Part shown: one piece after another, positions 1 through 64,000 of the stretch
Layout: the number at the start of each line of letters is the position of its first letter
Position numbering within the stretch: position 1 is the stretch's first letter
From: an uncultured Pseudomonadota bacterium
GTDB taxonomy: Bacteria; Oederibacteriota; Muellerivitia; Muellerivitales; Muellerivitaceae
Direction of reading: 5' to 3'
DNA: 64,000 nt
Assembly (NCBI GenBank): GCA_963836235.1
Contig: CAWIIP010000004.1
Coordinates: 480,001 to 544,000, forward strand
Position numbers and translations under genes: made by a program
The notes under the pieces: model-generated
Told to the model about the DNA's origin: nothing
The model's input: the letters and a program-made list of their open reading frames with translations, nothing else
Database searches by the model: none

Positions 1-16
1 GACGGGTCGTTTTCTC

Positions 17-1492
17 ATGGGGAATGTTTTTTGGAATCTTTTCGGGCAGTTAATTCCGGCCATTTTTATGCTGCTTTTGACCCCATTGCTTATAAGAGGC
101 ATGGGTGAAGACCGTTTCGGGATATTAGCTTTAGCCTGGGCAACGGTCGGCTATTTTAGCTTTTTTGATTTGGGGTTGGGGTCTGCTGTCACCCAATTAG
201 TGGCGGACGGAATCGCCCGAAAGGAAGAAGTTAAGGCTTATAAGTATGTTTGGAACGCTTTTTGGGTACTTACTTTTTCGGGCGTGGTCGCGGGCGTGTT
301 GCTTTTCCTTTCAAGCCCTTTGATCGTAAGTCATTTATTAAAGGTGGACACGGGCTTTCAAAATGAAGGCTTAAGAGCTTTTCGGGTTATGGCCTTTGGG
401 CTTCCGCTGGTGATGATGTCCAATGTTCTCAATGGGGTATTAACCGCCCACCATTGGTTTAAAGCCATCAATCTGGTGGCTATTCCGCAGGGAATTTTGA
501 ACCTTCTGGGGCCTCTTCTTGTTTTAACTTATACGAAAGACCTGGGTTGGATTGTTTTTTCACTTGTCCTTGTGAGGTTTATAGGCATGCTTTGTTACGG
601 GTATTTTTGTTTTGCTTGGATTCCCGGGTTGAAAAGCCCCGTTTTTGCCGATAGAAACACCCTTAAACGTCTGTTGGGTTTTGGCGGGTGGATGACTATT
701 GAAAACATCATAGGGCCCACCATGGTCACATTTGATCGATACGTGATAGCTTCCATGGTTTCCATCGCCGCGGTCACTTACTATGTTGTTCCGTACCAAG
801 TTATTACTAAACTTTGGCTTTTATCGGCTGCCGTTATGAAGGTGCTTTTTCCCGCCTTTTCCGCGAGCCACCAAGCTGACCCCACAAAGGCCCAAAATCT
901 TTATAAAACCAGTATTAAATATTTGTTTTTAATCATTTTTATTCCCGCTTTTTTCGCGGTCGTTTGGGCGCCTAATCTTTTAAACCTTTGGCTGGGCAAG
1001 GATTTTTCGAATCATAGCTACATGGTCATGCAGATCCTTGGTGTTGGTATTTTCGTTAATGTCCCGGCCCAAGTCATTTTCGCTTATTTGCAGGGCATGG
1101 GAAGGCCGGATCTGATTGTAAAAAGGCTATTGTTTGAAATGCTGGCCTATTATCTTCTTTTAGTCATCTTGCTTAATTGGCTGGGAATAGTGGGCGCGGC
1201 TTGGGCTTGGGCGGGGAGAATTTTGCTTGATGATTTGTTGCTTTTTGGGATTTTGGAAAAACAAATAAAGCCACTCAAGATTTTTCACCGGCAGCTATGG
1301 ATGTGGTTGATTTTCGTGGTTGTCGTTTCAACCGTTTCCGCTTTGGTCCCCGGTTTTTTATTACGGACCGCGGTAGGAGTTTTTTGTTTGACGGTTACCA
1401 GCGCCTTAATCTGGTTTAAGTTGTATGAGGCGAGAGACCGGACGGCCCTTATTCAAAATATGACGAACATTTTGAAGGAATTTAAAACTTAA
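17..1492 (+). CDS. wzx: Polysaccharide flippase (Wzx, MOP superfamily)
   Basis: 491 aa with many TM segments; N-terminal WNLFGQ...LGEDRFG-like segment, FDLGLG, DRYVIA and WLGIVGAAWA motifs typical of Wzx. Confidence 0.9.
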   Translation: MGNVFWNLFGQLIPAIFMLLLTPLLIRGMGEDRFGILALAWATVGYFSFFDLGLGSAVTQLVADGIARKEEVKAYKYVWNAFWVLTFSGVVAGVLLFLSSPLIVSHLLKVDTGFQNEGLRAFRVMAFGLPLVMMSNVLNGVLTAHHWFKAINLVAIPQGILNLLGPLLVLTYTKDLGWIVFSLVLVRFIGMLCYGYFCFAWIPGLKSPVFADRNTLKRLLGFGGWMTIENIIGPTMVTFDRYVIASMVSIAAVTYYVVPYQVITKLWLLSAAVMKVLFPAFSASHQADPTKAQNLYKTSIKYLFLIIFIPAFFAVVWAPNLLNLWLGKDFSNHSYMVMQILGVGIFVNVPAQVIFAYLQGMGRPDLIVKRLLFEMLAYYLLLVILLNWLGIVGAAWAWAGRILLDDLLLFGILEKQIKPLKIFHRQLWMWLIFVVVVSTVSALVPGFLLRTAVGVFCLTVTSALIWFKLYEARDRTALIQNMTNILKEFKT

Positions 1493-1570
1493 GGCTTTCT
1501 CTTAAAAGATCCAATACTAAGAAAAGAAAGCCTGGGCTTATTCAAGAAAGGCTATAAATTGGGGCGCGCC

Positions 1571-2365
1571 ATGCCGAAAGAGACCTGTTTAATATTGACT
1601 GCCACCATTGATCCCGATGGTATGGATCAGTTGGTCATAACAAATCCCGAAATACGACTTCGGCAATACAGAGAGGCATTTCGTCTATTTCTCCTTGATG
1701 AGGCGGTAAATCGGATTGTTTTTTGCGAGAACAGCGGGCATGACCTAAAGGAATTGCGGCAAGCGGCTTCATCGCATAGCCGGCCCGGGTTGGAAATTGA
1801 ATTTCTGAGTTTTAAAAGCCCGAAATTTCCCCGCCGATTAGGCAAAGGCTACGGAGAGATGTTGATACTTACCACGGCTTTCAAACGGTCGCGGCTGATT
1901 CGATCCTCCGAATGGTTCGTCAAATGCACCGGCCGGCTTCATGTCCGGAATTTTGAGCGGTTTGTACAATTCTTCGCGAAACAGGATAGGCCGGATGTTT
2001 CCTCTGATTTGTCCGCCAATTTGGCTTTCGCGGACTCAAGGTTTTTCTTTTTTAAAAGGCCCTTTTTCCAAAAACTAAGTGGATATCAAAATTGGCTTGA
2101 TGACAGCCGGGGCCAATTTTTTGAGCATGCCCTCGCCCGGACGGTCCATCAAGAGATCGCCACGGGAGGGCGATGGGAACCCTTGCCCTGGTTACCCCGT
2201 ATAAAGGGTTTTTCCGCCACGAAGGGAGGCGTTTATAAATCTAATGCCTTTTCTTATTGGCCACGGGAAATGCGTTATCAGATCAAGCGTTGGGCCTATG
2301 GGATTTCCCCCTATGGAAAATCCTATTCTTTTTGGCCTGAAAATCCGGAAAAACTAACTAAATAG
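1571..2365 (+). CDS. Conserved hypothetical protein of polysaccharide loci (possible glycosyltransferase-like fold)
   Basis: Motifs LILTATIDP, IVFCENSG, GKGYGE, KCTGR; ATG at 1571 preferred over TTG at 1559. Confidence 0.6.
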   Translation: MPKETCLILTATIDPDGMDQLVITNPEIRLRQYREAFRLFLLDEAVNRIVFCENSGHDLKELRQAASSHSRPGLEIEFLSFKSPKFPRRLGKGYGEMLILTTAFKRSRLIRSSEWFVKCTGRLHVRNFERFVQFFAKQDRPDVSSDLSANLAFADSRFFFFKRPFFQKLSGYQNWLDDSRGQFFEHALARTVHQEIATGGRWEPLPWLPRIKGFSATKGGVYKSNAFSYWPREMRYQIKRWAYGISPYGKSYSFWPENPEKLTK

Positions 2366-2560
2366 TAGAACCCAGGATTAGAGAATTTATAATGCCTTTC
2401 GTTAATCCCTAGGATTCTTTGGCGAACCTTAGATTCAAAGAAAAAATAATAAAGGTGTTGTGGCTGTGGAGATTTTGGGCGAATGTAGGAGCCTCTTCTT
2501 TAAACTTCCGCAAGGTTTAGTTTGATAGCTACTGGTACAAACATTTTCACTGGATAATAA

Positions 2561-3718
2561 ATGGCCTTATACCTCCTATTCTTGCTGCCCGCTTTTTTGA
2601 CCTTGTTTTTGAGTTCGCGGATGGATTCGTTTCGTCTTTTCTGGATTTGGTCATTCATGTCCGTCCTACTTTGCTTATTGGCCCCGAATGGCAGCCAGGA
2701 TTTTAAAAATTACGTTATCGATTACGATTTCGTGAAAAACTTCACCCTGGATAAGGTGGTGACCAAAGACCCGTTGTTCTCTTTGACTACCTATTTTTTT
2801 TCCAGTTCCGGCGTACCGGCGAGTTTTTTTTTATTGAGCCTGGCATGCCTTGCCTTGGGATTGAAATTGGGAGTGGTATCCCAATTGAGCCGCCACTCAC
2901 CTTACGCGATCATTTTTTATGTTTCGTCCTATTTTTTTCTCCATGAATTCACCGAAATAAGAGTCGCTATCGCGATTGGATTCTGGATGTTGGGCTTGCC
3001 TTATTTGATCTCGAACAAGCGAATTTATTATGGGATGGTCTTTTTGGCCATGTTGATTCACTTGCAGGTCGCTGTCGCCGTTCTGATTCCTTTGATGCAG
3101 TATTTATTTTCCACCAAAAGAGGAAGGGTTATCCTTCTGTTTTTGGCCCTTGGGATGATTTTACTGTCACCGACCATGATTTTTGATAGTTTTGGTAAAA
3201 CCCTTCTGGGGCATATTCCAGACGCCCGCGCGGGTGTCTATTTAAAAATGAGCAATCAAGGAATTTGGGTCCGCCCCAACCCTTTTAGCGTCGTATCCCT
3301 TCTGGCGATTGTAACCGCGGGGTTCATTTTCCGAAAACATTGGGAAGAAAGTGCTGGGTTTTGGCGTAATAACTTCGAAATTACCTGTGCGATCAGCCTT
3401 TTGACCGGTGTTTTGTGCCTGGCGTTATTTTCCTCGGTTTCCGTCGCGGCCCTTCGATTAAGCGAATTCTTTTTTTCCTTGCTTCCCATCGCCCTATCCT
3501 TCGCGTTGAACGACCTCAAAAATAAGTTTATCCGGTTAGAGGTTGTCCTGTTATTAACGGCTGTTTTTTCTTTTATTTTCATTTATCACTCGCCTCTTTT
3601 GATCGAACCGGATGGTGTGGGGAATAGCCCGGGGGTATTCTTCTTATGGTTTGTTTTTCTACTTTTGACCCTTGTCCCTTATCCCTCCATCTTCCGTCAG
3701 CAAAAAAAAACGGTTTGA
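2561..3718 (+). CDS. EpsG/Wzy-family polysaccharide polymerase
   Basis: Multi-TM 385 aa; DFKNY, KDPLF, EIRVAIA, IHLQ and RLSEFF motifs typical of EpsG. Confidence 0.8.
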   Translation: MALYLLFLLPAFLTLFLSSRMDSFRLFWIWSFMSVLLCLLAPNGSQDFKNYVIDYDFVKNFTLDKVVTKDPLFSLTTYFFSSSGVPASFFLLSLACLALGLKLGVVSQLSRHSPYAIIFYVSSYFFLHEFTEIRVAIAIGFWMLGLPYLISNKRIYYGMVFLAMLIHLQVAVAVLIPLMQYLFSTKRGRVILLFLALGMILLSPTMIFDSFGKTLLGHIPDARAGVYLKMSNQGIWVRPNPFSVVSLLAIVTAGFIFRKHWEESAGFWRNNFEITCAISLLTGVLCLALFSSVSVAALRLSEFFFSLLPIALSFALNDLKNKFIRLEVVLLLTAVFSFIFIYHSPLLIEPDGVGNSPGVFFLWFVFLLLTLVPYPSIFRQQKKTV

Positions 3719-3781
3719 TGGCTATGTGTTTTGGCGTCGCTTAGTATTTAAAGTTAATTTGGAATTTGAGGAAGTTGGCGC

Positions 3782-4564
3782 TTGTCCGGGAAAAACGCGT
3801 TAAAGGAAGACATGAAACGTTCCAGCGGGCCGATCTTATCCTTTGTTCTTGCCATCAAAGATCCCATCGAAGCCCAATTCGATGCCTGCGTTTGTTCCAT
3901 GGCGGCATTAAAAAACTCGTCCCGTTTTGATTTAATCGTCGTATCGGCCGGAACAACCCCCAAAATCAACCCGACGGTTAAGAAAAGATTGCATAAGGTA
4001 ACGGTAATTCGGCAAAGGCCTGAGGGTGTTTACTCCGCCTACAACAAAGGGCTGGATTACGTCAAAACCGATTATGTCATGGTCATTGGGTGTGACGATC
4101 TCCTATTGCCCGGACTTGACGATGTGATTGACGCGATCCCACAGGATAGAAAGCCTCACCTGATAGCCGCCTGTTCCTTGATGCAAAACGTCGGAATTTC
4201 AAGGCCCAGCCGCTTTAGGTGGGGGTTGGTATTCCGGAATTGGTGCCAGCAAGGATTGCTCTACCGGTCCGATGTTTTTAAACATAAACGTTTCGATCCA
4301 AAGTATAAAATACAATCCGACCATAAATTCAACATGGAACTGGTGTCGGATGCCCGGACGGAGATTCTCCGGCGGCCTGAAATTGTCGTCCATTTTTCCC
4401 ACCAGGGTTTATCTTCCTCCATTGATTGGGCTTTCATGAAAGACATGCCATCCATCGTGCGTTCCTGCTATGGGAATTTTTTCTGGATGGCCGCCTTGAT
4501 GAAAAGGACGCTTGGCAATCTCGTCAAAGGGCGGTCCATGCCTAACATGAAGTCTTCCGCTTAA
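3782..4564 (+). CDS. Glycosyltransferase family 2
   Basis: GVYSAYNKG, GCDD and SDHKF motifs; start may be ATG at 3812. Confidence 0.8.
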   Translation: MSGKNALKEDMKRSSGPILSFVLAIKDPIEAQFDACVCSMAALKNSSRFDLIVVSAGTTPKINPTVKKRLHKVTVIRQRPEGVYSAYNKGLDYVKTDYVMVIGCDDLLLPGLDDVIDAIPQDRKPHLIAACSLMQNVGISRPSRFRWGLVFRNWCQQGLLYRSDVFKHKRFDPKYKIQSDHKFNMELVSDARTEILRRPEIVVHFSHQGLSSSIDWAFMKDMPSIVRSCYGNFFWMAALMKRTLGNLVKGRSMPNMKSSA

Positions 4565-4660
4565 AACCCTTTTTAGAATGGGGCGGTTTATCGAAAAGAA
4601 TATGGCCTTTATTGGCGGGCTAAAACGCAGGGCAGCTCGCCATCGAAAAGTGAAAACTCA

Positions 4661-5395
4661 ATGAAAACAAGCGTTTGCATGGCGGTTTATAACGGTTCCG
4701 AGTTCTTGAAAGAACAGTTGACCTCCATTTTAAGACAGATTAAAAAATCGGATGAAGTCGTCATCGTGAACGACGCGTCCCGGGATCATTCCTGGCAGGT
4801 TATCGAAAAGATAGGGGATAAAAGAATAAGATTGTTCCATAATCCCGTAAATTTGGGGCTCATTCGAAGTTTTGAACGGGCCATAGCCCTTGCGGACGGC
4901 GATATCTTGTTTTTATCGGATCAGGATGATGTATGGCTTAAGGGAAAAGTTTCCAAAACACTCGAGGTCTTTAAGCGCTTTAAGCCCCTTGTGGTAGTAT
5001 CGGATGCCGTTCTGGTGGACGCCCAAAAAAAAGTGATCGAAAAATCCTTTTTTTCCATGAGAAATAGTGGCCCCGGAGTTTTCAAAAATATTTATAAAAA
5101 TACCTATATCGGCGCTTGCATGGCTTTTGATTCTAAGGTGAAAGAGTGGATATTGCCCTTCCCTAAAACCATTACGATGCACGATGAGTGGGTGGGAGTT
5201 ACTTGTAATTTTGTGGGCAAGGTTTTCTTTTTTAAAGAACCTCTGATTTATTACCGCCGGCATTTAGGGACTGTGACCAAGGAAAGACGGCTTAAAATGA
5301 ATAAAGTTGTCTTGAATCGAATCAAGTTCTTGATGGCTTTTTTCCAAAGATCGTTGAAACTATTAAAGTGGCGTTGGAAAACTCATCAAGCTTGA
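4661..5395 (+). CDS. GT2 glycosyltransferase (rhamnosyltransferase-like)
   Basis: SVCMAVYNG, NDASRD, LSDQDDVW, HDEW, YRRH. Confidence 0.9.
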   Translation: MKTSVCMAVYNGSEFLKEQLTSILRQIKKSDEVVIVNDASRDHSWQVIEKIGDKRIRLFHNPVNLGLIRSFERAIALADGDILFLSDQDDVWLKGKVSKTLEVFKRFKPLVVVSDAVLVDAQKKVIEKSFFSMRNSGPGVFKNIYKNTYIGACMAFDSKVKEWILPFPKTITMHDEWVGVTCNFVGKVFFFKEPLIYYRRHLGTVTKERRLKMNKVVLNRIKFLMAFFQRSLKLLKWRWKTHQA

Positions 5396-5409
5396 AATGT
5401 TTTTAAACA

Positions 5410-6252
5410 ATGCCTCAAAAACAAGTAAATGGATTCACTTCTATGGACGCACTGGTCGATGTAGGGATTATCTTTACCTATGAACGGAATTTCCTAGTTC
5501 CGCTTTTAAAAAGCCTTCCTGGGGCTTGCGGAAGCACACCGTCGCGCCTGATTCTCGTCGACAACAACTCGGGCGCGGATTTGTCCGAGTATGTGACGAT
5601 GGCGCATCCGATTCCGGTTAAAGTTGTTAAAAATCCAGCCCGCCTCAATTATTCCAAAAACCTCAACGTGATCCTCAATAACTCTGACGCTCCATATGTC
5701 TTACTCATGAACACGGACATGCTGTTCGTGGAAGGGGACCCCTGCTTGGACAAAATGGTCCGCTTTATGGAATCCCACCCGGATTGTGGCCTTTCCTGCT
5801 GCCGCCTCATCGGAAAAGAAGGCCAGTTTATGTGGCCCGCCAGGAGATACCAAACACTGGGCACGGTTTTGTCTCGAAGGCTTCCTTTCTTTTTTAACAG
5901 CGAAAAGAGAGTGACCGAATATCTTTACCAACATATGGACCAAAAGGATAGTTTCGATTGTGACTGGGTTTCGGGCTGTTTCATGATGGTGCGGAGAAAG
6001 GCCTTCGAGCAAATCGGACCGGTCGACGAAAAATTCCAGAAATACTTTGAGGACGTGGATTATTGCGCCCGAATGTGGGCCGCGGGCTGGAAAGTGGCCT
6101 ATCACGGGGAAACCACCTGTGTTCATTTGGAGCAAAGGGCCAGTAAGAACCTGTTTTCCAAGGACGCTTTCCACCATCTCAGGAGCTATTTCTATTTCCT
6201 GCTCAAGTGGGGTTTTCGAAAGTTAAAAGGGTCCGAAAATGAAAGATCCTAG
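5410..6252 (+). CDS. GT2 glycosyltransferase (WbbL-like)
   Basis: VDNNS, LLMNTD, DWVSGCFM, YFEDVDYC. Confidence 0.9.
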   Translation: MPQKQVNGFTSMDALVDVGIIFTYERNFLVPLLKSLPGACGSTPSRLILVDNNSGADLSEYVTMAHPIPVKVVKNPARLNYSKNLNVILNNSDAPYVLLMNTDMLFVEGDPCLDKMVRFMESHPDCGLSCCRLIGKEGQFMWPARRYQTLGTVLSRRLPFFFNSEKRVTEYLYQHMDQKDSFDCDWVSGCFMMVRRKAFEQIGPVDEKFQKYFEDVDYCARMWAAGWKVAYHGETTCVHLEQRASKNLFSKDAFHHLRSYFYFLLKWGFRKLKGSENERS

Positions 6253-6319
6253 ACATTGGCGGGGACACCATGGATTTTGATTTCTTTCGGCTTTTCTTAA
6301 AGTTGAAGGAAAAATCGGA

Positions 6320-6913
6320 GTGAGCCTGTTCAAAAAAATAGGCGCGCTGGCGTTTTTTTTCCTGACAGTGTTGTTGGTTCAATGGGGTTATTTCGTGTCG
6401 GTTTATTCTTCTGTGGTCCAAAATTCTTCTTCCGTCGAACTCATGGTGGTTTACAGCGGCTATACGACTCTCTTTCAAGTATGGGATAAAGCCAATGAAT
6501 TTAAACCGGCCAAACTCCTGATTTCAGGAGTCGATTGGCCCATGAATGAAATCACGGCAACCCGGCCCAAGGAGTGGATCTCTCCCAAACTTTTGGTGGA
6601 GGGCCGAGCCCGAACCACGGATCAGAATGCCAGGTATTCGGCTCCTCTCATTCGAACTTCGGGAGTGAATTCGATAGTATTGTTACGTCCCTGGTTTCAC
6701 CTGCCCCGGGCCCTTTTTTTGACGAGGCTTTACCTCCGGGGAAGCGGCATTCAAGTGACGCCAGTTTTTCTCGGCGGTCTACCGGCCGATTGGTGGCTTC
6801 GGAAAGAATTTTGGTTTGAGATGATCAAGTTTTGGGGAAGCCTGTTCAGGGTTGGTTTAGCCGGGCTTGGAATCGAAGAATGGCCGCAACATTTGGGGAA
6901 ATGGAGTTTTTAA
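6320..6913 (+). CDS. YdcF/DUF218 (ElyC-like) family protein
   Basis: N-terminal TM; LLISG, EGRARTTDQNA, FHLPRA motifs. Confidence 0.8.
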   Translation: MSLFKKIGALAFFFLTVLLVQWGYFVSVYSSVVQNSSSVELMVVYSGYTTLFQVWDKANEFKPAKLLISGVDWPMNEITATRPKEWISPKLLVEGRARTTDQNARYSAPLIRTSGVNSIVLLRPWFHLPRALFLTRLYLRGSGIQVTPVFLGGLPADWWLRKEFWFEMIKFWGSLFRVGLAGLGIEEWPQHLGKWSF

Positions 6914-7018
6914 ATAACCCGCCGTGCCGAACCGAAACCAGCGCGGAAGGGTGATTGGAAAGAGGCGAGTGTCATATGATGCTTCTGGAAACAAATAAGC
7001 GGATGGGAACAAAAGGCA

Positions 7019-8254
7019 ATGCCTAAAATTTTGGTTTTATGTGAATACTATCATCCGGACGATGTCGCGGCGGCCAAGTTTTACACGGACTTTTGTGAGG
7101 GCCTCACGGATAAAGGCTGGGAAGTGGAAGTTTGGCCCGCGAACCGCAGCTGCCACCATTATCAAGACCAATATCCTCTTCAAAAGGAAGACCGCAATGG
7201 CGTCGTCGTCAGGCGGATCTGGCGTCCCGCCTGGCGCCAACATTCCTTTTGGGGCCGCATCCTTAATTCCCTTTGGACCCAAAAATATTGGTGGTGGCGG
7301 CTCGCCTTTTCGTTCGGCGTCAGGCCGGACGTGATTCTCACCGGAACGGCCCCTCTTTTCGGCATCCTGCTTTCCCCTTTCTTGAGGTTTCTCAGGCCGA
7401 AAGCCCGGATCGTTCATTGGTGTTTCGACCTCTATCCCGAAATCGCGATCGGCGACGGCCTGATTGCCGAAAAGGGAATCATCGCCAAAGTGATCCGGTT
7501 CTTCCTAAAAAGGGCCTACCGCTCCTGTGATCTCGTCGCGGATTTGGGCCCCTGCATGGGGCGGCTTTTAAACCGATATTCCACTAAGCCAAGCGTGACC
7601 CTGAATCTCTGGTCCACGCTGGAACCTCCCGAGCGCTTGGCTTATGAGAGTTCCGAGAGAAGGGAAATCTTCGGGGAAAGCTCCTTAGGCCTCTTTTATT
7701 CCGGAAGTTTTGGAAGGGGACATGATTTTTATTTGACTTTAAAGTTGGCCCGTCTGATGCGTGGCTCCGCCATTTTCACTTATAGCGACCGGGGAAGCCG
7801 CCTGAATGACTTGAAAGGGGCGGTCAACCCGGAGGACACCAACATCCGTTTCGCCCCCTTCGCGCCACCCGACCGCCTTTTAGCGCGGTTATCCGCGCCT
7901 GATGTCCAGATTGTTTCATTAAGGCCCGAATGGTCCGGGATGATGGTGCCGTCCAAGTTTTTTGGCGCCCTGGCCGTGGGCAGGCCCGTTTTGTTTGAGG
8001 GCAGCGAGGATTCCGACATCGCCTTGTGGATCAAGGAATATGGGTTGGGCTGGGTTTTAAAGGCGGATAACCTGGATTTCGTTGCGGAAGAACTTCTTCG
8101 TTTTTCGAAAAATCAAGACCGAAAAAACGACATGTTCAAACATTGCCATGAAATCTACCAAGCCCATTTCACCAAAAAAGCCGTCATGGACAAGTGGGAT
8201 TATGAGTTGAGAGCCCTCCTTTCCCCAACGCCACTCACCAACCAAGAAAAATGA
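7019..8254 (+). CDS. GT4 glycosyltransferase (WbuB-like)
   Basis: EYYHPD, DLYPE, YSGSFGRGH, VPSKFFGALAVGRPV. Confidence 0.9.
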   Translation: MPKILVLCEYYHPDDVAAAKFYTDFCEGLTDKGWEVEVWPANRSCHHYQDQYPLQKEDRNGVVVRRIWRPAWRQHSFWGRILNSLWTQKYWWWRLAFSFGVRPDVILTGTAPLFGILLSPFLRFLRPKARIVHWCFDLYPEIAIGDGLIAEKGIIAKVIRFFLKRAYRSCDLVADLGPCMGRLLNRYSTKPSVTLNLWSTLEPPERLAYESSERREIFGESSLGLFYSGSFGRGHDFYLTLKLARLMRGSAIFTYSDRGSRLNDLKGAVNPEDTNIRFAPFAPPDRLLARLSAPDVQIVSLRPEWSGMMVPSKFFGALAVGRPVLFEGSEDSDIALWIKEYGLGWVLKADNLDFVAEELLRFSKNQDRKNDMFKHCHEIYQAHFTKKAVMDKWDYELRALLSPTPLTNQEK

Positions 8255-8570
8255 GACATCAAAAGATGAAGGATCCATTGCCCGAATGTGATGAAAGCCG
8301 GGGACGCCGGACTTTTAGGTCCGTCACGGCTAGTTTTTGGTGAGGTGCTCCTTTTCGTTGATAACCCCCCGCCAGCTTCGCGCCTTTTGGGTAACCGCCA
8401 ACCATTAAAAAACGGACAATTTATGGGCTATGAACCGCTTGGGTTAAAGCGAAAACCTTTTTTTCCTAAAATTTTATTTGACGAAAAACATTTTTTGGAA
8501 ATATCCTCCCCGCCATCAAGCTTCTTTAAAAATTTCATGGGCTTGAAATTTATTTTCTGGAGGAACGTTT

Positions 8571-9992
8571 ATGGAACCGATTTTGCTTCAAATCCCTGTC
8601 GCCAGGATAAGACCCAACCCCAACAACTCCCGCCCAGTGATTACCCACGAAATGATCGAGATCAAGAAAGCCTCACTCGAGGCCGACGGCCAGTTGGACC
8701 CCATCAAGGTTCGACCCCTCACCCAGGAGGAAAAGGCTTCCGACCCGGAGCATGACTATGAGCTCATCGGGGGCCATATCCGGCTGGAGGCCGCCAAAAG
8801 CCTGGGCTGGGAAACCTTGAGGGCTTTGGTCTTTGCCTATACCCCCGCCGAAGCCGTCCTGCCTGGCATCATGGACAACAAGGGCCAGGAAAGGCATTGG
8901 TTCTGTAAGTACCTGGATATCGAAGTCTTGTTGAAGGTATACCCGGACCTCTCCCAAAGACAGCTGGCCAACCGGCTGGAAATGAGCAAAACCGTCATAA
9001 ACGAAGGTTTAAAACTATTAAAGTTCCTTAATCCATCCGCAAGGGAGTTGGTTGTCCGCACTGCGAACATAACAGAGCCTGCTACGACCTCAAGTGTCCG
9101 CAGTGCGGACACTACGGAACCTTCAAAAGCCTCAGATGTCCGCACTGCGGACACCATGGAGACGCCAGAAGACCCATGGGAGCTGGCGGAAGCCCCCGTC
9201 TATTGCCTCATGGACCTGGCGAACCCTCAAATGTCCTTGGAAGATATCCAGGACCTCATCTTAAAAGCCTTAAAAGTGGTCATTGACCGTCAAATGAGCG
9301 AATCCCAGGTGGAAAAACTGGTCGTTTGGATTGAAAAGGGCAACAGCCCCGAAAGTTTTGAGGATAAGGCTGAGCAGGTTCCTAACGAGGACCCCAACGA
9401 CCCCCATTCCTCTTATTGGACGGCCCTCCCCCCAAACGTCAAGGTAACCCGGACCAAAAAGGGATATGAAGTGCACGCCTCCCTGGCCCATAACGAGGGA
9501 GTACCGGTGGTTTATGGGATGTTGTCGAACCTCGAACACCTCAAACTGTTGTCGAAGGAACCCCATGACCCGCAATTCCGAAGCAAGCTGGAAGGGGTGA
9601 TGGAAGAGGGGAGAAAAGCCCGGATCACCGCGAGGGAAGAGGTGGCCAAACAGGAAGCGGAACGCCAGGCGGCCCTTCAAGCGAAGGCCCAAGCCAAGGC
9701 CCGAAAGGTGGAAGCGAAAGCCCAGAAAGCTGCCGCACGGAAACAGGGTAGGCAAACAACAGCCGATTCGGCCAAGCCCACTTTGACAAATGGGGAAGGG
9801 GAGGGATTTGTGGAAAAAACATCCCGGGTAAGCCTATGGGTTCGAATCGCGGAAATACTGAAGCAAAAGACCGGCATGGATGGGGGTGATGTGGTGGATG
9901 CCGTCGAGGGCAACCTTTGGAAAGACCTTAAGTCAGCGATTAATACCGTCATTAAGCAAATCATACGACGGTTTTTGAAACGAGCGTTTTAA
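8571..9992 (+). CDS. ParB/Spo0J-like protein: N-terminal ParB domain, HTH and long C-terminal extension; no parA adjacent
   Basis: IRPNPNNSR, SLEADGQLDPIKV, YELIGGHIRLEAA and MDN motifs; HTH LSQRQLANRLEMSKTVINEGLKLL; GGAGG RBS upstream. Confidence 0.85.
   Translation: MEPILLQIPVARIRPNPNNSRPVITHEMIEIKKASLEADGQLDPIKVRPLTQEEKASDPEHDYELIGGHIRLEAAKSLGWETLRALVFAYTPAEAVLPGIMDNKGQERHWFCKYLDIEVLLKVYPDLSQRQLANRLEMSKTVINEGLKLLKFLNPSARELVVRTANITEPATTSSVRSADTTEPSKASDVRTADTMETPEDPWELAEAPVYCLMDLANPQMSLEDIQDLILKALKVVIDRQMSESQVEKLVVWIEKGNSPESFEDKAEQVPNEDPNDPHSSYWTALPPNVKVTRTKKGYEVHASLAHNEGVPVVYGMLSNLEHLKLLSKEPHDPQFRSKLEGVMEEGRKARITAREEVAKQEAERQAALQAKAQAKARKVEAKAQKAAARKQGRQTTADSAKPTLTNGEGEGFVEKTSRVSLWVRIAEILKQKTGMDGGDVVDAVEGNLWKDLKSAINTVIKQIIRRFLKRAF
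9053..9178. repeat. Three tandem 42-bp units, each starting with the 17-bp palindrome TGTCCGCA-S-TGCGGACA (candidate parS-like sites)
   Basis: Palindromes at 9053-9069 (one mismatch), 9095-9111 and 9137-9153; they encode VRTAN / VRSAD / VRTAD. Confidence 0.9.
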
Positions 9993-10047
9993 GGAAATGG
10001 TTTTTGACCAGACCACTTCAATTTTGGTTAAAGGACTCGTTTGGGAC

Positions 10048-10079
10048 GCGAACCCCCGCTGAAGGGGTTCGCTCCTTTT
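10048..10079 (+). terminator. Probable intrinsic terminator after the ParB-like gene
   Basis: GCGAACCCC-7 nt-GGGGTTCGC followed by TCCTTTT. Confidence 0.55.
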
Positions 10080-10543
10080 AACCCATTGGTCCGGGTAGAA
10101 AGGATTCGCCAGGCCGGACACCGATTTTCAGAGTAGTTATAATCTTCGGAACATTCGGAAACTTCTGCTAATCAACAACCTGACGAGAAGCTTAACGAAT
10201 CAAGACGTGGCTGTCTTCGGCACTTGCATTGCGGCCTCAAAAGCGGTATCAAGATTTAATGTGGGGATAGCTTATATGCCCGGGGTGGCCTCCGGGTTTA
10301 TGGCCGCTTTGGGGGAATAAAGGGGCGTACTTGGGGTGATGGGCGGAAAGAGTAGTTGGTGTATGGTTCACGGATTGTTATCATCCCATGAGACGTTTTT
10401 CTGCCAAGCGGGACTGAACGGGTATAAATTTTTGACCTTAATGGAAAATCGAAGCGACCCATGAAAAGCGGGCGGAAAATCGCAGTACTTATTTCAGGAC
10501 CAATTTTCAAAACTGATTACCGCAGTATGAACCGGAGTTTGTC

Positions 10544-11889
10544 ATGTTAAAAAACGAACAGACATACACTATTATTGATCATTCGAAATTAAAATTTTAC
10601 GTGTTTGTTCTTTTCTGTTTTATGTTCAGTTTACGATTACTCATCATTTTATGGCAGCCAATGAGTGACAAATACTACAGCGATAAAAGTTATGACATCA
10701 GTGAGTTTTTTCACGGAGGACAGTTAATCAACCATGGTATTAATCCATATAATTGGAATGATAATCCCCAGGAAAGATATAAGCTTCATATGGAATCTTT
10801 TCCAAACGATCCAATGATTCCAACTTCGCAAGAACAGTGGAATTTTCAAACGAGTGCCAATTTACCGTTGACACTCATTTTTGATGCAGCATTAGATAAA
10901 TTATTTCCCAATAACCCATTCATATTTCGCATAGCCTTTGCAATAGCCGATTCCCTGGCTGGTGTATTTATTTTTCTTTATATCATTAGGTATTGGGAAA
11001 TTGTTCCAAATTTTAAAAATAAATTATTTATCCTGGGGCTTTGTTGTCCGCTGATATTTCTTTATGAGGGAACCGTGTGGGGCGAGGATAAAGGTGTTCA
11101 AATCCTTTTAATGTTGATGGCAATTTATTACAGCCGCTCCTCGAATAAAATGATCAGGTTATATCTAAGCCCAATCTTTCTCGGTATGAGCGTCGCTTTC
11201 AAAGCAATAGGCATTTTTATCGCGCCAATATGTTTGTATTATGTCTTTATTGAAAAAAATAATGCGAAAACGAAGAATGTTTTAAACTATTTAATGATTA
11301 GCCTTTCCATTGTGCTTATAAGTTTAACCCCCTTTTTCCCAGATGAATTTACGATGATAAAAGTACGCTTGTCAAAGGGTCTTTCCTGTTCTGAGGGCCC
11401 ATTTTCCGCTTCCATGTGGAGGATATTTTGCGAATTAACGCCAACCCTATGGCTTCAAATAAAATTATTTTTTTCATTATTTTTTATGGGGTTGATCTTA
11501 TATGGCTTTGTGCGTCGGATTTTTTCCTTGGAAATAATAACAGCGTCTTTACTTTTGTTGTTCGTGGTGGTTCTTCTTATTGATGGAGGCATGGACCGTT
11601 ACAATATGGCGGTATTAACGTCTTTGGTTATCATGGGCCATAAAAATTTAACCTATGTTTTTTGGCTTGGATGGTATTACATCCTTGGCGGAGCATTTTT
11701 GTTTTTTACTTAGCATTAATAAAAATGCATAAAGTTTTCCCTTTATTCCCTACATTAAGCTTTTTAGGTCAAGATTATTTGGAAAGCTTGCTTTTGCTCG
11801 GATTTATTTTTTTATTTGTAATTCAAATGATTTCATTTTGTTTAAACTCAAATAAAATCAATGCTGAACAATATTCCTTTTCGAAGTAA
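10544..11889 (+). pseudogene. GT-C/GT87-like membrane glycosyltransferase split by a frameshift near its 3' end
   Basis: ORF 10544-11713 (GINPY, NLPL, LGMSVAFK) continues in another frame to 11889; one extra T in the T run at 11702-11707 would join them. Confidence 0.6.
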
Positions 11890-11901
11890 ACATTTGTCGT
11901 C

Positions 11902-11927
11902 AATGGCGACCCATTCGGGTCGCCATT
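11902..11927. terminator. Perfect 11-bp hairpin between convergent genes
   Basis: AATGGCGACCC-ATTC-GGGTCGCCATT. Confidence 0.5.
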
Positions 11928-12104
11928 TGGGCGAGTCTCTAAACCCCACGGTGTTGCGAGGTGGGGCCCCTGTCCTCCTGTTAATTTTTATCCAGTTTTT
12001 TGATGATATGCCCAATAATTAGGGATTCATACTGGCCACCCAGCGGCAATGGTCCCCCTCGGGGTGATACACTCCGCCGCTTCGTCCACGCAAACGACTA
12101 AACT

Positions 12105-12188
12105 GCGGCTATCCACAGCATTACCCACAATGTTTTCCACGAATGATTTCAAACGCTTTTAAACTCCACAAGGTTTTTGATGATGGCC
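12105..12188. repeat. Direct repeat copy A (70/84 nt identical to 13524-13607)
   Basis: Ungapped manual alignment; weaker similarity continues to about 12210. Confidence 0.85.
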
Positions 12189-12241
12189 CGGCGGAAAATC
12201 ATTAAAAGGATTGTATGGTTAATCAAACGCTTAATTCCGTT

Positions 12242-13474
12242 TTAAAATTTCCACGGCCGGGCGATAGGATTAACTTCCATCGTCCGGACGACCATAACTA
12301 AACAACAAAAAGTGGTTAAAAACCAGGTTCCCGCCACCACCCAGTCATAGGTGTGAAAAACGGCGTCGTGCTGTCCCCCAACCATGGCTAAACGAAACCG
12401 ATCGGGGCACCATGTTAAGAATATGCCGAGAATCAGCAAAATTTTAAACCATTGATCCTTAAAGAAGGACTTAAACAGGAGCAAGGTCGGAAAAATCAAA
12501 AACACATAATTCGTAATTTCATTGTATACAACGGTCATCGCCACAAAAGAAAGCATGCTCAAGATTAGTAGATCGTCCGTCGTTCTATTCAAGAAACAAA
12601 TCCAGGCCGCGGCAGAAAGCAGAATTACGGATAGTAAGAAAGGTAAATACGAAGGGACATGAAGACCGCTGGATGCAAAAAAGGCAAAAAAATCAAGATA
12701 GCCTCCACTTAACATGTCTGAATCGAGTTTTAAAACTTCCGCGATCAGAGTAAATGGATTGACGTTGATCCAAAAGGAAACGAACAAGTGCAAGCCCAAG
12801 TGAACCGCTAAGGCGATCAGCAAAGGGCGGAATTGCCTTTTGTAAAGGAAATAAAGAGAGAAAGGAATCATGACTTGCGGTTTAATGAATGATAGGGCCA
12901 GGAAAAACCCGGAAAGGTTCGGTTTGGTGTCGAGATACCTCAACGCGTAAGAGAAAAAGCAAAGACAAAATATTGATTGTTGACCGAAACCGACAACGGT
13001 TCTCCAGGGGGAACCTATCAAGAACAAACAACAAATAGATAAATAAACCTGGAGCGGTCTTTTCCCTAAAAAGGTCTTGAAAACATTAAAAAGGGATAAA
13101 AAGGTGAACAAAAGATTGGACGCCAACCATAAATATTTCGCCGCAGTCCAGGGGAAGGCCGCGTAGGGCCATAAAAGCATATAGCCGGATGGAAAATAGT
13201 GTGGATCCTGAAAATGCGGATCTTGATAAGTTGGATCATGAAATCCCTTGCGTTTCGTGGTTTCCGAGATTTGATGCGAGATGCAGATTTGATACGGATC
13301 GTTTCTATCCAATAAAATTCGGGCCTTGTCCCATTCAAAATCCATGCTATCAATAGGTTTCGAAGTTGCGTCGTGGATTCCTTTTGTGCCGGCCATCGTT
13401 GCCAGAAAAATTAAAATGACCGGAATGATGAATTTGTATTTTAAAATAATTGCATCAACTTTCTCAGGCATCAT
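12242..13474 (-). CDS. GT87/DUF2029 membrane glycosyltransferase
   Basis: DFEW, DPY, HYFPS..LLWPYA, FGQQSIF, LALSFIKP; multi-TM. Confidence 0.85.
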   Translation of the reverse strand: MMPEKVDAIILKYKFIIPVILIFLATMAGTKGIHDATSKPIDSMDFEWDKARILLDRNDPYQICISHQISETTKRKGFHDPTYQDPHFQDPHYFPSGYMLLWPYAAFPWTAAKYLWLASNLLFTFLSLFNVFKTFLGKRPLQVYLSICCLFLIGSPWRTVVGFGQQSIFCLCFFSYALRYLDTKPNLSGFFLALSFIKPQVMIPFSLYFLYKRQFRPLLIALAVHLGLHLFVSFWINVNPFTLIAEVLKLDSDMLSGGYLDFFAFFASSGLHVPSYLPFLLSVILLSAAAWICFLNRTTDDLLILSMLSFVAMTVVYNEITNYVFLIFPTLLLFKSFFKDQWFKILLILGIFLTWCPDRFRLAMVGGQHDAVFHTYDWVVAGTWFLTTFCCLVMVVRTMEVNPIARPWKF

Positions 13475-13523
13475 TCAGTTGTTTTCCATTCCTATGACCG
13501 TCAATCTGAAAACTTCCAGCAAA

Positions 13524-13607
13524 GCGGTTATCCAAGGCATCACCCAGAATGTTTTCCACTGATGATTTCAACCTATTTTTATCTCCACGAGATTTTTGAT
13601 GATGGCC
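13524..13607. repeat. Direct repeat copy B
   Basis: Matches 12105-12188. Confidence 0.85.
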
Positions 13608-13721
13608 ACCGGTAAAACCTTAACAGGATAATACCATCATCCCCTTGAGAATAGTTTTCTAACGGTCAAATTACATCATCCGCCCAGTCAGGGCGGTGTT
13701 GGCTTCATCTTATTGATCGTT

Positions 13722-14633
13722 TTAATCAGATCGGCTTCGCTGGGATAAAATTCTAAAGAAGGCTTTGGCGATTGAAATGATTTCGTTGGGCCATAGAAAT
13801 GGAATGAGCCGAAAGCGTTTTTTGAGAAGGGCCATTACCTCGGCTGATTTTCGCTCATGAATTGCCTCCACGAGTAAGTTGGTATAACGCCTGCCTTTGA
13901 AATAAACGGCCGCGCGCCATCCGAGTTCCTCACGAATCCGGTCATAATGGCGCAGATAATTTTCTAAAGCCTTTGTCTTATATTCATAGGCGTTTTTGTT
14001 CAAAGAAGTATCGAGGTGGACTAGGGCCAGAACTTCAGGGATCACGGCCAGTTGAAAATCAAAAAATATCCTTTGGAGGAATTCATCATCCTCGCTGTCA
14101 CGAAATTCGGCTACCAAACCGGCTTTCATCAGGCAAATTCGCCGGAATAATACGATCGGAGTCAAAAATCCGATCTTATCCAGGACGAATTGACGAAGCG
14201 TATCCCGCTCCCAAGCTTTTCGGGGGCTGTAAAAGGCCGGATGATGGGTATCCCCGTTTTTGATGATTTTGGCCCCACAGAAGCAAACCCCTATCTCCGG
14301 CGGTTCCTTCTCCATTCTTTCCACCTGCTTGGCCAATTTGTCGGGCAGCCACTCATCGTCGCTGTCAAGAAACGCGATATAGTCACCTTGAGCCGCTTTC
14401 AACCCAAGGTTGCGGGCGGCTCCCGGCCCCTGGTTTTTCGGGTTAATAAGCCATTTGATTCGGGTGTCTTTTTCAAGGTAAGGTTTGACGACTTGTCCCG
14501 TTTTATCGGTCGAGGCATCATCGCAGATGAATATTTCGATGTCTTTTAAGGTTTGATTTTGAGCGCTTAGTAAAGCCCGTTCAATCATCGAGGCGCGGTT
14601 ATAAGTTGGAATGATCACCGACACTTTTGGCAT
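13722..14633 (-). CDS. GT2 glycosyltransferase
   Basis: VSVIIPTYNR, DDASTD, ARNLG, FLDSDDEW. Confidence 0.92.
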   Translation of the reverse strand: MPKVSVIIPTYNRASMIERALLSAQNQTLKDIEIFICDDASTDKTGQVVKPYLEKDTRIKWLINPKNQGPGAARNLGLKAAQGDYIAFLDSDDEWLPDKLAKQVERMEKEPPEIGVCFCGAKIIKNGDTHHPAFYSPRKAWERDTLRQFVLDKIGFLTPIVLFRRICLMKAGLVAEFRDSEDDEFLQRIFFDFQLAVIPEVLALVHLDTSLNKNAYEYKTKALENYLRHYDRIREELGWRAAVYFKGRRYTNLLVEAIHERKSAEVMALLKKRFRLIPFLWPNEIISIAKAFFRILSQRSRSD

Positions 14634-14985
14634 TTAAAAGGTTCCGCCCGCAAGTTGATGGACTAATTCTAGCCCGGCCATTATCCTTCGGAATTTCATC
14701 TTCGGAAGAACGAAAAATATTTATTCTTGTTTTCCGCCGCCGCACCGCATTCGGTTGCGGGAAATCCTGAATCGATAAGGGCTATTCCGGAAAAAACCGC
14801 AAATTTTGCAAAGGCCTCCAGGATCAAATCGCAAGGAATTGCTTTCAGAAAAACCCGATTCAGGGAAACCGTGCCGGATTTGATATAATTAAAGAATGCG
14901 AATGGGACTATCCGGGAAAAACCTTGCTTTTTTCAACTTTCTCCGGGAATATTGACGAAGATTCAACCACAACGCCTTCATTTGA

Positions 14986-15987
14986 ATGAGCGAAATCAGG
15001 AGAAAACCAGTGGATTCACCCAAAAATATCATAAAGAAATTGTCCGATAAATTGGGTTATGAGATTTCACGAAGACCCAAGAATTATTATAAATCAACAA
15101 TAAACCCATCCGATAAATCCGACCTAAAAAAGAATGATAATATCAATATCATTCAAATAGAAACTATTAGTACCTGCAACGCGACTTGTTCTTATTGTCC
15201 GCGCGGTGTATTTCCGAAATTAATGAATAAGAGGTTTTTAACGTATGAAATATTAAACCGCGCTTTGGAATTGGCTAAACAAGGTAACGCAAAAGTTATG
15301 GTGCTTCACCATGCCGGCGAACCTTTTTTGCATCCTGAATTAGCGGGGATGGTAAAGGTTGTCCGAGAAGCGGGTTTTTTCGCGCATTTATCCTCTAACT
15401 TAATTAGCTTTAACCCGGTGAAAATAGCCGATGTCTTAAAGGCGGGTTTAAACGAGTTTGTAATCCACTTAAGCGCGGGGCTTACAAAGATTGATCTGGA
15501 GGAAATGCTCAAGAGAATACACGAGGTGAGACGGTTAAATTGGGAGCTTAGGAACAATGGTTGTAAAATTGTCGTTACTTTCGTGATGAATGAGGACAGC
15601 CCAGCGGCGAACTATTCGGAGTTCTTAAAAAGCAACTATTTTGATGACTCTTTGCCTATTAACTACATACAAGCCCATGATTGGCCGGAACTCATTTCAC
15701 TTAAGAATAAGGGAATCGATCCCAAGAAATGTAATTGGTATAAAACGCGTTCCGCTTCTATTTTGGCGAACGGAGATTTAGTTATTTGCTGTCTCGATCA
15801 GTTCGGGGCCTCGAAAAAAGTCAATATTATGGATATAGACAAACTTTCTTGGGAATATTTAAGTAATCGGAATTTATGCAAAGGTTGTACGCAATATAAA
15901 TCGATGGATAATTGGATCGAGAATGAATGTTTATCAGTTCCTGATTGGCTATCCGCCCGACAAAAGTACGATTCTTGGAAAATGTAG
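14986..15987 (+). CDS. Radical SAM protein with SPASM/twitch domain
   Basis: CNATCSYC (CxxxCxxC), GEPFLHP, NGDLVICC, CKGC. Confidence 0.88.
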   Translation: MSEIRRKPVDSPKNIIKKLSDKLGYEISRRPKNYYKSTINPSDKSDLKKNDNINIIQIETISTCNATCSYCPRGVFPKLMNKRFLTYEILNRALELAKQGNAKVMVLHHAGEPFLHPELAGMVKVVREAGFFAHLSSNLISFNPVKIADVLKAGLNEFVIHLSAGLTKIDLEEMLKRIHEVRRLNWELRNNGCKIVVTFVMNEDSPAANYSEFLKSNYFDDSLPINYIQAHDWPELISLKNKGIDPKKCNWYKTRSASILANGDLVICCLDQFGASKKVNIMDIDKLSWEYLSNRNLCKGCTQYKSMDNWIENECLSVPDWLSARQKYDSWKM

Positions 15988-16067
15988 CCACTGTAAAAAT
16001 ATTGACCGGCCTCCGTTATGCTTTTCTCATCTCACACCATAAGATTTAATCAATCCGGCCCCTGCCA

Positions 16068-17600
16068 CTATCCTTCATAATTTTGTCTCCGGAAGTATGA
16101 AAAACATTTATTCTTGATTTTCGCCGCCTCGGTTCTGCCTTCCTTTGTGGCTAGTCCCGAAACGATGAGGGTTATTCCGGACCAAGCCGCCAATCTTACA
16201 ATGACCCCCAGTTTCGAATCGCAATGGATGGGAAAGAAACCCATTAGAATGCCCATGGCACCTAAAGCCGACGCAACCGGCAATAGGTCATGAAGCATCC
16301 AGGTTTTGTGGAGGCCCGGCAAAAAATGATGATGAACCAGGGGTACCCAAGCTAATAAATATAGGAGGTTGACCAACATCCAAGCAAAGGAGGCCCCCCG
16401 CATGCCGTATTGGGATACCGCCCAAGTCATGGCGGGAACCAGGACCAAGAGGAAAAAAAAGGATCCCCGCATGAGAAAGCGTAGATCCCCGCGGGCCACT
16501 TGCAAGACATATTGCATGTCCGAAATCGCCAAGAAAGCGTAACCCAACCCGGAGAACGCCAGTACCGGGGCCGCCGAGACTGAAAGGTCCATGTCGCCCG
16601 TCCAGACCCAAAGGATACTCTGGGGATATGCCGCCAAAATCACCGCGGCCGAACCCGCGAGGACGGCGACCATCCGCGTGGTTTTTCCGTAAAGGAACAA
16701 AAAACCCGAATCGTCCTTTTTCGACGCTAAAAGAGTCAAGCGGGGAATAACCGCCTGGGTGATCGCCCCCATCATCATATGAACCCCGGAGGCCGCCAAT
16801 GCCGCCACGGAGTAGTAGGCGTATTTCGACAGGGGCAACAGCCGGGTTAATATCAGCTTGTCCGTTTGGGACGTGGCCAACCAAATCAAGGATAAAGCGG
16901 ATGAGCTTAAGGCGAAACCCCGGAGATCCAAAATGGGCGCCAGGGACCAAGACCGTTTTTCTCCCTGGGGCCAGCCCGGAAGAAGCCGATGAGTGACCGA
17001 TCTCAAAAAAAGCAATTCAATGGCCGCCATGAGCGCCTGGAACAGGAAAAAGTTCCTTGGCGTGGCCCCAATAAACATGAAAACCGGGAGAACGCCAATG
17101 AAACGCAAGGTTGCCATGATGACATTGATGATATTCAGCCAAACCTGTCTCTCGAAACCCGCCAGGATGCTTCGGTAAATTTCAGCGGGCCAGCGCAACG
17201 CGAAAACAAGGCCCATGAGTACGATCGCGGTTCTTACCTCCTCCCATGAGAGGGCCTCAATCTTCAGCCAATGGCTCGTGATGAACCCTGATAAAGCGGC
17301 CACGGCAAGAACGACGGCCAAACCGGTTCCGGAAAACAAGAGAAGAATCAGCCTTAAAAGCGACCGGAATTCGCCGGGCTTCACGGCCCCCCCACGGTAA
17401 CGGGCGGCCACCCAGGCGAAGGCTGGCGTCAAACCTAAATCCAGCAAGGCCAACCAACCGCTCAGTACGGCATAAAAACCGACAAGGCCATAGGCTTCCT
17501 TGCCCAAGTAACGTAAAAAAACCGGTACCATGACCATACCGATGATGGCCGTATAAACTTTGCCAATATAGTTCGCCACCACATTATGTTTGAGAGACAT
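16068..17600 (-). CDS. wzx: Second Wzx-type flippase
   Basis: LGKEAYGLVG, LDLGL, QTDKLIL, YGMRGA; multi-TM. Confidence 0.88.
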   Translation of the reverse strand: MSLKHNVVANYIGKVYTAIIGMVMVPVFLRYLGKEAYGLVGFYAVLSGWLALLDLGLTPAFAWVAARYRGGAVKPGEFRSLLRLILLLFSGTGLAVVLAVAALSGFITSHWLKIEALSWEEVRTAIVLMGLVFALRWPAEIYRSILAGFERQVWLNIINVIMATLRFIGVLPVFMFIGATPRNFFLFQALMAAIELLFLRSVTHRLLPGWPQGEKRSWSLAPILDLRGFALSSSALSLIWLATSQTDKLILTRLLPLSKYAYYSVAALAASGVHMMMGAITQAVIPRLTLLASKKDDSGFLFLYGKTTRMVAVLAGSAAVILAAYPQSILWVWTGDMDLSVSAAPVLAFSGLGYAFLAISDMQYVLQVARGDLRFLMRGSFFFLLVLVPAMTWAVSQYGMRGASFAWMLVNLLYLLAWVPLVHHHFLPGLHKTWMLHDLLPVASALGAMGILMGFFPIHCDSKLGVIVRLAAWSGITLIVSGLATKEGRTEAAKIKNKCFSYFRRQNYEG

Positions 17601-17662
17601 ATGATCCTATTCGGAGCCGGTTCAATAGCAGTGGCACATTGAAAGAATAGAAGAGTTCATTT

Positions 17663-19288
17663 CTATTTTTCGCAGAAATAAATTTCACCCGTTTCAGGGG
17701 TTAATAAGCCCATTCTAACGGCGTCATCTCTCCCGATAAAATCATCCACTTTGGTGACGGTTACTTTAAAATCCGCTTCACGAAGCCTTTCTGCGTAATC
17801 GGGGCCATAAACCCGGACCGAATCGGCCTCGCTATAGGCTTTAAGCCGGTCTGCGGGTTTCTGGAGAAGGGGATCTTCATGGGTCTTTTTCGCGTAAACC
17901 GGCGCCAATAAGATGGCCCAGCCATCCTTTTTGAGGACCCGGTAAAATTCCCTTAGGGCCATCCGATCATCCTTCACTTCCTGCAATACGTGGTTGCAAA
18001 AGATCACGTCGAAAGTTTGATCAGGGTATTGGATGTCCGTGACATCCATTTTGACCCTGACGTTGGGATTATGTAAATCGGCGGTTACGTAATCCTCTTC
18101 GAAAGTTATCGAGAGAGAGGGTTCAAAGCAGCTTTCCGGCGCTATGTGCAGTATCTTCTTGGGTTTTCCATCCCAAAGATTGGTCTTTTGGTTGAGGTAT
18201 AACCACAAAAGGCGATGACGGCCATGGGAAAAACAAAAAGCACATTCCACAGCCTCAAAGGGGACGAAACCGTCGGTGTAAGCTCGAAAACAGCGGGACG
18301 TTTTTCCACAGACCGGGCAGAATCTTTGATTTCCAGAATAATAAGCCTGATTCCATAGGTTTTGAATTCTTCTGATGGATTTTTTTATAAATCTTGGCAA
18401 AAGTTTCGAAATTTTCCTTCTCGTTTTAAACGAGAAGGTTTTTAAGTCCGCCGAGAAAGAGGATGGTGTCCCCACTTCCTCAAAACCCGAGGTGGGGCAC
18501 GAAGAAATAGAAATCAATTGAATAGCCCGCATTTCGATCCACCCCCGGACCTCGGGATCCGTCACCAGCGACTGATCAATCACCCGGTAAGTACGGGCCC
18601 AATGGAAATCCCGATGGGAAGGACCGCACATTTTATCGAGGGCGTGGTCATCCATCGCGCAGTGGCATTGCCACAAGTGGTGACCCGGGCCCAGGGAGTC
18701 GATCCAGGACTTTAGCTTTTTCTTTACGACTTCCCGGTCCAGTGATACCCCGCTGGACTCGAAAGCTGAAACCCAATCTGTCCGGGGAATGTGATGTTTC
18801 TTAGCATATTCCCTGTTTCGGGAAGGGGTCTTTTTTCGCCTGAGAAACTGGGCGAGAAGGCCGGCCAGTTTTCCCCAGCGGTCCATATGCATGTGCTCGC
18901 AGGCATGGGTAATGCTCAAGCCTTCGGCTTCAATGCGGTTCCATTGGGCCTCAAGCTCCGTCTCGGCCTCACGCATGTCAGCCTTTTTCCAGGCTTCCTT
19001 GACGGTAAAGGGGAAGGTTCCATCCGGTAGTGTCATGGACTTCAAAGGGGTCAAGGGTTTCCAGCGCAGGACATCCCATTCGGCAGTGAAGGTCACGTGG
19101 ATTCCAACGGGGATTTTATGAGTTTTGGCCAACTGAACCGCAGCCGGAAACGCAGGCGCGGGGGCCATGAGGTTGGTATCAGTCAGGAGGCCTTTCGTAA
19201 AGGCTTGGACAATGCCCTCGTTGACCGCGTCGCACATTCCAAAATCGTCGCTCATGACCGACAAGTAAATCTTAGTGTCCTCCGGCAT
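17663..19288 (-). CDS. Fusion of a ChbG/YdjC-family deacetylase and a class I SAM methyltransferase preceded by CxxC motifs
   Basis: N-half: SDDFG, NEGI, GIHVTF, ELEAQ, HMH. C-half: CPVC..CAFC, ILHIAPE, MDVTDIQYPDQTFDVIFCNHVL, RVLKKDG. Confidence 0.8.
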   Translation of the reverse strand: MPEDTKIYLSVMSDDFGMCDAVNEGIVQAFTKGLLTDTNLMAPAPAFPAAVQLAKTHKIPVGIHVTFTAEWDVLRWKPLTPLKSMTLPDGTFPFTVKEAWKKADMREAETELEAQWNRIEAEGLSITHACEHMHMDRWGKLAGLLAQFLRRKKTPSRNREYAKKHHIPRTDWVSAFESSGVSLDREVVKKKLKSWIDSLGPGHHLWQCHCAMDDHALDKMCGPSHRDFHWARTYRVIDQSLVTDPEVRGWIEMRAIQLISISSCPTSGFEEVGTPSSFSADLKTFSFKTRRKISKLLPRFIKKSIRRIQNLWNQAYYSGNQRFCPVCGKTSRCFRAYTDGFVPFEAVECAFCFSHGRHRLLWLYLNQKTNLWDGKPKKILHIAPESCFEPSLSITFEEDYVTADLHNPNVRVKMDVTDIQYPDQTFDVIFCNHVLQEVKDDRMALREFYRVLKKDGWAILLAPVYAKKTHEDPLLQKPADRLKAYSEADSVRVYGPDYAERLREADFKVTVTKVDDFIGRDDAVRMGLLTPETGEIYFCEK

Positions 19289-19414
19289 ATATTCTCCCTA
19301 ATTTCAGTTTCCGCCAGGGTCTGGACCCTTCATCATCTCATCACCCGCTGAATTCACGCCATGAATTTTATCGGGTTCTAAAAGCGTTTTATGATTTTCG
19401 AGAATATCGCCTAT

Positions 19415-20419
19415 TCAAGAGGGGATAAGGCGCCTGAACCTTTTGCGTTTTGGACGATAAGTGATGTAAGTGCTGCTAACGAATACCAGCAGGGAATGAA
19501 TAATTTTTTTGAAAACTAGTAATAAACCATCGCTGAGATTAAAAACCTGGTTGTTTTGGGCAATTCCATAACCACTATTATGCCGATGTAATTCGTCTAA
19601 ATAGGGAACGAAGATCCATTTTTTCAGTAATTCATTCAATCTCACTCCCCAGGCGCCCAAGCTTGTGTCATAGAGGCCGGGCTTCAGTTCGCGAAAACCG
19701 TGAAAGTGAAAAAAAATGAGGGGCTGGTTGTTCACCATTAAATTTTTATTTTCGACGGATAAAGCACGGCCGCCAAGGTTCCAAGGTCCCAGGTTCGCGC
19801 CGGGATGGCCGATGATCCGCACTCCCTTGAAGCGGTCAGGCCATTCATCCAAATACTTTTGGTCGGCGTAACGCGGCCCATCGATGTAGGTGTGGCACCA
19901 TTCGATACAACGCTCCTTCCACCATTTCAGGCAAGCCAAACCGTTTTTGTCCCGGCGGAAAGTCACCCAACCCACGTTGTAAATTCCGTTCTTTTTTCGA
20001 TATTGGAATCGCGGGGCGAAATCATGGGGGATGATGCCAACGGAGGCTTTAGATATTTCCTTGAAGATCGGCGCGGGATTCGAGAAGAAATACAAGTCGG
20101 CGTCCAGGTAAGTCAAAAGGTCAATATTTTTATTGAGCTTGAATACCATTTCCAGCAAAGCCGGACCGCAAGTAAAATAATATTCTACCCTTGTCCTTCC
20201 CGATTGAACTTCCTTTAATCTTGGCTCAAATTTCTCTACTTGTTTGGGTGTTACAATTATGACGCCGTCCAACTTGGAGCTTTTCAAGGCCGTGACCGTT
20301 TCCTCGTCCCAACAAAGGACATAAAGACGGAAGGGTCCGGCATGTGTCTTGAGAGAAGCGTATAATGACAAAGCTCTGGCCAAATAGTTCCGGTCGAAAT
20401 AGGAACAAAAATATCTCAA
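19415..20419 (-). CDS. Putative nucleotide-sugar glycosyltransferase (GT-A fold)
   Basis: FCSYFDRNY, YLDADLYFF, YNVGWV, DQKYLDEWP, FFHFHG. Confidence 0.8.
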   Translation of the reverse strand: MRYFCSYFDRNYLARALSLYASLKTHAGPFRLYVLCWDEETVTALKSSKLDGVIIVTPKQVEKFEPRLKEVQSGRTRVEYYFTCGPALLEMVFKLNKNIDLLTYLDADLYFFSNPAPIFKEISKASVGIIPHDFAPRFQYRKKNGIYNVGWVTFRRDKNGLACLKWWKERCIEWCHTYIDGPRYADQKYLDEWPDRFKGVRIIGHPGANLGPWNLGGRALSVENKNLMVNNQPLIFFHFHGFRELKPGLYDTSLGAWGVRLNELLKKWIFVPYLDELHRHNSGYGIAQNNQVFNLSDGLLLVFKKIIHSLLVFVSSTYITYRPKRKRFRRLIPS

Positions 20420-20429
20420 TGGGGTTCAC

Positions 20430-21290
20430 TCATTCGAGCCTGCCTGATCTTTCTTTTTTTGTTGAGAAGAGAAACGCTCGGAATTGGCTTGGCTCGGTTG
20501 CTTTATGGATATAGGGGCCATCCCCCAAAATATATTCTTGAACCAATTCAAGTCCATTGATTTTTGCTTTGTTCAGAAATTCGTGACGGTTCAAAATCCA
20601 ACAACGATATTCGGTTAAATAACCGTATTTGGCGGGCCTTTGAAGCGCCACGAAACCGGGGCCTTTTTCGATTATCAATTGCCGAGCAACCATTAAATAA
20701 GGGGAAGCGCAAGAGGCCAATTGGCCCAATAAATTCGTCCAGTTATCGTCATACCAAAGAGAACTTCCCGCGAAAATGAAATCGTATTTTTTTAATAATG
20801 TTTTTTCTTTGTTGGAAAAATAACTGCCTTTTGGGTTCAACTGATTTCCGGCCTCGCAAAATGCCGGTAAATCAAAACAAGTGTAATCTTGGGTCAATTT
20901 CGGAAAAAGTGCTTTGGCATAAAGATAATACTGGCCCAAACCGCCACCATAATCCAACCAAGATACCCGCGACCGGCCCGACGAGGCCAAAGCCAAAGCG
21001 TGACCGAAGCATAGAATCTGGTGTTGAAAAAAAACATCATCTCCCCATCCGCTTTGGGGTGCCTCATGATTGATGGACAATGCGACTGGATCTGATTCAA
21101 GGGCATGTTTGAGGGCGGGCCATTTTCTCTTTTGCGTGCTGACAATACTTTCGTGAGACCAAGCTATATCCTGGGAACCAAGCGACGTTAACTTGGGTAA
21201 AGCCAGCCATTCCGCTTGTCCCATGATTCCTTTTAAAAAACCATAGGTATTTCGTAAGAGCTTTATTTTTTTGTTCACGGACCGTTCCAA
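20430..21290 (-). CDS. Putative SAM-dependent methyltransferase of glycan loci
   Basis: Motif I WLDYGGGLGQYY; DLP; SSLWY. Confidence 0.75.
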   Translation of the reverse strand: MERSVNKKIKLLRNTYGFLKGIMGQAEWLALPKLTSLGSQDIAWSHESIVSTQKRKWPALKHALESDPVALSINHEAPQSGWGDDVFFQHQILCFGHALALASSGRSRVSWLDYGGGLGQYYLYAKALFPKLTQDYTCFDLPAFCEAGNQLNPKGSYFSNKEKTLLKKYDFIFAGSSLWYDDNWTNLLGQLASCASPYLMVARQLIIEKGPGFVALQRPAKYGYLTEYRCWILNRHEFLNKAKINGLELVQEYILGDGPYIHKATEPSQFRAFLFSTKKERSGRLE

Positions 21291-21379
21291 CCATTATTTG
21301 GGTTAATCTTAAATACCCTGAATTTGTCGTCATACTTACAAAATATGCCTCGGGTATTTATATGTCCTTCGCGCCTTCT

Positions 21380-22591
21380 TTAGCTCATTAAATTTATTTC
21401 ATCATTGCTGGACTTCCGAAAGACCAAAATCAAAGAACAAACCGTTGTTAACCAAAAGAGGGCTGGTAAAACACAGTTATAAATATTTAAAAAAAATAAA
21501 AAATACTTCGAATGGAGGACTGAAATTAAGTAATTTATCATTCCTTCGTGGTCAAGATACCACGTTAATAAAACGATTAGAAAAACCAAAGTTTTAAATC
21601 GTAAATCCAATACTGGAAATTTAAAATAAAGCAAAATCGGGAAGATTAAAATTATGTAATCGTAGCGTCCGTGATAAACAACGGCCAAAGAAATAAAACT
21701 GAGCATATTCAAAATAAACAAATCATCGATATTTGGTTTAAGCCAACATACATAAATAGCGGCCATAAGCAAAAATAAGGATAATAAAACAGGGTAAATC
21801 ATCGGAATGCTTGGGACAATTTTTCTAAAAACGTCAACAAAATCCAAATACCCAACCCCTATACAAAGTGTGTCTACTTTTAAAGTTTCCGTGATAAGAG
21901 TGATGGGATTTATTTTTATCCAAAAAGAAATAAATATGTGCAAGCCCAAATGAATAAAGGACGCGATAAGTAACGGAAGATATTTTCTTTTGTAGAGGAA
22001 ATAAAGAGAAAGCGGAATCGTGAGTGGATACTTTAAAAAAGAAAGCGCCAGAAAGAGGCCGGAAAGAAGGGGCCTTTTGTTTACGTACCTTAACGCAAAT
22101 GAGAAAAAGCAAAGGGCAAAAAGTGTTTGTTCTCCCGTATAAATTAAATATCTCCATTGAAATCCAAGCAATAACAAAGAAATGATTAATAAATACGTTT
22201 GGTAAGGTCGATTGGGTAAAAAAAGGTTAAAAATATTGTAAAGAAATAAAAACGTAAATAAGATATTGGAAATGATCCATAAATATTCAGCCAGTGGCCA
22301 CTGAATCAACGCATAGGGCCATAAAAGCATTAAACAAGAAGGGAAGTAAGGGGATCCGGCAAAAGTTTTGAATTTCTCTGTTTCCGGGATTGTATGTGAT
22401 AAAGTCATTTTGTAGGGATCCAGACCATTCAACAAAATTTTTGCCGAATCCCATTGAAAAGTAAGGCATCCATCATAAACAATCGTTTGATGTATCGCGT
22501 GAATCACTGATGCGGTAGAGAGAATTAATAAAACAGAAGAAGTGATCTTATTATTAAAATTAAATTTTTCTAATTTTGAAAAAAGCACCAA
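21380..22591 (-). CDS. GT87/DUF2029 membrane glycosyltransferase (paralog of 12242-13474)
   Basis: FQWDSAK, DPY, PYFPSCLMLLWPYA, LALSFLKYP. True start likely TTG at 22591 with GGAGG RBS; most of the extra N-terminus in the ORF track reads out of the IS end. Confidence 0.82.
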   Translation of the reverse strand: MVLFSKLEKFNFNNKITSSVLLILSTASVIHAIHQTIVYDGCLTFQWDSAKILLNGLDPYKMTLSHTIPETEKFKTFAGSPYFPSCLMLLWPYALIQWPLAEYLWIISNILFTFLFLYNIFNLFLPNRPYQTYLLIISLLLLGFQWRYLIYTGEQTLFALCFFSFALRYVNKRPLLSGLFLALSFLKYPLTIPLSLYFLYKRKYLPLLIASFIHLGLHIFISFWIKINPITLITETLKVDTLCIGVGYLDFVDVFRKIVPSIPMIYPVLLSLFLLMAAIYVCWLKPNIDDLFILNMLSFISLAVVYHGRYDYIILIFPILLYFKFPVLDLRFKTLVFLIVLLTWYLDHEGMINYLISVLHSKYFLFFLNIYNCVLPALFWLTTVCSLILVFRKSSNDEINLMS

Positions 22592-22602
22592 AATATTCCT
22601 CC

Positions 22603-23655
22603 CCGAGTTCCATAAGTAAGTGCAACACTTAGTGCCTGAAGAAGGCCGCATCAATAGGATATGCGGCCATGAAAAAGAACTACAAGCATTTAAGTGTTGA
22701 GGAAAGAGATCATTTATCCGTCTTGAAGGGAAAGGGCCTCAGCCTTCGGGCCATTTCCCGTGCCTTGAAGAGGTCTCCTTCCACCCTCTCCAGGGAACTC
22801 AAGCGCAACGCTCCCCCCATCCGTTCGGGTTACTATCTGTCCCATCGGGCCCATCAACGGTATGTGACCCGCAACCAACAACGGGCTTGTCGTTTACGCC
22901 TGAAAACAAAACGAATTCGTGCCTACGTCCGTCGCCAATTGAAACGAGGCTGGTCTCCCGAACTCATTTCAGGCCGTTTAGGCCACCTGCGGCCTAAGCA
23001 AACCATTGGCCCCGAAGCCATCTACCAGTGGATTTACGCTGAGGCCACTGATCTGATTCCTTGCCTCGTCCGTCACCACCGGCGGCGGCTCACCTTCGGT
23101 CACAGCCACAGGCACGCCAAAAACCATATCCCAGGCCGAGTTTCCATCGACAAAAGGCCCAAGGTCGTCAACCAACGCAAGCAGTTCGGCCACTGGGAAA
23201 CGGACACGATGGTTTCTCGTCAAAGTAAAGTTGCTCTCCGGGCACTTGTCGAGCGTCAAAGCCGTTTTTCCAAATTGGGAAAGCTGAAACGAAAAACCGC
23301 TTCCCACATGAGTCACAGCCTCAACCGCTCTTTATGCCGCTTTCCTCAAGAGGCTCGTTTGAGCCTGACCTACGACAACGGAACCGAAAACACCAACCAC
23401 CTGGAAACCAACCATGTGCTTGGTACAAAATCCTTTTTCTGCGTTCCTTTCCACAGTTGGGAAAAAGGCACAGTGGAAAATACTATCGGTCTTGTCCGCC
23501 GCCATTTGCCTAAAAAGACCGACCTTGCTAAAGTGTCTCTCAAAGAGCTCAAAGCCATTGAAAGATGGCTTAATAACAGGCCCAAAAAATGTTTGGGCTT
23601 TCAAACTCCGGCGGAAGTCTTCCGGCGAAGTGTTGCACTTACTCCGTGAATTCGG
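22603..23655 (+). mobile_element. IS30-family insertion sequence 1
   Basis: 27-bp imperfect terminal IRs at 22603-22629 and 23629-23655 (core AGTAAGTGCAACACT); CC on both flanks fits a 2-bp duplication. Confidence 0.9.
22669..23649 (+). CDS. IS30-family DDE transposase
   Basis: N-terminal HTH, WSPELI, GHWETDT, TYDNGTE, SWEKGTVEN, LNNRPKKCLGF. Confidence 0.95.
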   Translation: MKKNYKHLSVEERDHLSVLKGKGLSLRAISRALKRSPSTLSRELKRNAPPIRSGYYLSHRAHQRYVTRNQQRACRLRLKTKRIRAYVRRQLKRGWSPELISGRLGHLRPKQTIGPEAIYQWIYAEATDLIPCLVRHHRRRLTFGHSHRHAKNHIPGRVSIDKRPKVVNQRKQFGHWETDTMVSRQSKVALRALVERQSRFSKLGKLKRKTASHMSHSLNRSLCRFPQEARLSLTYDNGTENTNHLETNHVLGTKSFFCVPFHSWEKGTVENTIGLVRRHLPKKTDLAKVSLKELKAIERWLNNRPKKCLGFQTPAEVFRRSVALTP

Positions 23656-23697
23656 CCTCTGTATTATTAGGTTTTGATCCAAACAAAAATTTCATTC

Positions 23698-24747
23698 CCC
23701 AGTTCAATAGCGAAGTGCAACACTTAGCCCCGGCAGAATCCGGGGGTTATCCTAAGTTTTATGAAACAATCCTACAAGCACCTGTCGTTGGCCGAACGTG
23801 AAGAAATCGCAGTTTGGAAGGCAGAAGGCCTCTCCATACGAGAAATCGCCCGACGCCTCGAACGTGATGTGTCCAGTGTTTCCCGAGAGTTGAAGCGTAA
23901 CGCACCACCTTTACGTCCTGGCCGTTATCTACCAGCTCGGGCTCACCTGCGATCTACCCAGCGTAACCAACTCTCTCGGACCCATCTGCGTCTCAAAAAA
24001 CCAGGGATCCGACAACATGTTTTGCGTAAGCTTCATCAGGGGTTTTCTCCCGAACAAATTGCTGGTCAGCTTCGCCTTGAGAACTCCAAACTATTCATTT
24101 CCCACGAGGCCGTCTACCAGTTCATTTATTCCGAAGCCCGAAACCTCATCCCTCTCTTGGCTCGTTCCCATCGAAAGCGGCTTCGCCGATGGCATTCGCA
24201 CAAACATCGAAAAAGCCATATTCCAGAACGAACTCCGATCACTCAACGACCCGCCATCGTGCAGACGCGGCGTCAATTTGGTCACTGGGAAGCGGACACC
24301 ATCATCTCCAGAAAAAGTAAAGCCTCCCTTTTGGTGATGGTCGAACGAAAAAGCCGCCTCGTGAAACTCGCCTGGTTGCCTCAAAAGTCCGCTTCGAAAA
24401 CACGAGCAGCTATCAATCGACGGCTCACCCTCTTTCCGAAGGGGTTACGCCGGACCATTACTTACGACAACGGCTCTGAAAACATCGAGCATCTTCAAGT
24501 TAACAATCTCTTAGGAACCCGTTCCTTTTTCTGTCTTCCTTTCCACAGTTGGGAAAAGGGAACCGTCGAAAACACTAATGGTTTGGTGCGGCGCTTCTAT
24601 CCAAAGAAAACCGATTTTGCTACCATAACTCCAGCGAACGTGCGACGTGTGGAGCGGGCTCTCAACAGCCGTCCACGCAAGTGCCTTCGCTTCAAAACGC
24701 CGGAGCAGGTCTTTCGTCTAGGTGTTGCACTTACTGGTTGAATTCAG
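23698..24747 (+). mobile_element. IS30-family insertion sequence 2 (different from element 1)
   Basis: IRs at about 23698-23723 and 24722-24747 (core AAGTGCAACAC); CATTC on both flanks. Confidence 0.85.
23761..24741 (+). CDS. IS30-family DDE transposase
   Basis: FSPEQIAG, GHWEADT, TYDNGSE, SWEKGTVENTNG, LNSRPRKCL. Confidence 0.95.
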   Translation: MKQSYKHLSLAEREEIAVWKAEGLSIREIARRLERDVSSVSRELKRNAPPLRPGRYLPARAHLRSTQRNQLSRTHLRLKKPGIRQHVLRKLHQGFSPEQIAGQLRLENSKLFISHEAVYQFIYSEARNLIPLLARSHRKRLRRWHSHKHRKSHIPERTPITQRPAIVQTRRQFGHWEADTIISRKSKASLLVMVERKSRLVKLAWLPQKSASKTRAAINRRLTLFPKGLRRTITYDNGSENIEHLQVNNLLGTRSFFCLPFHSWEKGTVENTNGLVRRFYPKKTDFATITPANVRRVERALNSRPRKCLRFKTPEQVFRLGVALTG

Positions 24748-24962
24748 CATTCCTTTTTCGTGGCCCAATATCAAGCGCTATAGGCGTGGAAAATTAGGCC
24801 TAAATAAATGAATTCTGTTTCAAGTGTTGTGGAAGGTTCATTCAAATAATTCCCAAGATAAGGTACTATAAGTTTTTGCTTAAGGCTTAAAGACAAAAAG
24901 GTTCAAAAACAGAGGTTGGATTTGAGACACAGTGCAATGATACCAAATTATGGATTTTATCC

Positions 24963-26087
24963 ATGCTTTTAAAAAAATCGCCTTCTTATGTTTATATACG
25001 GGATTTTATCCTCTCCTTTCGGATGCTCCGATTTGTGGCCTATTCCGTTCGAAATCTTTTTTTTCCTTCCAAATATATGCTTCCGTCGTTTTTCCACGTG
25101 GGTCCCGAGCCGTTTTTTAATATTGAAGTCTCAAGCGTGTGTAACGCGAAATGCGTCTTTTGTCCCTACAAATCCGGGTTCCGCACAATGACTGTCGCCA
25201 CGCTGGAATGGTTTGAACCCGTCGCCAAATCAGGCATCCAACTTGGCTTCAAGCACCTCAATTTGACACCCCTGACGGGCGAGTTTTTCACCAACAATAA
25301 AGCAGTGGAGATCATTCAATCCGCAAAAAAGGCGGGGTACATTTCCATTTTCACGTATACCAACGGAATTCAGATGCACAAATTTAATTTGGAGGCCCTG
25401 TTGAATTCAGGGTTAACCCATCTTTATATTTCAACCCCCGGGTTTTCCGATGAATTATATGAAACGGTTTTTGGCGTTCGGACTTATCCCGATTTTAAAA
25501 AATCAATCATTCAACTACTAGAAACCCACCGGCGTTTAAAATCCGCTGTGGAAATATATTTTGAGCCACGAAGCTATCTAACCTTAAAAGAGTTGAAACG
25601 AAGTGAATTTTATACTGGCTTCATCTCCGATTTCATTGGTGAGCACGTCCATTTATCCCAAGCGAAAAAGTTCTTCGGGAATTGGGGAGGAGGGATTTCG
25701 AAAAGTGATATGGTTGGGAAGATGGAAATTGATGTCATTCCCCTGAAATCCCTCGCCCCGTTTAAAAAGGTTCATCCTTGTGAAATGCTTTATACGGTGG
25801 CGGTTTTAGCGAACGGCGACGTGCGGTTATGCCCCTGCGCTTACGACTCAACCATTGAAACTGAAAAGGATTCTTTTTGGATCGATTCCCTTAAAAATTA
25901 TCCCAATCTTGAAACGCTCCTTGAAAGAAATTCGGCGAAAATTAATCAGCTGAGGGAAAATTTTGTTAACGGAATACTTCCTGATTTGTGCAAGAATTGC
26001 TCGGTATATGTTCCTGTTCAATTCCAACCGGTAAAATCTGAAGGACAAAGTAAAGATGTTCTTGAGATTATTCGTTCAAATCCGTGA
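24963..26087 (+). CDS. Radical SAM protein with SPASM/twitch domain
   Basis: CNAKCVFC, TNG, NWGG, NGDVRLCPC, CKNC. Confidence 0.88.
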   Translation: MLLKKSPSYVYIRDFILSFRMLRFVAYSVRNLFFPSKYMLPSFFHVGPEPFFNIEVSSVCNAKCVFCPYKSGFRTMTVATLEWFEPVAKSGIQLGFKHLNLTPLTGEFFTNNKAVEIIQSAKKAGYISIFTYTNGIQMHKFNLEALLNSGLTHLYISTPGFSDELYETVFGVRTYPDFKKSIIQLLETHRRLKSAVEIYFEPRSYLTLKELKRSEFYTGFISDFIGEHVHLSQAKKFFGNWGGGISKSDMVGKMEIDVIPLKSLAPFKKVHPCEMLYTVAVLANGDVRLCPCAYDSTIETEKDSFWIDSLKNYPNLETLLERNSAKINQLRENFVNGILPDLCKNCSVYVPVQFQPVKSEGQSKDVLEIIRSNP

Positions 26088-26188
26088 CATTCTTTTGCGA
26101 CTTTTATTGCACTTTAAACAAAACCATTACAGTTGTTGTGCGTGAATATGCGGGGGGACGGAACTTTATATCTGTGATATGAATTCAA

Positions 26189-27508
26189 TTGAAGCTTAGG
26201 GAAGAAAGACCTTCGGTTATGAAACCCAGATGGAAGTTATTCGCTTTTATTTATTCATTTGCTTTGTTCATTAGATTTGCGGCGGTTTTTTTAACTAGGT
26301 TTCAAATCCAAGACGTGGGTTACCTTGGTTTCGCCCAAAATTTAATAAATCATGGAAAGTTTTTTGAAGTTATCCAAACTCATGGCGTGGGTCAAGCCTG
26401 GAATGGGGCCTATTGGGCGAATTGTCCGCCCCTATATCCTTTTTTTATAGCTTTGTTTTCGAACCATATTTTTTTGTTGTCAATTTGGCAATCACTCATT
26501 TATTCGTTCCTGCCCCTTGTGGTTTACCACATAGCCGAAAATCTTTTTTTCGATAAAAAAACAGCTATGGTTTCCGCCTTGATCTGTTGTGCTTATCCTT
26601 ATTTTGTATATTCTTCCAATCAGTTGGTTGATACGGGTTTGGCCTGTTTAACCTTTGGATTGATCCTATTGTTTAATTTGATTTACGCCCAAGAAAATAG
26701 CACAAAACATCTCTTTGTTGTTGGGGCCGTCAACGCAATGGGGTTGCTGACGAGGCAGAACTTCTTATCTGTTATCCTGGTTTTCCCCCTTTTTTATCTT
26801 TTTATTTTCCAAGATAAAATACAAGGATTGGTCTTTAGAAAATACCTGCTTTTATTTTCGGTTACTTTTTTATTTATTTCTCCGTGGTTGGCGCGTAATT
26901 ACCTGATATTAAAAGAACCGGTCATTACCTCTTACTACGGACCCTATACACTGTGGTTAGGGAATAACAAATTAACCAATAAATATTTATCCATGGGAGT
27001 TGTAGCTCACATTGAGGATTATGTTTATTTCGAGAAAGTGGAGGAAAAGGATTTGGGGTATTTTGAGAATTTGAATGAAGTTGAAAAAGGGAAGTGGCTT
27101 ACGCGGAGAGCAATCAATTTTATCGAAAGTAATCCCATCGTGTTTCTGGAAAATGCTTACCTGAAATTTATCCGATTGTGGGCCGTAGAAAAGGAATATT
27201 CCCCCTTGGATCAAAATCCGGGTGAAAGTCCTGAGGAGAGCAAACTAAAAAATCTTACTTATTTCGCGATTACTTTTCCTTTGTTTCTTTTGAGCTCTTT
27301 AGGTCTAGTGATTCTTTTTAAACAAAAAAAAAGGCTGGGGATATTTTTCTTAATCCTTTTCGCGGCTTATAGCATTCCATTTATGGTTTATATCAGCGCA
27401 ATAAGGATGAGAATTCCGTTTGATATTTTGCTCATCATTTTATTGTCTTTTTTTATTATTTGGATGATGGACTTAGCAGCTACTTTTTTTAGGCTAAAGA
27501 GTAGCTAA
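26189..27508 (+). CDS. GT-C glycosyltransferase (PMT/ArnT-like)
   Basis: DVGY..AQNL, PPLYPFF, PWLARNY, LWLGNN, RMRIP; start may be ATG at 26219. Confidence 0.82.
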   Translation: MKLREERPSVMKPRWKLFAFIYSFALFIRFAAVFLTRFQIQDVGYLGFAQNLINHGKFFEVIQTHGVGQAWNGAYWANCPPLYPFFIALFSNHIFLLSIWQSLIYSFLPLVVYHIAENLFFDKKTAMVSALICCAYPYFVYSSNQLVDTGLACLTFGLILLFNLIYAQENSTKHLFVVGAVNAMGLLTRQNFLSVILVFPLFYLFIFQDKIQGLVFRKYLLLFSVTFLFISPWLARNYLILKEPVITSYYGPYTLWLGNNKLTNKYLSMGVVAHIEDYVYFEKVEEKDLGYFENLNEVEKGKWLTRRAINFIESNPIVFLENAYLKFIRLWAVEKEYSPLDQNPGESPEESKLKNLTYFAITFPLFLLSSLGLVILFKQKKRLGIFFLILFAAYSIPFMVYISAIRMRIPFDILLIILLSFFIIWMMDLAATFFRLKSS

Positions 27509-27679
27509 GTATTAAAAATTGTATTTTGAATGGGAGTTAGTAATGGTTCGCCCGTGAAAGATCATTTTTTAATCCTGCCGGTTTGAATTCCAGGTGCTTA
27601 ACCTTGACCTGCCCTAATATTCGACCCCAATTTAAGCTAGTTAATACCAACCGTCTCTATAGTATATTTTTGAGGCTCC

Positions 27680-28987
27680 CTAAAATTTTTTGAGAAAAAT
27701 ATCTGTACGTTGATCATTGCTTAAAGGGGCTTCGCTTTTTTGGCGGATCAACTGGTAGCTTAATATGCTTATGGAAAAATACCAAAAGAGCGAATAAGTG
27801 ATTTCGACAACGGTATGCATGTCACTGTGAAAAACGAAAGAATTTAAAGTGGACATGAGATTGGTTTTTGCCATTACTTGATGAGGATTGATTTTCCAGA
27901 CGGGGGGAAAATAATTACGTAGATAACCGGTTAAAAAAACGCCGATCGAAAAAAGAATAATTGAAAGGTTTAAGTTTTTCCTTGTTAGAATCCACGCAAC
28001 GGGAAGAAGAACAATGACGTAATCCGACTCGCTATGATAAGTCAAAATGGTGGAAACCATCGAACTTAAAACGAAGACAGCAAAATCATCTTGTGGCTGT
28101 TCTTTTTTTTTATATAAAGCGAATAAATAAATCAGAAAAACAATTCCAACACAAAAATAGGGCATCCAATATAGTTTTGGATTGATTGAGAACCAAAAAT
28201 GAAAAAGATCAAATCGGCCTACTTGAATAATGCCGTTACCACACCACTTAAGGGTGGCCATAAACAGATAGAAGATCGATTTGTGCAAATACAAGGAAAA
28301 AACACAATGGACCAGAAAATGTATTCCAAGAGCAAGAATGACGTTTTTCCAAACTCGTTTATAAATAAGGAAATAAAGGCAAAGAGGTAAGGTTAAGCTA
28401 TATTTCAATAAAGCCAGAGACAAAGTTATCCCTGAAAAAAATATTTTGTTTTGTTCCTGGAATCTAAGAGATAAAAGAAAAAAACCAAAACTCCAAATAG
28501 CAGTTTGGCCAAAACAAATATTTACTCTCCATGGTTGGGAAAGAATCAACGCCGCTAAGAGAAATAAATAATGCTTTCCTGAACAAAATAAATTTGAGGT
28601 TTCTTTTGCTAATACGTGAGTCAACCATAAATTTATCAATAGCCAAAATGCCTTTGCCGCCGGCCAATTTAGCAAGGCGAAAGGAGCCAATAAGGCGTAA
28701 CAACTGGGGAAATAGTGGGGAGCCATATCAAAGGAGTCGACTCCATATTGGGCGCTGGCCATCGTTGAAACTTGCTTATAAATTGAATCATCATAAATAT
28801 CCGAACCGTTTAAAAGATTCTTGGCATTGATCCAACTTAAGCACAAATCAGTGGAACTGTCCCCAAAAAAGACAAAATAAACACAAATAGAGAAAACATA
28901 GGCGGTGGCTATCGCGATCAGCCATTTGAGGTAAAGGGAAATGCCTTGAAAGGGCCGATATGTCGATTGAAAAATGAAATCTTTCAC
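27680..28987 (-). CDS. GT87/DUF2029 membrane glycosyltransferase (third paralog)
   Basis: HYFPSCYALLAPFA, WRVNICFGQT, LALLKYS, YHSESDY. Confidence 0.82.
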   Translation of the reverse strand: MKDFIFQSTYRPFQGISLYLKWLIAIATAYVFSICVYFVFFGDSSTDLCLSWINAKNLLNGSDIYDDSIYKQVSTMASAQYGVDSFDMAPHYFPSCYALLAPFALLNWPAAKAFWLLINLWLTHVLAKETSNLFCSGKHYLFLLAALILSQPWRVNICFGQTAIWSFGFFLLSLRFQEQNKIFFSGITLSLALLKYSLTLPLCLYFLIYKRVWKNVILALGIHFLVHCVFSLYLHKSIFYLFMATLKWCGNGIIQVGRFDLFHFWFSINPKLYWMPYFCVGIVFLIYLFALYKKKEQPQDDFAVFVLSSMVSTILTYHSESDYVIVLLPVAWILTRKNLNLSIILFSIGVFLTGYLRNYFPPVWKINPHQVMAKTNLMSTLNSFVFHSDMHTVVEITYSLFWYFSISILSYQLIRQKSEAPLSNDQRTDIFLKKF

Positions 28988-29090
28988 GAAAGATTGATTC
29001 CCATTTTATTTCCTGTTTAGAAGTTTCGAGGCCTTCGATTAGATAGACTACAAATTATTTCTCTAATACGAAAGCGGATTTATGCAATTT

Positions 29091-30266
29091 TTAATTAGCG
29101 GTACGTTTCCGAAGCCAATTTGTGACAAGAGATGTTCGCTGCATAATGGGACGTTCGACGAGGCGAAATGTCATGAAACATACCGTGATCAGAATTGGAG
29201 AAATTACACTAATCACGGTCCAATGCATAGGCAAAGAAAATAATTTCGCCCTATTCACACCAATTATAAATTTAAAAGTGACGTAAAGAATGATCCCGTG
29301 AAGTAAATAAACGCTGTAAGTCATTTCGCCCAATGTTCGTGAAATAGGATGGATCAAGAGGCCAAACATAGTATTTCCGCAGGCGATAAGAACAAATGCC
29401 AATGACAAGAGGAGTAACGGAATTAGTCCCCATGCGGAAGGGAATTTCATCACCGCTGCAGAAATAAAACATAGGATGAGAAGAGACGAGTATTTCCTTT
29501 CGGAAAATTTTCGGATGACCTCAAGGCGAACGAGGTAAGCGGCGATGATTCCACCCCAAAAGGATAATAACGGGTATATGTCGGGGTGGAATATCATTAA
29601 AAATGTCAAAGTGGCTAGGCTGAGGAAGAGATAAGGTAACGGAGGAAAAACTCCGACTGCTAAAGCGAAAAAAGGAAGCGATAGATAAAAAAACCATTCG
29701 TAAGGCAATGTCCATGTAACCCCCGCATCAATGGTTGCAGTGTTTTCGATTCCATTCAAGTCCGGCGCACCATGAACTGAGAATGCAAGCCAATGCGTCA
29801 CCGCCCTAGCTAGGCTTATCGGGGGAACCTTTAAAGCACCGTTAGATAGGATGAAAACAATAATAAAAATAATGAGAACCGAAAACCAATAAATCGGAGC
29901 GAGCCGTAAAATCCTCGAGACGTAGAGTTTTTTCCAATCGATTCCGTTTTTTCTTCCGCTAATAAGTTTAGAAAAGAACAAAAATGCGGTGATCATGAAA
30001 AAAAACGCCACGGAACTTGATCCCATATGGTCATAAAGAAGGGATGGGGGACTGCCCTCCCAAATGCCGGTTCGTAAATAAAAATACCAAATTCTAGAGT
30101 GGCTGATAAAAACAAAAAAAGCGAGAAAGCCCCTTAAACCATCAATTGTTGCAAATCTTTCCTGAATCAGAGATTCTCCAAAAAAATTAGTTAATAAAAA
30201 AATGGTAACGAATGCGATGAATAAAGTGACGATGATTGGCAATATACTTGCAAGAAACGCACTCAA
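29091..30266 (-). CDS. Acyltransferase-3 family O-acyltransferase
   Basis: IDGLRG, FFMIT, SRILRL, WTLPYEW, LGEMTYSVYLLH, VERP. Confidence 0.9.
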   Translation of the reverse strand: MSAFLASILPIIVTLFIAFVTIFLLTNFFGESLIQERFATIDGLRGFLAFFVFISHSRIWYFYLRTGIWEGSPPSLLYDHMGSSSVAFFFMITAFLFFSKLISGRKNGIDWKKLYVSRILRLAPIYWFSVLIIFIIVFILSNGALKVPPISLARAVTHWLAFSVHGAPDLNGIENTATIDAGVTWTLPYEWFFYLSLPFFALAVGVFPPLPYLFLSLATLTFLMIFHPDIYPLLSFWGGIIAAYLVRLEVIRKFSERKYSSLLILCFISAAVMKFPSAWGLIPLLLLSLAFVLIACGNTMFGLLIHPISRTLGEMTYSVYLLHGIILYVTFKFIIGVNRAKLFSLPMHWTVISVISPILITVCFMTFRLVERPIMQRTSLVTNWLRKRTAN

Positions 30267-30616
30267 AGAGAAAACCTCGAAATGAATAGTTTGAATAAAT
30301 TAAAGTAAATCACGAGTAACCAATAAAAGGTACTGGCGATAGAACCAAAATCCTGATTTAATCCATAATTTTAACGGGTTTGGTTTTATGGCACACAGAC
30401 AATATCGCTTCTGTTTTAAAATAAGCTAATTTGGTCGCCGGGTTTTCGTAATTAGAGGCGTTTTGTAATCACCAATTTACCTGAATCCTAGACTTGTTGT
30501 TTACGTTGATTGTCTTTATTCTCTATTAGCTAATATAAACAAAAGCTTTTTTAGAAATATGGTTTTTTTTAAAAAATCTTTAAACTCGAAATATTACTGA
30601 GGTTTGAAAGGTTTTT

Positions 30617-31087
30617 GTGGAAACGAAAGATTCAAAGTCGGTCAACCTCGAAACCACCCCTGACGGATGGGCGGATATGGGCGTGGGGAATTGCCGTCTT
30701 TACCTGTTGCCGAAGGTTCAAAATCCAAAGGGCAACTTAGCCATTGTTGAATTTGAAAAGTTTTTGCCGTTGCCGGTCAAAAGAAGTTTTTGGGTTTTCA
30801 ATGTTCCGGCCACTGAAATTCGCGGTGCCCACGCCCATAAGGCCTGTCATTTATTCCTGACATGTTTGGTAGGGCAAGTAAGCGTTCTTTTGGATGACGG
30901 GGTCAACCGGACGAACGTGAAACTCGATAATCCTTTCTGCGGATTGCACCTTCAGGCTGGGGTCTGGGGAAGCCAGTTCGACTTTTCCAAAGACGCCATG
31001 CTCCTCGTTTTCGCGTCCCACCTGTACGACGATTCCGACTTCATTCTTAATTACGATGAATATTTAAAATACTCGAAAAAGCCTTGA
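30617..31087 (+). CDS. fdtA: dTDP-4-keto-6-deoxyglucose 3,4-ketoisomerase (FdtA/QdtA cupin)
   Basis: [29 protein letters not shown]. Confidence 0.85.
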
Positions 31088-32175
31088 CTCCTTTTTTGGA
31101 TCTCCACGCGTCCTATGCCGAGCTTCGCGAAGAAATGGACGAAGCTTATCATCGGGTCATGAAATCGGGCTGGTATATCCTTGGCCAAGAAGTAAGCGCC
31201 TTTGAAACTGAATTCGCCGCATATTGCGAGGTCAAGCACTGCGTTGGGGTCGGAAACGGACTGGAAGCCCTTCACTTGATTCTTCGGGCCTACCAAATTG
31301 GTCCGGGTGATGAAGTGATTGTTCCTTCCAATACCTGCATCGCGACTTGGATGGCGGTTTCCGCCAGCGGCGCGAAACCCGTGCCGGTTGAGCCGGATAT
31401 TCAAACTTATAATATTGATCCTTCCCGGATTGAAGCGGCCATCACCCCCAAAACCAAAGCCATTATTCCCGTTCATCTTTATGGCCAACCGGCGGACATG
31501 GATCCTATTTTGGATTTGGCGAAAAAACATGGCCTGAAAGTGATCGAGGATTCCGCCCAGGCCCATGGGGCCCAATATAAAGGGCGCAAGACAGGGTCCC
31601 TCGGGGACGCGGCCGGGTTCAGTTTCTATCCCACCAAAAACCTGGGGGCGCAAGGGGACGGGGGAGCGGTAACGACCTATGATGACGCTTTGGCCAATAG
31701 CATCAAACGACTTCGCAATTATGGTTCGGTCAAAAAAGATGATAACGAGGTTCAAGGTTTCAACTCCCGGCTGGATGAACTTCAAGCGGCCTTTTTGCGG
31801 GTGAAGTTGAAGAGGCTGGATGAATGGAATCGACAAAGAGCCAACTTAGCCGCTTTGTACCTCGAAGGTTTGGAAAAGGTTTCGGATTTGGTCTTGCCGC
31901 AGGTGCCGAAATGGGCTGAACCTGTTTGGCATCTTTTTGTAGTTCGGAGCGAACATCGTGAATCTTTGCGAAAAAGCTTGGAAGCGGAGGGGATCGGCAG
32001 CTTGATCCATTACCCGGTTCCGCCCCACCTTACCCCGGCTTACGCGGAGAGGGGATGGCGGGAAAATAGTTTTCCGATCGCGGCGAAGCTCGCCAAGACG
32101 GTTGTGAGCCTTCCCATGGGGCCCCAGCTTTCTGAGCAACAGGTGACGAGCGTGGTTGATTTCCTAAGGAAATAA
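31084..32175 (+). CDS. fdtB: DegT/DnrJ PLP aminotransferase (FdtB-like)
   Basis: [33 protein letters not shown]; overlaps the fdtA stop. Confidence 0.88.
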
Positions 32176-32240
32176 GAAACCTAAATAGTGATAATTTTGA
32201 ATATCGTTTTATGGCTTTAATACCAATATGAAGTGGAAAA

Positions 32241-32259
32241 ATACGATGAGCCATCGTAT
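32241..32259. promoter_or_regulatory. Candidate operator of TA module 1
   Basis: ATACGATG-AGC-CATCGTAT overlapping a TATAAT just upstream of the antitoxin. Confidence 0.6.
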
Positions 32260-32268
32260 AATTAGATT

Positions 32269-32484
32269 ATGAAAGTCACCGCGCTCATACCCGATAAACT
32301 TGTCCAAGAAGTTCAAGGATTCGCCAAAGGCAAAAACCTTACGGAATCGCTTGTCAAGGCCTTATCGGAATGGAACCAACAACAAAAAATCAGGGAATTG
32401 AATCAATCGGTTCTTTTCCGCCCCTTGAGTTTCTCAAAAGATTTTTCAGCCACCCGCGTTCGAGCCATTAACCGCAAATCATGA
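32269..32484 (+). CDS. VapB-like antitoxin (RHH type)
   Basis: 71 aa, MKVTALIPDKLV; ATGA overlap with the PIN gene. Confidence 0.75.
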   Translation: MKVTALIPDKLVQEVQGFAKGKNLTESLVKALSEWNQQQKIRELNQSVLFRPLSFSKDFSATRVRAINRKS

Positions 32485-32855
32485 TCCTGGTGGATACTTC
32501 CGTTTGGGTGGAGTTCCTCAAGGGTCATCAGCCTTATCCTGATAAAATGAAAAAAATGTTGGAGGACCGCCAGGTTCTGGCGGTTGAACCCGTATTTGGC
32601 GAATTGCTTCAGGGTGCCCGGGATGACCGTGAGCGGCGTGTCCTTTTAGATTTTTGGGAAAACCTGCCTAAAAACCGCATCCTGGAAGATTGGGTAAAGG
32701 CGGGGGAGTTATCCTCCAAAAATAAATGGCTGAATCATGGAATTGGTTTGATTGACGCAATCTTGATTTTTTATGCCCGGGAAACAGGATCAAAGGTTTG
32801 GACCTTAGATAAAAAACTGAAGATGGTTTTGCATAAAAACGAGAATTTTGAATAG
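32481..32855 (+). CDS. vapC: VapC PIN-domain toxin
   Basis: ILVDTSVWVE, GELLQG, IDAILI, WTLD. Confidence 0.9.
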   Translation: MILVDTSVWVEFLKGHQPYPDKMKKMLEDRQVLAVEPVFGELLQGARDDRERRVLLDFWENLPKNRILEDWVKAGELSSKNKWLNHGIGLIDAILIFYARETGSKVWTLDKKLKMVLHKNENFE

Positions 32856-32953
32856 TTACCCGAACGGCGGCCTTCGACGCCCCTTTTGAAGATTCGTTCT
32901 TGACGATAAATACCAGAACGGTATCATAATGGTATCACTTTTAGGAGGCCCGC

Positions 32954-33172
32954 ATGTCCAGTTTGCTGATTAAAAATATTCCCGAGGATCTTCGGAAAAA
33001 ATTAAAAGAACAGGCCGAGCTCAACCACCGTTCCATGAACAAACAAGTGGTTTCCATCCTGGAGCAGGCCTTGGCAAGGCCGGGTATCGGCCAGCTTCCC
33101 CCGCCGGTTAAATTGAAGTTTCGGATAACGAATGAATGGCTGGATAAAGCGAAACGTTGGGGACGCCAATGA
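32954..33172 (+). CDS. Arc/FitA-like RHH antitoxin
   Basis: LLIKNIPEDL..LKEQAELNHRSMN; AGGAGG RBS; TTGACG and GGTATCA direct repeats upstream. Confidence 0.82.
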   Translation: MSSLLIKNIPEDLRKKLKEQAELNHRSMNKQVVSILEQALARPGIGQLPPPVKLKFRITNEWLDKAKRWGRQ

Positions 33173-33576
33173 TCGTGGTCGATGCCAATATCCTGGTATA
33201 CCGGATTGTGGATGGGGATAGGACGGCGGAAGCGTTACGTTTGCAGGAAAAAGACCCAGACTGGCGTACTTCGCCGCTTTGGGAATATGAATTTGGAAAC
33301 GCGTTGGTTTTGATGATCCACCAGAAGCATTTGACGGGAAAGATGGCGGCTCAATTGTTCCAAGCGGCTAAAGGCTTTTTTACGCCTTGCGAAATTCAGG
33401 CCGACACTCTTTTGGCGCTGCAACTGACGGACGAGAAAAAAATAAGTTTTTATGACGCTCAATATCTCGCCTTAGCTCGAACTCTGGATGTCCCTTTGGT
33501 GACCGAAGATAAAGCATTGCGGAGAGCGGCTGGTAGCTTAGCGGTAAACCTCCGTGATTATTTAACAGGGTGCTGA
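33169..33576 (+). CDS. vapC: VapC PIN-domain toxin
   Basis: IVVDANI, EFGNAL, YDAQYLALA, LVTED; ATG at 33169 overlaps the antitoxin stop. Confidence 0.9.
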   Translation: MIVVDANILVYRIVDGDRTAEALRLQEKDPDWRTSPLWEYEFGNALVLMIHQKHLTGKMAAQLFQAAKGFFTPCEIQADTLLALQLTDEKKISFYDAQYLALARTLDVPLVTEDKALRRAAGSLAVNLRDYLTGC

Positions 33577-33690
33577 AAAAGTATTTTCGGCATCCTGTTA
33601 AATTGAAGACATGTTATCTTTTATTAACCCGAATATTGCCCATGGGGTGGGCCAAGTTGGACAGGCATTGAAATGGCCGGTGATATTGTG

Positions 33691-33710
33691 TAATCTTACC
33701 AGTAAGATTA
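33691..33710. promoter_or_regulatory. Candidate operator of TA module 3
   Basis: Perfect TAATCTTAC-CA-GTAAGATTA just upstream of a GGAGG RBS. Confidence 0.65.
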
Positions 33711-33723
33711 TCGGAGGTGACTT

Positions 33724-33987
33724 ATGACTGTAGCTACGACAAAGCTTTCCTCAAAGGGACAGGTGGTTATTCCCGAATCCATCCGAAAGAGCTTGCATCT
33801 TAAAGAAGGGGACCAATTCGTCGTCGTCGGCCAGGGCGATTCCGTCATCTTTAAGACCATTTCGCCCCCATCTTTGGACCAATTGGACGGACTTTTGGCG
33901 AAGGTGAGGACCCAAGCCCGTAAAGCCGGGCTCCGCCGGTCCGACGCAAAGGCCGCCATTGCCTGGGCCCGGTCCCGGGGGAAATGA
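33724..33987 (+). CDS. AbrB/MazE/SpoVT-family antitoxin
   Basis: LSSKGQVVIPESIRKSL. Confidence 0.88.
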   Translation: MTVATTKLSSKGQVVIPESIRKSLHLKEGDQFVVVGQGDSVIFKTISPPSLDQLDGLLAKVRTQARKAGLRRSDAKAAIAWARSRGK

Positions 33988-34382
33988 TTCGAGTCGTAGT
34001 CGATACAAACATTGTCGTTTCCGGAACTTTTTGGAAAGGGCCTCCTGCCCTTGTTTTGGAGGCTTGGAGGAAGGGGGTTTTCCGTTGGCTGGTTTCCCCG
34101 GAAATTTTACAAGAATACCATCGGGCTTTAGGTAAATTGGCCAACGATTTTCCCACCGTTCCGATTGACCCCATTATGGAAATCATCAAGCTGAATTGCG
34201 ACTTGGTGGCCGCTAAACCAATCCGGAACATTTGCAAAGACCCGGATGATGATAAGTTTATTGCCGCCGCCTTAACGGGAAGGGCTGATTTCATTGTCTC
34301 CGGCGATAAGGTACTTTTAGAGGTTGGAACTTACCAAAATATCCAAATAATGAATTCGCCCAATTTCCTGAAAATCCTATAG
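33984..34382 (+). CDS. PIN-domain toxin
   Basis: RVVVDTNIVVS, CKDPDDDKF, IVSGD. Confidence 0.88.
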   Translation: MIRVVVDTNIVVSGTFWKGPPALVLEAWRKGVFRWLVSPEILQEYHRALGKLANDFPTVPIDPIMEIIKLNCDLVAAKPIRNICKDPDDDKFIAAALTGRADFIVSGDKVLLEVGTYQNIQIMNSPNFLKIL

Positions 34383-34523
34383 TTAGGCTGTCCATGATAA
34401 AATTCGTCGTTTTGGTTTTGAGTCTTATAAAACTTTCTTTTTTAACTTGGTACTGCGGGATTCCCTTAAGCATTCGCGCCTTCGCGGTAAAAGCCTGAGT
34501 CTTTATGAAAAAGGATTAAAACG

Positions 34524-35588
34524 ATGAAAATTTTGATCACCGGCGGGGCGGGGTTCGTGGGATCGAACCTGGCCAAAGAATTCAAGGGGTCCTTTCCGCG
34601 GGCCCAAGTCGTGGCTTTCGACAATCTCCACCGCCGGGGTTCGGAAATCAATCTCGTGGAGTTCAAGCGCCTGGGGATTTCCTTTGTCCATGGGGATATC
34701 CGGGTACCTTCGGATTTAGAAGACTTGGAAGGTTCTTACGACCTATTTATTGAGGCTTCCGCCGAACCCAGCGTTCACGCCGGAGTGGGGGCTTCTCCGC
34801 GTTATGTCATCGAAACCAACCTGGTGGGCACCCTGAATTGCCTGGAGTTCGCCCGGAAAAAAGCGGCCCAAACCATTTTTCTTTCGACTTCCCGGGTCTA
34901 TTCGATCCCCGCATTGCGGGCCATCCCCTTGAGAGAGACCAAAGACCGCTTTGAGATGAAGCCCGCCAAATCCGCCAAAGGATACGGCGCGCGAGGCATT
35001 GCCGAGAATTTTCCCACTGAAGGGTTCCGTTCCATCTATGGGAGCACGAAACTGGCTTCCGAATTGATCCTTCAGGAGTATGTCGAAACCTACCGCATGA
35101 AGGCCATCATCAACCGATGCGGCGTCATCGCCGGTCCGGGACAATTCGGGAAAGTTGACCAAGGCGTTTTCGCTCTTTGGGTTGCCAACCACTATTTTGG
35201 AAAACCCCTGAGTTACACCGGTTTCAGGGGCCGTGGGAAACAAGTTCGGGACCTGCTTCATCCGCGGGACCTTTACCGGCTCATCCGGAAACAAATGGAG
35301 AAAATGGACCCGCATTCGGGCCAGGTGTTCAATGTGGGCGGAGGCCGTCCAGTGTCCGTTTCCCTCAAGGAGATGACGGCGCTTTGCCGGAAAGTCACGG
35401 GACGTCAAATGGAAGTGAAGTCGGATTCCCGGACGGCGGGCGTGGACATTCCGCTTTACCTGTCGGACTTTTCCAAGGCACGGAAAGCCTTTGGATGGTC
35501 CCCAGAAAAAACGGTTGAAAATATCATAAGTGACATTTATAACTGGATTCACTCTCAAGAATCCCAATTAAAACCCCTGTTTTCTTGA
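34524..35588 (+). CDS. Extended SDR epimerase (CDP-paratose 2-epimerase/RfbE-like)
   Basis: GGAGFVG, YGSTK, NRCGVIAG, GKQVRDLLH. Confidence 0.8.
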   Translation: MKILITGGAGFVGSNLAKEFKGSFPRAQVVAFDNLHRRGSEINLVEFKRLGISFVHGDIRVPSDLEDLEGSYDLFIEASAEPSVHAGVGASPRYVIETNLVGTLNCLEFARKKAAQTIFLSTSRVYSIPALRAIPLRETKDRFEMKPAKSAKGYGARGIAENFPTEGFRSIYGSTKLASELILQEYVETYRMKAIINRCGVIAGPGQFGKVDQGVFALWVANHYFGKPLSYTGFRGRGKQVRDLLHPRDLYRLIRKQMEKMDPHSGQVFNVGGGRPVSVSLKEMTALCRKVTGRQMEVKSDSRTAGVDIPLYLSDFSKARKAFGWSPEKTVENIISDIYNWIHSQESQLKPLFS

Positions 35589-35618
35589 CCGTTTTTTCCA
35601 TCCCATCCAGGTGAAAAT

Positions 35619-36689
35619 ATGTCCATCGCCATCGTGACGGGTTCCTCGGGCCTGATCGGAAGCCAAACCTCCCAATTCCTCTCTAGTCAGGGCCTGGATG
35701 TGGTCGGGGTTGATAACAACCTAAGGGAATATTTTTTTGGGAAAGACGGCTCCACCCTTTGGAACCTGGAAAACATGAAGAAAAGCATTCCCAGGTTTAC
35801 CCACAACGCCTTGGATGTCCGCGACCAGGATAAGATCTTCGGGCTATTCAAAAAATACGGAAACGATATCCAACTGGTGGTGCACGCGGCGGCCCAGCCC
35901 AGCCATGATTGGGCGGCGCAAGAGCCCTTGACCGATTTCACCGTGAACGCCAATGGAACCTTGATACTTTTGGAGGCGGCGCGCCAATTTTGCCCCAAGG
36001 CCGTTTTTATCTTCACTTCCACCAACAAGGTTTATGGCGACACCCCGAACCTGCTCCCCTTGGTGGAAACCCCCACTCGGTGGGAAATCGAAGCCTTCCA
36101 TCCTTATTACGCCAAAGGCATCGATGAACAAATGTCGATTGACCAGTCCAAGCACAGCCTTTTCGGGGTCAGCAAGACGGCCGCCGACCTGATGGTCCAG
36201 GAATATGGCAAATACTTTGGGATGAGGACCGGAGTGTTCCGCGGAGGATGCTTGACGGGGCCGGCCCATTCGGGCGCGAAGCTTCACGGTTTTTTGGCTT
36301 ACCTGGTGAAATGCGTGGTGGGCCGGATTCCCTACACGGTTTTCGGTTACAAGGGCAAGCAGGTTCGGGACAATATTCATTCCTACGACTTGGTCCAGGC
36401 CTTTTGGCGTTTTTTCCAAAACCCAAGGTCCGGCGAGGTTTACAACATGGGCGGTTCCCGGGTGAGCAATTGTTCCATGCTGGAAGCCATCACCCTGGCC
36501 GAGGAATTATCGGGTGAAAAGCTGAAGTATACCGTTTCGGGGGAGGCGCGTTCGGGCGACCATATTTGGTGGATCAGCGACGTTTCCAAATTTCAAAGCC
36601 ACTTTCCCGGCTGGTCCTACCGCTATGACCTGAAAAAAATCATGGAGGAAATCGTGGAAGCCAGCCGCGAACGGATTGGAACCCCATGA
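35619..36689 (+). CDS. Extended SDR epimerase (RfbE-like, second)
   Basis: [36 protein letters not shown]. Confidence 0.8.
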
Positions 36690-37441
36690 AGCTTTCGGTG
36701 GTCATTCCCGCCCATAATGAGGAAGGGGAGATTGAAGGGACGGTCCAAAATCTTTACATCCACCTGAAACACCACCGGATTCCCCATGAAATCCTCGTGG
36801 TCAACGACAATTCCAAAGATGGAACCGAGAATATTTTAAAGTCCCTGCGGCGGGATATCCCCACTTTGCGCTATGTCAATAACCGTCCGCCCAACGGATT
36901 CGGCTTGGCCGTCCGCAAGGGCCTCGCGGAGTCCCGGGGGGACGCCATAGCGGTTTACATGGCCGATGCCTCGGACAGCCCGGAAGATTTGGTGGTCTTT
37001 TACCGGGTGTTGAAGAGGAAAGGGGTGGATTGCGTCTTCGGCACCCGTTTCAGCCGAGGGTCAAAGCTGGTGGATTATCCCTTTCACAAGCTTTTATTGA
37101 ACCGAGGGGCCAATTTATTGATCCGTCTTCTTTTTGCCATTCCCTATAACGACACCACCAACGCCTTCAAGCTCTACCGGCGCCATGTCATCGCTGGCGT
37201 CCAACCCTTGATTTCCCATCATTTCAACTTGACGGTGGAAATTCCCCTGAAAGCCATCGTCCGGGGTTACCGATACGTGGTGGTCCCCAACAGCTGGACC
37301 AACCGCAAATCGGGCATTTCCAAACTCAAGATCAAGGAAATGGGTTCCCGCTATCTATTTATCGTTCTTTATTGCCTCATCGAGAAGTGGCTCTCCCGGG
37401 GGGATTACCACCGGCAAAGAGTCGAGGCAAAGAAGGGTTAA
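36686..37441 (+). CDS. DPM1/GtrB-like GT2 (polyprenyl-phosphate glycosyltransferase)
   Basis: [29 protein letters not shown]. Confidence 0.82.
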
Positions 37442-37709
37442 TCTTCGAATATTTTTCGGGCGCCAGATTTTATGATTATTTAGAGCGCTTTTTCATTATT
37501 CCGCTCACCTTCACATCAAAAAGTTACAAAAAAAAGCTCAAATTGAGGGTAGAATTGCGCCTTGTTTGAATTAAGAAAAAGAGTTTCATCCATGAAAATG
37601 CTTATCACCGGGGGGCGGGCTTCACCCCTCTCTTCCATAAACCTTCAAGGTATGTGGGATCGAAGCCCACTTTTTTTGACGACGGTCAAATAATGATTGC
37701 GAGGATACT

Positions 37710-38783
37710 TTGAGGATATTAATCACTGGGGGCGCGGGCTTCATCGGTTCCAACTTCGTCAGGCTTGCCCTGAAACAAGGGCACCAAGCGGTGGTGCTGG
37801 ATTTGCTGACTTACGCGGGGCATGAATCCACTCTGGACGATGTGAAAAAATCTCCTTCCTTTACCTTCATTAAAGGGGACGTGGCGGACCGGGAACAGGT
37901 TCGTGAGGTTTTCGAAAAGCACAAACCCGGAGCGGTGGTTCATTTCGCCGCCGAATCCCACGTGGACCGTTCCATCGAAAACCCCGGAAGCTTCCTGAGG
38001 ACCAACGTGATGGGAACTTTCGAGCTGATGGACGCGGCCCGGCGCCAGTCCGGGCTGCCCGATGGTTTTCGCTTCATCCTGGTTTCCACCGACGAGGTCT
38101 ACGGGGCCTTGGGAGCTACCGGAGCCTTCACCGAGAACAGCCCCTACGCTCCGAATTCGCCTTATTCGGCCAGTAAGGCCGGGGCGGATCTCCTGGCTCG
38201 GGCCTACCATGAGACTTTCAAATTTCCCGTCCTCATCACGAACTGCTCCAATAATTACGGTCCCTACCAGTTTCCAGAGAAGCTCATCCCCCTCATGCTC
38301 TTGAACGCTCTGGAAGCCAAGGACCTGCCGGTTTACGGCGATGGGGGACAGATTCGGGATTGGCTTTACGTGGAAGACCATTGCGAGGCCATCCTTCAGG
38401 TTTTAGACAAAGGCAAACCCGGCCTAAAGTATTTGATCGGCGGAAGATCCGAAATGACCAATCTGAACCTTTTGGACGCCCTTTTGGGACTTTTGGAGGA
38501 ACTGCGTCCCGCCAGCCAAAATCCGGCGATGAAGGCCCGTGGCCTTTCTCGATACGCGGAGTTAAAAAAATTCGTGGCGGACCGGCCAGGCCATGACCGC
38601 CGTTACGCCATTGACCCTTCTTTCACCGAAAAAGAAACGGGTTGGCGGCCCCGTTATTCCTTTCAGGAGGGCCTCCGGGCCACGGTGGAGTGGTATCTTT
38701 CCAACCGGGATTGGTGCACAAGGGTTCAAGCGAACAATTATGACCGGGGCCGGTTAGGCCTTACCAAAGGAGCCGAAAAATGA
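37710..38783 (+). CDS. rmlB: dTDP-glucose 4,6-dehydratase
   Basis: GGAGFIG, AAESHVDRS, STDEVYG, YSASK, DRPGHDRRY. Confidence 0.96.
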   Translation: MRILITGGAGFIGSNFVRLALKQGHQAVVLDLLTYAGHESTLDDVKKSPSFTFIKGDVADREQVREVFEKHKPGAVVHFAAESHVDRSIENPGSFLRTNVMGTFELMDAARRQSGLPDGFRFILVSTDEVYGALGATGAFTENSPYAPNSPYSASKAGADLLARAYHETFKFPVLITNCSNNYGPYQFPEKLIPLMLLNALEAKDLPVYGDGGQIRDWLYVEDHCEAILQVLDKGKPGLKYLIGGRSEMTNLNLLDALLGLLEELRPASQNPAMKARGLSRYAELKKFVADRPGHDRRYAIDPSFTEKETGWRPRYSFQEGLRATVEWYLSNRDWCTRVQANNYDRGRLGLTKGAEK

Positions 38784-39652
38784 GGGGAATTCTACTAGCG
38801 GGCGGGGCGGGGACCAGGCTTTACCCCATGACCCGCGTGATGTCCAAACAATTGATGCCGCTTTACGACAAGCCGATGGTTTATTACCCCCTGACCACCC
38901 TCTTATGGACGGGAGTTAAGGAAATTCTCATTATCACCACTCCCGAGGACCAAGCTTCCTTTAAACGGTTGCTGGGGGATGGTTCCTGGCTGGGGGTCCG
39001 CTTTCAATATGCCGTTCAGCCCGCGCCAAACGGGATCGCCCAGGCGCTCTTGATTGGCCGTGATTTTCTGGCGGGGGATTCTTGCGCGTTGGCTTTGGGC
39101 GACAACGTTTTTTATGGACATGGCCTTCCGGAAAATCTGAAGGAAGCCTCGGCCCAAACCGGGGGAGCGACAGTTTTCGGTTATTGGGTTAGGGACCCGG
39201 AGCGTTATGGCGTGTTGGAATTCTCCCCAGATGGAAGCGTGAAAGATATCTTGGAAAAACCGGCAAAGGCCCCATCGCCCTGGGCTGTCACAGGCCTTTA
39301 CCTTTATGATCCCACGGCCCCGGAAAGGGCAGCCCGGCAAAAGCCCTCCCCGAGGGGAGAACTGGAAATCACCGATCTTAATCGGGATTATTTGAGGGAC
39401 GGCAAGTTGAACGTGGTCAAGCTGGGCCGGGGAACAGCTTGGCTGGATTCGGGGACTCCCGAAGCCTTGTTGAAAGCGGGCATCTTCCTTCAGGCCATCG
39501 AGGAACGGCAAGGATTGAAGGTTTGTTGTCCTGAGGAAGTGGCTTACGGCTTGGGATTGATCGGTAAAAAAGAAATCCTCGAACAGGTCAAGGCGCTTGG
39601 ATCCAGTCCCTACGCCCTTTACCTCAAGGAACTTATCGAGAGGGATTTATGA
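38780..39652 (+). CDS. rmlA: Glucose-1-phosphate thymidylyltransferase
   Basis: LAGGAGTRLYP, SKQL, LGDN, RGELEIT. Confidence 0.96.
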   Translation: MRGILLAGGAGTRLYPMTRVMSKQLMPLYDKPMVYYPLTTLLWTGVKEILIITTPEDQASFKRLLGDGSWLGVRFQYAVQPAPNGIAQALLIGRDFLAGDSCALALGDNVFYGHGLPENLKEASAQTGGATVFGYWVRDPERYGVLEFSPDGSVKDILEKPAKAPSPWAVTGLYLYDPTAPERAARQKPSPRGELEITDLNRDYLRDGKLNVVKLGRGTAWLDSGTPEALLKAGIFLQAIEERQGLKVCCPEEVAYGLGLIGKKEILEQVKALGSSPYALYLKELIERDL

Positions 39653-40203
39653 GCCTTCTGATTGAAAAGACTCCACTGGAAGGGCTTTTGGTCATCAGCC
39701 CCAAAAGATTTCCGGACGACAGGGGTTATCTGGCCGAGACTTATCATTCGGAAAAATACCGGGAGGCGGGGATACTTTCCAACTTTGTCCAGGACAACCA
39801 ATCCTTATCCCGCCAGGACGTGTTGAGGGGGTTGCATGCCCAGGTCAAAAAACCCCAAGCCAAGCTGGTGCGGGTTTTGATGGGTGAAATCTTCGACGTG
39901 GCCGTGGATGCCCGGCCCGGGTCGCCCACTTATGGGAAATGGCATGGGGACTATCTCTCGGGCGAGAACCTGCGGCAGTTGTTCATTCCGGAAGGGTTTC
40001 TCCACGGATTTTGCGTGATTTCCGCAAACGCCCTTGTGCATTACAAATGCTCGGCTCTTTACGATTCCACGGATCCTTTTGGAGTCAAGTGGGATGATCC
40101 TGATTTGGGGGTGGAGTGGCCGGTTAAGGCGCCTATCGTTTCCGCCAAGGATATCCAAAACATGAGCTGGGCCGCGGCCCGCCGCGTTTTGGAATCCGCC
40201 TAG
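39649..40203 (+). CDS. rmlC: dTDP-4-dehydrorhamnose 3,5-epimerase
   Basis: DDRG, VQDN, LRGLH, HGF, WDDPDL. Confidence 0.95.
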   Translation: MSLLIEKTPLEGLLVISPKRFPDDRGYLAETYHSEKYREAGILSNFVQDNQSLSRQDVLRGLHAQVKKPQAKLVRVLMGEIFDVAVDARPGSPTYGKWHGDYLSGENLRQLFIPEGFLHGFCVISANALVHYKCSALYDSTDPFGVKWDDPDLGVEWPVKAPIVSAKDIQNMSWAAARRVLESA

Positions 40204-40221
40204 AATTTTAGGGGGTAAATT

Positions 40222-41076
40222 GTGCGGATCGCTTTGATCGGGGCGGGAGGAATGTTGGGCTCCCGAATGGCGACCCTCTTGAGGGTTTCGGGACACCAGG
40301 TCCTTTCTCCCGTCAGGAGCTTGTTGGATATCACTGACCCGGCGGGCCTGGAGACGTTTTTTAAGAACGAAACTTTTGATGGAATGGTCAATTGCTCGGC
40401 TTTTACGGCGGTGGATGCCTGCGAGGACCCCGCCCAATATCCTATCGCTTTAAAGGTGAATGCCCAGTCCGTGGGTGAAATGGCCAAACTTTCTCGAGAA
40501 AAAAAACGGTGGCTAGTGCATGTATCCACCGATTATGTTTTTGACGGGAAGGGGGAGAGACCCTGGCGGGAAGAAGACCCGATCCAACCCCTGAACGCCT
40601 ACGGCCAAACCAAGGCGGAGGGGGAAAGGCTGTTTCAGGAACAGGGTTGTCCTGGTTGGATTGTCCGCACCAGCTGGCTTTATGGCCCTCAGGGAAAACA
40701 TTTTGTCCGGACGATGGCGAAACTGATGAGGGAAAAAACGTCGGTAGAAGTCGTGGAGGACCAAATCGGGGGGCCCACTTATACGGGAGATTTGGCCCGC
40801 TTTATTCTGGATTTGGTGGAAGGGAAGCCAGCCAAAGGCGTCTATCATTTCGCCAATGAGGGTTACGTTTCCTGGCATGGGTTTGCCGATGCCATTCGGA
40901 AAGAGCTGGGTCTTTCTTGCGAGGTCAAGTCCATTCCTTCCAGCCGTTTTCCCCGGCCCGCCAAGCGGCCTTTCAATTCGAGGTTCGACCTTTCCAAGTC
41001 TAGAGCCGTGGCCCGAAACCCCTTCCGTCCTTGGCGGGAGGCCTTGAAGGATTATCTAGCAACCGAACCCTTGTGA
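40222..41076 (+). CDS. rmlD: dTDP-4-dehydrorhamnose reductase
   Basis: GAGGMLG, STDYVFDG, YGQTK, DQIGGPT. Confidence 0.95.
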   Translation: MRIALIGAGGMLGSRMATLLRVSGHQVLSPVRSLLDITDPAGLETFFKNETFDGMVNCSAFTAVDACEDPAQYPIALKVNAQSVGEMAKLSREKKRWLVHVSTDYVFDGKGERPWREEDPIQPLNAYGQTKAEGERLFQEQGCPGWIVRTSWLYGPQGKHFVRTMAKLMREKTSVEVVEDQIGGPTYTGDLARFILDLVEGKPAKGVYHFANEGYVSWHGFADAIRKELGLSCEVKSIPSSRFPRPAKRPFNSRFDLSKSRAVARNPFRPWREALKDYLATEPL

Positions 41077-41167
41077 TTCGCCCTTTCTGAAATTTATCCA
41101 TTTACCAAGGCCAGTCTTGGAATCTTTAGTTGATTCCATGGGATAGGGGAATTATTCTAAAACCACC

Positions 41168-42223
41168 TTGTATAAATTCTTCAAGCCGATCCTATTTTCC
41201 CTGGAACCCGAGGCCGCGCATCATTTGGCATTGGGTGTCCTGAAGCTTTCCAGGCCGTTTCTCCCTTTCTTTTCACCTTTTCTGCGGACCCGGGATGACC
41301 GGCTGGCCAAAACTCTTTTCGGCCTGAAATTCCCTAATCCCATCGGGTTGGCGGCGGGTTTGGACAAGAAGGGTGAACAGGTGGAGGTTTGGGAAAAGGT
41401 GGGATTCGGCTTTGCCGAACTGGGAACTTTTACCGCCAAACCCCAGCCAGGGAACGAGGGGCCCAGGGTTTTTCGCTATCCCGCTCAAGGGTCCCTCATC
41501 AACCGCATGGGTTTTCCCAATCCGGGCGCGGAAGCCGTTGCCAGAAACTTGAAAGCGGTGAGGGAAAGCGGAAGCTGGCCTTCCAGCCCGGTGGGGATCA
41601 ATATCGGCAAAAGCAAGGTGACGCCCCTGGAAGGAGCGGTCGAGGACTATTTGGAATCCTTGGAATTATTGAAGCCCTATGCCGACTATGTGGCGGTCAA
41701 CGTCAGTTCACCTAATACCCCCGGTTTAAGGAAACTTCAGGAGGCCAAACCACTCAAAAAACTTTTGACGGCATTGGTAAAAAAGGCGGGGAAAAAACCG
41801 GTTCTATTAAAGCTCTCGCCCGATTTGGGGGAAAAGCCTTTGCGGCAGGCGGCGGAGACGGCCTTGTCGGCCGGCTGCGCCGGGTTGATCGCCACCAATA
41901 CCACCCTTTCGCGGGAAGGATTGCCCCCGGGGGAATATCCCGAGGGAGGGATGTCGGGAAAACTTTTAAGGAAACAATCAACCCATGTGTTGAAAATCCT
42001 TTCCCGCTTCACAGGGGGCAAGGTGCCCCTCATCGCCGTCGGCGGCGTTTTTACGCCGGAGGATGTTAGGGATAAATTGGACGCGGGCGCCGGTCTGGTG
42101 CAAGTTTACACGGGGTATATTTATGAAGGGCCGGGACTGCCCTCAAGATTATGCCGGGGATTATTGAAAGAAACTCGAGTTGACCGCCAAGGCGCCAAGG
42201 CGCCAAGAAAACCTGGAAATTAA
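41168..42223 (+). CDS. pyrD: Quinone-dependent dihydroorotate dehydrogenase
   Basis: [32 protein letters not shown]. Confidence 0.95.
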
Positions 42224-42314
42224 AGATGAAAAGAATTTCGTTCACTGCAAGCATGAACCCATTGTGGAAAATAAAAATCTTTTGCCGTTATTGGTGTTTT
42301 GGAACCTTGGTGGT
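42183..42314 (+). repeat. 24-nt imperfect inverted repeat built from 8-mer units, spanning the pyrD/rlpA junction
   Basis: 42183-42206 pairs with 42291-42314: 18 Watson-Crick pairs, 4 G-U pairs, 2 mismatches. Confidence 0.6.
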
Positions 42315-42768
42315 AATTTTTTCCTTTACTGGAGGGTGTGTGCCGATTCGGCAAGCCCTTCCCGGCTCTCGTGCGGGTGACCATCCTGCCGGAAGCGCCC
42401 CGCCAGCGGAGTATGAAAATCCGGACGATTTCAAGAACTTGGGTAAGGACGCTTGGAAAAACGAGATGGAAGGGATCGCATCCTGGTATGGCGAGGATTT
42501 CAACGGCCGATTGACCGCGAATGGGGAAGTCTACGACATGTACAAGTTCACGGCGGCCCATAAGACGCTTCCTCTTGGAACCGTAGTGAAGGTGACCAAC
42601 CTGGACAACGGAAAAACCGTCGAGGTGCGGATCAACGACAGGGGGCCCTACGTGAAAGGGCGGATCATCGATTTGTCCCGAACGGCAGGCCGGGCTATCG
42701 GTATGAGGGAAGCCGGAACAGCCCAAGTGAAATTAGAGGTGGTTCATTGGCCTGACGACAGCCATTAA
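42226..42768 (+). CDS. rlpA: Septal ring lytic transglycosylase RlpA-family lipoprotein
   Basis: Lipobox-like TGGC; [25 protein letters not shown]. Confidence 0.9.
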
Positions 42769-43111
42769 GTGACCGGCATCCATCGCGCCCTTTTTCATTT
42801 TTGAGTTTTTTAATTCATATTCGGCTTCGGTGAGGCAGGCTTTACAGAAATGCCAGCTTTCCTTTTTAAAAATGCTTTTTTCCAACACGCCCTTGAGCTT
42901 ACATAAATCACATTCATGAAAATAGATTCGTCGGTTGCTGAAAACATTTTGGCTCCGGTGTTTTAATAGGAGCAATTTAATTTCGCGCTATTAAATATCT
43001 GTAACGGTTGACGTAACCTTTCGTTACAATGGGTCCCTAGATGGGGGTTGGGGCACGAAACCGGACAGCGTTTAGACGAAAAAGACACAGCGACAATCGG
43101 AACGGAAAAGA

Positions 43112-43933
43112 ATGGCCTTGTTTTCCGAAAAACTGAAAAAAGCGATCCGCCGCACTGGGGGATGCCTTTGCGTTGGGCTGGACGTGGATCCGGCGAAAAT
43201 GCCCAAGAACCTGCCCCATGACGGTGAGGGCGCCCTGAAGTTTTGCCGTTCCATTATCGAGGCCACCCGCGATTTGGCGGTGGCTTACAAGCCCAACATG
43301 GCTTTTTTTGAGTCCTTGGGGGTACAAGGTTTTGAGGTTCTGGAGCTTTTGCGCCAGTCCATTCCCCATGACGTCCTCTTCGTGATGGACGCCAAAAGGG
43401 GGGATATCGGCAATACTTCCCAAGCTTATGCCAAGGCTTTTTACGGCCTCCTGCAGTCGGATGGACTGACCCTTTCCCCCTATATGGGGAAGGATTCCAT
43501 TGAGCCCTTCTTGGAATATTCGGGAACCTGTTCTTTCGTCTTGTGCCTCACCTCTAATCCTTCCGCCGCCGACTTCCAGTTGCAAACCCTCCAAGGCGGG
43601 GAAAAACTTTACGAGAAGGTGGCCAAAACGGCGGTGGGATGGGCAGAGGGGAAGAAAGGGGAAATCGGCTTGGTGGTGGGCGCGACCCAAACTCAATACC
43701 TAAAAGACCTGCGCCTTTTGGCCCCCTCGACGACATTCCTGGTGCCGGGAGTTGGAACGCAAGGCGGCAACCTCCAGGCTGTTTTGAAAGAAGGAAGGAA
43801 TCAGGAAGGATTCGGAATACTGGTGAATGTTTCCCGGCAAATCCTGTATGCTTCCACCGAAAATGACTTTGCTGACGCGGCCCGGGAACAGGCCCAAAAG
43901 CTGGTTGTCGAGATGAAACCATACTTTAGTTGA
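43112..43933 (+). CDS. pyrF: Orotidine-5'-phosphate decarboxylase
   Basis: CVGLD, YKPN, DAKRGDIGNT, LVPGVGTQGG. Confidence 0.95.
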   Translation: MALFSEKLKKAIRRTGGCLCVGLDVDPAKMPKNLPHDGEGALKFCRSIIEATRDLAVAYKPNMAFFESLGVQGFEVLELLRQSIPHDVLFVMDAKRGDIGNTSQAYAKAFYGLLQSDGLTLSPYMGKDSIEPFLEYSGTCSFVLCLTSNPSAADFQLQTLQGGEKLYEKVAKTAVGWAEGKKGEIGLVVGATQTQYLKDLRLLAPSTTFLVPGVGTQGGNLQAVLKEGRNQEGFGILVNVSRQILYASTENDFADAAREQAQKLVVEMKPYFS

Positions 43934-43978
43934 GAGTTGTTGTGCTTTCGTCTTCAGCCGAAAACCAGATACTGACCG

Positions 43979-44572
43979 ATGAGGGGTTTGATGACCAATG
44001 AGGAAGTACTCAAAATTTACGAGGAAACCGGAGCCCTTCTCAAGGGGCATTTCCGCCTGTCGTCCGGGCGCCATAGCGACCGCTATCTCCAATCCGCCCT
44101 GGTTCTTCAATATCCCTGGCATGCCGAAAAACTTTGCCAGGCGCTTTCGGAAAAAGTGAAGGTTTTAACCCCCCAGGCGATCCTATCACCGGCTATGGGA
44201 GGGCTTTTCGTGGGCCATGAGCTGGCCCGGGCTTTGAAGGTGAGGTCCATCTTTACCGAACGAAATAAAGAAACAGATGCCATGGAACTGCGGCGCGGAT
44301 TTACGGTTGGAAAAGGGGAGAGGATATTCGCGGTGGAGGATATCATCACTACCGGGAAGTCCGTCAAGGAGTCCTACCAGGTGGTTCGGGCCTTGGGGGC
44401 CGAGGTGGTGGGAGTGGGGTGCCTGATCGACCGAAGCGGTGGGGAAAACGCCTTTGACGTTCCCGTGAAATCCTTGACGTCGATGAAAGTGGAAAGCTGG
44501 GAAGAAAAAGATTGCCCCATGTGCAAGCAGGGTTTGCCGGTGGTGAAACCGGGGTCGAGAGCCAAGTTTTGA
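43979..44572 (+). CDS. pyrE: Orotate phosphoribosyltransferase
   Basis: GHFRLSSGRHS, VEDIITTG; start may be ATG at 43991. Confidence 0.95.
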   Translation: MRGLMTNEEVLKIYEETGALLKGHFRLSSGRHSDRYLQSALVLQYPWHAEKLCQALSEKVKVLTPQAILSPAMGGLFVGHELARALKVRSIFTERNKETDAMELRRGFTVGKGERIFAVEDIITTGKSVKESYQVVRALGAEVVGVGCLIDRSGGENAFDVPVKSLTSMKVESWEEKDCPMCKQGLPVVKPGSRAKF

Positions 44573-44674
44573 TGGATAGGTTTTAAGTGGATGAAGAATA
44601 CGATCTGAAGGCTTAATTGAAATGAGGCCTGGCGTAGAACTCAAATGTAAAAGCTTAAAACGAGTCTGGGGAAC

Positions 44675-44944
44675 ATGATCGAGAACAAGCAGGGTTCGAA
44701 AAAAGTTGAAAAGCGGCTATCCGCATTCGAAGAATATTTCTATGCCAACCTTCTCTTTTGGGGTTTTTTGGTGGCCCTGGCCATCATTAGTTTTTTTGTT
44801 TGCGGCGCCGTTTGGGATGATGTCACCTCCGGGGTGATGGAGTTTATTTTCGTCATCCTGGGCGGTGGATTCACTTTGGTTTCGGCGATGGATTATATCT
44901 ATGAGAAATATTACGGTCATCCCTCAGGAGAGATGAAGAAATGA
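44675..44944 (+). CDS. Small two-TM hypothetical membrane protein
   Basis: 89 aa with two hydrophobic helices; ATGA overlap with the next gene. Confidence 0.65.
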   Translation: MIENKQGSKKVEKRLSAFEEYFYANLLFWGFLVALAIISFFVCGAVWDDVTSGVMEFIFVILGGGFTLVSAMDYIYEKYYGHPSGEMKK

Positions 44945-45951
44945 AAAACTTCGCGCGGAATTTATTGGTCCTCTTTTTAGCCTCCCTTCTTGTTTTAAGC
45001 CCCCGGATGGTTCAAGTGGTATTGGCCCAGGAAGATACGGATTCGGCTTCGCCGGAAGAAGTTCAGACGCTTCAAGGCTTGGCGAAAAATGGTTATGTGG
45101 GAGATAAAAAAGATTTTTATCTATCGGCCAAGGGGCTGACGGAGGACGATGTCACGGACGCACTGTTGAAAATAGACGACCAGCTTTCGCAGGTGGATTT
45201 AAAAACCCTTCAACCCGGGGATAAAAACTATCAAGTGGACGACCTGAAGGCCCTTTTGACGCTGATCAAGGAAAAGTCGGAGGATATCCGCACGCGCAAG
45301 ATGTCGGCGTGGAAATTCGAAAAACGGGTCGAAAGGATGATCGCCGCCCTCACCCCGGCTTCCGCCGACCCGACGCCCGAAGTGACCGCCCTCCCCTCGC
45401 CCCAGCCGACCGAATTACCCATGCCAACTCCCACGGCCACGCCTATCCCTGGCCCATCACGGGAGGAATGGAACCAGATGAAGGGGGATGTGAAGGACCT
45501 GGCCCAAAAAACATCCAGCCTCCAGGGCGACTATGATAAAAAAATCCAGTCCCTTCAGACAATTGAGGATGATGTGGCGAAAAGCAACGGTGAACTCAAA
45601 ATCACGGACGCCGATCTTCAGGAACAATTGAAATTGGTGAAAAAACTTCTGGACCAAGTTCAGGATAACCTCAGCAAAACGGGCGATCGTTTGGACCAAG
45701 TGGCTCAAAAGGCCAATGAAAAGGCCATTACGGACACCGAATTGGAACAGGAGTTAACCATCCTGCATAAGGATTTGAGGGATAATTCTCAGGATGTGAC
45801 GATTCTGAAGGAAGAAGTGGCTAAACTGGATAAGACAAACGCCGAACAGGGCCAAAATCCCTTGGACCAGTTCTTGAATTCCAAGTGGCTGGCGGGTGGG
45901 GCCCTGGCCGTTGGACTGGCCGCACTGGTTGTTTCATTGACTCGAAAATAA
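44941..45951 (+). CDS. Exported coiled-coil protein with Pro/Thr linker and C-terminal TM anchor
   Basis: N-terminal signal, PTPTATPIP linker, heptad-rich region, C-terminal WLAGGALAVGLAALVVSLTRK. Confidence 0.7.
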   Translation: MKNFARNLLVLFLASLLVLSPRMVQVVLAQEDTDSASPEEVQTLQGLAKNGYVGDKKDFYLSAKGLTEDDVTDALLKIDDQLSQVDLKTLQPGDKNYQVDDLKALLTLIKEKSEDIRTRKMSAWKFEKRVERMIAALTPASADPTPEVTALPSPQPTELPMPTPTATPIPGPSREEWNQMKGDVKDLAQKTSSLQGDYDKKIQSLQTIEDDVAKSNGELKITDADLQEQLKLVKKLLDQVQDNLSKTGDRLDQVAQKANEKAITDTELEQELTILHKDLRDNSQDVTILKEEVAKLDKTNAEQGQNPLDQFLNSKWLAGGALAVGLAALVVSLTRK

Positions 45952-45964
45952 TCAAGGAGGCCTT

Positions 45965-46624
45965 ATGTTTATTGGTCATTACGCGGTGGGGTTGGCGGCT
46001 AAAAAGTGGGCTCCGAAAGCGTCCTTGGGAACTTTAGTGGCCGCGGCCATTTGGCTCGATCTCGTTTGGCCCCTGTTCCTTTTGTTGGACTTGGAACATT
46101 TCCGCATCCTTCAGGGAATCACCCAAATGGTCCCCTTCGATTTTTACGATTATCCCTTGAGCCATAGCCTGTTCATGGCTCTGGCTTGGTCCGCTTTCCT
46201 TGGATTGGCCTATCTCATAGCCGAAAAAGATACCAGGGGATCTTGGGTGATTGGCGCCCTGGTCTTGAGCCATTGGTTTTTAGACTTGATCGTCCATCGG
46301 CAAGATCTTCCTTTGTGGCCGGGAGACCCCAGCGGAATCCAAAAGTTTGGATTCGGCCTTTGGAATCACGCATGGGCGGCTATTCCCCTGGAAGTCGCTC
46401 TTTTCGCCGCGGGTCTTTGGCTTTACCAGAAATCCACAAAAGCTTTGGATGAGGTTGGCGACATGAGTTTTTGGATTTTCGGCGCTGTTTTAGTGATTTT
46501 CTTTTTTGTCGATCTCAAAACGACACCGTCTTCAAATCCCTATATTGTTTCACTCATGGGTTTCAGCCAGCTTTTGTTCGTAGCTTGGGCCTATTGGATC
46601 GATGATCACCGTAAGAACGGTTAA
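45965..46624 (+). CDS. Membrane-bound metal-dependent hydrolase-like protein
   Basis: MFIGH, SHSL, SHWFLDLIVH motifs; GGAGG RBS. Confidence 0.75.
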   Translation: MFIGHYAVGLAAKKWAPKASLGTLVAAAIWLDLVWPLFLLLDLEHFRILQGITQMVPFDFYDYPLSHSLFMALAWSAFLGLAYLIAEKDTRGSWVIGALVLSHWFLDLIVHRQDLPLWPGDPSGIQKFGFGLWNHAWAAIPLEVALFAAGLWLYQKSTKALDEVGDMSFWIFGAVLVIFFFVDLKTTPSSNPYIVSLMGFSQLLFVAWAYWIDDHRKNG

Positions 46625-46758
46625 CTTTCTCCCATTTGGCTTTTAGGCTTTTTTATTAGGAATGTTAAAAAACCGTATAAAACCGCAAAATATCTAACGT
46701 TTGGGGCCTGATGGGGCTTTTTCCATTCCCTTTAATTAAAGAAAACAAGGCTTTTTCA

Positions 46759-46773
46759 TGGCATGGGAAATGC
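46759..46773 (+). promoter_or_regulatory. Possible sigma54 -24/-12 promoter
   Basis: TGGCAT-GGGAA-ATGC with GG-N10-GC spacing, inside the palindrome ATGGCAT-N5-ATGCCAT. Confidence 0.45.
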
Positions 46774-46811
46774 CATTGGAATGGGGAATCATTCTCTAAC
46801 GGGGGATTTTG

Positions 46812-46982
46812 GTGAAGAAGCAACTAGTTTTTTTAACTCTTATTATTTTACTGGCCTTGCCATTGGCTTGTCAGAACCGTGCTTTTAATGAGCCAATTAG
46901 TCCCGTTGCCGCGCCTACTCCCACGCCCACCCCGGTCTGGAGTTATCAGACCGCCGTTCCCGCTGCGACCCCAACTCCTTAA
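46812..46982 (+). CDS. Small 56-aa Pro/Thr-rich lipoprotein (absent from the ORF track)
   Basis: GTG start after GGGGGA; MKKQLVFLTLIILLALPLA-C-QNRAFNEPISPVAAPTPTPTPVWSYQTAVPAATPTP. Confidence 0.75.
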   Translation: MKKQLVFLTLIILLALPLACQNRAFNEPISPVAAPTPTPTPVWSYQTAVPAATPTP

Positions 46983-47100
46983 CCGGAACCGCTTTCGATA
47001 ACCGTCCTGTTGAAGGTCACGAAAAATCGTCCAGTCTTTTCAAATTATGAAAGTGATCGAAAAGCATTCAGCGGAACTATCATGCACAGGTCGAAGGTTC

Positions 47101-48756
47101 TTATGCTTCGGTTACCAAGCTCTTTTCCTTGGTCATGGTAACCATTCCGGGAGGCGCTCCCGGAATTTTTTTGACGTTTTTTTTCTCAGTGTAACTGACC
47201 ATCACCTTAGTTCCGGGTTCGGCCTTGCTGTGGGTCGCGGCCAGTTGGGCCGCTTGAAGAATCAATTCATTGGGAACGACGGCGTTTCTTTGTAATTTGC
47301 GCAAAATCACATGGGCGCCGGGAAGGTCCCGCACATGGAACCATAGATCCTCCGGTTGGGCCAATTGAAAAGTCACGTAGTCATTGGCCGCCGCCGAGGT
47401 GCCCGCGCAGATCTCGAATTCCTTACCCAGCTTCGTGCGAATAATATTGGGTGTAGGAACCTTTTCTTCCTTGGGTTTCTTGGGCTTGGGTTCGGATTCT
47501 TTCTTTTTGGGGAAAAGATCGAGAAAAGCTTTTTGGATGTCTTCCGAGTTTCTGAGGGCGGGCAGGCTTCGCTGGGCCGATTTTAATTGGTTCAGCCGTT
47601 CCTGGATTTCTTTCTCCCGCTTTTCCACCAAGGCCAGTCCCCGGGAACCCTTTTGGGCTTTTTTAAAAAACCTCTGAGCGTTCTGCAAGGGGGTGATTTC
47701 GGGATCGAGTGGAACAGTGACCCGCCCCGGACTCCCCCTTACCACATCCTCCAGGCTGGCTTCCCTCAGGTGCAGCTTGATCTTGTGCAATTGGGCCATT
47801 AAAAGTTCGCCCCACCATTGGTATTGGTCGGATTTTTCAGCTTCAGCCCTGTCTTTTTTCAGTTTTTCCAGGATCCGTTTCTCGTGTTTGATGGCTTTGG
47901 CCACTTCCGATTCCAGTTTTGTCTTTCGGGTCAAGCGGATTTGATTCTCAAATTCCAATTTGAAAAGCTTTTCGAGGGCCTGGCTGAGAGTTGGAAAAGA
48001 AAGGAATTCTTTTTCGGGGACGCCTAGATCAAAAAGCCTGAGGGAAGGGGGCGGTCCAGGAAAAAGCAGATAGCGATCCAGGCCTTTTTCCTCCCAGGAA
48101 GTTTTTAAAATTTCCCATTGGGAGAAAAAGTCCTTCCCGCGTTTTTCCAAATGGGCGGCTAACTCCGTATCAGTTCCCCTGAATTTCTCTTTGATCCAAG
48201 CGCCCAGGGGGGGATGGCCCGCTTGGTTCCAGAGGCTTTCAACCTCTCGTCCAGTGAGATTCCATAGGTTTGGTTTATCCAAGGGTTGGGGAGGTTTTTG
48301 ATAGACGGTTTGAGGCATGACCAAACGTTCCACGTCGTTTTTGTAACGTAAGGCGCTGATGATTTGATTATCCGGGCCCACCAAAATGAGATTGGGATAT
48401 TTTGGAATCCCCTCGAAAATGAGCCGAAAGACCCCTTCCGGAGTTTTGAAATGGAAATCCATCAGCCGTTCGCCGGCTTCGGATTCGAGGCCGATGAGTT
48501 GAGCGTATTCCAGGTTTTTTCTTAACGACCTGCAAAAGTTAGGCGGCTTTTGCAAGGCGGGGCGTTTCTCGGTTGTGGAAAAAAGAACGGGTTTTAAAGG
48601 CGTGATCGCGATGACCAAGGTGCGCGACGGCCGGTCCGGATGATAGAAGGTTAAATCCACGATTTCGGCGGCGGACTGGGAAATGTGGGAAAGGCGGGCC
48701 GAGAGAAGAAATTGTTTCAACTCGCGGGCCAAGAGGCGCACTAACAGAGGGGTCAA
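47101..48756 (-). CDS. rqcH: NFACT/RqcH (FbpA-like) ribosome quality-control protein
   Basis: PPNFCRSLRK, ENAQ-like QNAQRFFKK, DLWFHVRDLPGAHV, PPGMV; likely TTG start at 48756 after AAGGA. Confidence 0.88.
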   Translation of the reverse strand: MTPLLVRLLARELKQFLLSARLSHISQSAAEIVDLTFYHPDRPSRTLVIAITPLKPVLFSTTEKRPALQKPPNFCRSLRKNLEYAQLIGLESEAGERLMDFHFKTPEGVFRLIFEGIPKYPNLILVGPDNQIISALRYKNDVERLVMPQTVYQKPPQPLDKPNLWNLTGREVESLWNQAGHPPLGAWIKEKFRGTDTELAAHLEKRGKDFFSQWEILKTSWEEKGLDRYLLFPGPPPSLRLFDLGVPEKEFLSFPTLSQALEKLFKLEFENQIRLTRKTKLESEVAKAIKHEKRILEKLKKDRAEAEKSDQYQWWGELLMAQLHKIKLHLREASLEDVVRGSPGRVTVPLDPEITPLQNAQRFFKKAQKGSRGLALVEKREKEIQERLNQLKSAQRSLPALRNSEDIQKAFLDLFPKKKESEPKPKKPKEEKVPTPNIIRTKLGKEFEICAGTSAAANDYVTFQLAQPEDLWFHVRDLPGAHVILRKLQRNAVVPNELILQAAQLAATHSKAEPGTKVMVSYTEKKNVKKIPGAPPGMVTMTKEKSLVTEA

Positions 48757-48953
48757 TCGGGTTTCCTTAATTTTTTTCTCTGCGGCTATTATGGCATAGG
48801 AATTTCTCCCCTCGAAAGGTCCATTCTTTTGAAAAGAGGGGTAACCATGTGCTTTTTGGAGCGATGGATTTATTAGGCCTTCATTTGACACTCATGAAAT
48901 AGGGGCATAAACTGATCTTGAATTACCACTTTTCCCACGCACCGAGGGCATTC

Positions 48954-50630
48954 ATGAGCGAGAGGCCTTGGCTTTCTTCCTATGATGAAGGTGTTCCGAA
49001 GACCCTCGAATATCCTGAAAAGACCCTTTCCGAACTGCTTCAGGATGTTTCACGAAAATATCCCCAAAATCCAGCCCTTTATTATTTCGGTTCCCGAATG
49101 GATTACGGCGATCTGAATGAAAAGGTCAACCGTTTCGCTAACCTGCTCATGCAAGAGGGAATCAAACCCGGCGACCGAGTGGCCCTCTATTTGCCCAATT
49201 GTCCGGCTTGTGTGATCGCTTTTTTCGGGGTTTTAAGAGCGGGTGCGATTTTGACCCAATTGAATCCCCTCTATTCGGCCAGTGAGACGGCCCACCAATT
49301 GAAGGATTCGGGGGCGAAATTTGTGGTTTCCCTGGATCGTTTCGTGCCGATCCTGCGGCAAGTGGCGGGGGAATGCGGGTTGAAAAAAGTCTGGGTCACC
49401 CGGATCAACGACTATTTTCCATTTCCCCTGAAGTGGCTATATCCCCTGAAAGCGAAAAAGGAAAAGAGCTGGGTGAAATGGCCAAAGGAACCCCTTTTCA
49501 CCAGTTTTGTGAAGGACCTGGCGGCGTCCTCCCCCGCCCCAGTGCCCGTTCCCTTGAAGATGGATGAGACCGCCCTGCTTCAATATACGGGGGGAACCAC
49601 CGGTGTGGCCAAGGGCGTCATCCTGACGCACCGCAACATGGTGGTTAACGCCTTCCAATGCAAGTACTGGCTGCCCCGCCTTTCGGAGGGCAAAGAAGTA
49701 TTTATGCTGGCTATTCCCATTTTTCATTGTTATGGCATGACCGCGGGAATGAATTGGTCCGTCATCATGGCCGCTTCCATGGTACTGGTTCCCAAGTTTG
49801 AAGTGGAAACGGTTCTGAAGGCCGTGGACCGGTATGGGGTGAGTATTTTTCCCGGGGTCCAGGCCATTTATGTGGCTATCAATAACTATCCCCACGTGGG
49901 GAAATACAAGGTTCGCAGCATCCAGGCTTGTATTTCAGGAGCGGGGCCGTTGCATCAGGAAGTACAGAAAAAATTCGAAGTGCTCACGGGGGGTAAATTA
50001 GTGGAGGGTTACGGCCTCACGGAGGCTTCCCCGGTCACCCATTGCAATCCGGTTTACGGCAAGCGCAAGATGGGCATGATCGGTCTTCCTTTCGTTGGAA
50101 CCGATTGCCGAATCGTGGATGTGGAAACTGGGAAAATCGAGATGAAGGTTCGGGAAATCGGCGAACTAACGGTTAAGGGCCCCCAAATTATGCAAGGTTA
50201 TTGGAACCATCCTGAGGAAACCGCCATGGTTTTGAAAGATGGCTGGCTCTATACCGGTGACATCGGTTATATGGACGAGGATGGTTTTTTCGCCATCGTG
50301 GACCGCAAGAAAGATATGGTAAAAGTCGGCGGAGAGAACGTCTATCCAAGGGATGTTGAGGAGGTGCTTTTCAAGAACGAAAAGATCCTGGATTGCGTGG
50401 TCGCCGGGATACCCGACGAAAAGCTGGTGGATAAAATTAAAGCTTACATCGTCCTCAAACCGGGTTGCGTAGCCGAGCCTCAGGAAATCATCGATTTCTG
50501 CAAGGACAAATTGGCGAAGTACAAAGTTCCTAAGGAAGTGGAGTTCAGGGAGTCCTTGCCTAAAAACATGGTGGGAAAGATGCTGAGACGGCTGCTGGTG
50601 GAAGAAGAGAAAGCAAAATTGAAAAAATGA
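48954..50630 (+). CDS. fadD: Long-chain fatty acid-CoA ligase
   Basis: QYTGGTTGVAKG, EGYGLTE, GWLYTGD, GKMLRR. Confidence 0.92.
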   Translation: MSERPWLSSYDEGVPKTLEYPEKTLSELLQDVSRKYPQNPALYYFGSRMDYGDLNEKVNRFANLLMQEGIKPGDRVALYLPNCPACVIAFFGVLRAGAILTQLNPLYSASETAHQLKDSGAKFVVSLDRFVPILRQVAGECGLKKVWVTRINDYFPFPLKWLYPLKAKKEKSWVKWPKEPLFTSFVKDLAASSPAPVPVPLKMDETALLQYTGGTTGVAKGVILTHRNMVVNAFQCKYWLPRLSEGKEVFMLAIPIFHCYGMTAGMNWSVIMAASMVLVPKFEVETVLKAVDRYGVSIFPGVQAIYVAINNYPHVGKYKVRSIQACISGAGPLHQEVQKKFEVLTGGKLVEGYGLTEASPVTHCNPVYGKRKMGMIGLPFVGTDCRIVDVETGKIEMKVREIGELTVKGPQIMQGYWNHPEETAMVLKDGWLYTGDIGYMDEDGFFAIVDRKKDMVKVGGENVYPRDVEEVLFKNEKILDCVVAGIPDEKLVDKIKAYIVLKPGCVAEPQEIIDFCKDKLAKYKVPKEVEFRESLPKNMVGKMLRRLLVEEEKAKLKK

Positions 50631-50649
50631 TTTCGTGAAGGGGGCTTTT

Positions 50650-51840
50650 ATGAAAGAAGTGGTCATCGTCGATGGGGCAAGAACGCCCATTGGTAATATG
50701 GGCGGGGCCTTAAAGGACGTGACGGCGCAGGATATGGCCGCCACCGTCATGAAGGAAATAGTGAAGCGCAACAACCTGAAACCCTCCGACGTGGAGGAAG
50801 TGATCCTGGGCTGCGTGGGCCAATTCTCCGACGCGCCCAACGTGGGAAGGGTGGCGGCCCTTTTGGCTGGGCTCCCGAAGGAAGTGACGGGCTATACGGT
50901 CCAACGCAATTGCTCCTCGGGCATGCAAGCCCTGGTAAACGCTTATCAAAACATCCAGTGCGGGGACGCGGACATCCATTTGGCGGGTGGAACCGAATCC
51001 ATGAGCCAAGCTCCCTATGTGAGCCGGGACCTTCGGTTCGGGAAGCGCATGAGGGATTCGAAAATGGTCGACACCCTTATGGAAGGTCTGACCGACCCGG
51101 TCTGCCATTTGGTAATGGGCCAGACGGCCGAGGTTTTGGCCGAGGAATTCAAGATTTCCCGCAAAGAACAGGACGAATACGCGGTTCAAAGCCATAAAAA
51201 AGCCTTTAAAGCCCAAAGGGAAAATAAATTCAAGGATGAGATCGTGCCGGTCATGGTGCCCAAGAAAGTCATGGGAAAACCGGTGACCCCTGAGCCCGTT
51301 TCCCAGGACGAGGGCATCAATGCCGCCTTAAATGAGCAGACACTGTCCGCCTATCCGACAATTTTTAAAGAAGGTGGCACGGTAACTCCTGGCAATGCTT
51401 GCGGCATCAATGATGGAGCCTGTGTGACGTTGGTCATGTCCAAGGAGAAGGCCGACGCCTTAGGCTATAAGCCTCTCGGATACATCAGGTCCTACGCTTT
51501 TACGGGGGTGGAACCGGAAAGGATGGGCATCGGGCCCGCCTATGCGATCCCGAAGGCCCTAAAAAAAGCGGGATTAGAGTTATCCAACATGCAGTTGATC
51601 GAGATCAACGAGGCTTTTGCGGCCCAGATTTTGGCCGATGACCGGGTTTTGAAGATGAATCGGGAGATCTTGAACGTAAACGGGGGGGCCATTGCCTTGG
51701 GCCATCCGGTTGGCATGACCGGGGCGAGGCTGGTCTTGACGGGTTTGAAGGAAATGGCCCGGCGGAACCTTTCCTTGGGCGTTATTTCCATGTGTATTGG
51801 TGGTGGAATTGGTGGAGCAATGGTGCTCGAGCGCAAATAA
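50650..51840 (+). CDS. Thiolase (acetyl-CoA C-acyltransferase)
   Basis: NCSSG, NEAFA, GHPVG, CIGGG. Confidence 0.93.
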   Translation: MKEVVIVDGARTPIGNMGGALKDVTAQDMAATVMKEIVKRNNLKPSDVEEVILGCVGQFSDAPNVGRVAALLAGLPKEVTGYTVQRNCSSGMQALVNAYQNIQCGDADIHLAGGTESMSQAPYVSRDLRFGKRMRDSKMVDTLMEGLTDPVCHLVMGQTAEVLAEEFKISRKEQDEYAVQSHKKAFKAQRENKFKDEIVPVMVPKKVMGKPVTPEPVSQDEGINAALNEQTLSAYPTIFKEGGTVTPGNACGINDGACVTLVMSKEKADALGYKPLGYIRSYAFTGVEPERMGIGPAYAIPKALKKAGLELSNMQLIEINEAFAAQILADDRVLKMNREILNVNGGAIALGHPVGMTGARLVLTGLKEMARRNLSLGVISMCIGGGIGGAMVLERK

Positions 51841-51911
51841 GCGCTTGAGTAGGGTGTTTGTAGTTAACTTCTAACTACAAATTCCTAATTCCTCATGGAA
51901 CGGAGTTCAAC

Positions 51912-53123
51912 ATGTTTATCTACAAAGCGGGCGTCATTGGCGCGGGAGCCATGGGGGCAGGAATCGCGCAGGTCATTTCCTTTTCCGGGCTTCCAGTTGT
52001 TTTGAAGGACACTGATGAGGAACGGGTGAAGAGGGGCATCGAGATGATCCGCAAGGTCTATCAGGGCCGGGTGGACAAGGGCAAGATGTCGGCTTCTGAG
52101 ATGGACCAGAAAATGAACCTGGTGACCGGAACCACTTCCTATGATGATTTCAAGGATTGCGACTTGGTGGTCGAGGCCGTTTTCGAGAGTATGAAAGTAA
52201 AACACCAGGTTTTTCAGGATCTCGAAAAAGTCCTTCCGGAAACCGCCATCATGGCAACGAATACTTCCGCTCTTTCCATCACCCAGATCGCCTCGGCGGT
52301 TAAAAGATCCGAAAAGGTGATTGGTTTGCATTTCTTTAATCCGGCTCCTGTCATGAAACTGGTTGAAGTGATCCCGGGACTTCAAACCTCACCAGAGACG
52401 GTTGACGATACAGCGGCTTTTGCAGAGTCACTTCGCAAATTGCCTGTTCGGGTGAAGGAATGCGCCGGGTTTTTAGTGAACCGTCTGCTTCTTCCCTATT
52501 TGAACGAAGCTGCTTATGCCTTGCAGGAAAGCTCAGCTCCGGCCGAAGAAATGGACAAAGCTCTGAGAGCTTTCGGCATGCCGATGGGTCCTTTCGCGCT
52601 TCTTGATATGTTGGGGCTGGATGTCTGTGCCGAGGTTTCCATGATCCTTTACGATTCCTTTGGCCCCCGGATGAAGGCGGCAGAGATTTTGGGAGAGATG
52701 CACAAGGCCAACCGCTTGGGCACCAAAAATGGCATCGGTTTTTATGTTTATGACGATTCCAAAAAAGCGGATTTGAAACCGATTGTCGATGCCATCCAGG
52801 TCAAAACGGGGGTGAAGGGGACGCCCTTTTCACCCGAACGATTGGTGTTCCAAATGATCAACGAGGCGGCCTATTGCTTGGAAGAAAACGTGGCGTCCCC
52901 TTCGGACATCGACTTAGCCATGTTGGCTGGAACGGGTTTTCCCCAGGACAAGGGAGGACCCTTGCACCTAGCCGATGGAATCGGCCTAGATGTGGTATTG
53001 GAAAAGCTGAAAGAATTGTCTAAAACTTTAGGGACCCGGTTCTGGCCAGCGCCTATTTTGAAACGGATGGTTTCGGCCAATTATTTGGGTCAAAAAACAA
53101 AACGCGGGTTCTTTAACTATTAA
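51912..53123 (+). CDS. 3-hydroxyacyl-CoA dehydrogenase with two C-terminal domains
   Basis: GAGAMG, EAVFE, HFFNP, GFLVNR; PMGPF and a second GGPL repeat. Confidence 0.9.
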   Translation: MFIYKAGVIGAGAMGAGIAQVISFSGLPVVLKDTDEERVKRGIEMIRKVYQGRVDKGKMSASEMDQKMNLVTGTTSYDDFKDCDLVVEAVFESMKVKHQVFQDLEKVLPETAIMATNTSALSITQIASAVKRSEKVIGLHFFNPAPVMKLVEVIPGLQTSPETVDDTAAFAESLRKLPVRVKECAGFLVNRLLLPYLNEAAYALQESSAPAEEMDKALRAFGMPMGPFALLDMLGLDVCAEVSMILYDSFGPRMKAAEILGEMHKANRLGTKNGIGFYVYDDSKKADLKPIVDAIQVKTGVKGTPFSPERLVFQMINEAAYCLEENVASPSDIDLAMLAGTGFPQDKGGPLHLADGIGLDVVLEKLKELSKTLGTRFWPAPILKRMVSANYLGQKTKRGFFNY

Positions 53124-53132
53124 GGAGGATTT

Positions 53133-53912
53133 ATGGCCCAATACATTAGTATTTCGATCGAAAACAAAGTCGCCACGGTGGTCATCAACCATCCCCCAGT
53201 CAATGTCCTTTCGCCGGAGGTCTTGAAAGAACTTGAGACGGCCTTTGATGAATTGAAGGGTAATAAAGACGCTAAAGTTATTGTTTTGACGGGAACCGGC
53301 CCCCATTTCATCGCCGGCGCGGATATCAAGCAAATGTCCCGAATTCAATCGGTGGTTGATGGCAAGAAAGCGGCGGGGGAAGGACAAAGGATATTCCTTA
53401 AAATCGAAAGGTTTGAGAAACCCGTGATTGCCGCCATTAACGGCACTTGTCTGGGCGGGGGAATGGAATTGGCCATGGCTTGTCATATAAGGATGTGTTC
53501 TGATCACGCTCGGCTGGGACAACCCGAAATCAATTTGGGAATTATTCCAGGTTTTGGGGGTACTCAAAGAATGTCCCGGTTGGTGGGAAGAGGAAAGGCT
53601 ACTGAATGGATTTTAACGGGGGACAATATCGCGCCACCTGACGCCAAGGCTTTTGGACTCGTGAATCATGTTTTGCCTGAATCCGAGGTGCTTCGTCAAG
53701 CCCAGGGATTGGCCAAGAAAATTGCAATGAAGCCAGCGGCAGCCATAGCCGCCGCTTTGAAGGTCATCAACAATGGTTTGGAACAGTCAACCATGGAAGC
53801 CGCTATGGGGGCTGAATTGGAAGGGTTTGGCAAATGTTGCGAGTCACCTGATATGAGGGAAGGTATCAAGGCTTTTGTGGAAAAGAGACAGCCCCAATTT
53901 ACCGATCAATAA
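53133..53912 (+). CDS. Enoyl-CoA hydratase
   Basis: FIAGADI, GGGMELA, GQPEINLG, GGTQR. Confidence 0.92.
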   Translation: MAQYISISIENKVATVVINHPPVNVLSPEVLKELETAFDELKGNKDAKVIVLTGTGPHFIAGADIKQMSRIQSVVDGKKAAGEGQRIFLKIERFEKPVIAAINGTCLGGGMELAMACHIRMCSDHARLGQPEINLGIIPGFGGTQRMSRLVGRGKATEWILTGDNIAPPDAKAFGLVNHVLPESEVLRQAQGLAKKIAMKPAAAIAAALKVINNGLEQSTMEAAMGAELEGFGKCCESPDMREGIKAFVEKRQPQFTDQ

Positions 53913-53985
53913 AACTCATTTGTCTTTCGTGGTTAAGAACGATAGTGAGTTCGAAACTAAAGAAAATTGAAAATAAGGAAAAGGG

Positions 53986-54852
53986 ATGCCGAGAAAAACA
54001 AAGAACTCAAAAGAATTCCAAACTCTTATTGAACTGCGGCGAACCAGTGAGGAAAGCCGTTATAAAGTTGGCTTGGCCCTTTGCGGGGGAGTGGCTTATG
54101 GCGTCGCCCAGATCGGGGTATTAAAAGCACTGGAAGAGGCGGGAATCAAAATCGATTGCCTGGCGGGGACCAGCGCGGGAGCCATTATCGCCGCCGCTTA
54201 CGCATCGGGGTTGCCGGTTTCCCGTATTGAGGAAATCGGGATTAATACCAGTTGGGGAGAACTTTTTTCCTTTAGGCCTTCCCGCAAGGGGCTGGTTTCG
54301 TCTGGCCCCATTGAAGAATATATTCGCAAGTACCTCAAGGTCGACACTTTCGAACAACTAAAAAAACCCTTGGCAGTAGTGGCTACCGATATTTGTTCCG
54401 GAGAGGAAGTCATTTTCACCCGTGGAGCGCTGGATAAGGCGGTACGAGCTTCCTGTTCAATCCCCGGAATCTATAGCCCGGTGGAACTAGACGGGCGGCA
54501 ATTGGCCGACGGGGGCATGGCCGAAAACGTGCCCGTGAAGGCCTTGAGAAGCCTAGGAGCCGACGTGGTGATTGCGGTGAATCTTTTCGGGCACCACCAA
54601 GTGTTTCCCCCCGCTTCCAACGTTTTCCAAATTTTGATGCGAGTCTGGTATTTTTTCGTGCGAGAGGAATCGGCTTGGCGGGAAGAAAGTGATGTCGTCC
54701 TTGAGCCAGACCTGCGACTTTTTGATTTGTTCGATTTTAGCGCGGGGAAGGAAATCATAGCGGCGGGTGAAAAGGAAGCCAAACGCCAGATGCCAAAGAT
54801 CAAACAGGTCATCCAAAGGCGGTTTTTCTTTCGACCGGAAATCTACCGTTAA
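53986..54852 (+). CDS. Patatin-like phospholipase
   Basis: GTSAG and DGG motifs, ASCSIPG. Confidence 0.9.
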   Translation: MPRKTKNSKEFQTLIELRRTSEESRYKVGLALCGGVAYGVAQIGVLKALEEAGIKIDCLAGTSAGAIIAAAYASGLPVSRIEEIGINTSWGELFSFRPSRKGLVSSGPIEEYIRKYLKVDTFEQLKKPLAVVATDICSGEEVIFTRGALDKAVRASCSIPGIYSPVELDGRQLADGGMAENVPVKALRSLGADVVIAVNLFGHHQVFPPASNVFQILMRVWYFFVREESAWREESDVVLEPDLRLFDLFDFSAGKEIIAAGEKEAKRQMPKIKQVIQRRFFFRPEIYR

Positions 54853-55071
54853 GTTTTCAGAAGCTGAAAGTGGGTTAATATCGCTGTATTCTTTGGGCAT
54901 TTTTACCAGGGTCAAATTCGTTAAAACCTTTATTTTTCAATGGGAAATACCCTCAACAAGATTACTTACAAAAATGAGGGTTTTTTCTTGTCGCTCCCAA
55001 TTTGCAAGAGCATAATTGCTAGAAATCTTATTGTTTTTACAGCTTTTTTGTCGAGAGGGAGGTTGTCAGGT

Positions 55072-55344
55072 ATGACCAAGGATGAGTTGGTTGCGAAGGT
55101 TGCGGAAACCACGGGAGTTAAAAAAGTCGATCTTCAAAAAGCATTGGATGTGATCATTCATACCATTATTGAAACGATTAAAACCGGGGATAAGGTTAAT
55201 ATCACGGGCCTCGGTATTTTCAAGATTAAGGACAAGAAAGCACGATTAGCTCGCAATCCAAAAACCGGGGAATCTATTCAGGTTCCCGCCAAGAGGGCGC
55301 CTAAATTTTTGCCTTCCAAAAACTTCAAAGAAGCGGTCAAGTAA
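55072..55344 (+). CDS. hup: HU family DNA-binding protein
   Basis: MTKDELV..., GLGIF, ARNPKTG; GGAGG RBS before ATG at 55072. Confidence 0.92.
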   Translation: MTKDELVAKVAETTGVKKVDLQKALDVIIHTIIETIKTGDKVNITGLGIFKIKDKKARLARNPKTGESIQVPAKRAPKFLPSKNFKEAVK

Positions 55345-55372
55345 ACTCCGTTTATCTCCTTTGTTAAAAGTC

Positions 55373-55400
55373 AAAAGCCCCTTCTTTAAGGGGCTTTTTT
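55373..55400 (+). terminator. Intrinsic terminator after hup
   Basis: AAAAGCCCCTT-CTTT-AAGGGGCTTTT plus T tract. Confidence 0.85.
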
Positions 55401-55413
55401 ATTAAAGGGCCCC

Positions 55414-55442
55414 TTGACCCTTTTTGGACGATTACCTATAGT
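55414..55442 (+). promoter_or_regulatory. Sigma70-type promoter of groESL
   Basis: TTGACC-17 nt-TATAGT. Confidence 0.75.
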
Positions 55443-55451
55443 AACGCACTC

Positions 55452-55478
55452 TTAGCACTCGTGGGAAGAGAGTGCTAA
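55452..55478. promoter_or_regulatory. CIRCE element (HrcA operator)
   Basis: Perfect TTAGCACTC-N9-GAGTGCTAA. Confidence 0.97.
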
Positions 55479-55563
55479 TCCCGGCAGCATCCACTGCCAA
55501 ACAATTAATTTTTTAAACTTGTGGTGGCGTCAGCCGTCACGATTAATCTTCAGGAGGTAGTTC

Positions 55564-55854
55564 ATGAAATTTCGTCCGTTGCACGATCGCATTATGGTTG
55601 AACGAGTTGGAGAGGAAGAAAAAACTAAAACCGGGATCATCATTCCCGACGCGGCCCGTGAAAAGCAGCAGAAAGGGAAAATCGTGGCCGTCGGCAAAGG
55701 ACGCGTCACCGATAAGGGTGAAGTTATCAAGCTGGATGTAAAAGAGGGGGATGTGGTCCTTTTTGAAAAGTACGGTGGTGAGGACATTACGATTGATGGT
55801 AAAGAGTACGTGATCTTGAAAGAAGAAGGGGTTGTTGGAGTCATTGAAGCTTAA
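55564..55854 (+). CDS. groES: Co-chaperonin GroES
   Basis: RPLHDR, GIIIPD, VAVGKG. Confidence 0.98.
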   Translation: MKFRPLHDRIMVERVGEEEKTKTGIIIPDAAREKQQKGKIVAVGKGRVTDKGEVIKLDVKEGDVVLFEKYGGEDITIDGKEYVILKEEGVVGVIEA

Positions 55855-55895
55855 TTAAAACCAAAGTTAAAAATCACTCACTAAACATTCGATAA

Positions 55896-57548
<1,653 letters not shown>

Positions 57549-57592
57549 TCGCAAAAAGCGATTTAGAAGCGGTAAGGTTTAGTTGGAAGTTA

Positions 57593-57626
57593 AAAAACCC
57601 CTGGCGGGAAACCACCGGGGGTTTTT
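57593..57626. terminator. Bidirectional terminator between groEL and the oxidase gene
   Basis: AAAAACCCC...GGGGTTTTT GC-rich hairpin between convergent genes. Confidence 0.8.
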
Positions 57627-57641
57627 CATTTTTAGAGGCTT

Positions 57642-58829
57642 TTAAGGATGACAGGTCGGGTCTGAGTAGAGTGCCCCCGCCGCTAAATAGTCTGTTTTGA
57701 CCTCTTCTTGAGGCATTACGTCGATGTAAGTCATTAGCCCCCCCATGTTGGCTGGCGTTAAAGCGTCCCCCTCTCCCTGGGGGCCAGGATTGATCATGTG
57801 GTCCAGGATATGGCAATGGAACATCCACCTTCCCGGGTTGATGGCCGTGAAGGCGATGTCGGCCGTCTGGGAGGGTCCTAAGTTCACCGTATTGGCCGCA
57901 TAGGGATGCTCCAATGGGTTGCCGTCCAATGCGACCACCTTGAAGGTGTAGCCGTGCAGGTGCATAACGTGGTCGTTCTCACCGCTGGCGTTTACCAACC
58001 GCAAAAGGACCCTGGCGCCGGTGGGGACCTTCAAGACCGGGGCCTCGGGAAAGGCTTTGCCATCCAGGGTAAAGACGTTCTCTTGGTCGCCACCGCCGAC
58101 CTTGAAAGATGCCATTTCATAAAGGGCCTCCACGTCGTAGGGACGGGTAGGTTTTTTCGCCGGGTCCACGATCAGGACGCCGTGAAGGCCCATGTCCATC
58201 TGGAAAGTATCGTTGAAATGGGTATGGTAGAGATGGGTGCCGATCATTTGGGGGGTGACCGTAAAGGCGTAAGTGTGGCTGCCTCCCGGTGGAATGGGTT
58301 TTTGGGTGATGTCGGGCACACCGTCTTCCGAGTTGGGAACGGCTAAACCGTGCCAATGGACGGTGGTTTCCTGAGGCAGCTCATTTTTCACGATGATCCT
58401 GACCTTATCCCCCACCCACCAGCGGATCAGGGGCCCCGGTACCTGGTGATTGTAGCCCCAGACGGTCACTCGGGCGGTGTTGTAAAGCTGCCAGACGAAG
58501 GGGGAAGCCGTCAAAAAGAATTCTTTGGTTCCGTCCGGCAGAATCCTGGGTTGCAATCCCCGTCCGTGTAGGATGTTATTGCAAGCTGAGTCCTGGCGGT
58601 CGATTTCTTTCCGCGAGATGAAGGGATTGTCCAATTGCGAGTAAAGGATGACCTCGTCTGCGTCGGCGTGATGGGGGGCGGTTACCGCGGCAGGGGCGGG
58701 CGGAGATCCGCCGGGTGTTCGGTGAATCCGTTGTCCCAGGACGAAACCAAAAGCCAATCCAGCCATCACCAATATTGAAATAGCCCATCTTTTTAGTTTT
58801 GACAGCCGGGCATCATTCGAAAAATTCAT
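57642..58829 (-). CDS. Two-domain multicopper oxidase with N-terminal membrane anchor
   Basis: HWHG, YHTH, HVMHLHG, FHCHILDH copper motifs. Confidence 0.9.
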   Translation of the reverse strand: MNFSNDARLSKLKRWAISILVMAGLAFGFVLGQRIHRTPGGSPPAPAAVTAPHHADADEVILYSQLDNPFISRKEIDRQDSACNNILHGRGLQPRILPDGTKEFFLTASPFVWQLYNTARVTVWGYNHQVPGPLIRWWVGDKVRIIVKNELPQETTVHWHGLAVPNSEDGVPDITQKPIPPGGSHTYAFTVTPQMIGTHLYHTHFNDTFQMDMGLHGVLIVDPAKKPTRPYDVEALYEMASFKVGGGDQENVFTLDGKAFPEAPVLKVPTGARVLLRLVNASGENDHVMHLHGYTFKVVALDGNPLEHPYAANTVNLGPSQTADIAFTAINPGRWMFHCHILDHMINPGPQGEGDALTPANMGGLMTYIDVMPQEEVKTDYLAAGALYSDPTCHP

Positions 58830-58992
58830 TCGTGTCTCCGGTTGTTGAAATAGTGTTCGTTACGAAAACACGCCTTGTTAGATAGCATTTGTCCGGATGA
58901 TTCACCATGGGTTGGAAGTATCATCCGTGTAAATTTTGTAGAACTTTCTTATTCCCTGGATTACCCGACATTAGTTTTTCCAAATCGAAATT

Positions 58993-59025
58993 AAAAAAGG
59001 TCCGCCCGGTTCGAGCGGACCTTTT
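58993..59025 (-). terminator. Intrinsic terminator after phosphoesterase B
   Basis: AAAAAAGGTCCGC...GCGGACCTTTT. Confidence 0.8.
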
Positions 59026-59058
59026 GTTCAACGTTGCTGGTGAAAGAAGAGTTGGAGC

Positions 59059-60555
59059 TTAAATGCCATTGCCTCCTAAGGGACGGCCTGTATTGGGATC
59101 CAAGATCAGGCGGTCGGGGCGCGAAGAGTCGTCAAAGTCAAACATACCCTTGAGCGAACCGGCCAGCGCATCAAAGGAATAATCCCCAATTCTTCCCAGG
59201 TTCCAGTTGTCCTCGACAAAGCGCAGGATGGAGGTCTGGTCCGTGGTGTGATGGTCCACGTAATTGTTCCTGGCATAGGGCGAAAGGACCAAGAGGGGCA
59301 AACGAGGGCCATAACCGGCCCGGGATTGATAGCCGCCCATAGGAGGGGTGCTGGACTCCCGGGTGAAGCTTGGATCGACCGAACTTTGGGAGGTGTTAAC
59401 CACCGGCGGGGCCTGGTGATCGTACCAGCCATCCGAGTCGTCGTAGGTGATAAAAACGGCCATATCCTTCCATTCGGGCGACTTCTGGAGCCGATTAAGG
59501 GTGTCCACCAGGAATGCCTGCTCGCAGGCCGGATTGGAATCGCCGGGATGGCCCGTCTGGGTGGGGTTACCCTTCACGTAAGAAACGGCCGGCAGGTTGT
59601 GGGCATCCAGGGCGCTCCAGAGGTCCGTAATATCGTACTCGTGGTTGGCCTGGTCGGTTTGGCCGATCATGGCCACGCTGCTGGGCGGCACGTGGGCTGG
59701 GTTGGCCGTGGAAGCATAGTATTGGAAAGGAGCATAGTGGGGGTTGTAGGACAATGTGGTGCCGGCGTTACAGACGTAAGTGGCGTTGGGATTGGCAAAG
59801 CCGGTCACAAAGGAGCCCCAAGTGATGTTTTTGGCGTTCAGAAGATCCCCCATGTTTTTTCCTGTCATGGCGATGGTGGCCCCGACGGAATAGTTGTCAA
59901 AGGCCGGGTCGATGTTGGCGATGACCGAACCGTTCAACACCATGGAGGGGACACTCGCCGGCACGGCCCCGTGAGTCTGGCCGGAAATAAGGTTCAAGTG
60001 GCCTAGGCAGGTGGCCCCGAAAGTGGTCCCGAAAAAATTATCGCTCATGGAGAAATTCTGGGCGTAATTCCAAAGGGCAGTGACGATACCTCCATCGTAA
60101 TAACCCATGACCTCGTAGGGAACGGTACAGCCCGATCCCTCGGTATACTCGACGAACTCGTCGGCAGCCCCCTGATCGTAGGCTTCCTGCTCGCCTTTAT
60201 ACGCGTTACTCTGGTTGCAAGTCAGCAGGTCCGTGATCAAGAAAGGTTGGGCTGAGTTTTGGTTGTTGGTCAAAAGGTTATGGGTCAGGCCGTTTATCCT
60301 CGGCGTGTCGTCTTTGGGCCGGAAAAGGACGTTGCCGTTGGAGTCCTTAATAGTGCTGGGATAGGTCCCAAAATAATGGTCGAAGGAAGTATTCTCCTGG
60401 AAGATGATCACCACGTGCTTGATAGGGGTGGTGGTATCCCAGGATGGGTTCGGCCCAGCCGCTGTCCCCAAGACGGATAGAACAATGGCAAAAAGGGACA
60501 AAAAGAGGAAAGGCGCCCACAGGTGTGGGATCATGGTTTTTTTCTTCGTAATCAT
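59059..60555 (-). CDS. Exported AcpA/phospholipase C-family phosphoesterase B (diverged active-site motifs)
   Basis: ENTSFDHYFGTYP, YDDSDGWYDH, GYGPRLP; signal peptide. Confidence 0.88.
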   Translation of the reverse strand: MITKKKTMIPHLWAPFLFLSLFAIVLSVLGTAAGPNPSWDTTTPIKHVVIIFQENTSFDHYFGTYPSTIKDSNGNVLFRPKDDTPRINGLTHNLLTNNQNSAQPFLITDLLTCNQSNAYKGEQEAYDQGAADEFVEYTEGSGCTVPYEVMGYYDGGIVTALWNYAQNFSMSDNFFGTTFGATCLGHLNLISGQTHGAVPASVPSMVLNGSVIANIDPAFDNYSVGATIAMTGKNMGDLLNAKNITWGSFVTGFANPNATYVCNAGTTLSYNPHYAPFQYYASTANPAHVPPSSVAMIGQTDQANHEYDITDLWSALDAHNLPAVSYVKGNPTQTGHPGDSNPACEQAFLVDTLNRLQKSPEWKDMAVFITYDDSDGWYDHQAPPVVNTSQSSVDPSFTRESSTPPMGGYQSRAGYGPRLPLLVLSPYARNNYVDHHTTDQTSILRFVEDNWNLGRIGDYSFDALAGSLKGMFDFDDSSRPDRLILDPNTGRPLGGNGI

Positions 60556-60625
60556 GAATGGCTCCTTTTAAATTAAATCCAGCATCGGGTTATGAGGTGG
60601 GAAGACGGGTGAAATCCAGCCGGTT

Positions 60626-60656
60626 AAAAAAAGGCCCGCTCCCAAGAGCGGGCCTT
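60626..60656 (-). terminator. Intrinsic terminator after phosphoesterase A
   Basis: AAAAAAAGGCCCGCTC-CCAA-GAGCGGGCCTT. Confidence 0.82.
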
Positions 60657-60691
60657 CCTAACGATTACTTTGTTAAAGATGAAAACCTGAA

Positions 60692-62221
60692 TTAAATGTT
60701 GTTAACAGGACGGCCCGTAACCGGATCCAGGATCAAACGGTCTTGGCGCGGAGCGTCGTCAAAGTCGAACATCCCATTGATCGAACCCGCGATGGCGTCG
60801 AAAGATCCGCCGCCGATCTGGCCCAGGTTCCAGTTGTCCTCGATGAAGCGCAAGATGGAGGATTGGTCCGTGGTCTTGTGGTCCACATAATTCTCCTTGG
60901 CATAGGGCGAAATAACCAAAAGGGGCAACCGGGGCCCATAACCCATGCGGCCTTGAATCCCGCCCAGCGACGGCGGGGTATTGGACTCGTAGGTGAATGG
61001 ATCGGCGCTGGTGTGGGAGAAGTTCACGACCGGCGGGGCTTGGTGGTCATACCAGCCGTCCGAGTCGTCATAGTTGATGATGATGGCTGTTTCCTTCCAC
61101 TCCGGCGACTTCTCAAGCTTGTTGATGGTGTCCACCAGAAATTCCTGCTCGCAGGTCGGGCCCGAATAACCCGCGTGTCCATCCTGGTAGCCGGGAGCTT
61201 TCAGGAAAGAAACCGCGGGCAGGTGGCCGGAATCCAGGGCGTCCCAAAAATCCGTGATGTCGTACTGGTGGTTGGCCTGGTCGGTTTGGCCGATCATGGC
61301 CACGCTTGTGGGCGGCAGGTGGGTGGGGTTGGCGGTGGAAGCGTAATACTGGAACGGCTCGTGGTGGGGGATATAATCCGCGGTCGCGCTGGCGGTGCCG
61401 CAGGCATGGGTGGCGGTGGGGTTGCGGAACCCGCCCTCAAACCAGCCCCAGGTGAGGCCCTTCTTATTCAACAGGTCCCCAACATTGAGTCCGGCGGTGA
61501 CGGCGCAATTTTTTGTGGTGCTGGAGGCGATATCCCCCGTAGGATCGGCGTCGTTGATTTGGGTGCCGTTCACATTGGAACTTCCCAGACCGACTCCTGT
61601 CGCGTTCGCGGTGTTGCCGGAGATCAGGTTCAAGGCGCCTGGTGTGGAAGGCCCATAGGTGGTGTTGTAGGAATTGTCGCTCATGGCAAAGTGTTGGGCG
61701 TAATTCCACATGCCCGTTACCATGCTGCCGTCGTAATAACCCATGACCTCGTAGGGAACGGCGCAACCGGAGCCTTCGGTGAATTCGACGAATTCATCGG
61801 CGGCGCCCTTGTCGTAAGCTTCCTGCTCCGGGGTGTAGTTATGGCCCTGGTCGCAGGTGTTCTGATCGGTCAAGAGGAAAGGTTGGGCCGAGTTTTGGTT
61901 GTTGGTCAAAAGGTTCTTGGTCATGCCGTTCACCCTCGGCGTGTCATCCTTGGGCTGGAAGATCACATGCCCGGAGGCGTCCTTGATAATACTGGGATAA
62001 GTCCCGAAGTAATGATCAAAGGACACATTCTCCTGGAAGATAACCACCACGTGTTTGATAGGAGTCGTTGTTAGACCCTTATCATCCGAATCGGCGGCGG
62101 CCTTTACGACCATCGCCAAAAGCAAAAAGGCGCTTAAAAACAAAAACGGCGTCAAAGGTGCCATCAAGAAATTAAACTTCGCAACTTTTTTCTTCTTTCT
62201 TTTCACGGGACTAAAATGCAT
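60692..62221 (-). CDS. Exported AcpA/phospholipase C-family phosphoesterase A
   Basis: ENVSFDHYFG, CDQGH, GPSTPG, PHHEPF, DGHAG, YDDSDGWYDH. Confidence 0.9.
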   Translation of the reverse strand: MHFSPVKRKKKKVAKFNFLMAPLTPFLFLSAFLLLAMVVKAAADSDDKGLTTTPIKHVVVIFQENVSFDHYFGTYPSIIKDASGHVIFQPKDDTPRVNGMTKNLLTNNQNSAQPFLLTDQNTCDQGHNYTPEQEAYDKGAADEFVEFTEGSGCAVPYEVMGYYDGSMVTGMWNYAQHFAMSDNSYNTTYGPSTPGALNLISGNTANATGVGLGSSNVNGTQINDADPTGDIASSTTKNCAVTAGLNVGDLLNKKGLTWGWFEGGFRNPTATHACGTASATADYIPHHEPFQYYASTANPTHLPPTSVAMIGQTDQANHQYDITDFWDALDSGHLPAVSFLKAPGYQDGHAGYSGPTCEQEFLVDTINKLEKSPEWKETAIIINYDDSDGWYDHQAPPVVNFSHTSADPFTYESNTPPSLGGIQGRMGYGPRLPLLVISPYAKENYVDHKTTDQSSILRFIEDNWNLGQIGGGSFDAIAGSINGMFDFDDAPRQDRLILDPVTGRPVNNI

Positions 62222-62868
62222 TTTGTCGCTCCTTTAAATTGGGTGCAGCCAAGATTTAAGGTGAATAAGGCGGAAAAATTTTTTTCCGCCTAGGTGGTTT
62301 AAGCGCCTCCTTTCGCGAATGTGATGCGTAACGTGCTCGGACTATAGCTGCTATTAAAAAAAAAAATAAAGCGGCTTGAGGTGATTTAACCGAGGTTTAA
62401 CTATTCCAGGAAAACGAGAGAAAAAATTTTCACGGATGTAATCAAACAGAAAACTTTTTTCTCGAAATTTAAAAAACGTTTTCGGTTAAAGAGTTGTAAA
62501 TTTATTTTTTCGGTAACTTCCAAATCGATTTCTCGAAAACCGCGAGATCGAAATCGGACATCCAAATTTATTAAAATTTAAAAATCAAAATTGTTGTCCA
62601 TGTTCCTAGGGTCCGATTAAAAAATTAAAACTTCCTAGTGCGCCATGTCGCGGTGTGAGAGGGGACGTTTATCGTGAAGGTGGTATCGAATCCACCGGCG
62701 AACGATTTTTGAAAAAACATTTGATCGGGTTTTGGACTGCTAATGGATATGGTTTTCCCGATTGTTACACGCTTTTGACGTGGACCGGATAAATGATCGT
62801 TTAATCTAAACGACAAAGAAGTTTTCAACGCATCGCAAGAAAGCCAACACGAACTCCAAGGTCGCACA

Positions 62869-64000
62869 ATGCCAATTTACATTTATCGAACGGTTTTGTT
62901 GGATGGTAGGGAAGCGGCCAAGGAAGCGACCGCCGCAAACGAGGAAGAGCTGCGCCAGGAACTGGAGGGCCAAGGAGTTTTGGTAAAAGCCATCCGGCCT
63001 AAACGGATGATCGTCGGCATCTGGGGGGGACAAAGGGTCAGGCCGGGGGATTTTTTGAGGACCAACCAAGAAATGGCCACCCTCTTGAAGGCGGGTTTGA
63101 CTCTGCCTGAGGTCTTGGAACTAGCCGCTGACCGGCCTGAAAGCCCGTTCCTGGCCTTGATCCTCCGGCGTGTCCTGGAAGAAATCAAAACCGGGACCCC
63201 TTTCTCAACCGCTTGCGCTAAATACCCCCGAGTTTTCGACGGCCTATATCTTTCCTCCCTCAAGACCGGCGAAAGGACCGGCGACTTGGCCAAACCCCTG
63301 GCCCGCTATCAGGATTACCTGCGCCAGAAGGTAAGCTTGCAGGCCAAGGTTTCCCAGGCCATGGTTTACCCCACCTTCCTTCTTATCGTGTTGGCCTTGG
63401 TATTGGGACTCCTCTTTACCTTCGTGATGCCCCGCTTCACGGCCCTTTACACCGATTTCAACGCTACCCTCCCCCTGCCCACGCGCATCCTAATGGCTTC
63501 GGTCCACCATTTACCCTGGATAGGGGGCCTTTTGGCTGGAGGCGGCCTCGCCTCATGGGCGGCTTTCAAGGCCTGGAATTCAACCGAATCCGGGCGTATT
63601 TGGGTGGATGGCGCTGTTCAAAAATTTCCCGTGGTGGAAAAATTCATCAACCCCTTCTTGGCCTCCCAGCTCTCCCGCACCCTTTCGACCCTGCTTTCGG
63701 GGGGGACCCCTCTGACCGAAGCACTGAAGGTGGCGCGGGAATCCCTTTCAAATCGGGCTTTCGCTCTTCAGTTCGACCGGGTCATCCGCCGGGTTTTGGA
63801 AGGGGAGGCACTCTCGAAAGCGTTGGATGAGGAAAAGCTGCTCCCCCGAACCGCGGTCAAGCTGGTCAAAGTGGGGGAGGCATCGGGACAACTGGAGGCC
63901 ATGTTCCAGGAAGCGGCGAACGCTTCCGAATGGGAATTGGAACACCGAATACAGCGGGCCATGTCCTTAGTGGAACCTGTTTTCATACTTTTAACAGGGC
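62869..64000 (+). CDS. GspF/PilC inner-membrane platform protein (runs off the window end; not in the ORF track)
   Basis: Manual translation MPIYIYR...MATLLKAGLTL...GERTGDL...AMVYP...LPLPTRIL...VGEASGQL...SLVEP; no stop before 64000. Confidence 0.9.
   Translation, partial: MPIYIYRTVLLDGREAAKEATAANEEELRQELEGQGVLVKAIRPKRMIVGIWGGQRVRPGDFLRTNQEMATLLKAGLTLPEVLELAADRPESPFLALILRRVLEEIKTGTPFSTACAKYPRVFDGLYLSSLKTGERTGDLAKPLARYQDYLRQKVSLQAKVSQAMVYPTFLLIVLALVLGLLFTFVMPRFTALYTDFNATLPLPTRILMASVHHLPWIGGLLAGGGLASWAAFKAWNSTESGRIWVDGAVQKFPVVEKFINPFLASQLSRTLSTLLSGGTPLTEALKVARESLSNRAFALQFDRVIRRVLEGEALSKALDEEKLLPRTAVKLVKVGEASGQLEAMFQEAANASEWELEHRIQRAMSLVEPVFILLTG

Follow-up and report, generated by a model that had tools for sequence, protein, structure and literature searches.

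Intragenic parS sites, the sopC repeats and odd-centred clamp sites (bisS) are already known. In Bacillus subtilis, parS359 sits inside parB (spo0J), and phased binding repeats (iterons) also lie inside the gene of the lambda O protein, which differs in being a replication initiator of another fold. Orphan ParBs are described as common and mostly uncharacterised, and some orphan ParB homologs bind ATP or GTP rather than CTP (accessible part of 10.1101/2025.10.10.680097). According to the available portions of the respective papers, Noc is an orphan ParB paralog with changed specificity (PMC7383237) and has an amphipathic membrane helix (PMC8429893), sopC of the F plasmid consists of 12 repeats of 43 bp (PMC2910045), and BisD of ICEclc is an orphan ParB-like clamp, whose loading site bisS, an odd palindrome around a single centre base, is located in coding DNA, and which affects transcription at a distance (PMC12409273). 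In the accessible text of PMC8357415, strain names such as parB(mtparS) are consistent with an intragenic parS, and that of PMC13371061 deals with mRNA structure at the 5' end of parB and has no bearing on a palindrome array.

The locus described here was analysed in a window of 64,000 nucleotides (the whole stretch of DNA under analysis), which belongs to a genome of 3.97 Mb in 5 contigs, G000. The encoded protein, P0001, shows the features of the ParB-CTPase fold, namely a ParB_N domain with GxxR and a downstream Asn motif as well as a central helix-turn-helix (HTH). It resembles ParB-parS systems in the ParB fold, the HTH, the CTP motifs and the presence of a palindromic site within the gene. 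However, P0001 has neither an adjacent parA nor a ParA-binding motif, canonical parAB being located elsewhere in G000, and its palindrome is unlike the chromosomal parS, as originally predicted: it has a 17-bp, odd 8-N-8 form and not that of the 16-bp even consensus. Moreover, the site of this family is private to each paralog, whereas parS is conserved.

The best solved structural matches of P0001 in Foldseek were Noc (7nfu, E 1e-10) and ParB, although the Noc model TIGR04285 yielded 47.3 bits against a cut-off of 315, which leaves P0001 outside its membership. The helix of Noc is N-terminal, whereas P0001 starts at the ParB domain and carries its amphipathic helix at the C-terminus; Noc sites are many and chromosome-wide, whereas those of P0001 are few (8, of which 6 are intragenic), and the P0001 family has dozens of specificities. 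In common with SopB-sopC are tandem units of about four helical turns with one inverted repeat each, but sopC is a non-coding plasmid centromere beside sopAB with near-identical units, whereas the P0001 array lies in frame inside a gene and the intergenic arrays described below hold different sites. BisD-bisS, as well as KorB and VirB, share the combination of an orphan clamp with an odd palindrome within coding DNA; on the other hand, bisS is found in inrR and ssb and not in bisD, each element has one specificity, and BisD resides in a conjugative element together with a partner, BisC. Paper searches, from which subscription journals were mostly absent, retrieved no description of a self-encoded site for each paralog or of phased mixed arrays. 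The P0001 system may be regarded as a variant of the ParB-parS kind, and the associated array system may be new in kind.

The gene and its product

The P0001 gene (Table 1) sits on a 954-kb contig with housekeeping genes, within polysaccharide biosynthesis genes, and is flanked by genes for a glycosyltransferase and a membrane protein. Neither parA nor sopA adjoins it, no recombinase is found next to it, and neither terminal repeats nor a target duplication were seen at its edges. Inside the polysaccharide cluster, at 22669-24741 of the window, two different transposase-like ORFs of 326 aa each lie in tandem, which we take to be IS30-like by appearance. The GGTT...AACC motif also occurs 5' of two other paralogs, with 4 of 6 genome matches located upstream of family genes, and the -35 element of the promoter candidate is common to four paralogs.

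Table 1. Features of the P0001 locus, in positions of the window.
Feature	Position	Strand	Remarks
GGTT...AACC short inverted motif	8442..8461	+	5' edge of the stretch common to the second gene copy
Sigma-70-like promoter candidate	8478..8507	+	9/12 consensus match, by consensus only (4 found in the scan vs 2.2 expected); ~550 bp upstream of the array
Solo ParB/Noc-like gene P0001	8571..9992	+	ORF, 473 aa; Pfam ParB_N; Noc/ParB fold matches
ParB N-terminal (CTPase-fold) domain	8586..8879	+	aa 6-103; Pfam ParB_N E 3e-8
Helix-turn-helix	8955..9026	+	aa 129-152; R130 and recognition helix vary jointly with the palindrome among family members
Palindrome copy 1	9053..9069	.	7/8 pairs; +19 nt from codon R158, the most frequent family position
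Palindrome copy 2	9095..9111	.	perfect, arms reach 10; +61; reverse complement of copy 3
Palindrome copy 3	9137..9153	.	perfect; +103; reverse complement of copy 2
Remainder of DNA-binding domain	9180..9335	+	aa 204-255; restarts at the helix matching LSAGHAR of canonical ParB
C-terminal basic amphipathic helix	9936..9989	+	candidate membrane anchor (putative function)
Terminator-like hairpin	10048..10082	+	3' of the gene; consensus match only (3 found vs 4.6 expected)

In the AlphaFold2 model, which covers aa 1-270 at a mean pLDDT of 81, disorder is limited to aa 167-202, corresponding to the array, and the HTH helices span aa 129-136 and 140-152. G68-x-x-R71 (G68-H-I-R71, encoded at 8772-8783) and N103 align to the GERR and EN motifs of canonical ParB and are conserved among the representatives in 145/148 (G68), 144/149 (R71) and 148/151 (N103) cases. 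The C-terminal helix reaches a hydrophobic moment of 0.86 over the last 11 aa and ranks 10th of 456 among 18-aa windows; in addition, a transmembrane segment is predicted in 54 of 105 long relatives. A ParA-binding motif was detected in none of 152 proteins, and Walker A matches were confined to the vicinity of canonical parB loci, apart from one chance 58-aa frame. Scanning of P0001, nine locus proteins and 45 representatives revealed no nuclease or integrase domain, and Pfam matches in the C-terminal parts comprised only TPR repeats (3/45) and one weak DUF6524.

Profile alignment by HHalign to 17 canonical ParBs (probability 99.8) puts the array, about 39 inserted aa, into the turn that precedes the LSAGHAR helix, which in Caulobacter ParB bears the DNA-contacting residues G201 and R204 (available text of PMC7383237). 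Since it is inserted before this helix, the array constitutes a loop inside the DNA-binding domain. The original prediction that the array doubles as a flexible protein linker is thereby not supported in the sense of a link between domains, the insertion being placed in the turn between two helices of a single domain; nor do the homologs support it, since their loop is short and holds just one site in most of them.

The three-copy palindrome array

The existence of three palindrome copies, whose starts are 42 and 42 bp apart, was confirmed, and the whole window contains just these 3 matches at up to 3 mismatches, compared to 0.22 expected, a number reached in 0 of 100 shuffles. The array also lies just 3' of the HTH codons, as had been proposed, with the centre of copy 1 at codon 164. 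Likewise, the 17-bp copies differ at two positions only. The centre base is C, G and C in copies 1, 2 and 3, respectively, which entails a Thr/Ser change, and a single G>A exchange in the right arm of copy 1 converts Asp to Asn, so that copies 2 and 3 are the only perfect palindromes. The change of the centre base thus indeed alters the amino acid, but a single Thr/Ser change is by itself weak evidence for selection on DNA symmetry, for which it had been cited. As to the 25-bp spacers, their drift is evident, yet 14 of 25 positions are still identical between neighbouring stretches, a relatedness that an old tandem duplication would be expected to leave. In four contig sets obtained from sequencing runs, which covered the array only in pieces, no length variant was seen, and no two-copy array of this site was detected among the genome contigs searched.

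The period of 42 nt recurs in 7 of 7 genes with tandem sites, although the palindromes themselves are unrelated in most of them; an eighth such gene was noticed in G043. Among 152 proteins, repeats in the loop show a 14-aa period in 7 of 10 cases and a 7-aa period in one. Moreover, of 26 perfect sites that lie elsewhere than at +19, 20 are separated from this position by an integer multiple of 21 nt. Since 42 bp equal four helical turns as well as 14 codons, duplications of this length preserve both frame and helical face. The centre bases of neighbouring copies are complementary in 7 of 13 pairs and related by a transition in 1, which fits inversion by template switching, a process that evens out arms and inverts spacers in coding DNA (according to the accessible part of PMC8604942).

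The intragenic palindrome across the family

In a search of 41 genomes, matches were obtained in 30, comprising 14 relatives with family genes and others with one or two weak ParB-type matches; no family gene was found in the same-genus genome G001 with the query used. The family genes are solo and scattered, and range from none to more than 10 per genome. The proteins closest to P0001 are five others at E <=0.001 with 33-57% identity; metagenomes contributed 2 distant related loci, and viral contigs none. Anchoring succeeded for 81 of 85 HTH matches, and 77 of these remained in the analysis; the rows excluded were 4 canonical ParB rows that had no anchor, L037 and the near-duplicates L008, L041 and L081.

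Within +10 to +130 of the anchor, an odd 8-N-8 palindrome is perfect in 45 of 67 domains with a normal HTH and has at least 7 of 8 pairs in 59 of 67; 7 of 67 are devoid of a site. By comparison, perfect palindromes occur upstream in 0/67 and downstream in 1/65 controls, and perfect even palindromes in 1/67. When the peptides were kept and the codons resampled, 0.43 perfect palindromes were expected against the 45 of 67 observed, which substantiates the proposal that selection acts on DNA symmetry rather than on the peptide. In agreement with this, the peptides at the site are unrelated across the family while the symmetry of the DNA is kept, and a check of the homologs for the opposite case, a kept peptide with broken symmetry, did not refute the proposal. 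The 53 perfect sites comprise 40 distinct half-sites, and the number of counted copies varies from one to four per gene, a point that had been put forward for checking. Position +19 is occupied by 35 of 78 sites, and the centre falls on the second codon position in 78 of 84 sites, a phase that in-frame insertions and deletions would preserve.

A subgroup with an aberrant HTH contains perfect palindromes in 0 of 10 domains, a count to be read with the caveat that membership was assigned from the peptide found where the site would lie; most members of the subgroup have lost GxxR and two keep it. Six of the aberrant domains are second domains of tandem proteins, the first domain of which bears a site in five. 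In the tandem proteins L015, L052, L055, L067, L068 and L071, the first ParB-HTH unit is intact, and the second unit has lost GxxR, normal HTH and palindrome.

Co-variation of the HTH and the site

Co-variation of the palindrome with the HTH had been put forward for checking, and both a test of helix and site distances and a test of residue 130 against base -7 support it. In 57 genes, the distance between recognition helices predicts that between sites once the ParB_N tree and the remainder of the HTH region are accounted for (partial r 0.335, p 0.001); this remainder, outside the recognition helix, is also correlated (partial r 0.174). Arg130 is accompanied by G at -7 in 26 of 28 cases, compared to 5 of 29 for the remaining residues. 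Counted over well-supported branches, there are 6 independent pairs, of which 5.5 change in the same way and 0 in the opposite one, with p 0.03 in a sign test that is uncorrected; the rule was picked post hoc as the strongest among 256 column-base cells, and neither of two control columns displayed an association. The tree itself is weak, as 8 of 55 branches are starred, and two short rows and the long-branch L090 were left out. Further pairings are less clear: C at -4 is present in 8 of 9 cases with an acidic residue 141, compared to 11 of 48 otherwise (p 0.06), P0001 itself running against this rule with Thr141 and C at -4, and Gln130 with T gave p 0.5.

That specificity and site are inherited together is also supported, inasmuch as distant backbones were seen to share both a helix motif and its site, namely L048, L087 and L088 as well as L065 and L079. 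Between the sister genes L059 and L069, both residue 141 and base -4 are different. With no more than 60-100 nt between HTH and site, however, recombination could by itself keep the two linked and may contribute to their co-variation.

The second copy and the paralogs

G000 harbours 10 family genes, one fragment and one canonical parAB pair. A perfect 8-N-8 palindrome is located at the matching position in 8 of the 10 genes, a ninth has 5/8 pairs at this position and the tenth has none; all palindromes differ among the paralogs, except for that of a second copy of the P0001 gene. This second copy (C2:814165) is 99% identical over window positions 8442-9716 and 82% at the 3' end, a pattern which suggests that promoter, HTH and array were recently converted or recombined as one block. 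The pattern of the two half-site variants of the P0001 gene matches 8 times in G000, 6 times inside the two gene copies and twice in intergenic DNA (C2:1300117 and C4:953174), and has 0 matches in 31 other genomes of the order. The assumption of a self-contained one-gene module therefore does not hold, in view of the second gene copy and the two intergenic site variants. The site patterns of four relatives, too, matched only genomes bearing family genes.

Two paralogs are degraded: at G000:C4:607,281-609,100 a paralog is split by a frameshift with its perfect site kept, and at G000:C2:1,851,200-1,851,870 internal fragments are left around the site. Only two parS-like matches occur in G000 (C2:1,421,720 and 1,424,706), and an exact copy of the site of paralog C1:251289 is found at C2:1,426,427, 1.7 kb from a parS-like match. 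The 28-bp cassette palindromes of G000 are absent within 3 kb of either copy of the P0001 gene. Partial 28-bp cassette palindromes directly follow the stop codons of two paralogs (G000:C1:370,990 and C2:1,205,560), for which reason some family members may travel as cassettes.

Intergenic mixed arrays

Beyond the genes, 24 intergenic arrays with 138 8-N-8 sites were encountered in 9 related genomes by seeded searches, which used family site patterns for a first set and a flank motif for a second; 136 of the 138 sites are unique within their own array. In both sets taken together, 100 of 115 spacings fall within 2 bp of multiples of about 10.5 bp. The first set (12 clusters and one pair) exhibits a period peak at 10.45 bp over 56 spacings, with a phasing R of 0.705 compared to 0.42 as the largest of 2000 random sets, and 50 of 56 spacings are within 2 bp of a 10.5 multiple against 21 expected. 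This count excludes arrays inside genes, one unphased cluster of L046 and a further 7 clusters of G000, several of them unphased, to which no family site had led. For the second set, 39 flank-motif matches led to 20 fetched regions, of which 9 contained arrays, 2 family genes and 9 neither; these 9 regions held 12 clusters, with 50 of 59 spacings within 2 bp of phase and no even-centred cluster.

Part of this DNA resembles the family genes. In the first set, 13 out of 67 sites have a 24-nt flank that agrees with the flank of a gene site at >=16 of 24 positions, up to 23/24, compared to 1 of 335 in shuffles, a control that is lenient for A-rich flanks. Array pieces of 40-90 nt around a site are homologous to family genes and 70-90% identical to the site-bearing segment, which in G000 has extragenic copies at 3 places, compared to none for an N-terminal control segment. 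Exact matches of array sites to a gene site of the own genome number 4 (0.43 by chance), those within one change 11 (4.8 by chance), and 56 of 67 array sites are at least 2 changes away from every detected gene site of the same genome; these counts refer to incomplete assemblies in which genes turn over.

Among the arrays of G000, C4:953,090-953,480 (L107) includes a variant of the P0001 site, C4:277,010-277,370 contains tandem family-gene pieces with different cores, and C2:2,047,085-2,047,145 has a site identical to that of paralog C1:140936. Several extragenic sites or arrays are adjoined by direct repeats 8-17 bp long, which occur in both orientations (G000:C2:1,299,990-1,300,115 and C2:1,132,950-1,133,020; L117, L133 and L134). 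The arrays L120, L122, L133 and L141, from different genomes, share a non-palindromic 8-bp motif between the sites, which is frequent genome-wide with 143 occurrences in G000. A non-coding run of related imperfect palindromes with a period of about 43-44 bp was seen at G005:C79:22,887-23,030 (L144). By analogy only, the mixed arrays recall those of CRISPR systems in being non-coding rows of mostly unique short pieces, some from mobile genes; unlike CRISPR arrays, they lack a constant repeat, and their units are palindromes at helical-turn spacing.

Proposed mechanism and rival explanations

From the sequence evidence at hand, the three palindromes are likely to be the binding and loading sites of the protein encoded by the same gene. 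A symmetric site of fixed size with a read-out that follows the HTH points to dimeric proteins on double-stranded DNA, as do the loss of the site with HTH decay and the helical phasing in non-coding DNA, and the dimeric binder would most simply be the gene's own product. With good confidence, a dimer would place one HTH on each half-site, Arg130 touching the G near the outer end. The subsequent steps are proposed because of the analogy to Noc, BisD and ParB (PMC8429893 and PMC12409273, in their accessible parts): CTP would fairly probably close the clamp, which would then slide off the site and coat the locus; more tentatively, at somewhat less than an even chance, spreading over the promoter 550 bp upstream may limit the clamp's own expression, and the C-terminal helix may tie the locus to the membrane in a Noc-like manner. 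The peptide of the array would represent a tolerated loop insertion.

It is improbable that the palindrome is not only a dock but the site of a DNA transaction, be it cleavage, recombination or capture, which moves the gene and writes 40-90-nt pieces into the arrays, although such a role would be compatible with self-binding. The scattered solo genes, numbering none to more than 10 per genome and accompanied by no recombinase in the case of P0001, would agree with it, as would the near-uniqueness of the sites within each array (136/138), the 70-90% identity of array units to the site-bearing gene segment and the threefold extragenic copying of this segment in G000, as opposed to none of the control segment. 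Yet neither a nuclease nor an integrase domain was found in P0001, the 9 locus proteins or the 45 representatives, the gene edges bear no terminal repeats or target duplication, a gene-like flank (>=16/24) is confined to 13 of 67 array sites, and ectopic recombination followed by selection for binding would yield equal arrays. A still smaller likelihood is assigned to a purely mutational origin, in which template switching in an unconstrained loop generates palindromes that no protein reads. The process is known to homogenise arms and invert spacers in coding DNA (PMC8604942, as above), and neighbouring copies are often mutual inversions, as their centre bases indicate (complementary in 7 of 13 pairs, transition in 1), but it predicts neither a fixed position nor sharp arms of 8-9 bp around one centre base, nor the near-absence of palindromes from the variable downstream linkers (1/65), their loss with HTH decay, the co-variation with the HTH and the 10.5-bp phasing.

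Two further explanations are highly unlikely. A function as hairpins in mRNA or single strands, for instance in translation pausing within the DNA-binding domain, might be read from the folding of the array RNA (z -4.25, copy 2 paired with copy 3), which is however expected of any repeated palindrome; moreover, the innermost pair, which a hairpin could not close, is still complementary in 66 of 78 sites, its mismatches exhibit no wobble bias (7 of G-T type, 5 of A-C type), and like sites form helically phased arrays in non-coding DNA. The least credible proposal is that the repeat was selected as a flexible-linker peptide with incidental DNA symmetry: the model is disordered over aa 167-202, but the peptides are unrelated across the family despite the kept symmetry, codon resampling accounts for 0.43 of 67, and in most members the loop is short, with just one site.

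If the palindromes are the address of the encoded clamp, the many paralogs of a cell would each need a private one, so that HTH and site would diverge jointly, and template switching would probably change both arms at once. A newcomer clamp whose address is new would not be repressed by the residents, which would explain the diversity of sites. The intergenic arrays would offer secondary docking places to numerous family members, having been copied in part from genes and held in phase; they would be decoys or hubs that selection for binding maintains, or else result from active capture. It is a speculative and on balance unlikely extension that the family consists of mobile, self-addressed clamps with addresses in an arms race, and that the arrays are a helically phased address book, a docking-based record of residents. 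Under this extension, the host or a hitch-hiking element would capture the site-bearing piece of each clamp gene met, and protein-DNA docking would replace RNA guides.

Implications

Work on how ParB clamps change specificity has so far relied largely on a single natural pair, ParB and Noc. The family described here would add at least 40 natural protein-site pairs with a readable contact rule, and since each gene names its own likely target, the recognition code is directly testable; orthogonal clamps could further serve for labelling or tethering of DNA loci. The 42-bp period in unrelated members, together with the 10.5-bp phasing of the arrays, suggests that neighbouring clamps interact on one helix face, a long-debated point for sopC. 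In addition, the mixed arrays may reveal a new way for genomes to record or control resident selfish genes. Self-encoded palindromes may, moreover, extend to further DNA-binding families, given that an ORF6N-domain gene next to a paralog (G000:C1:143,076-143,684, L003) carries its own intragenic odd palindrome with 12-bp arms.
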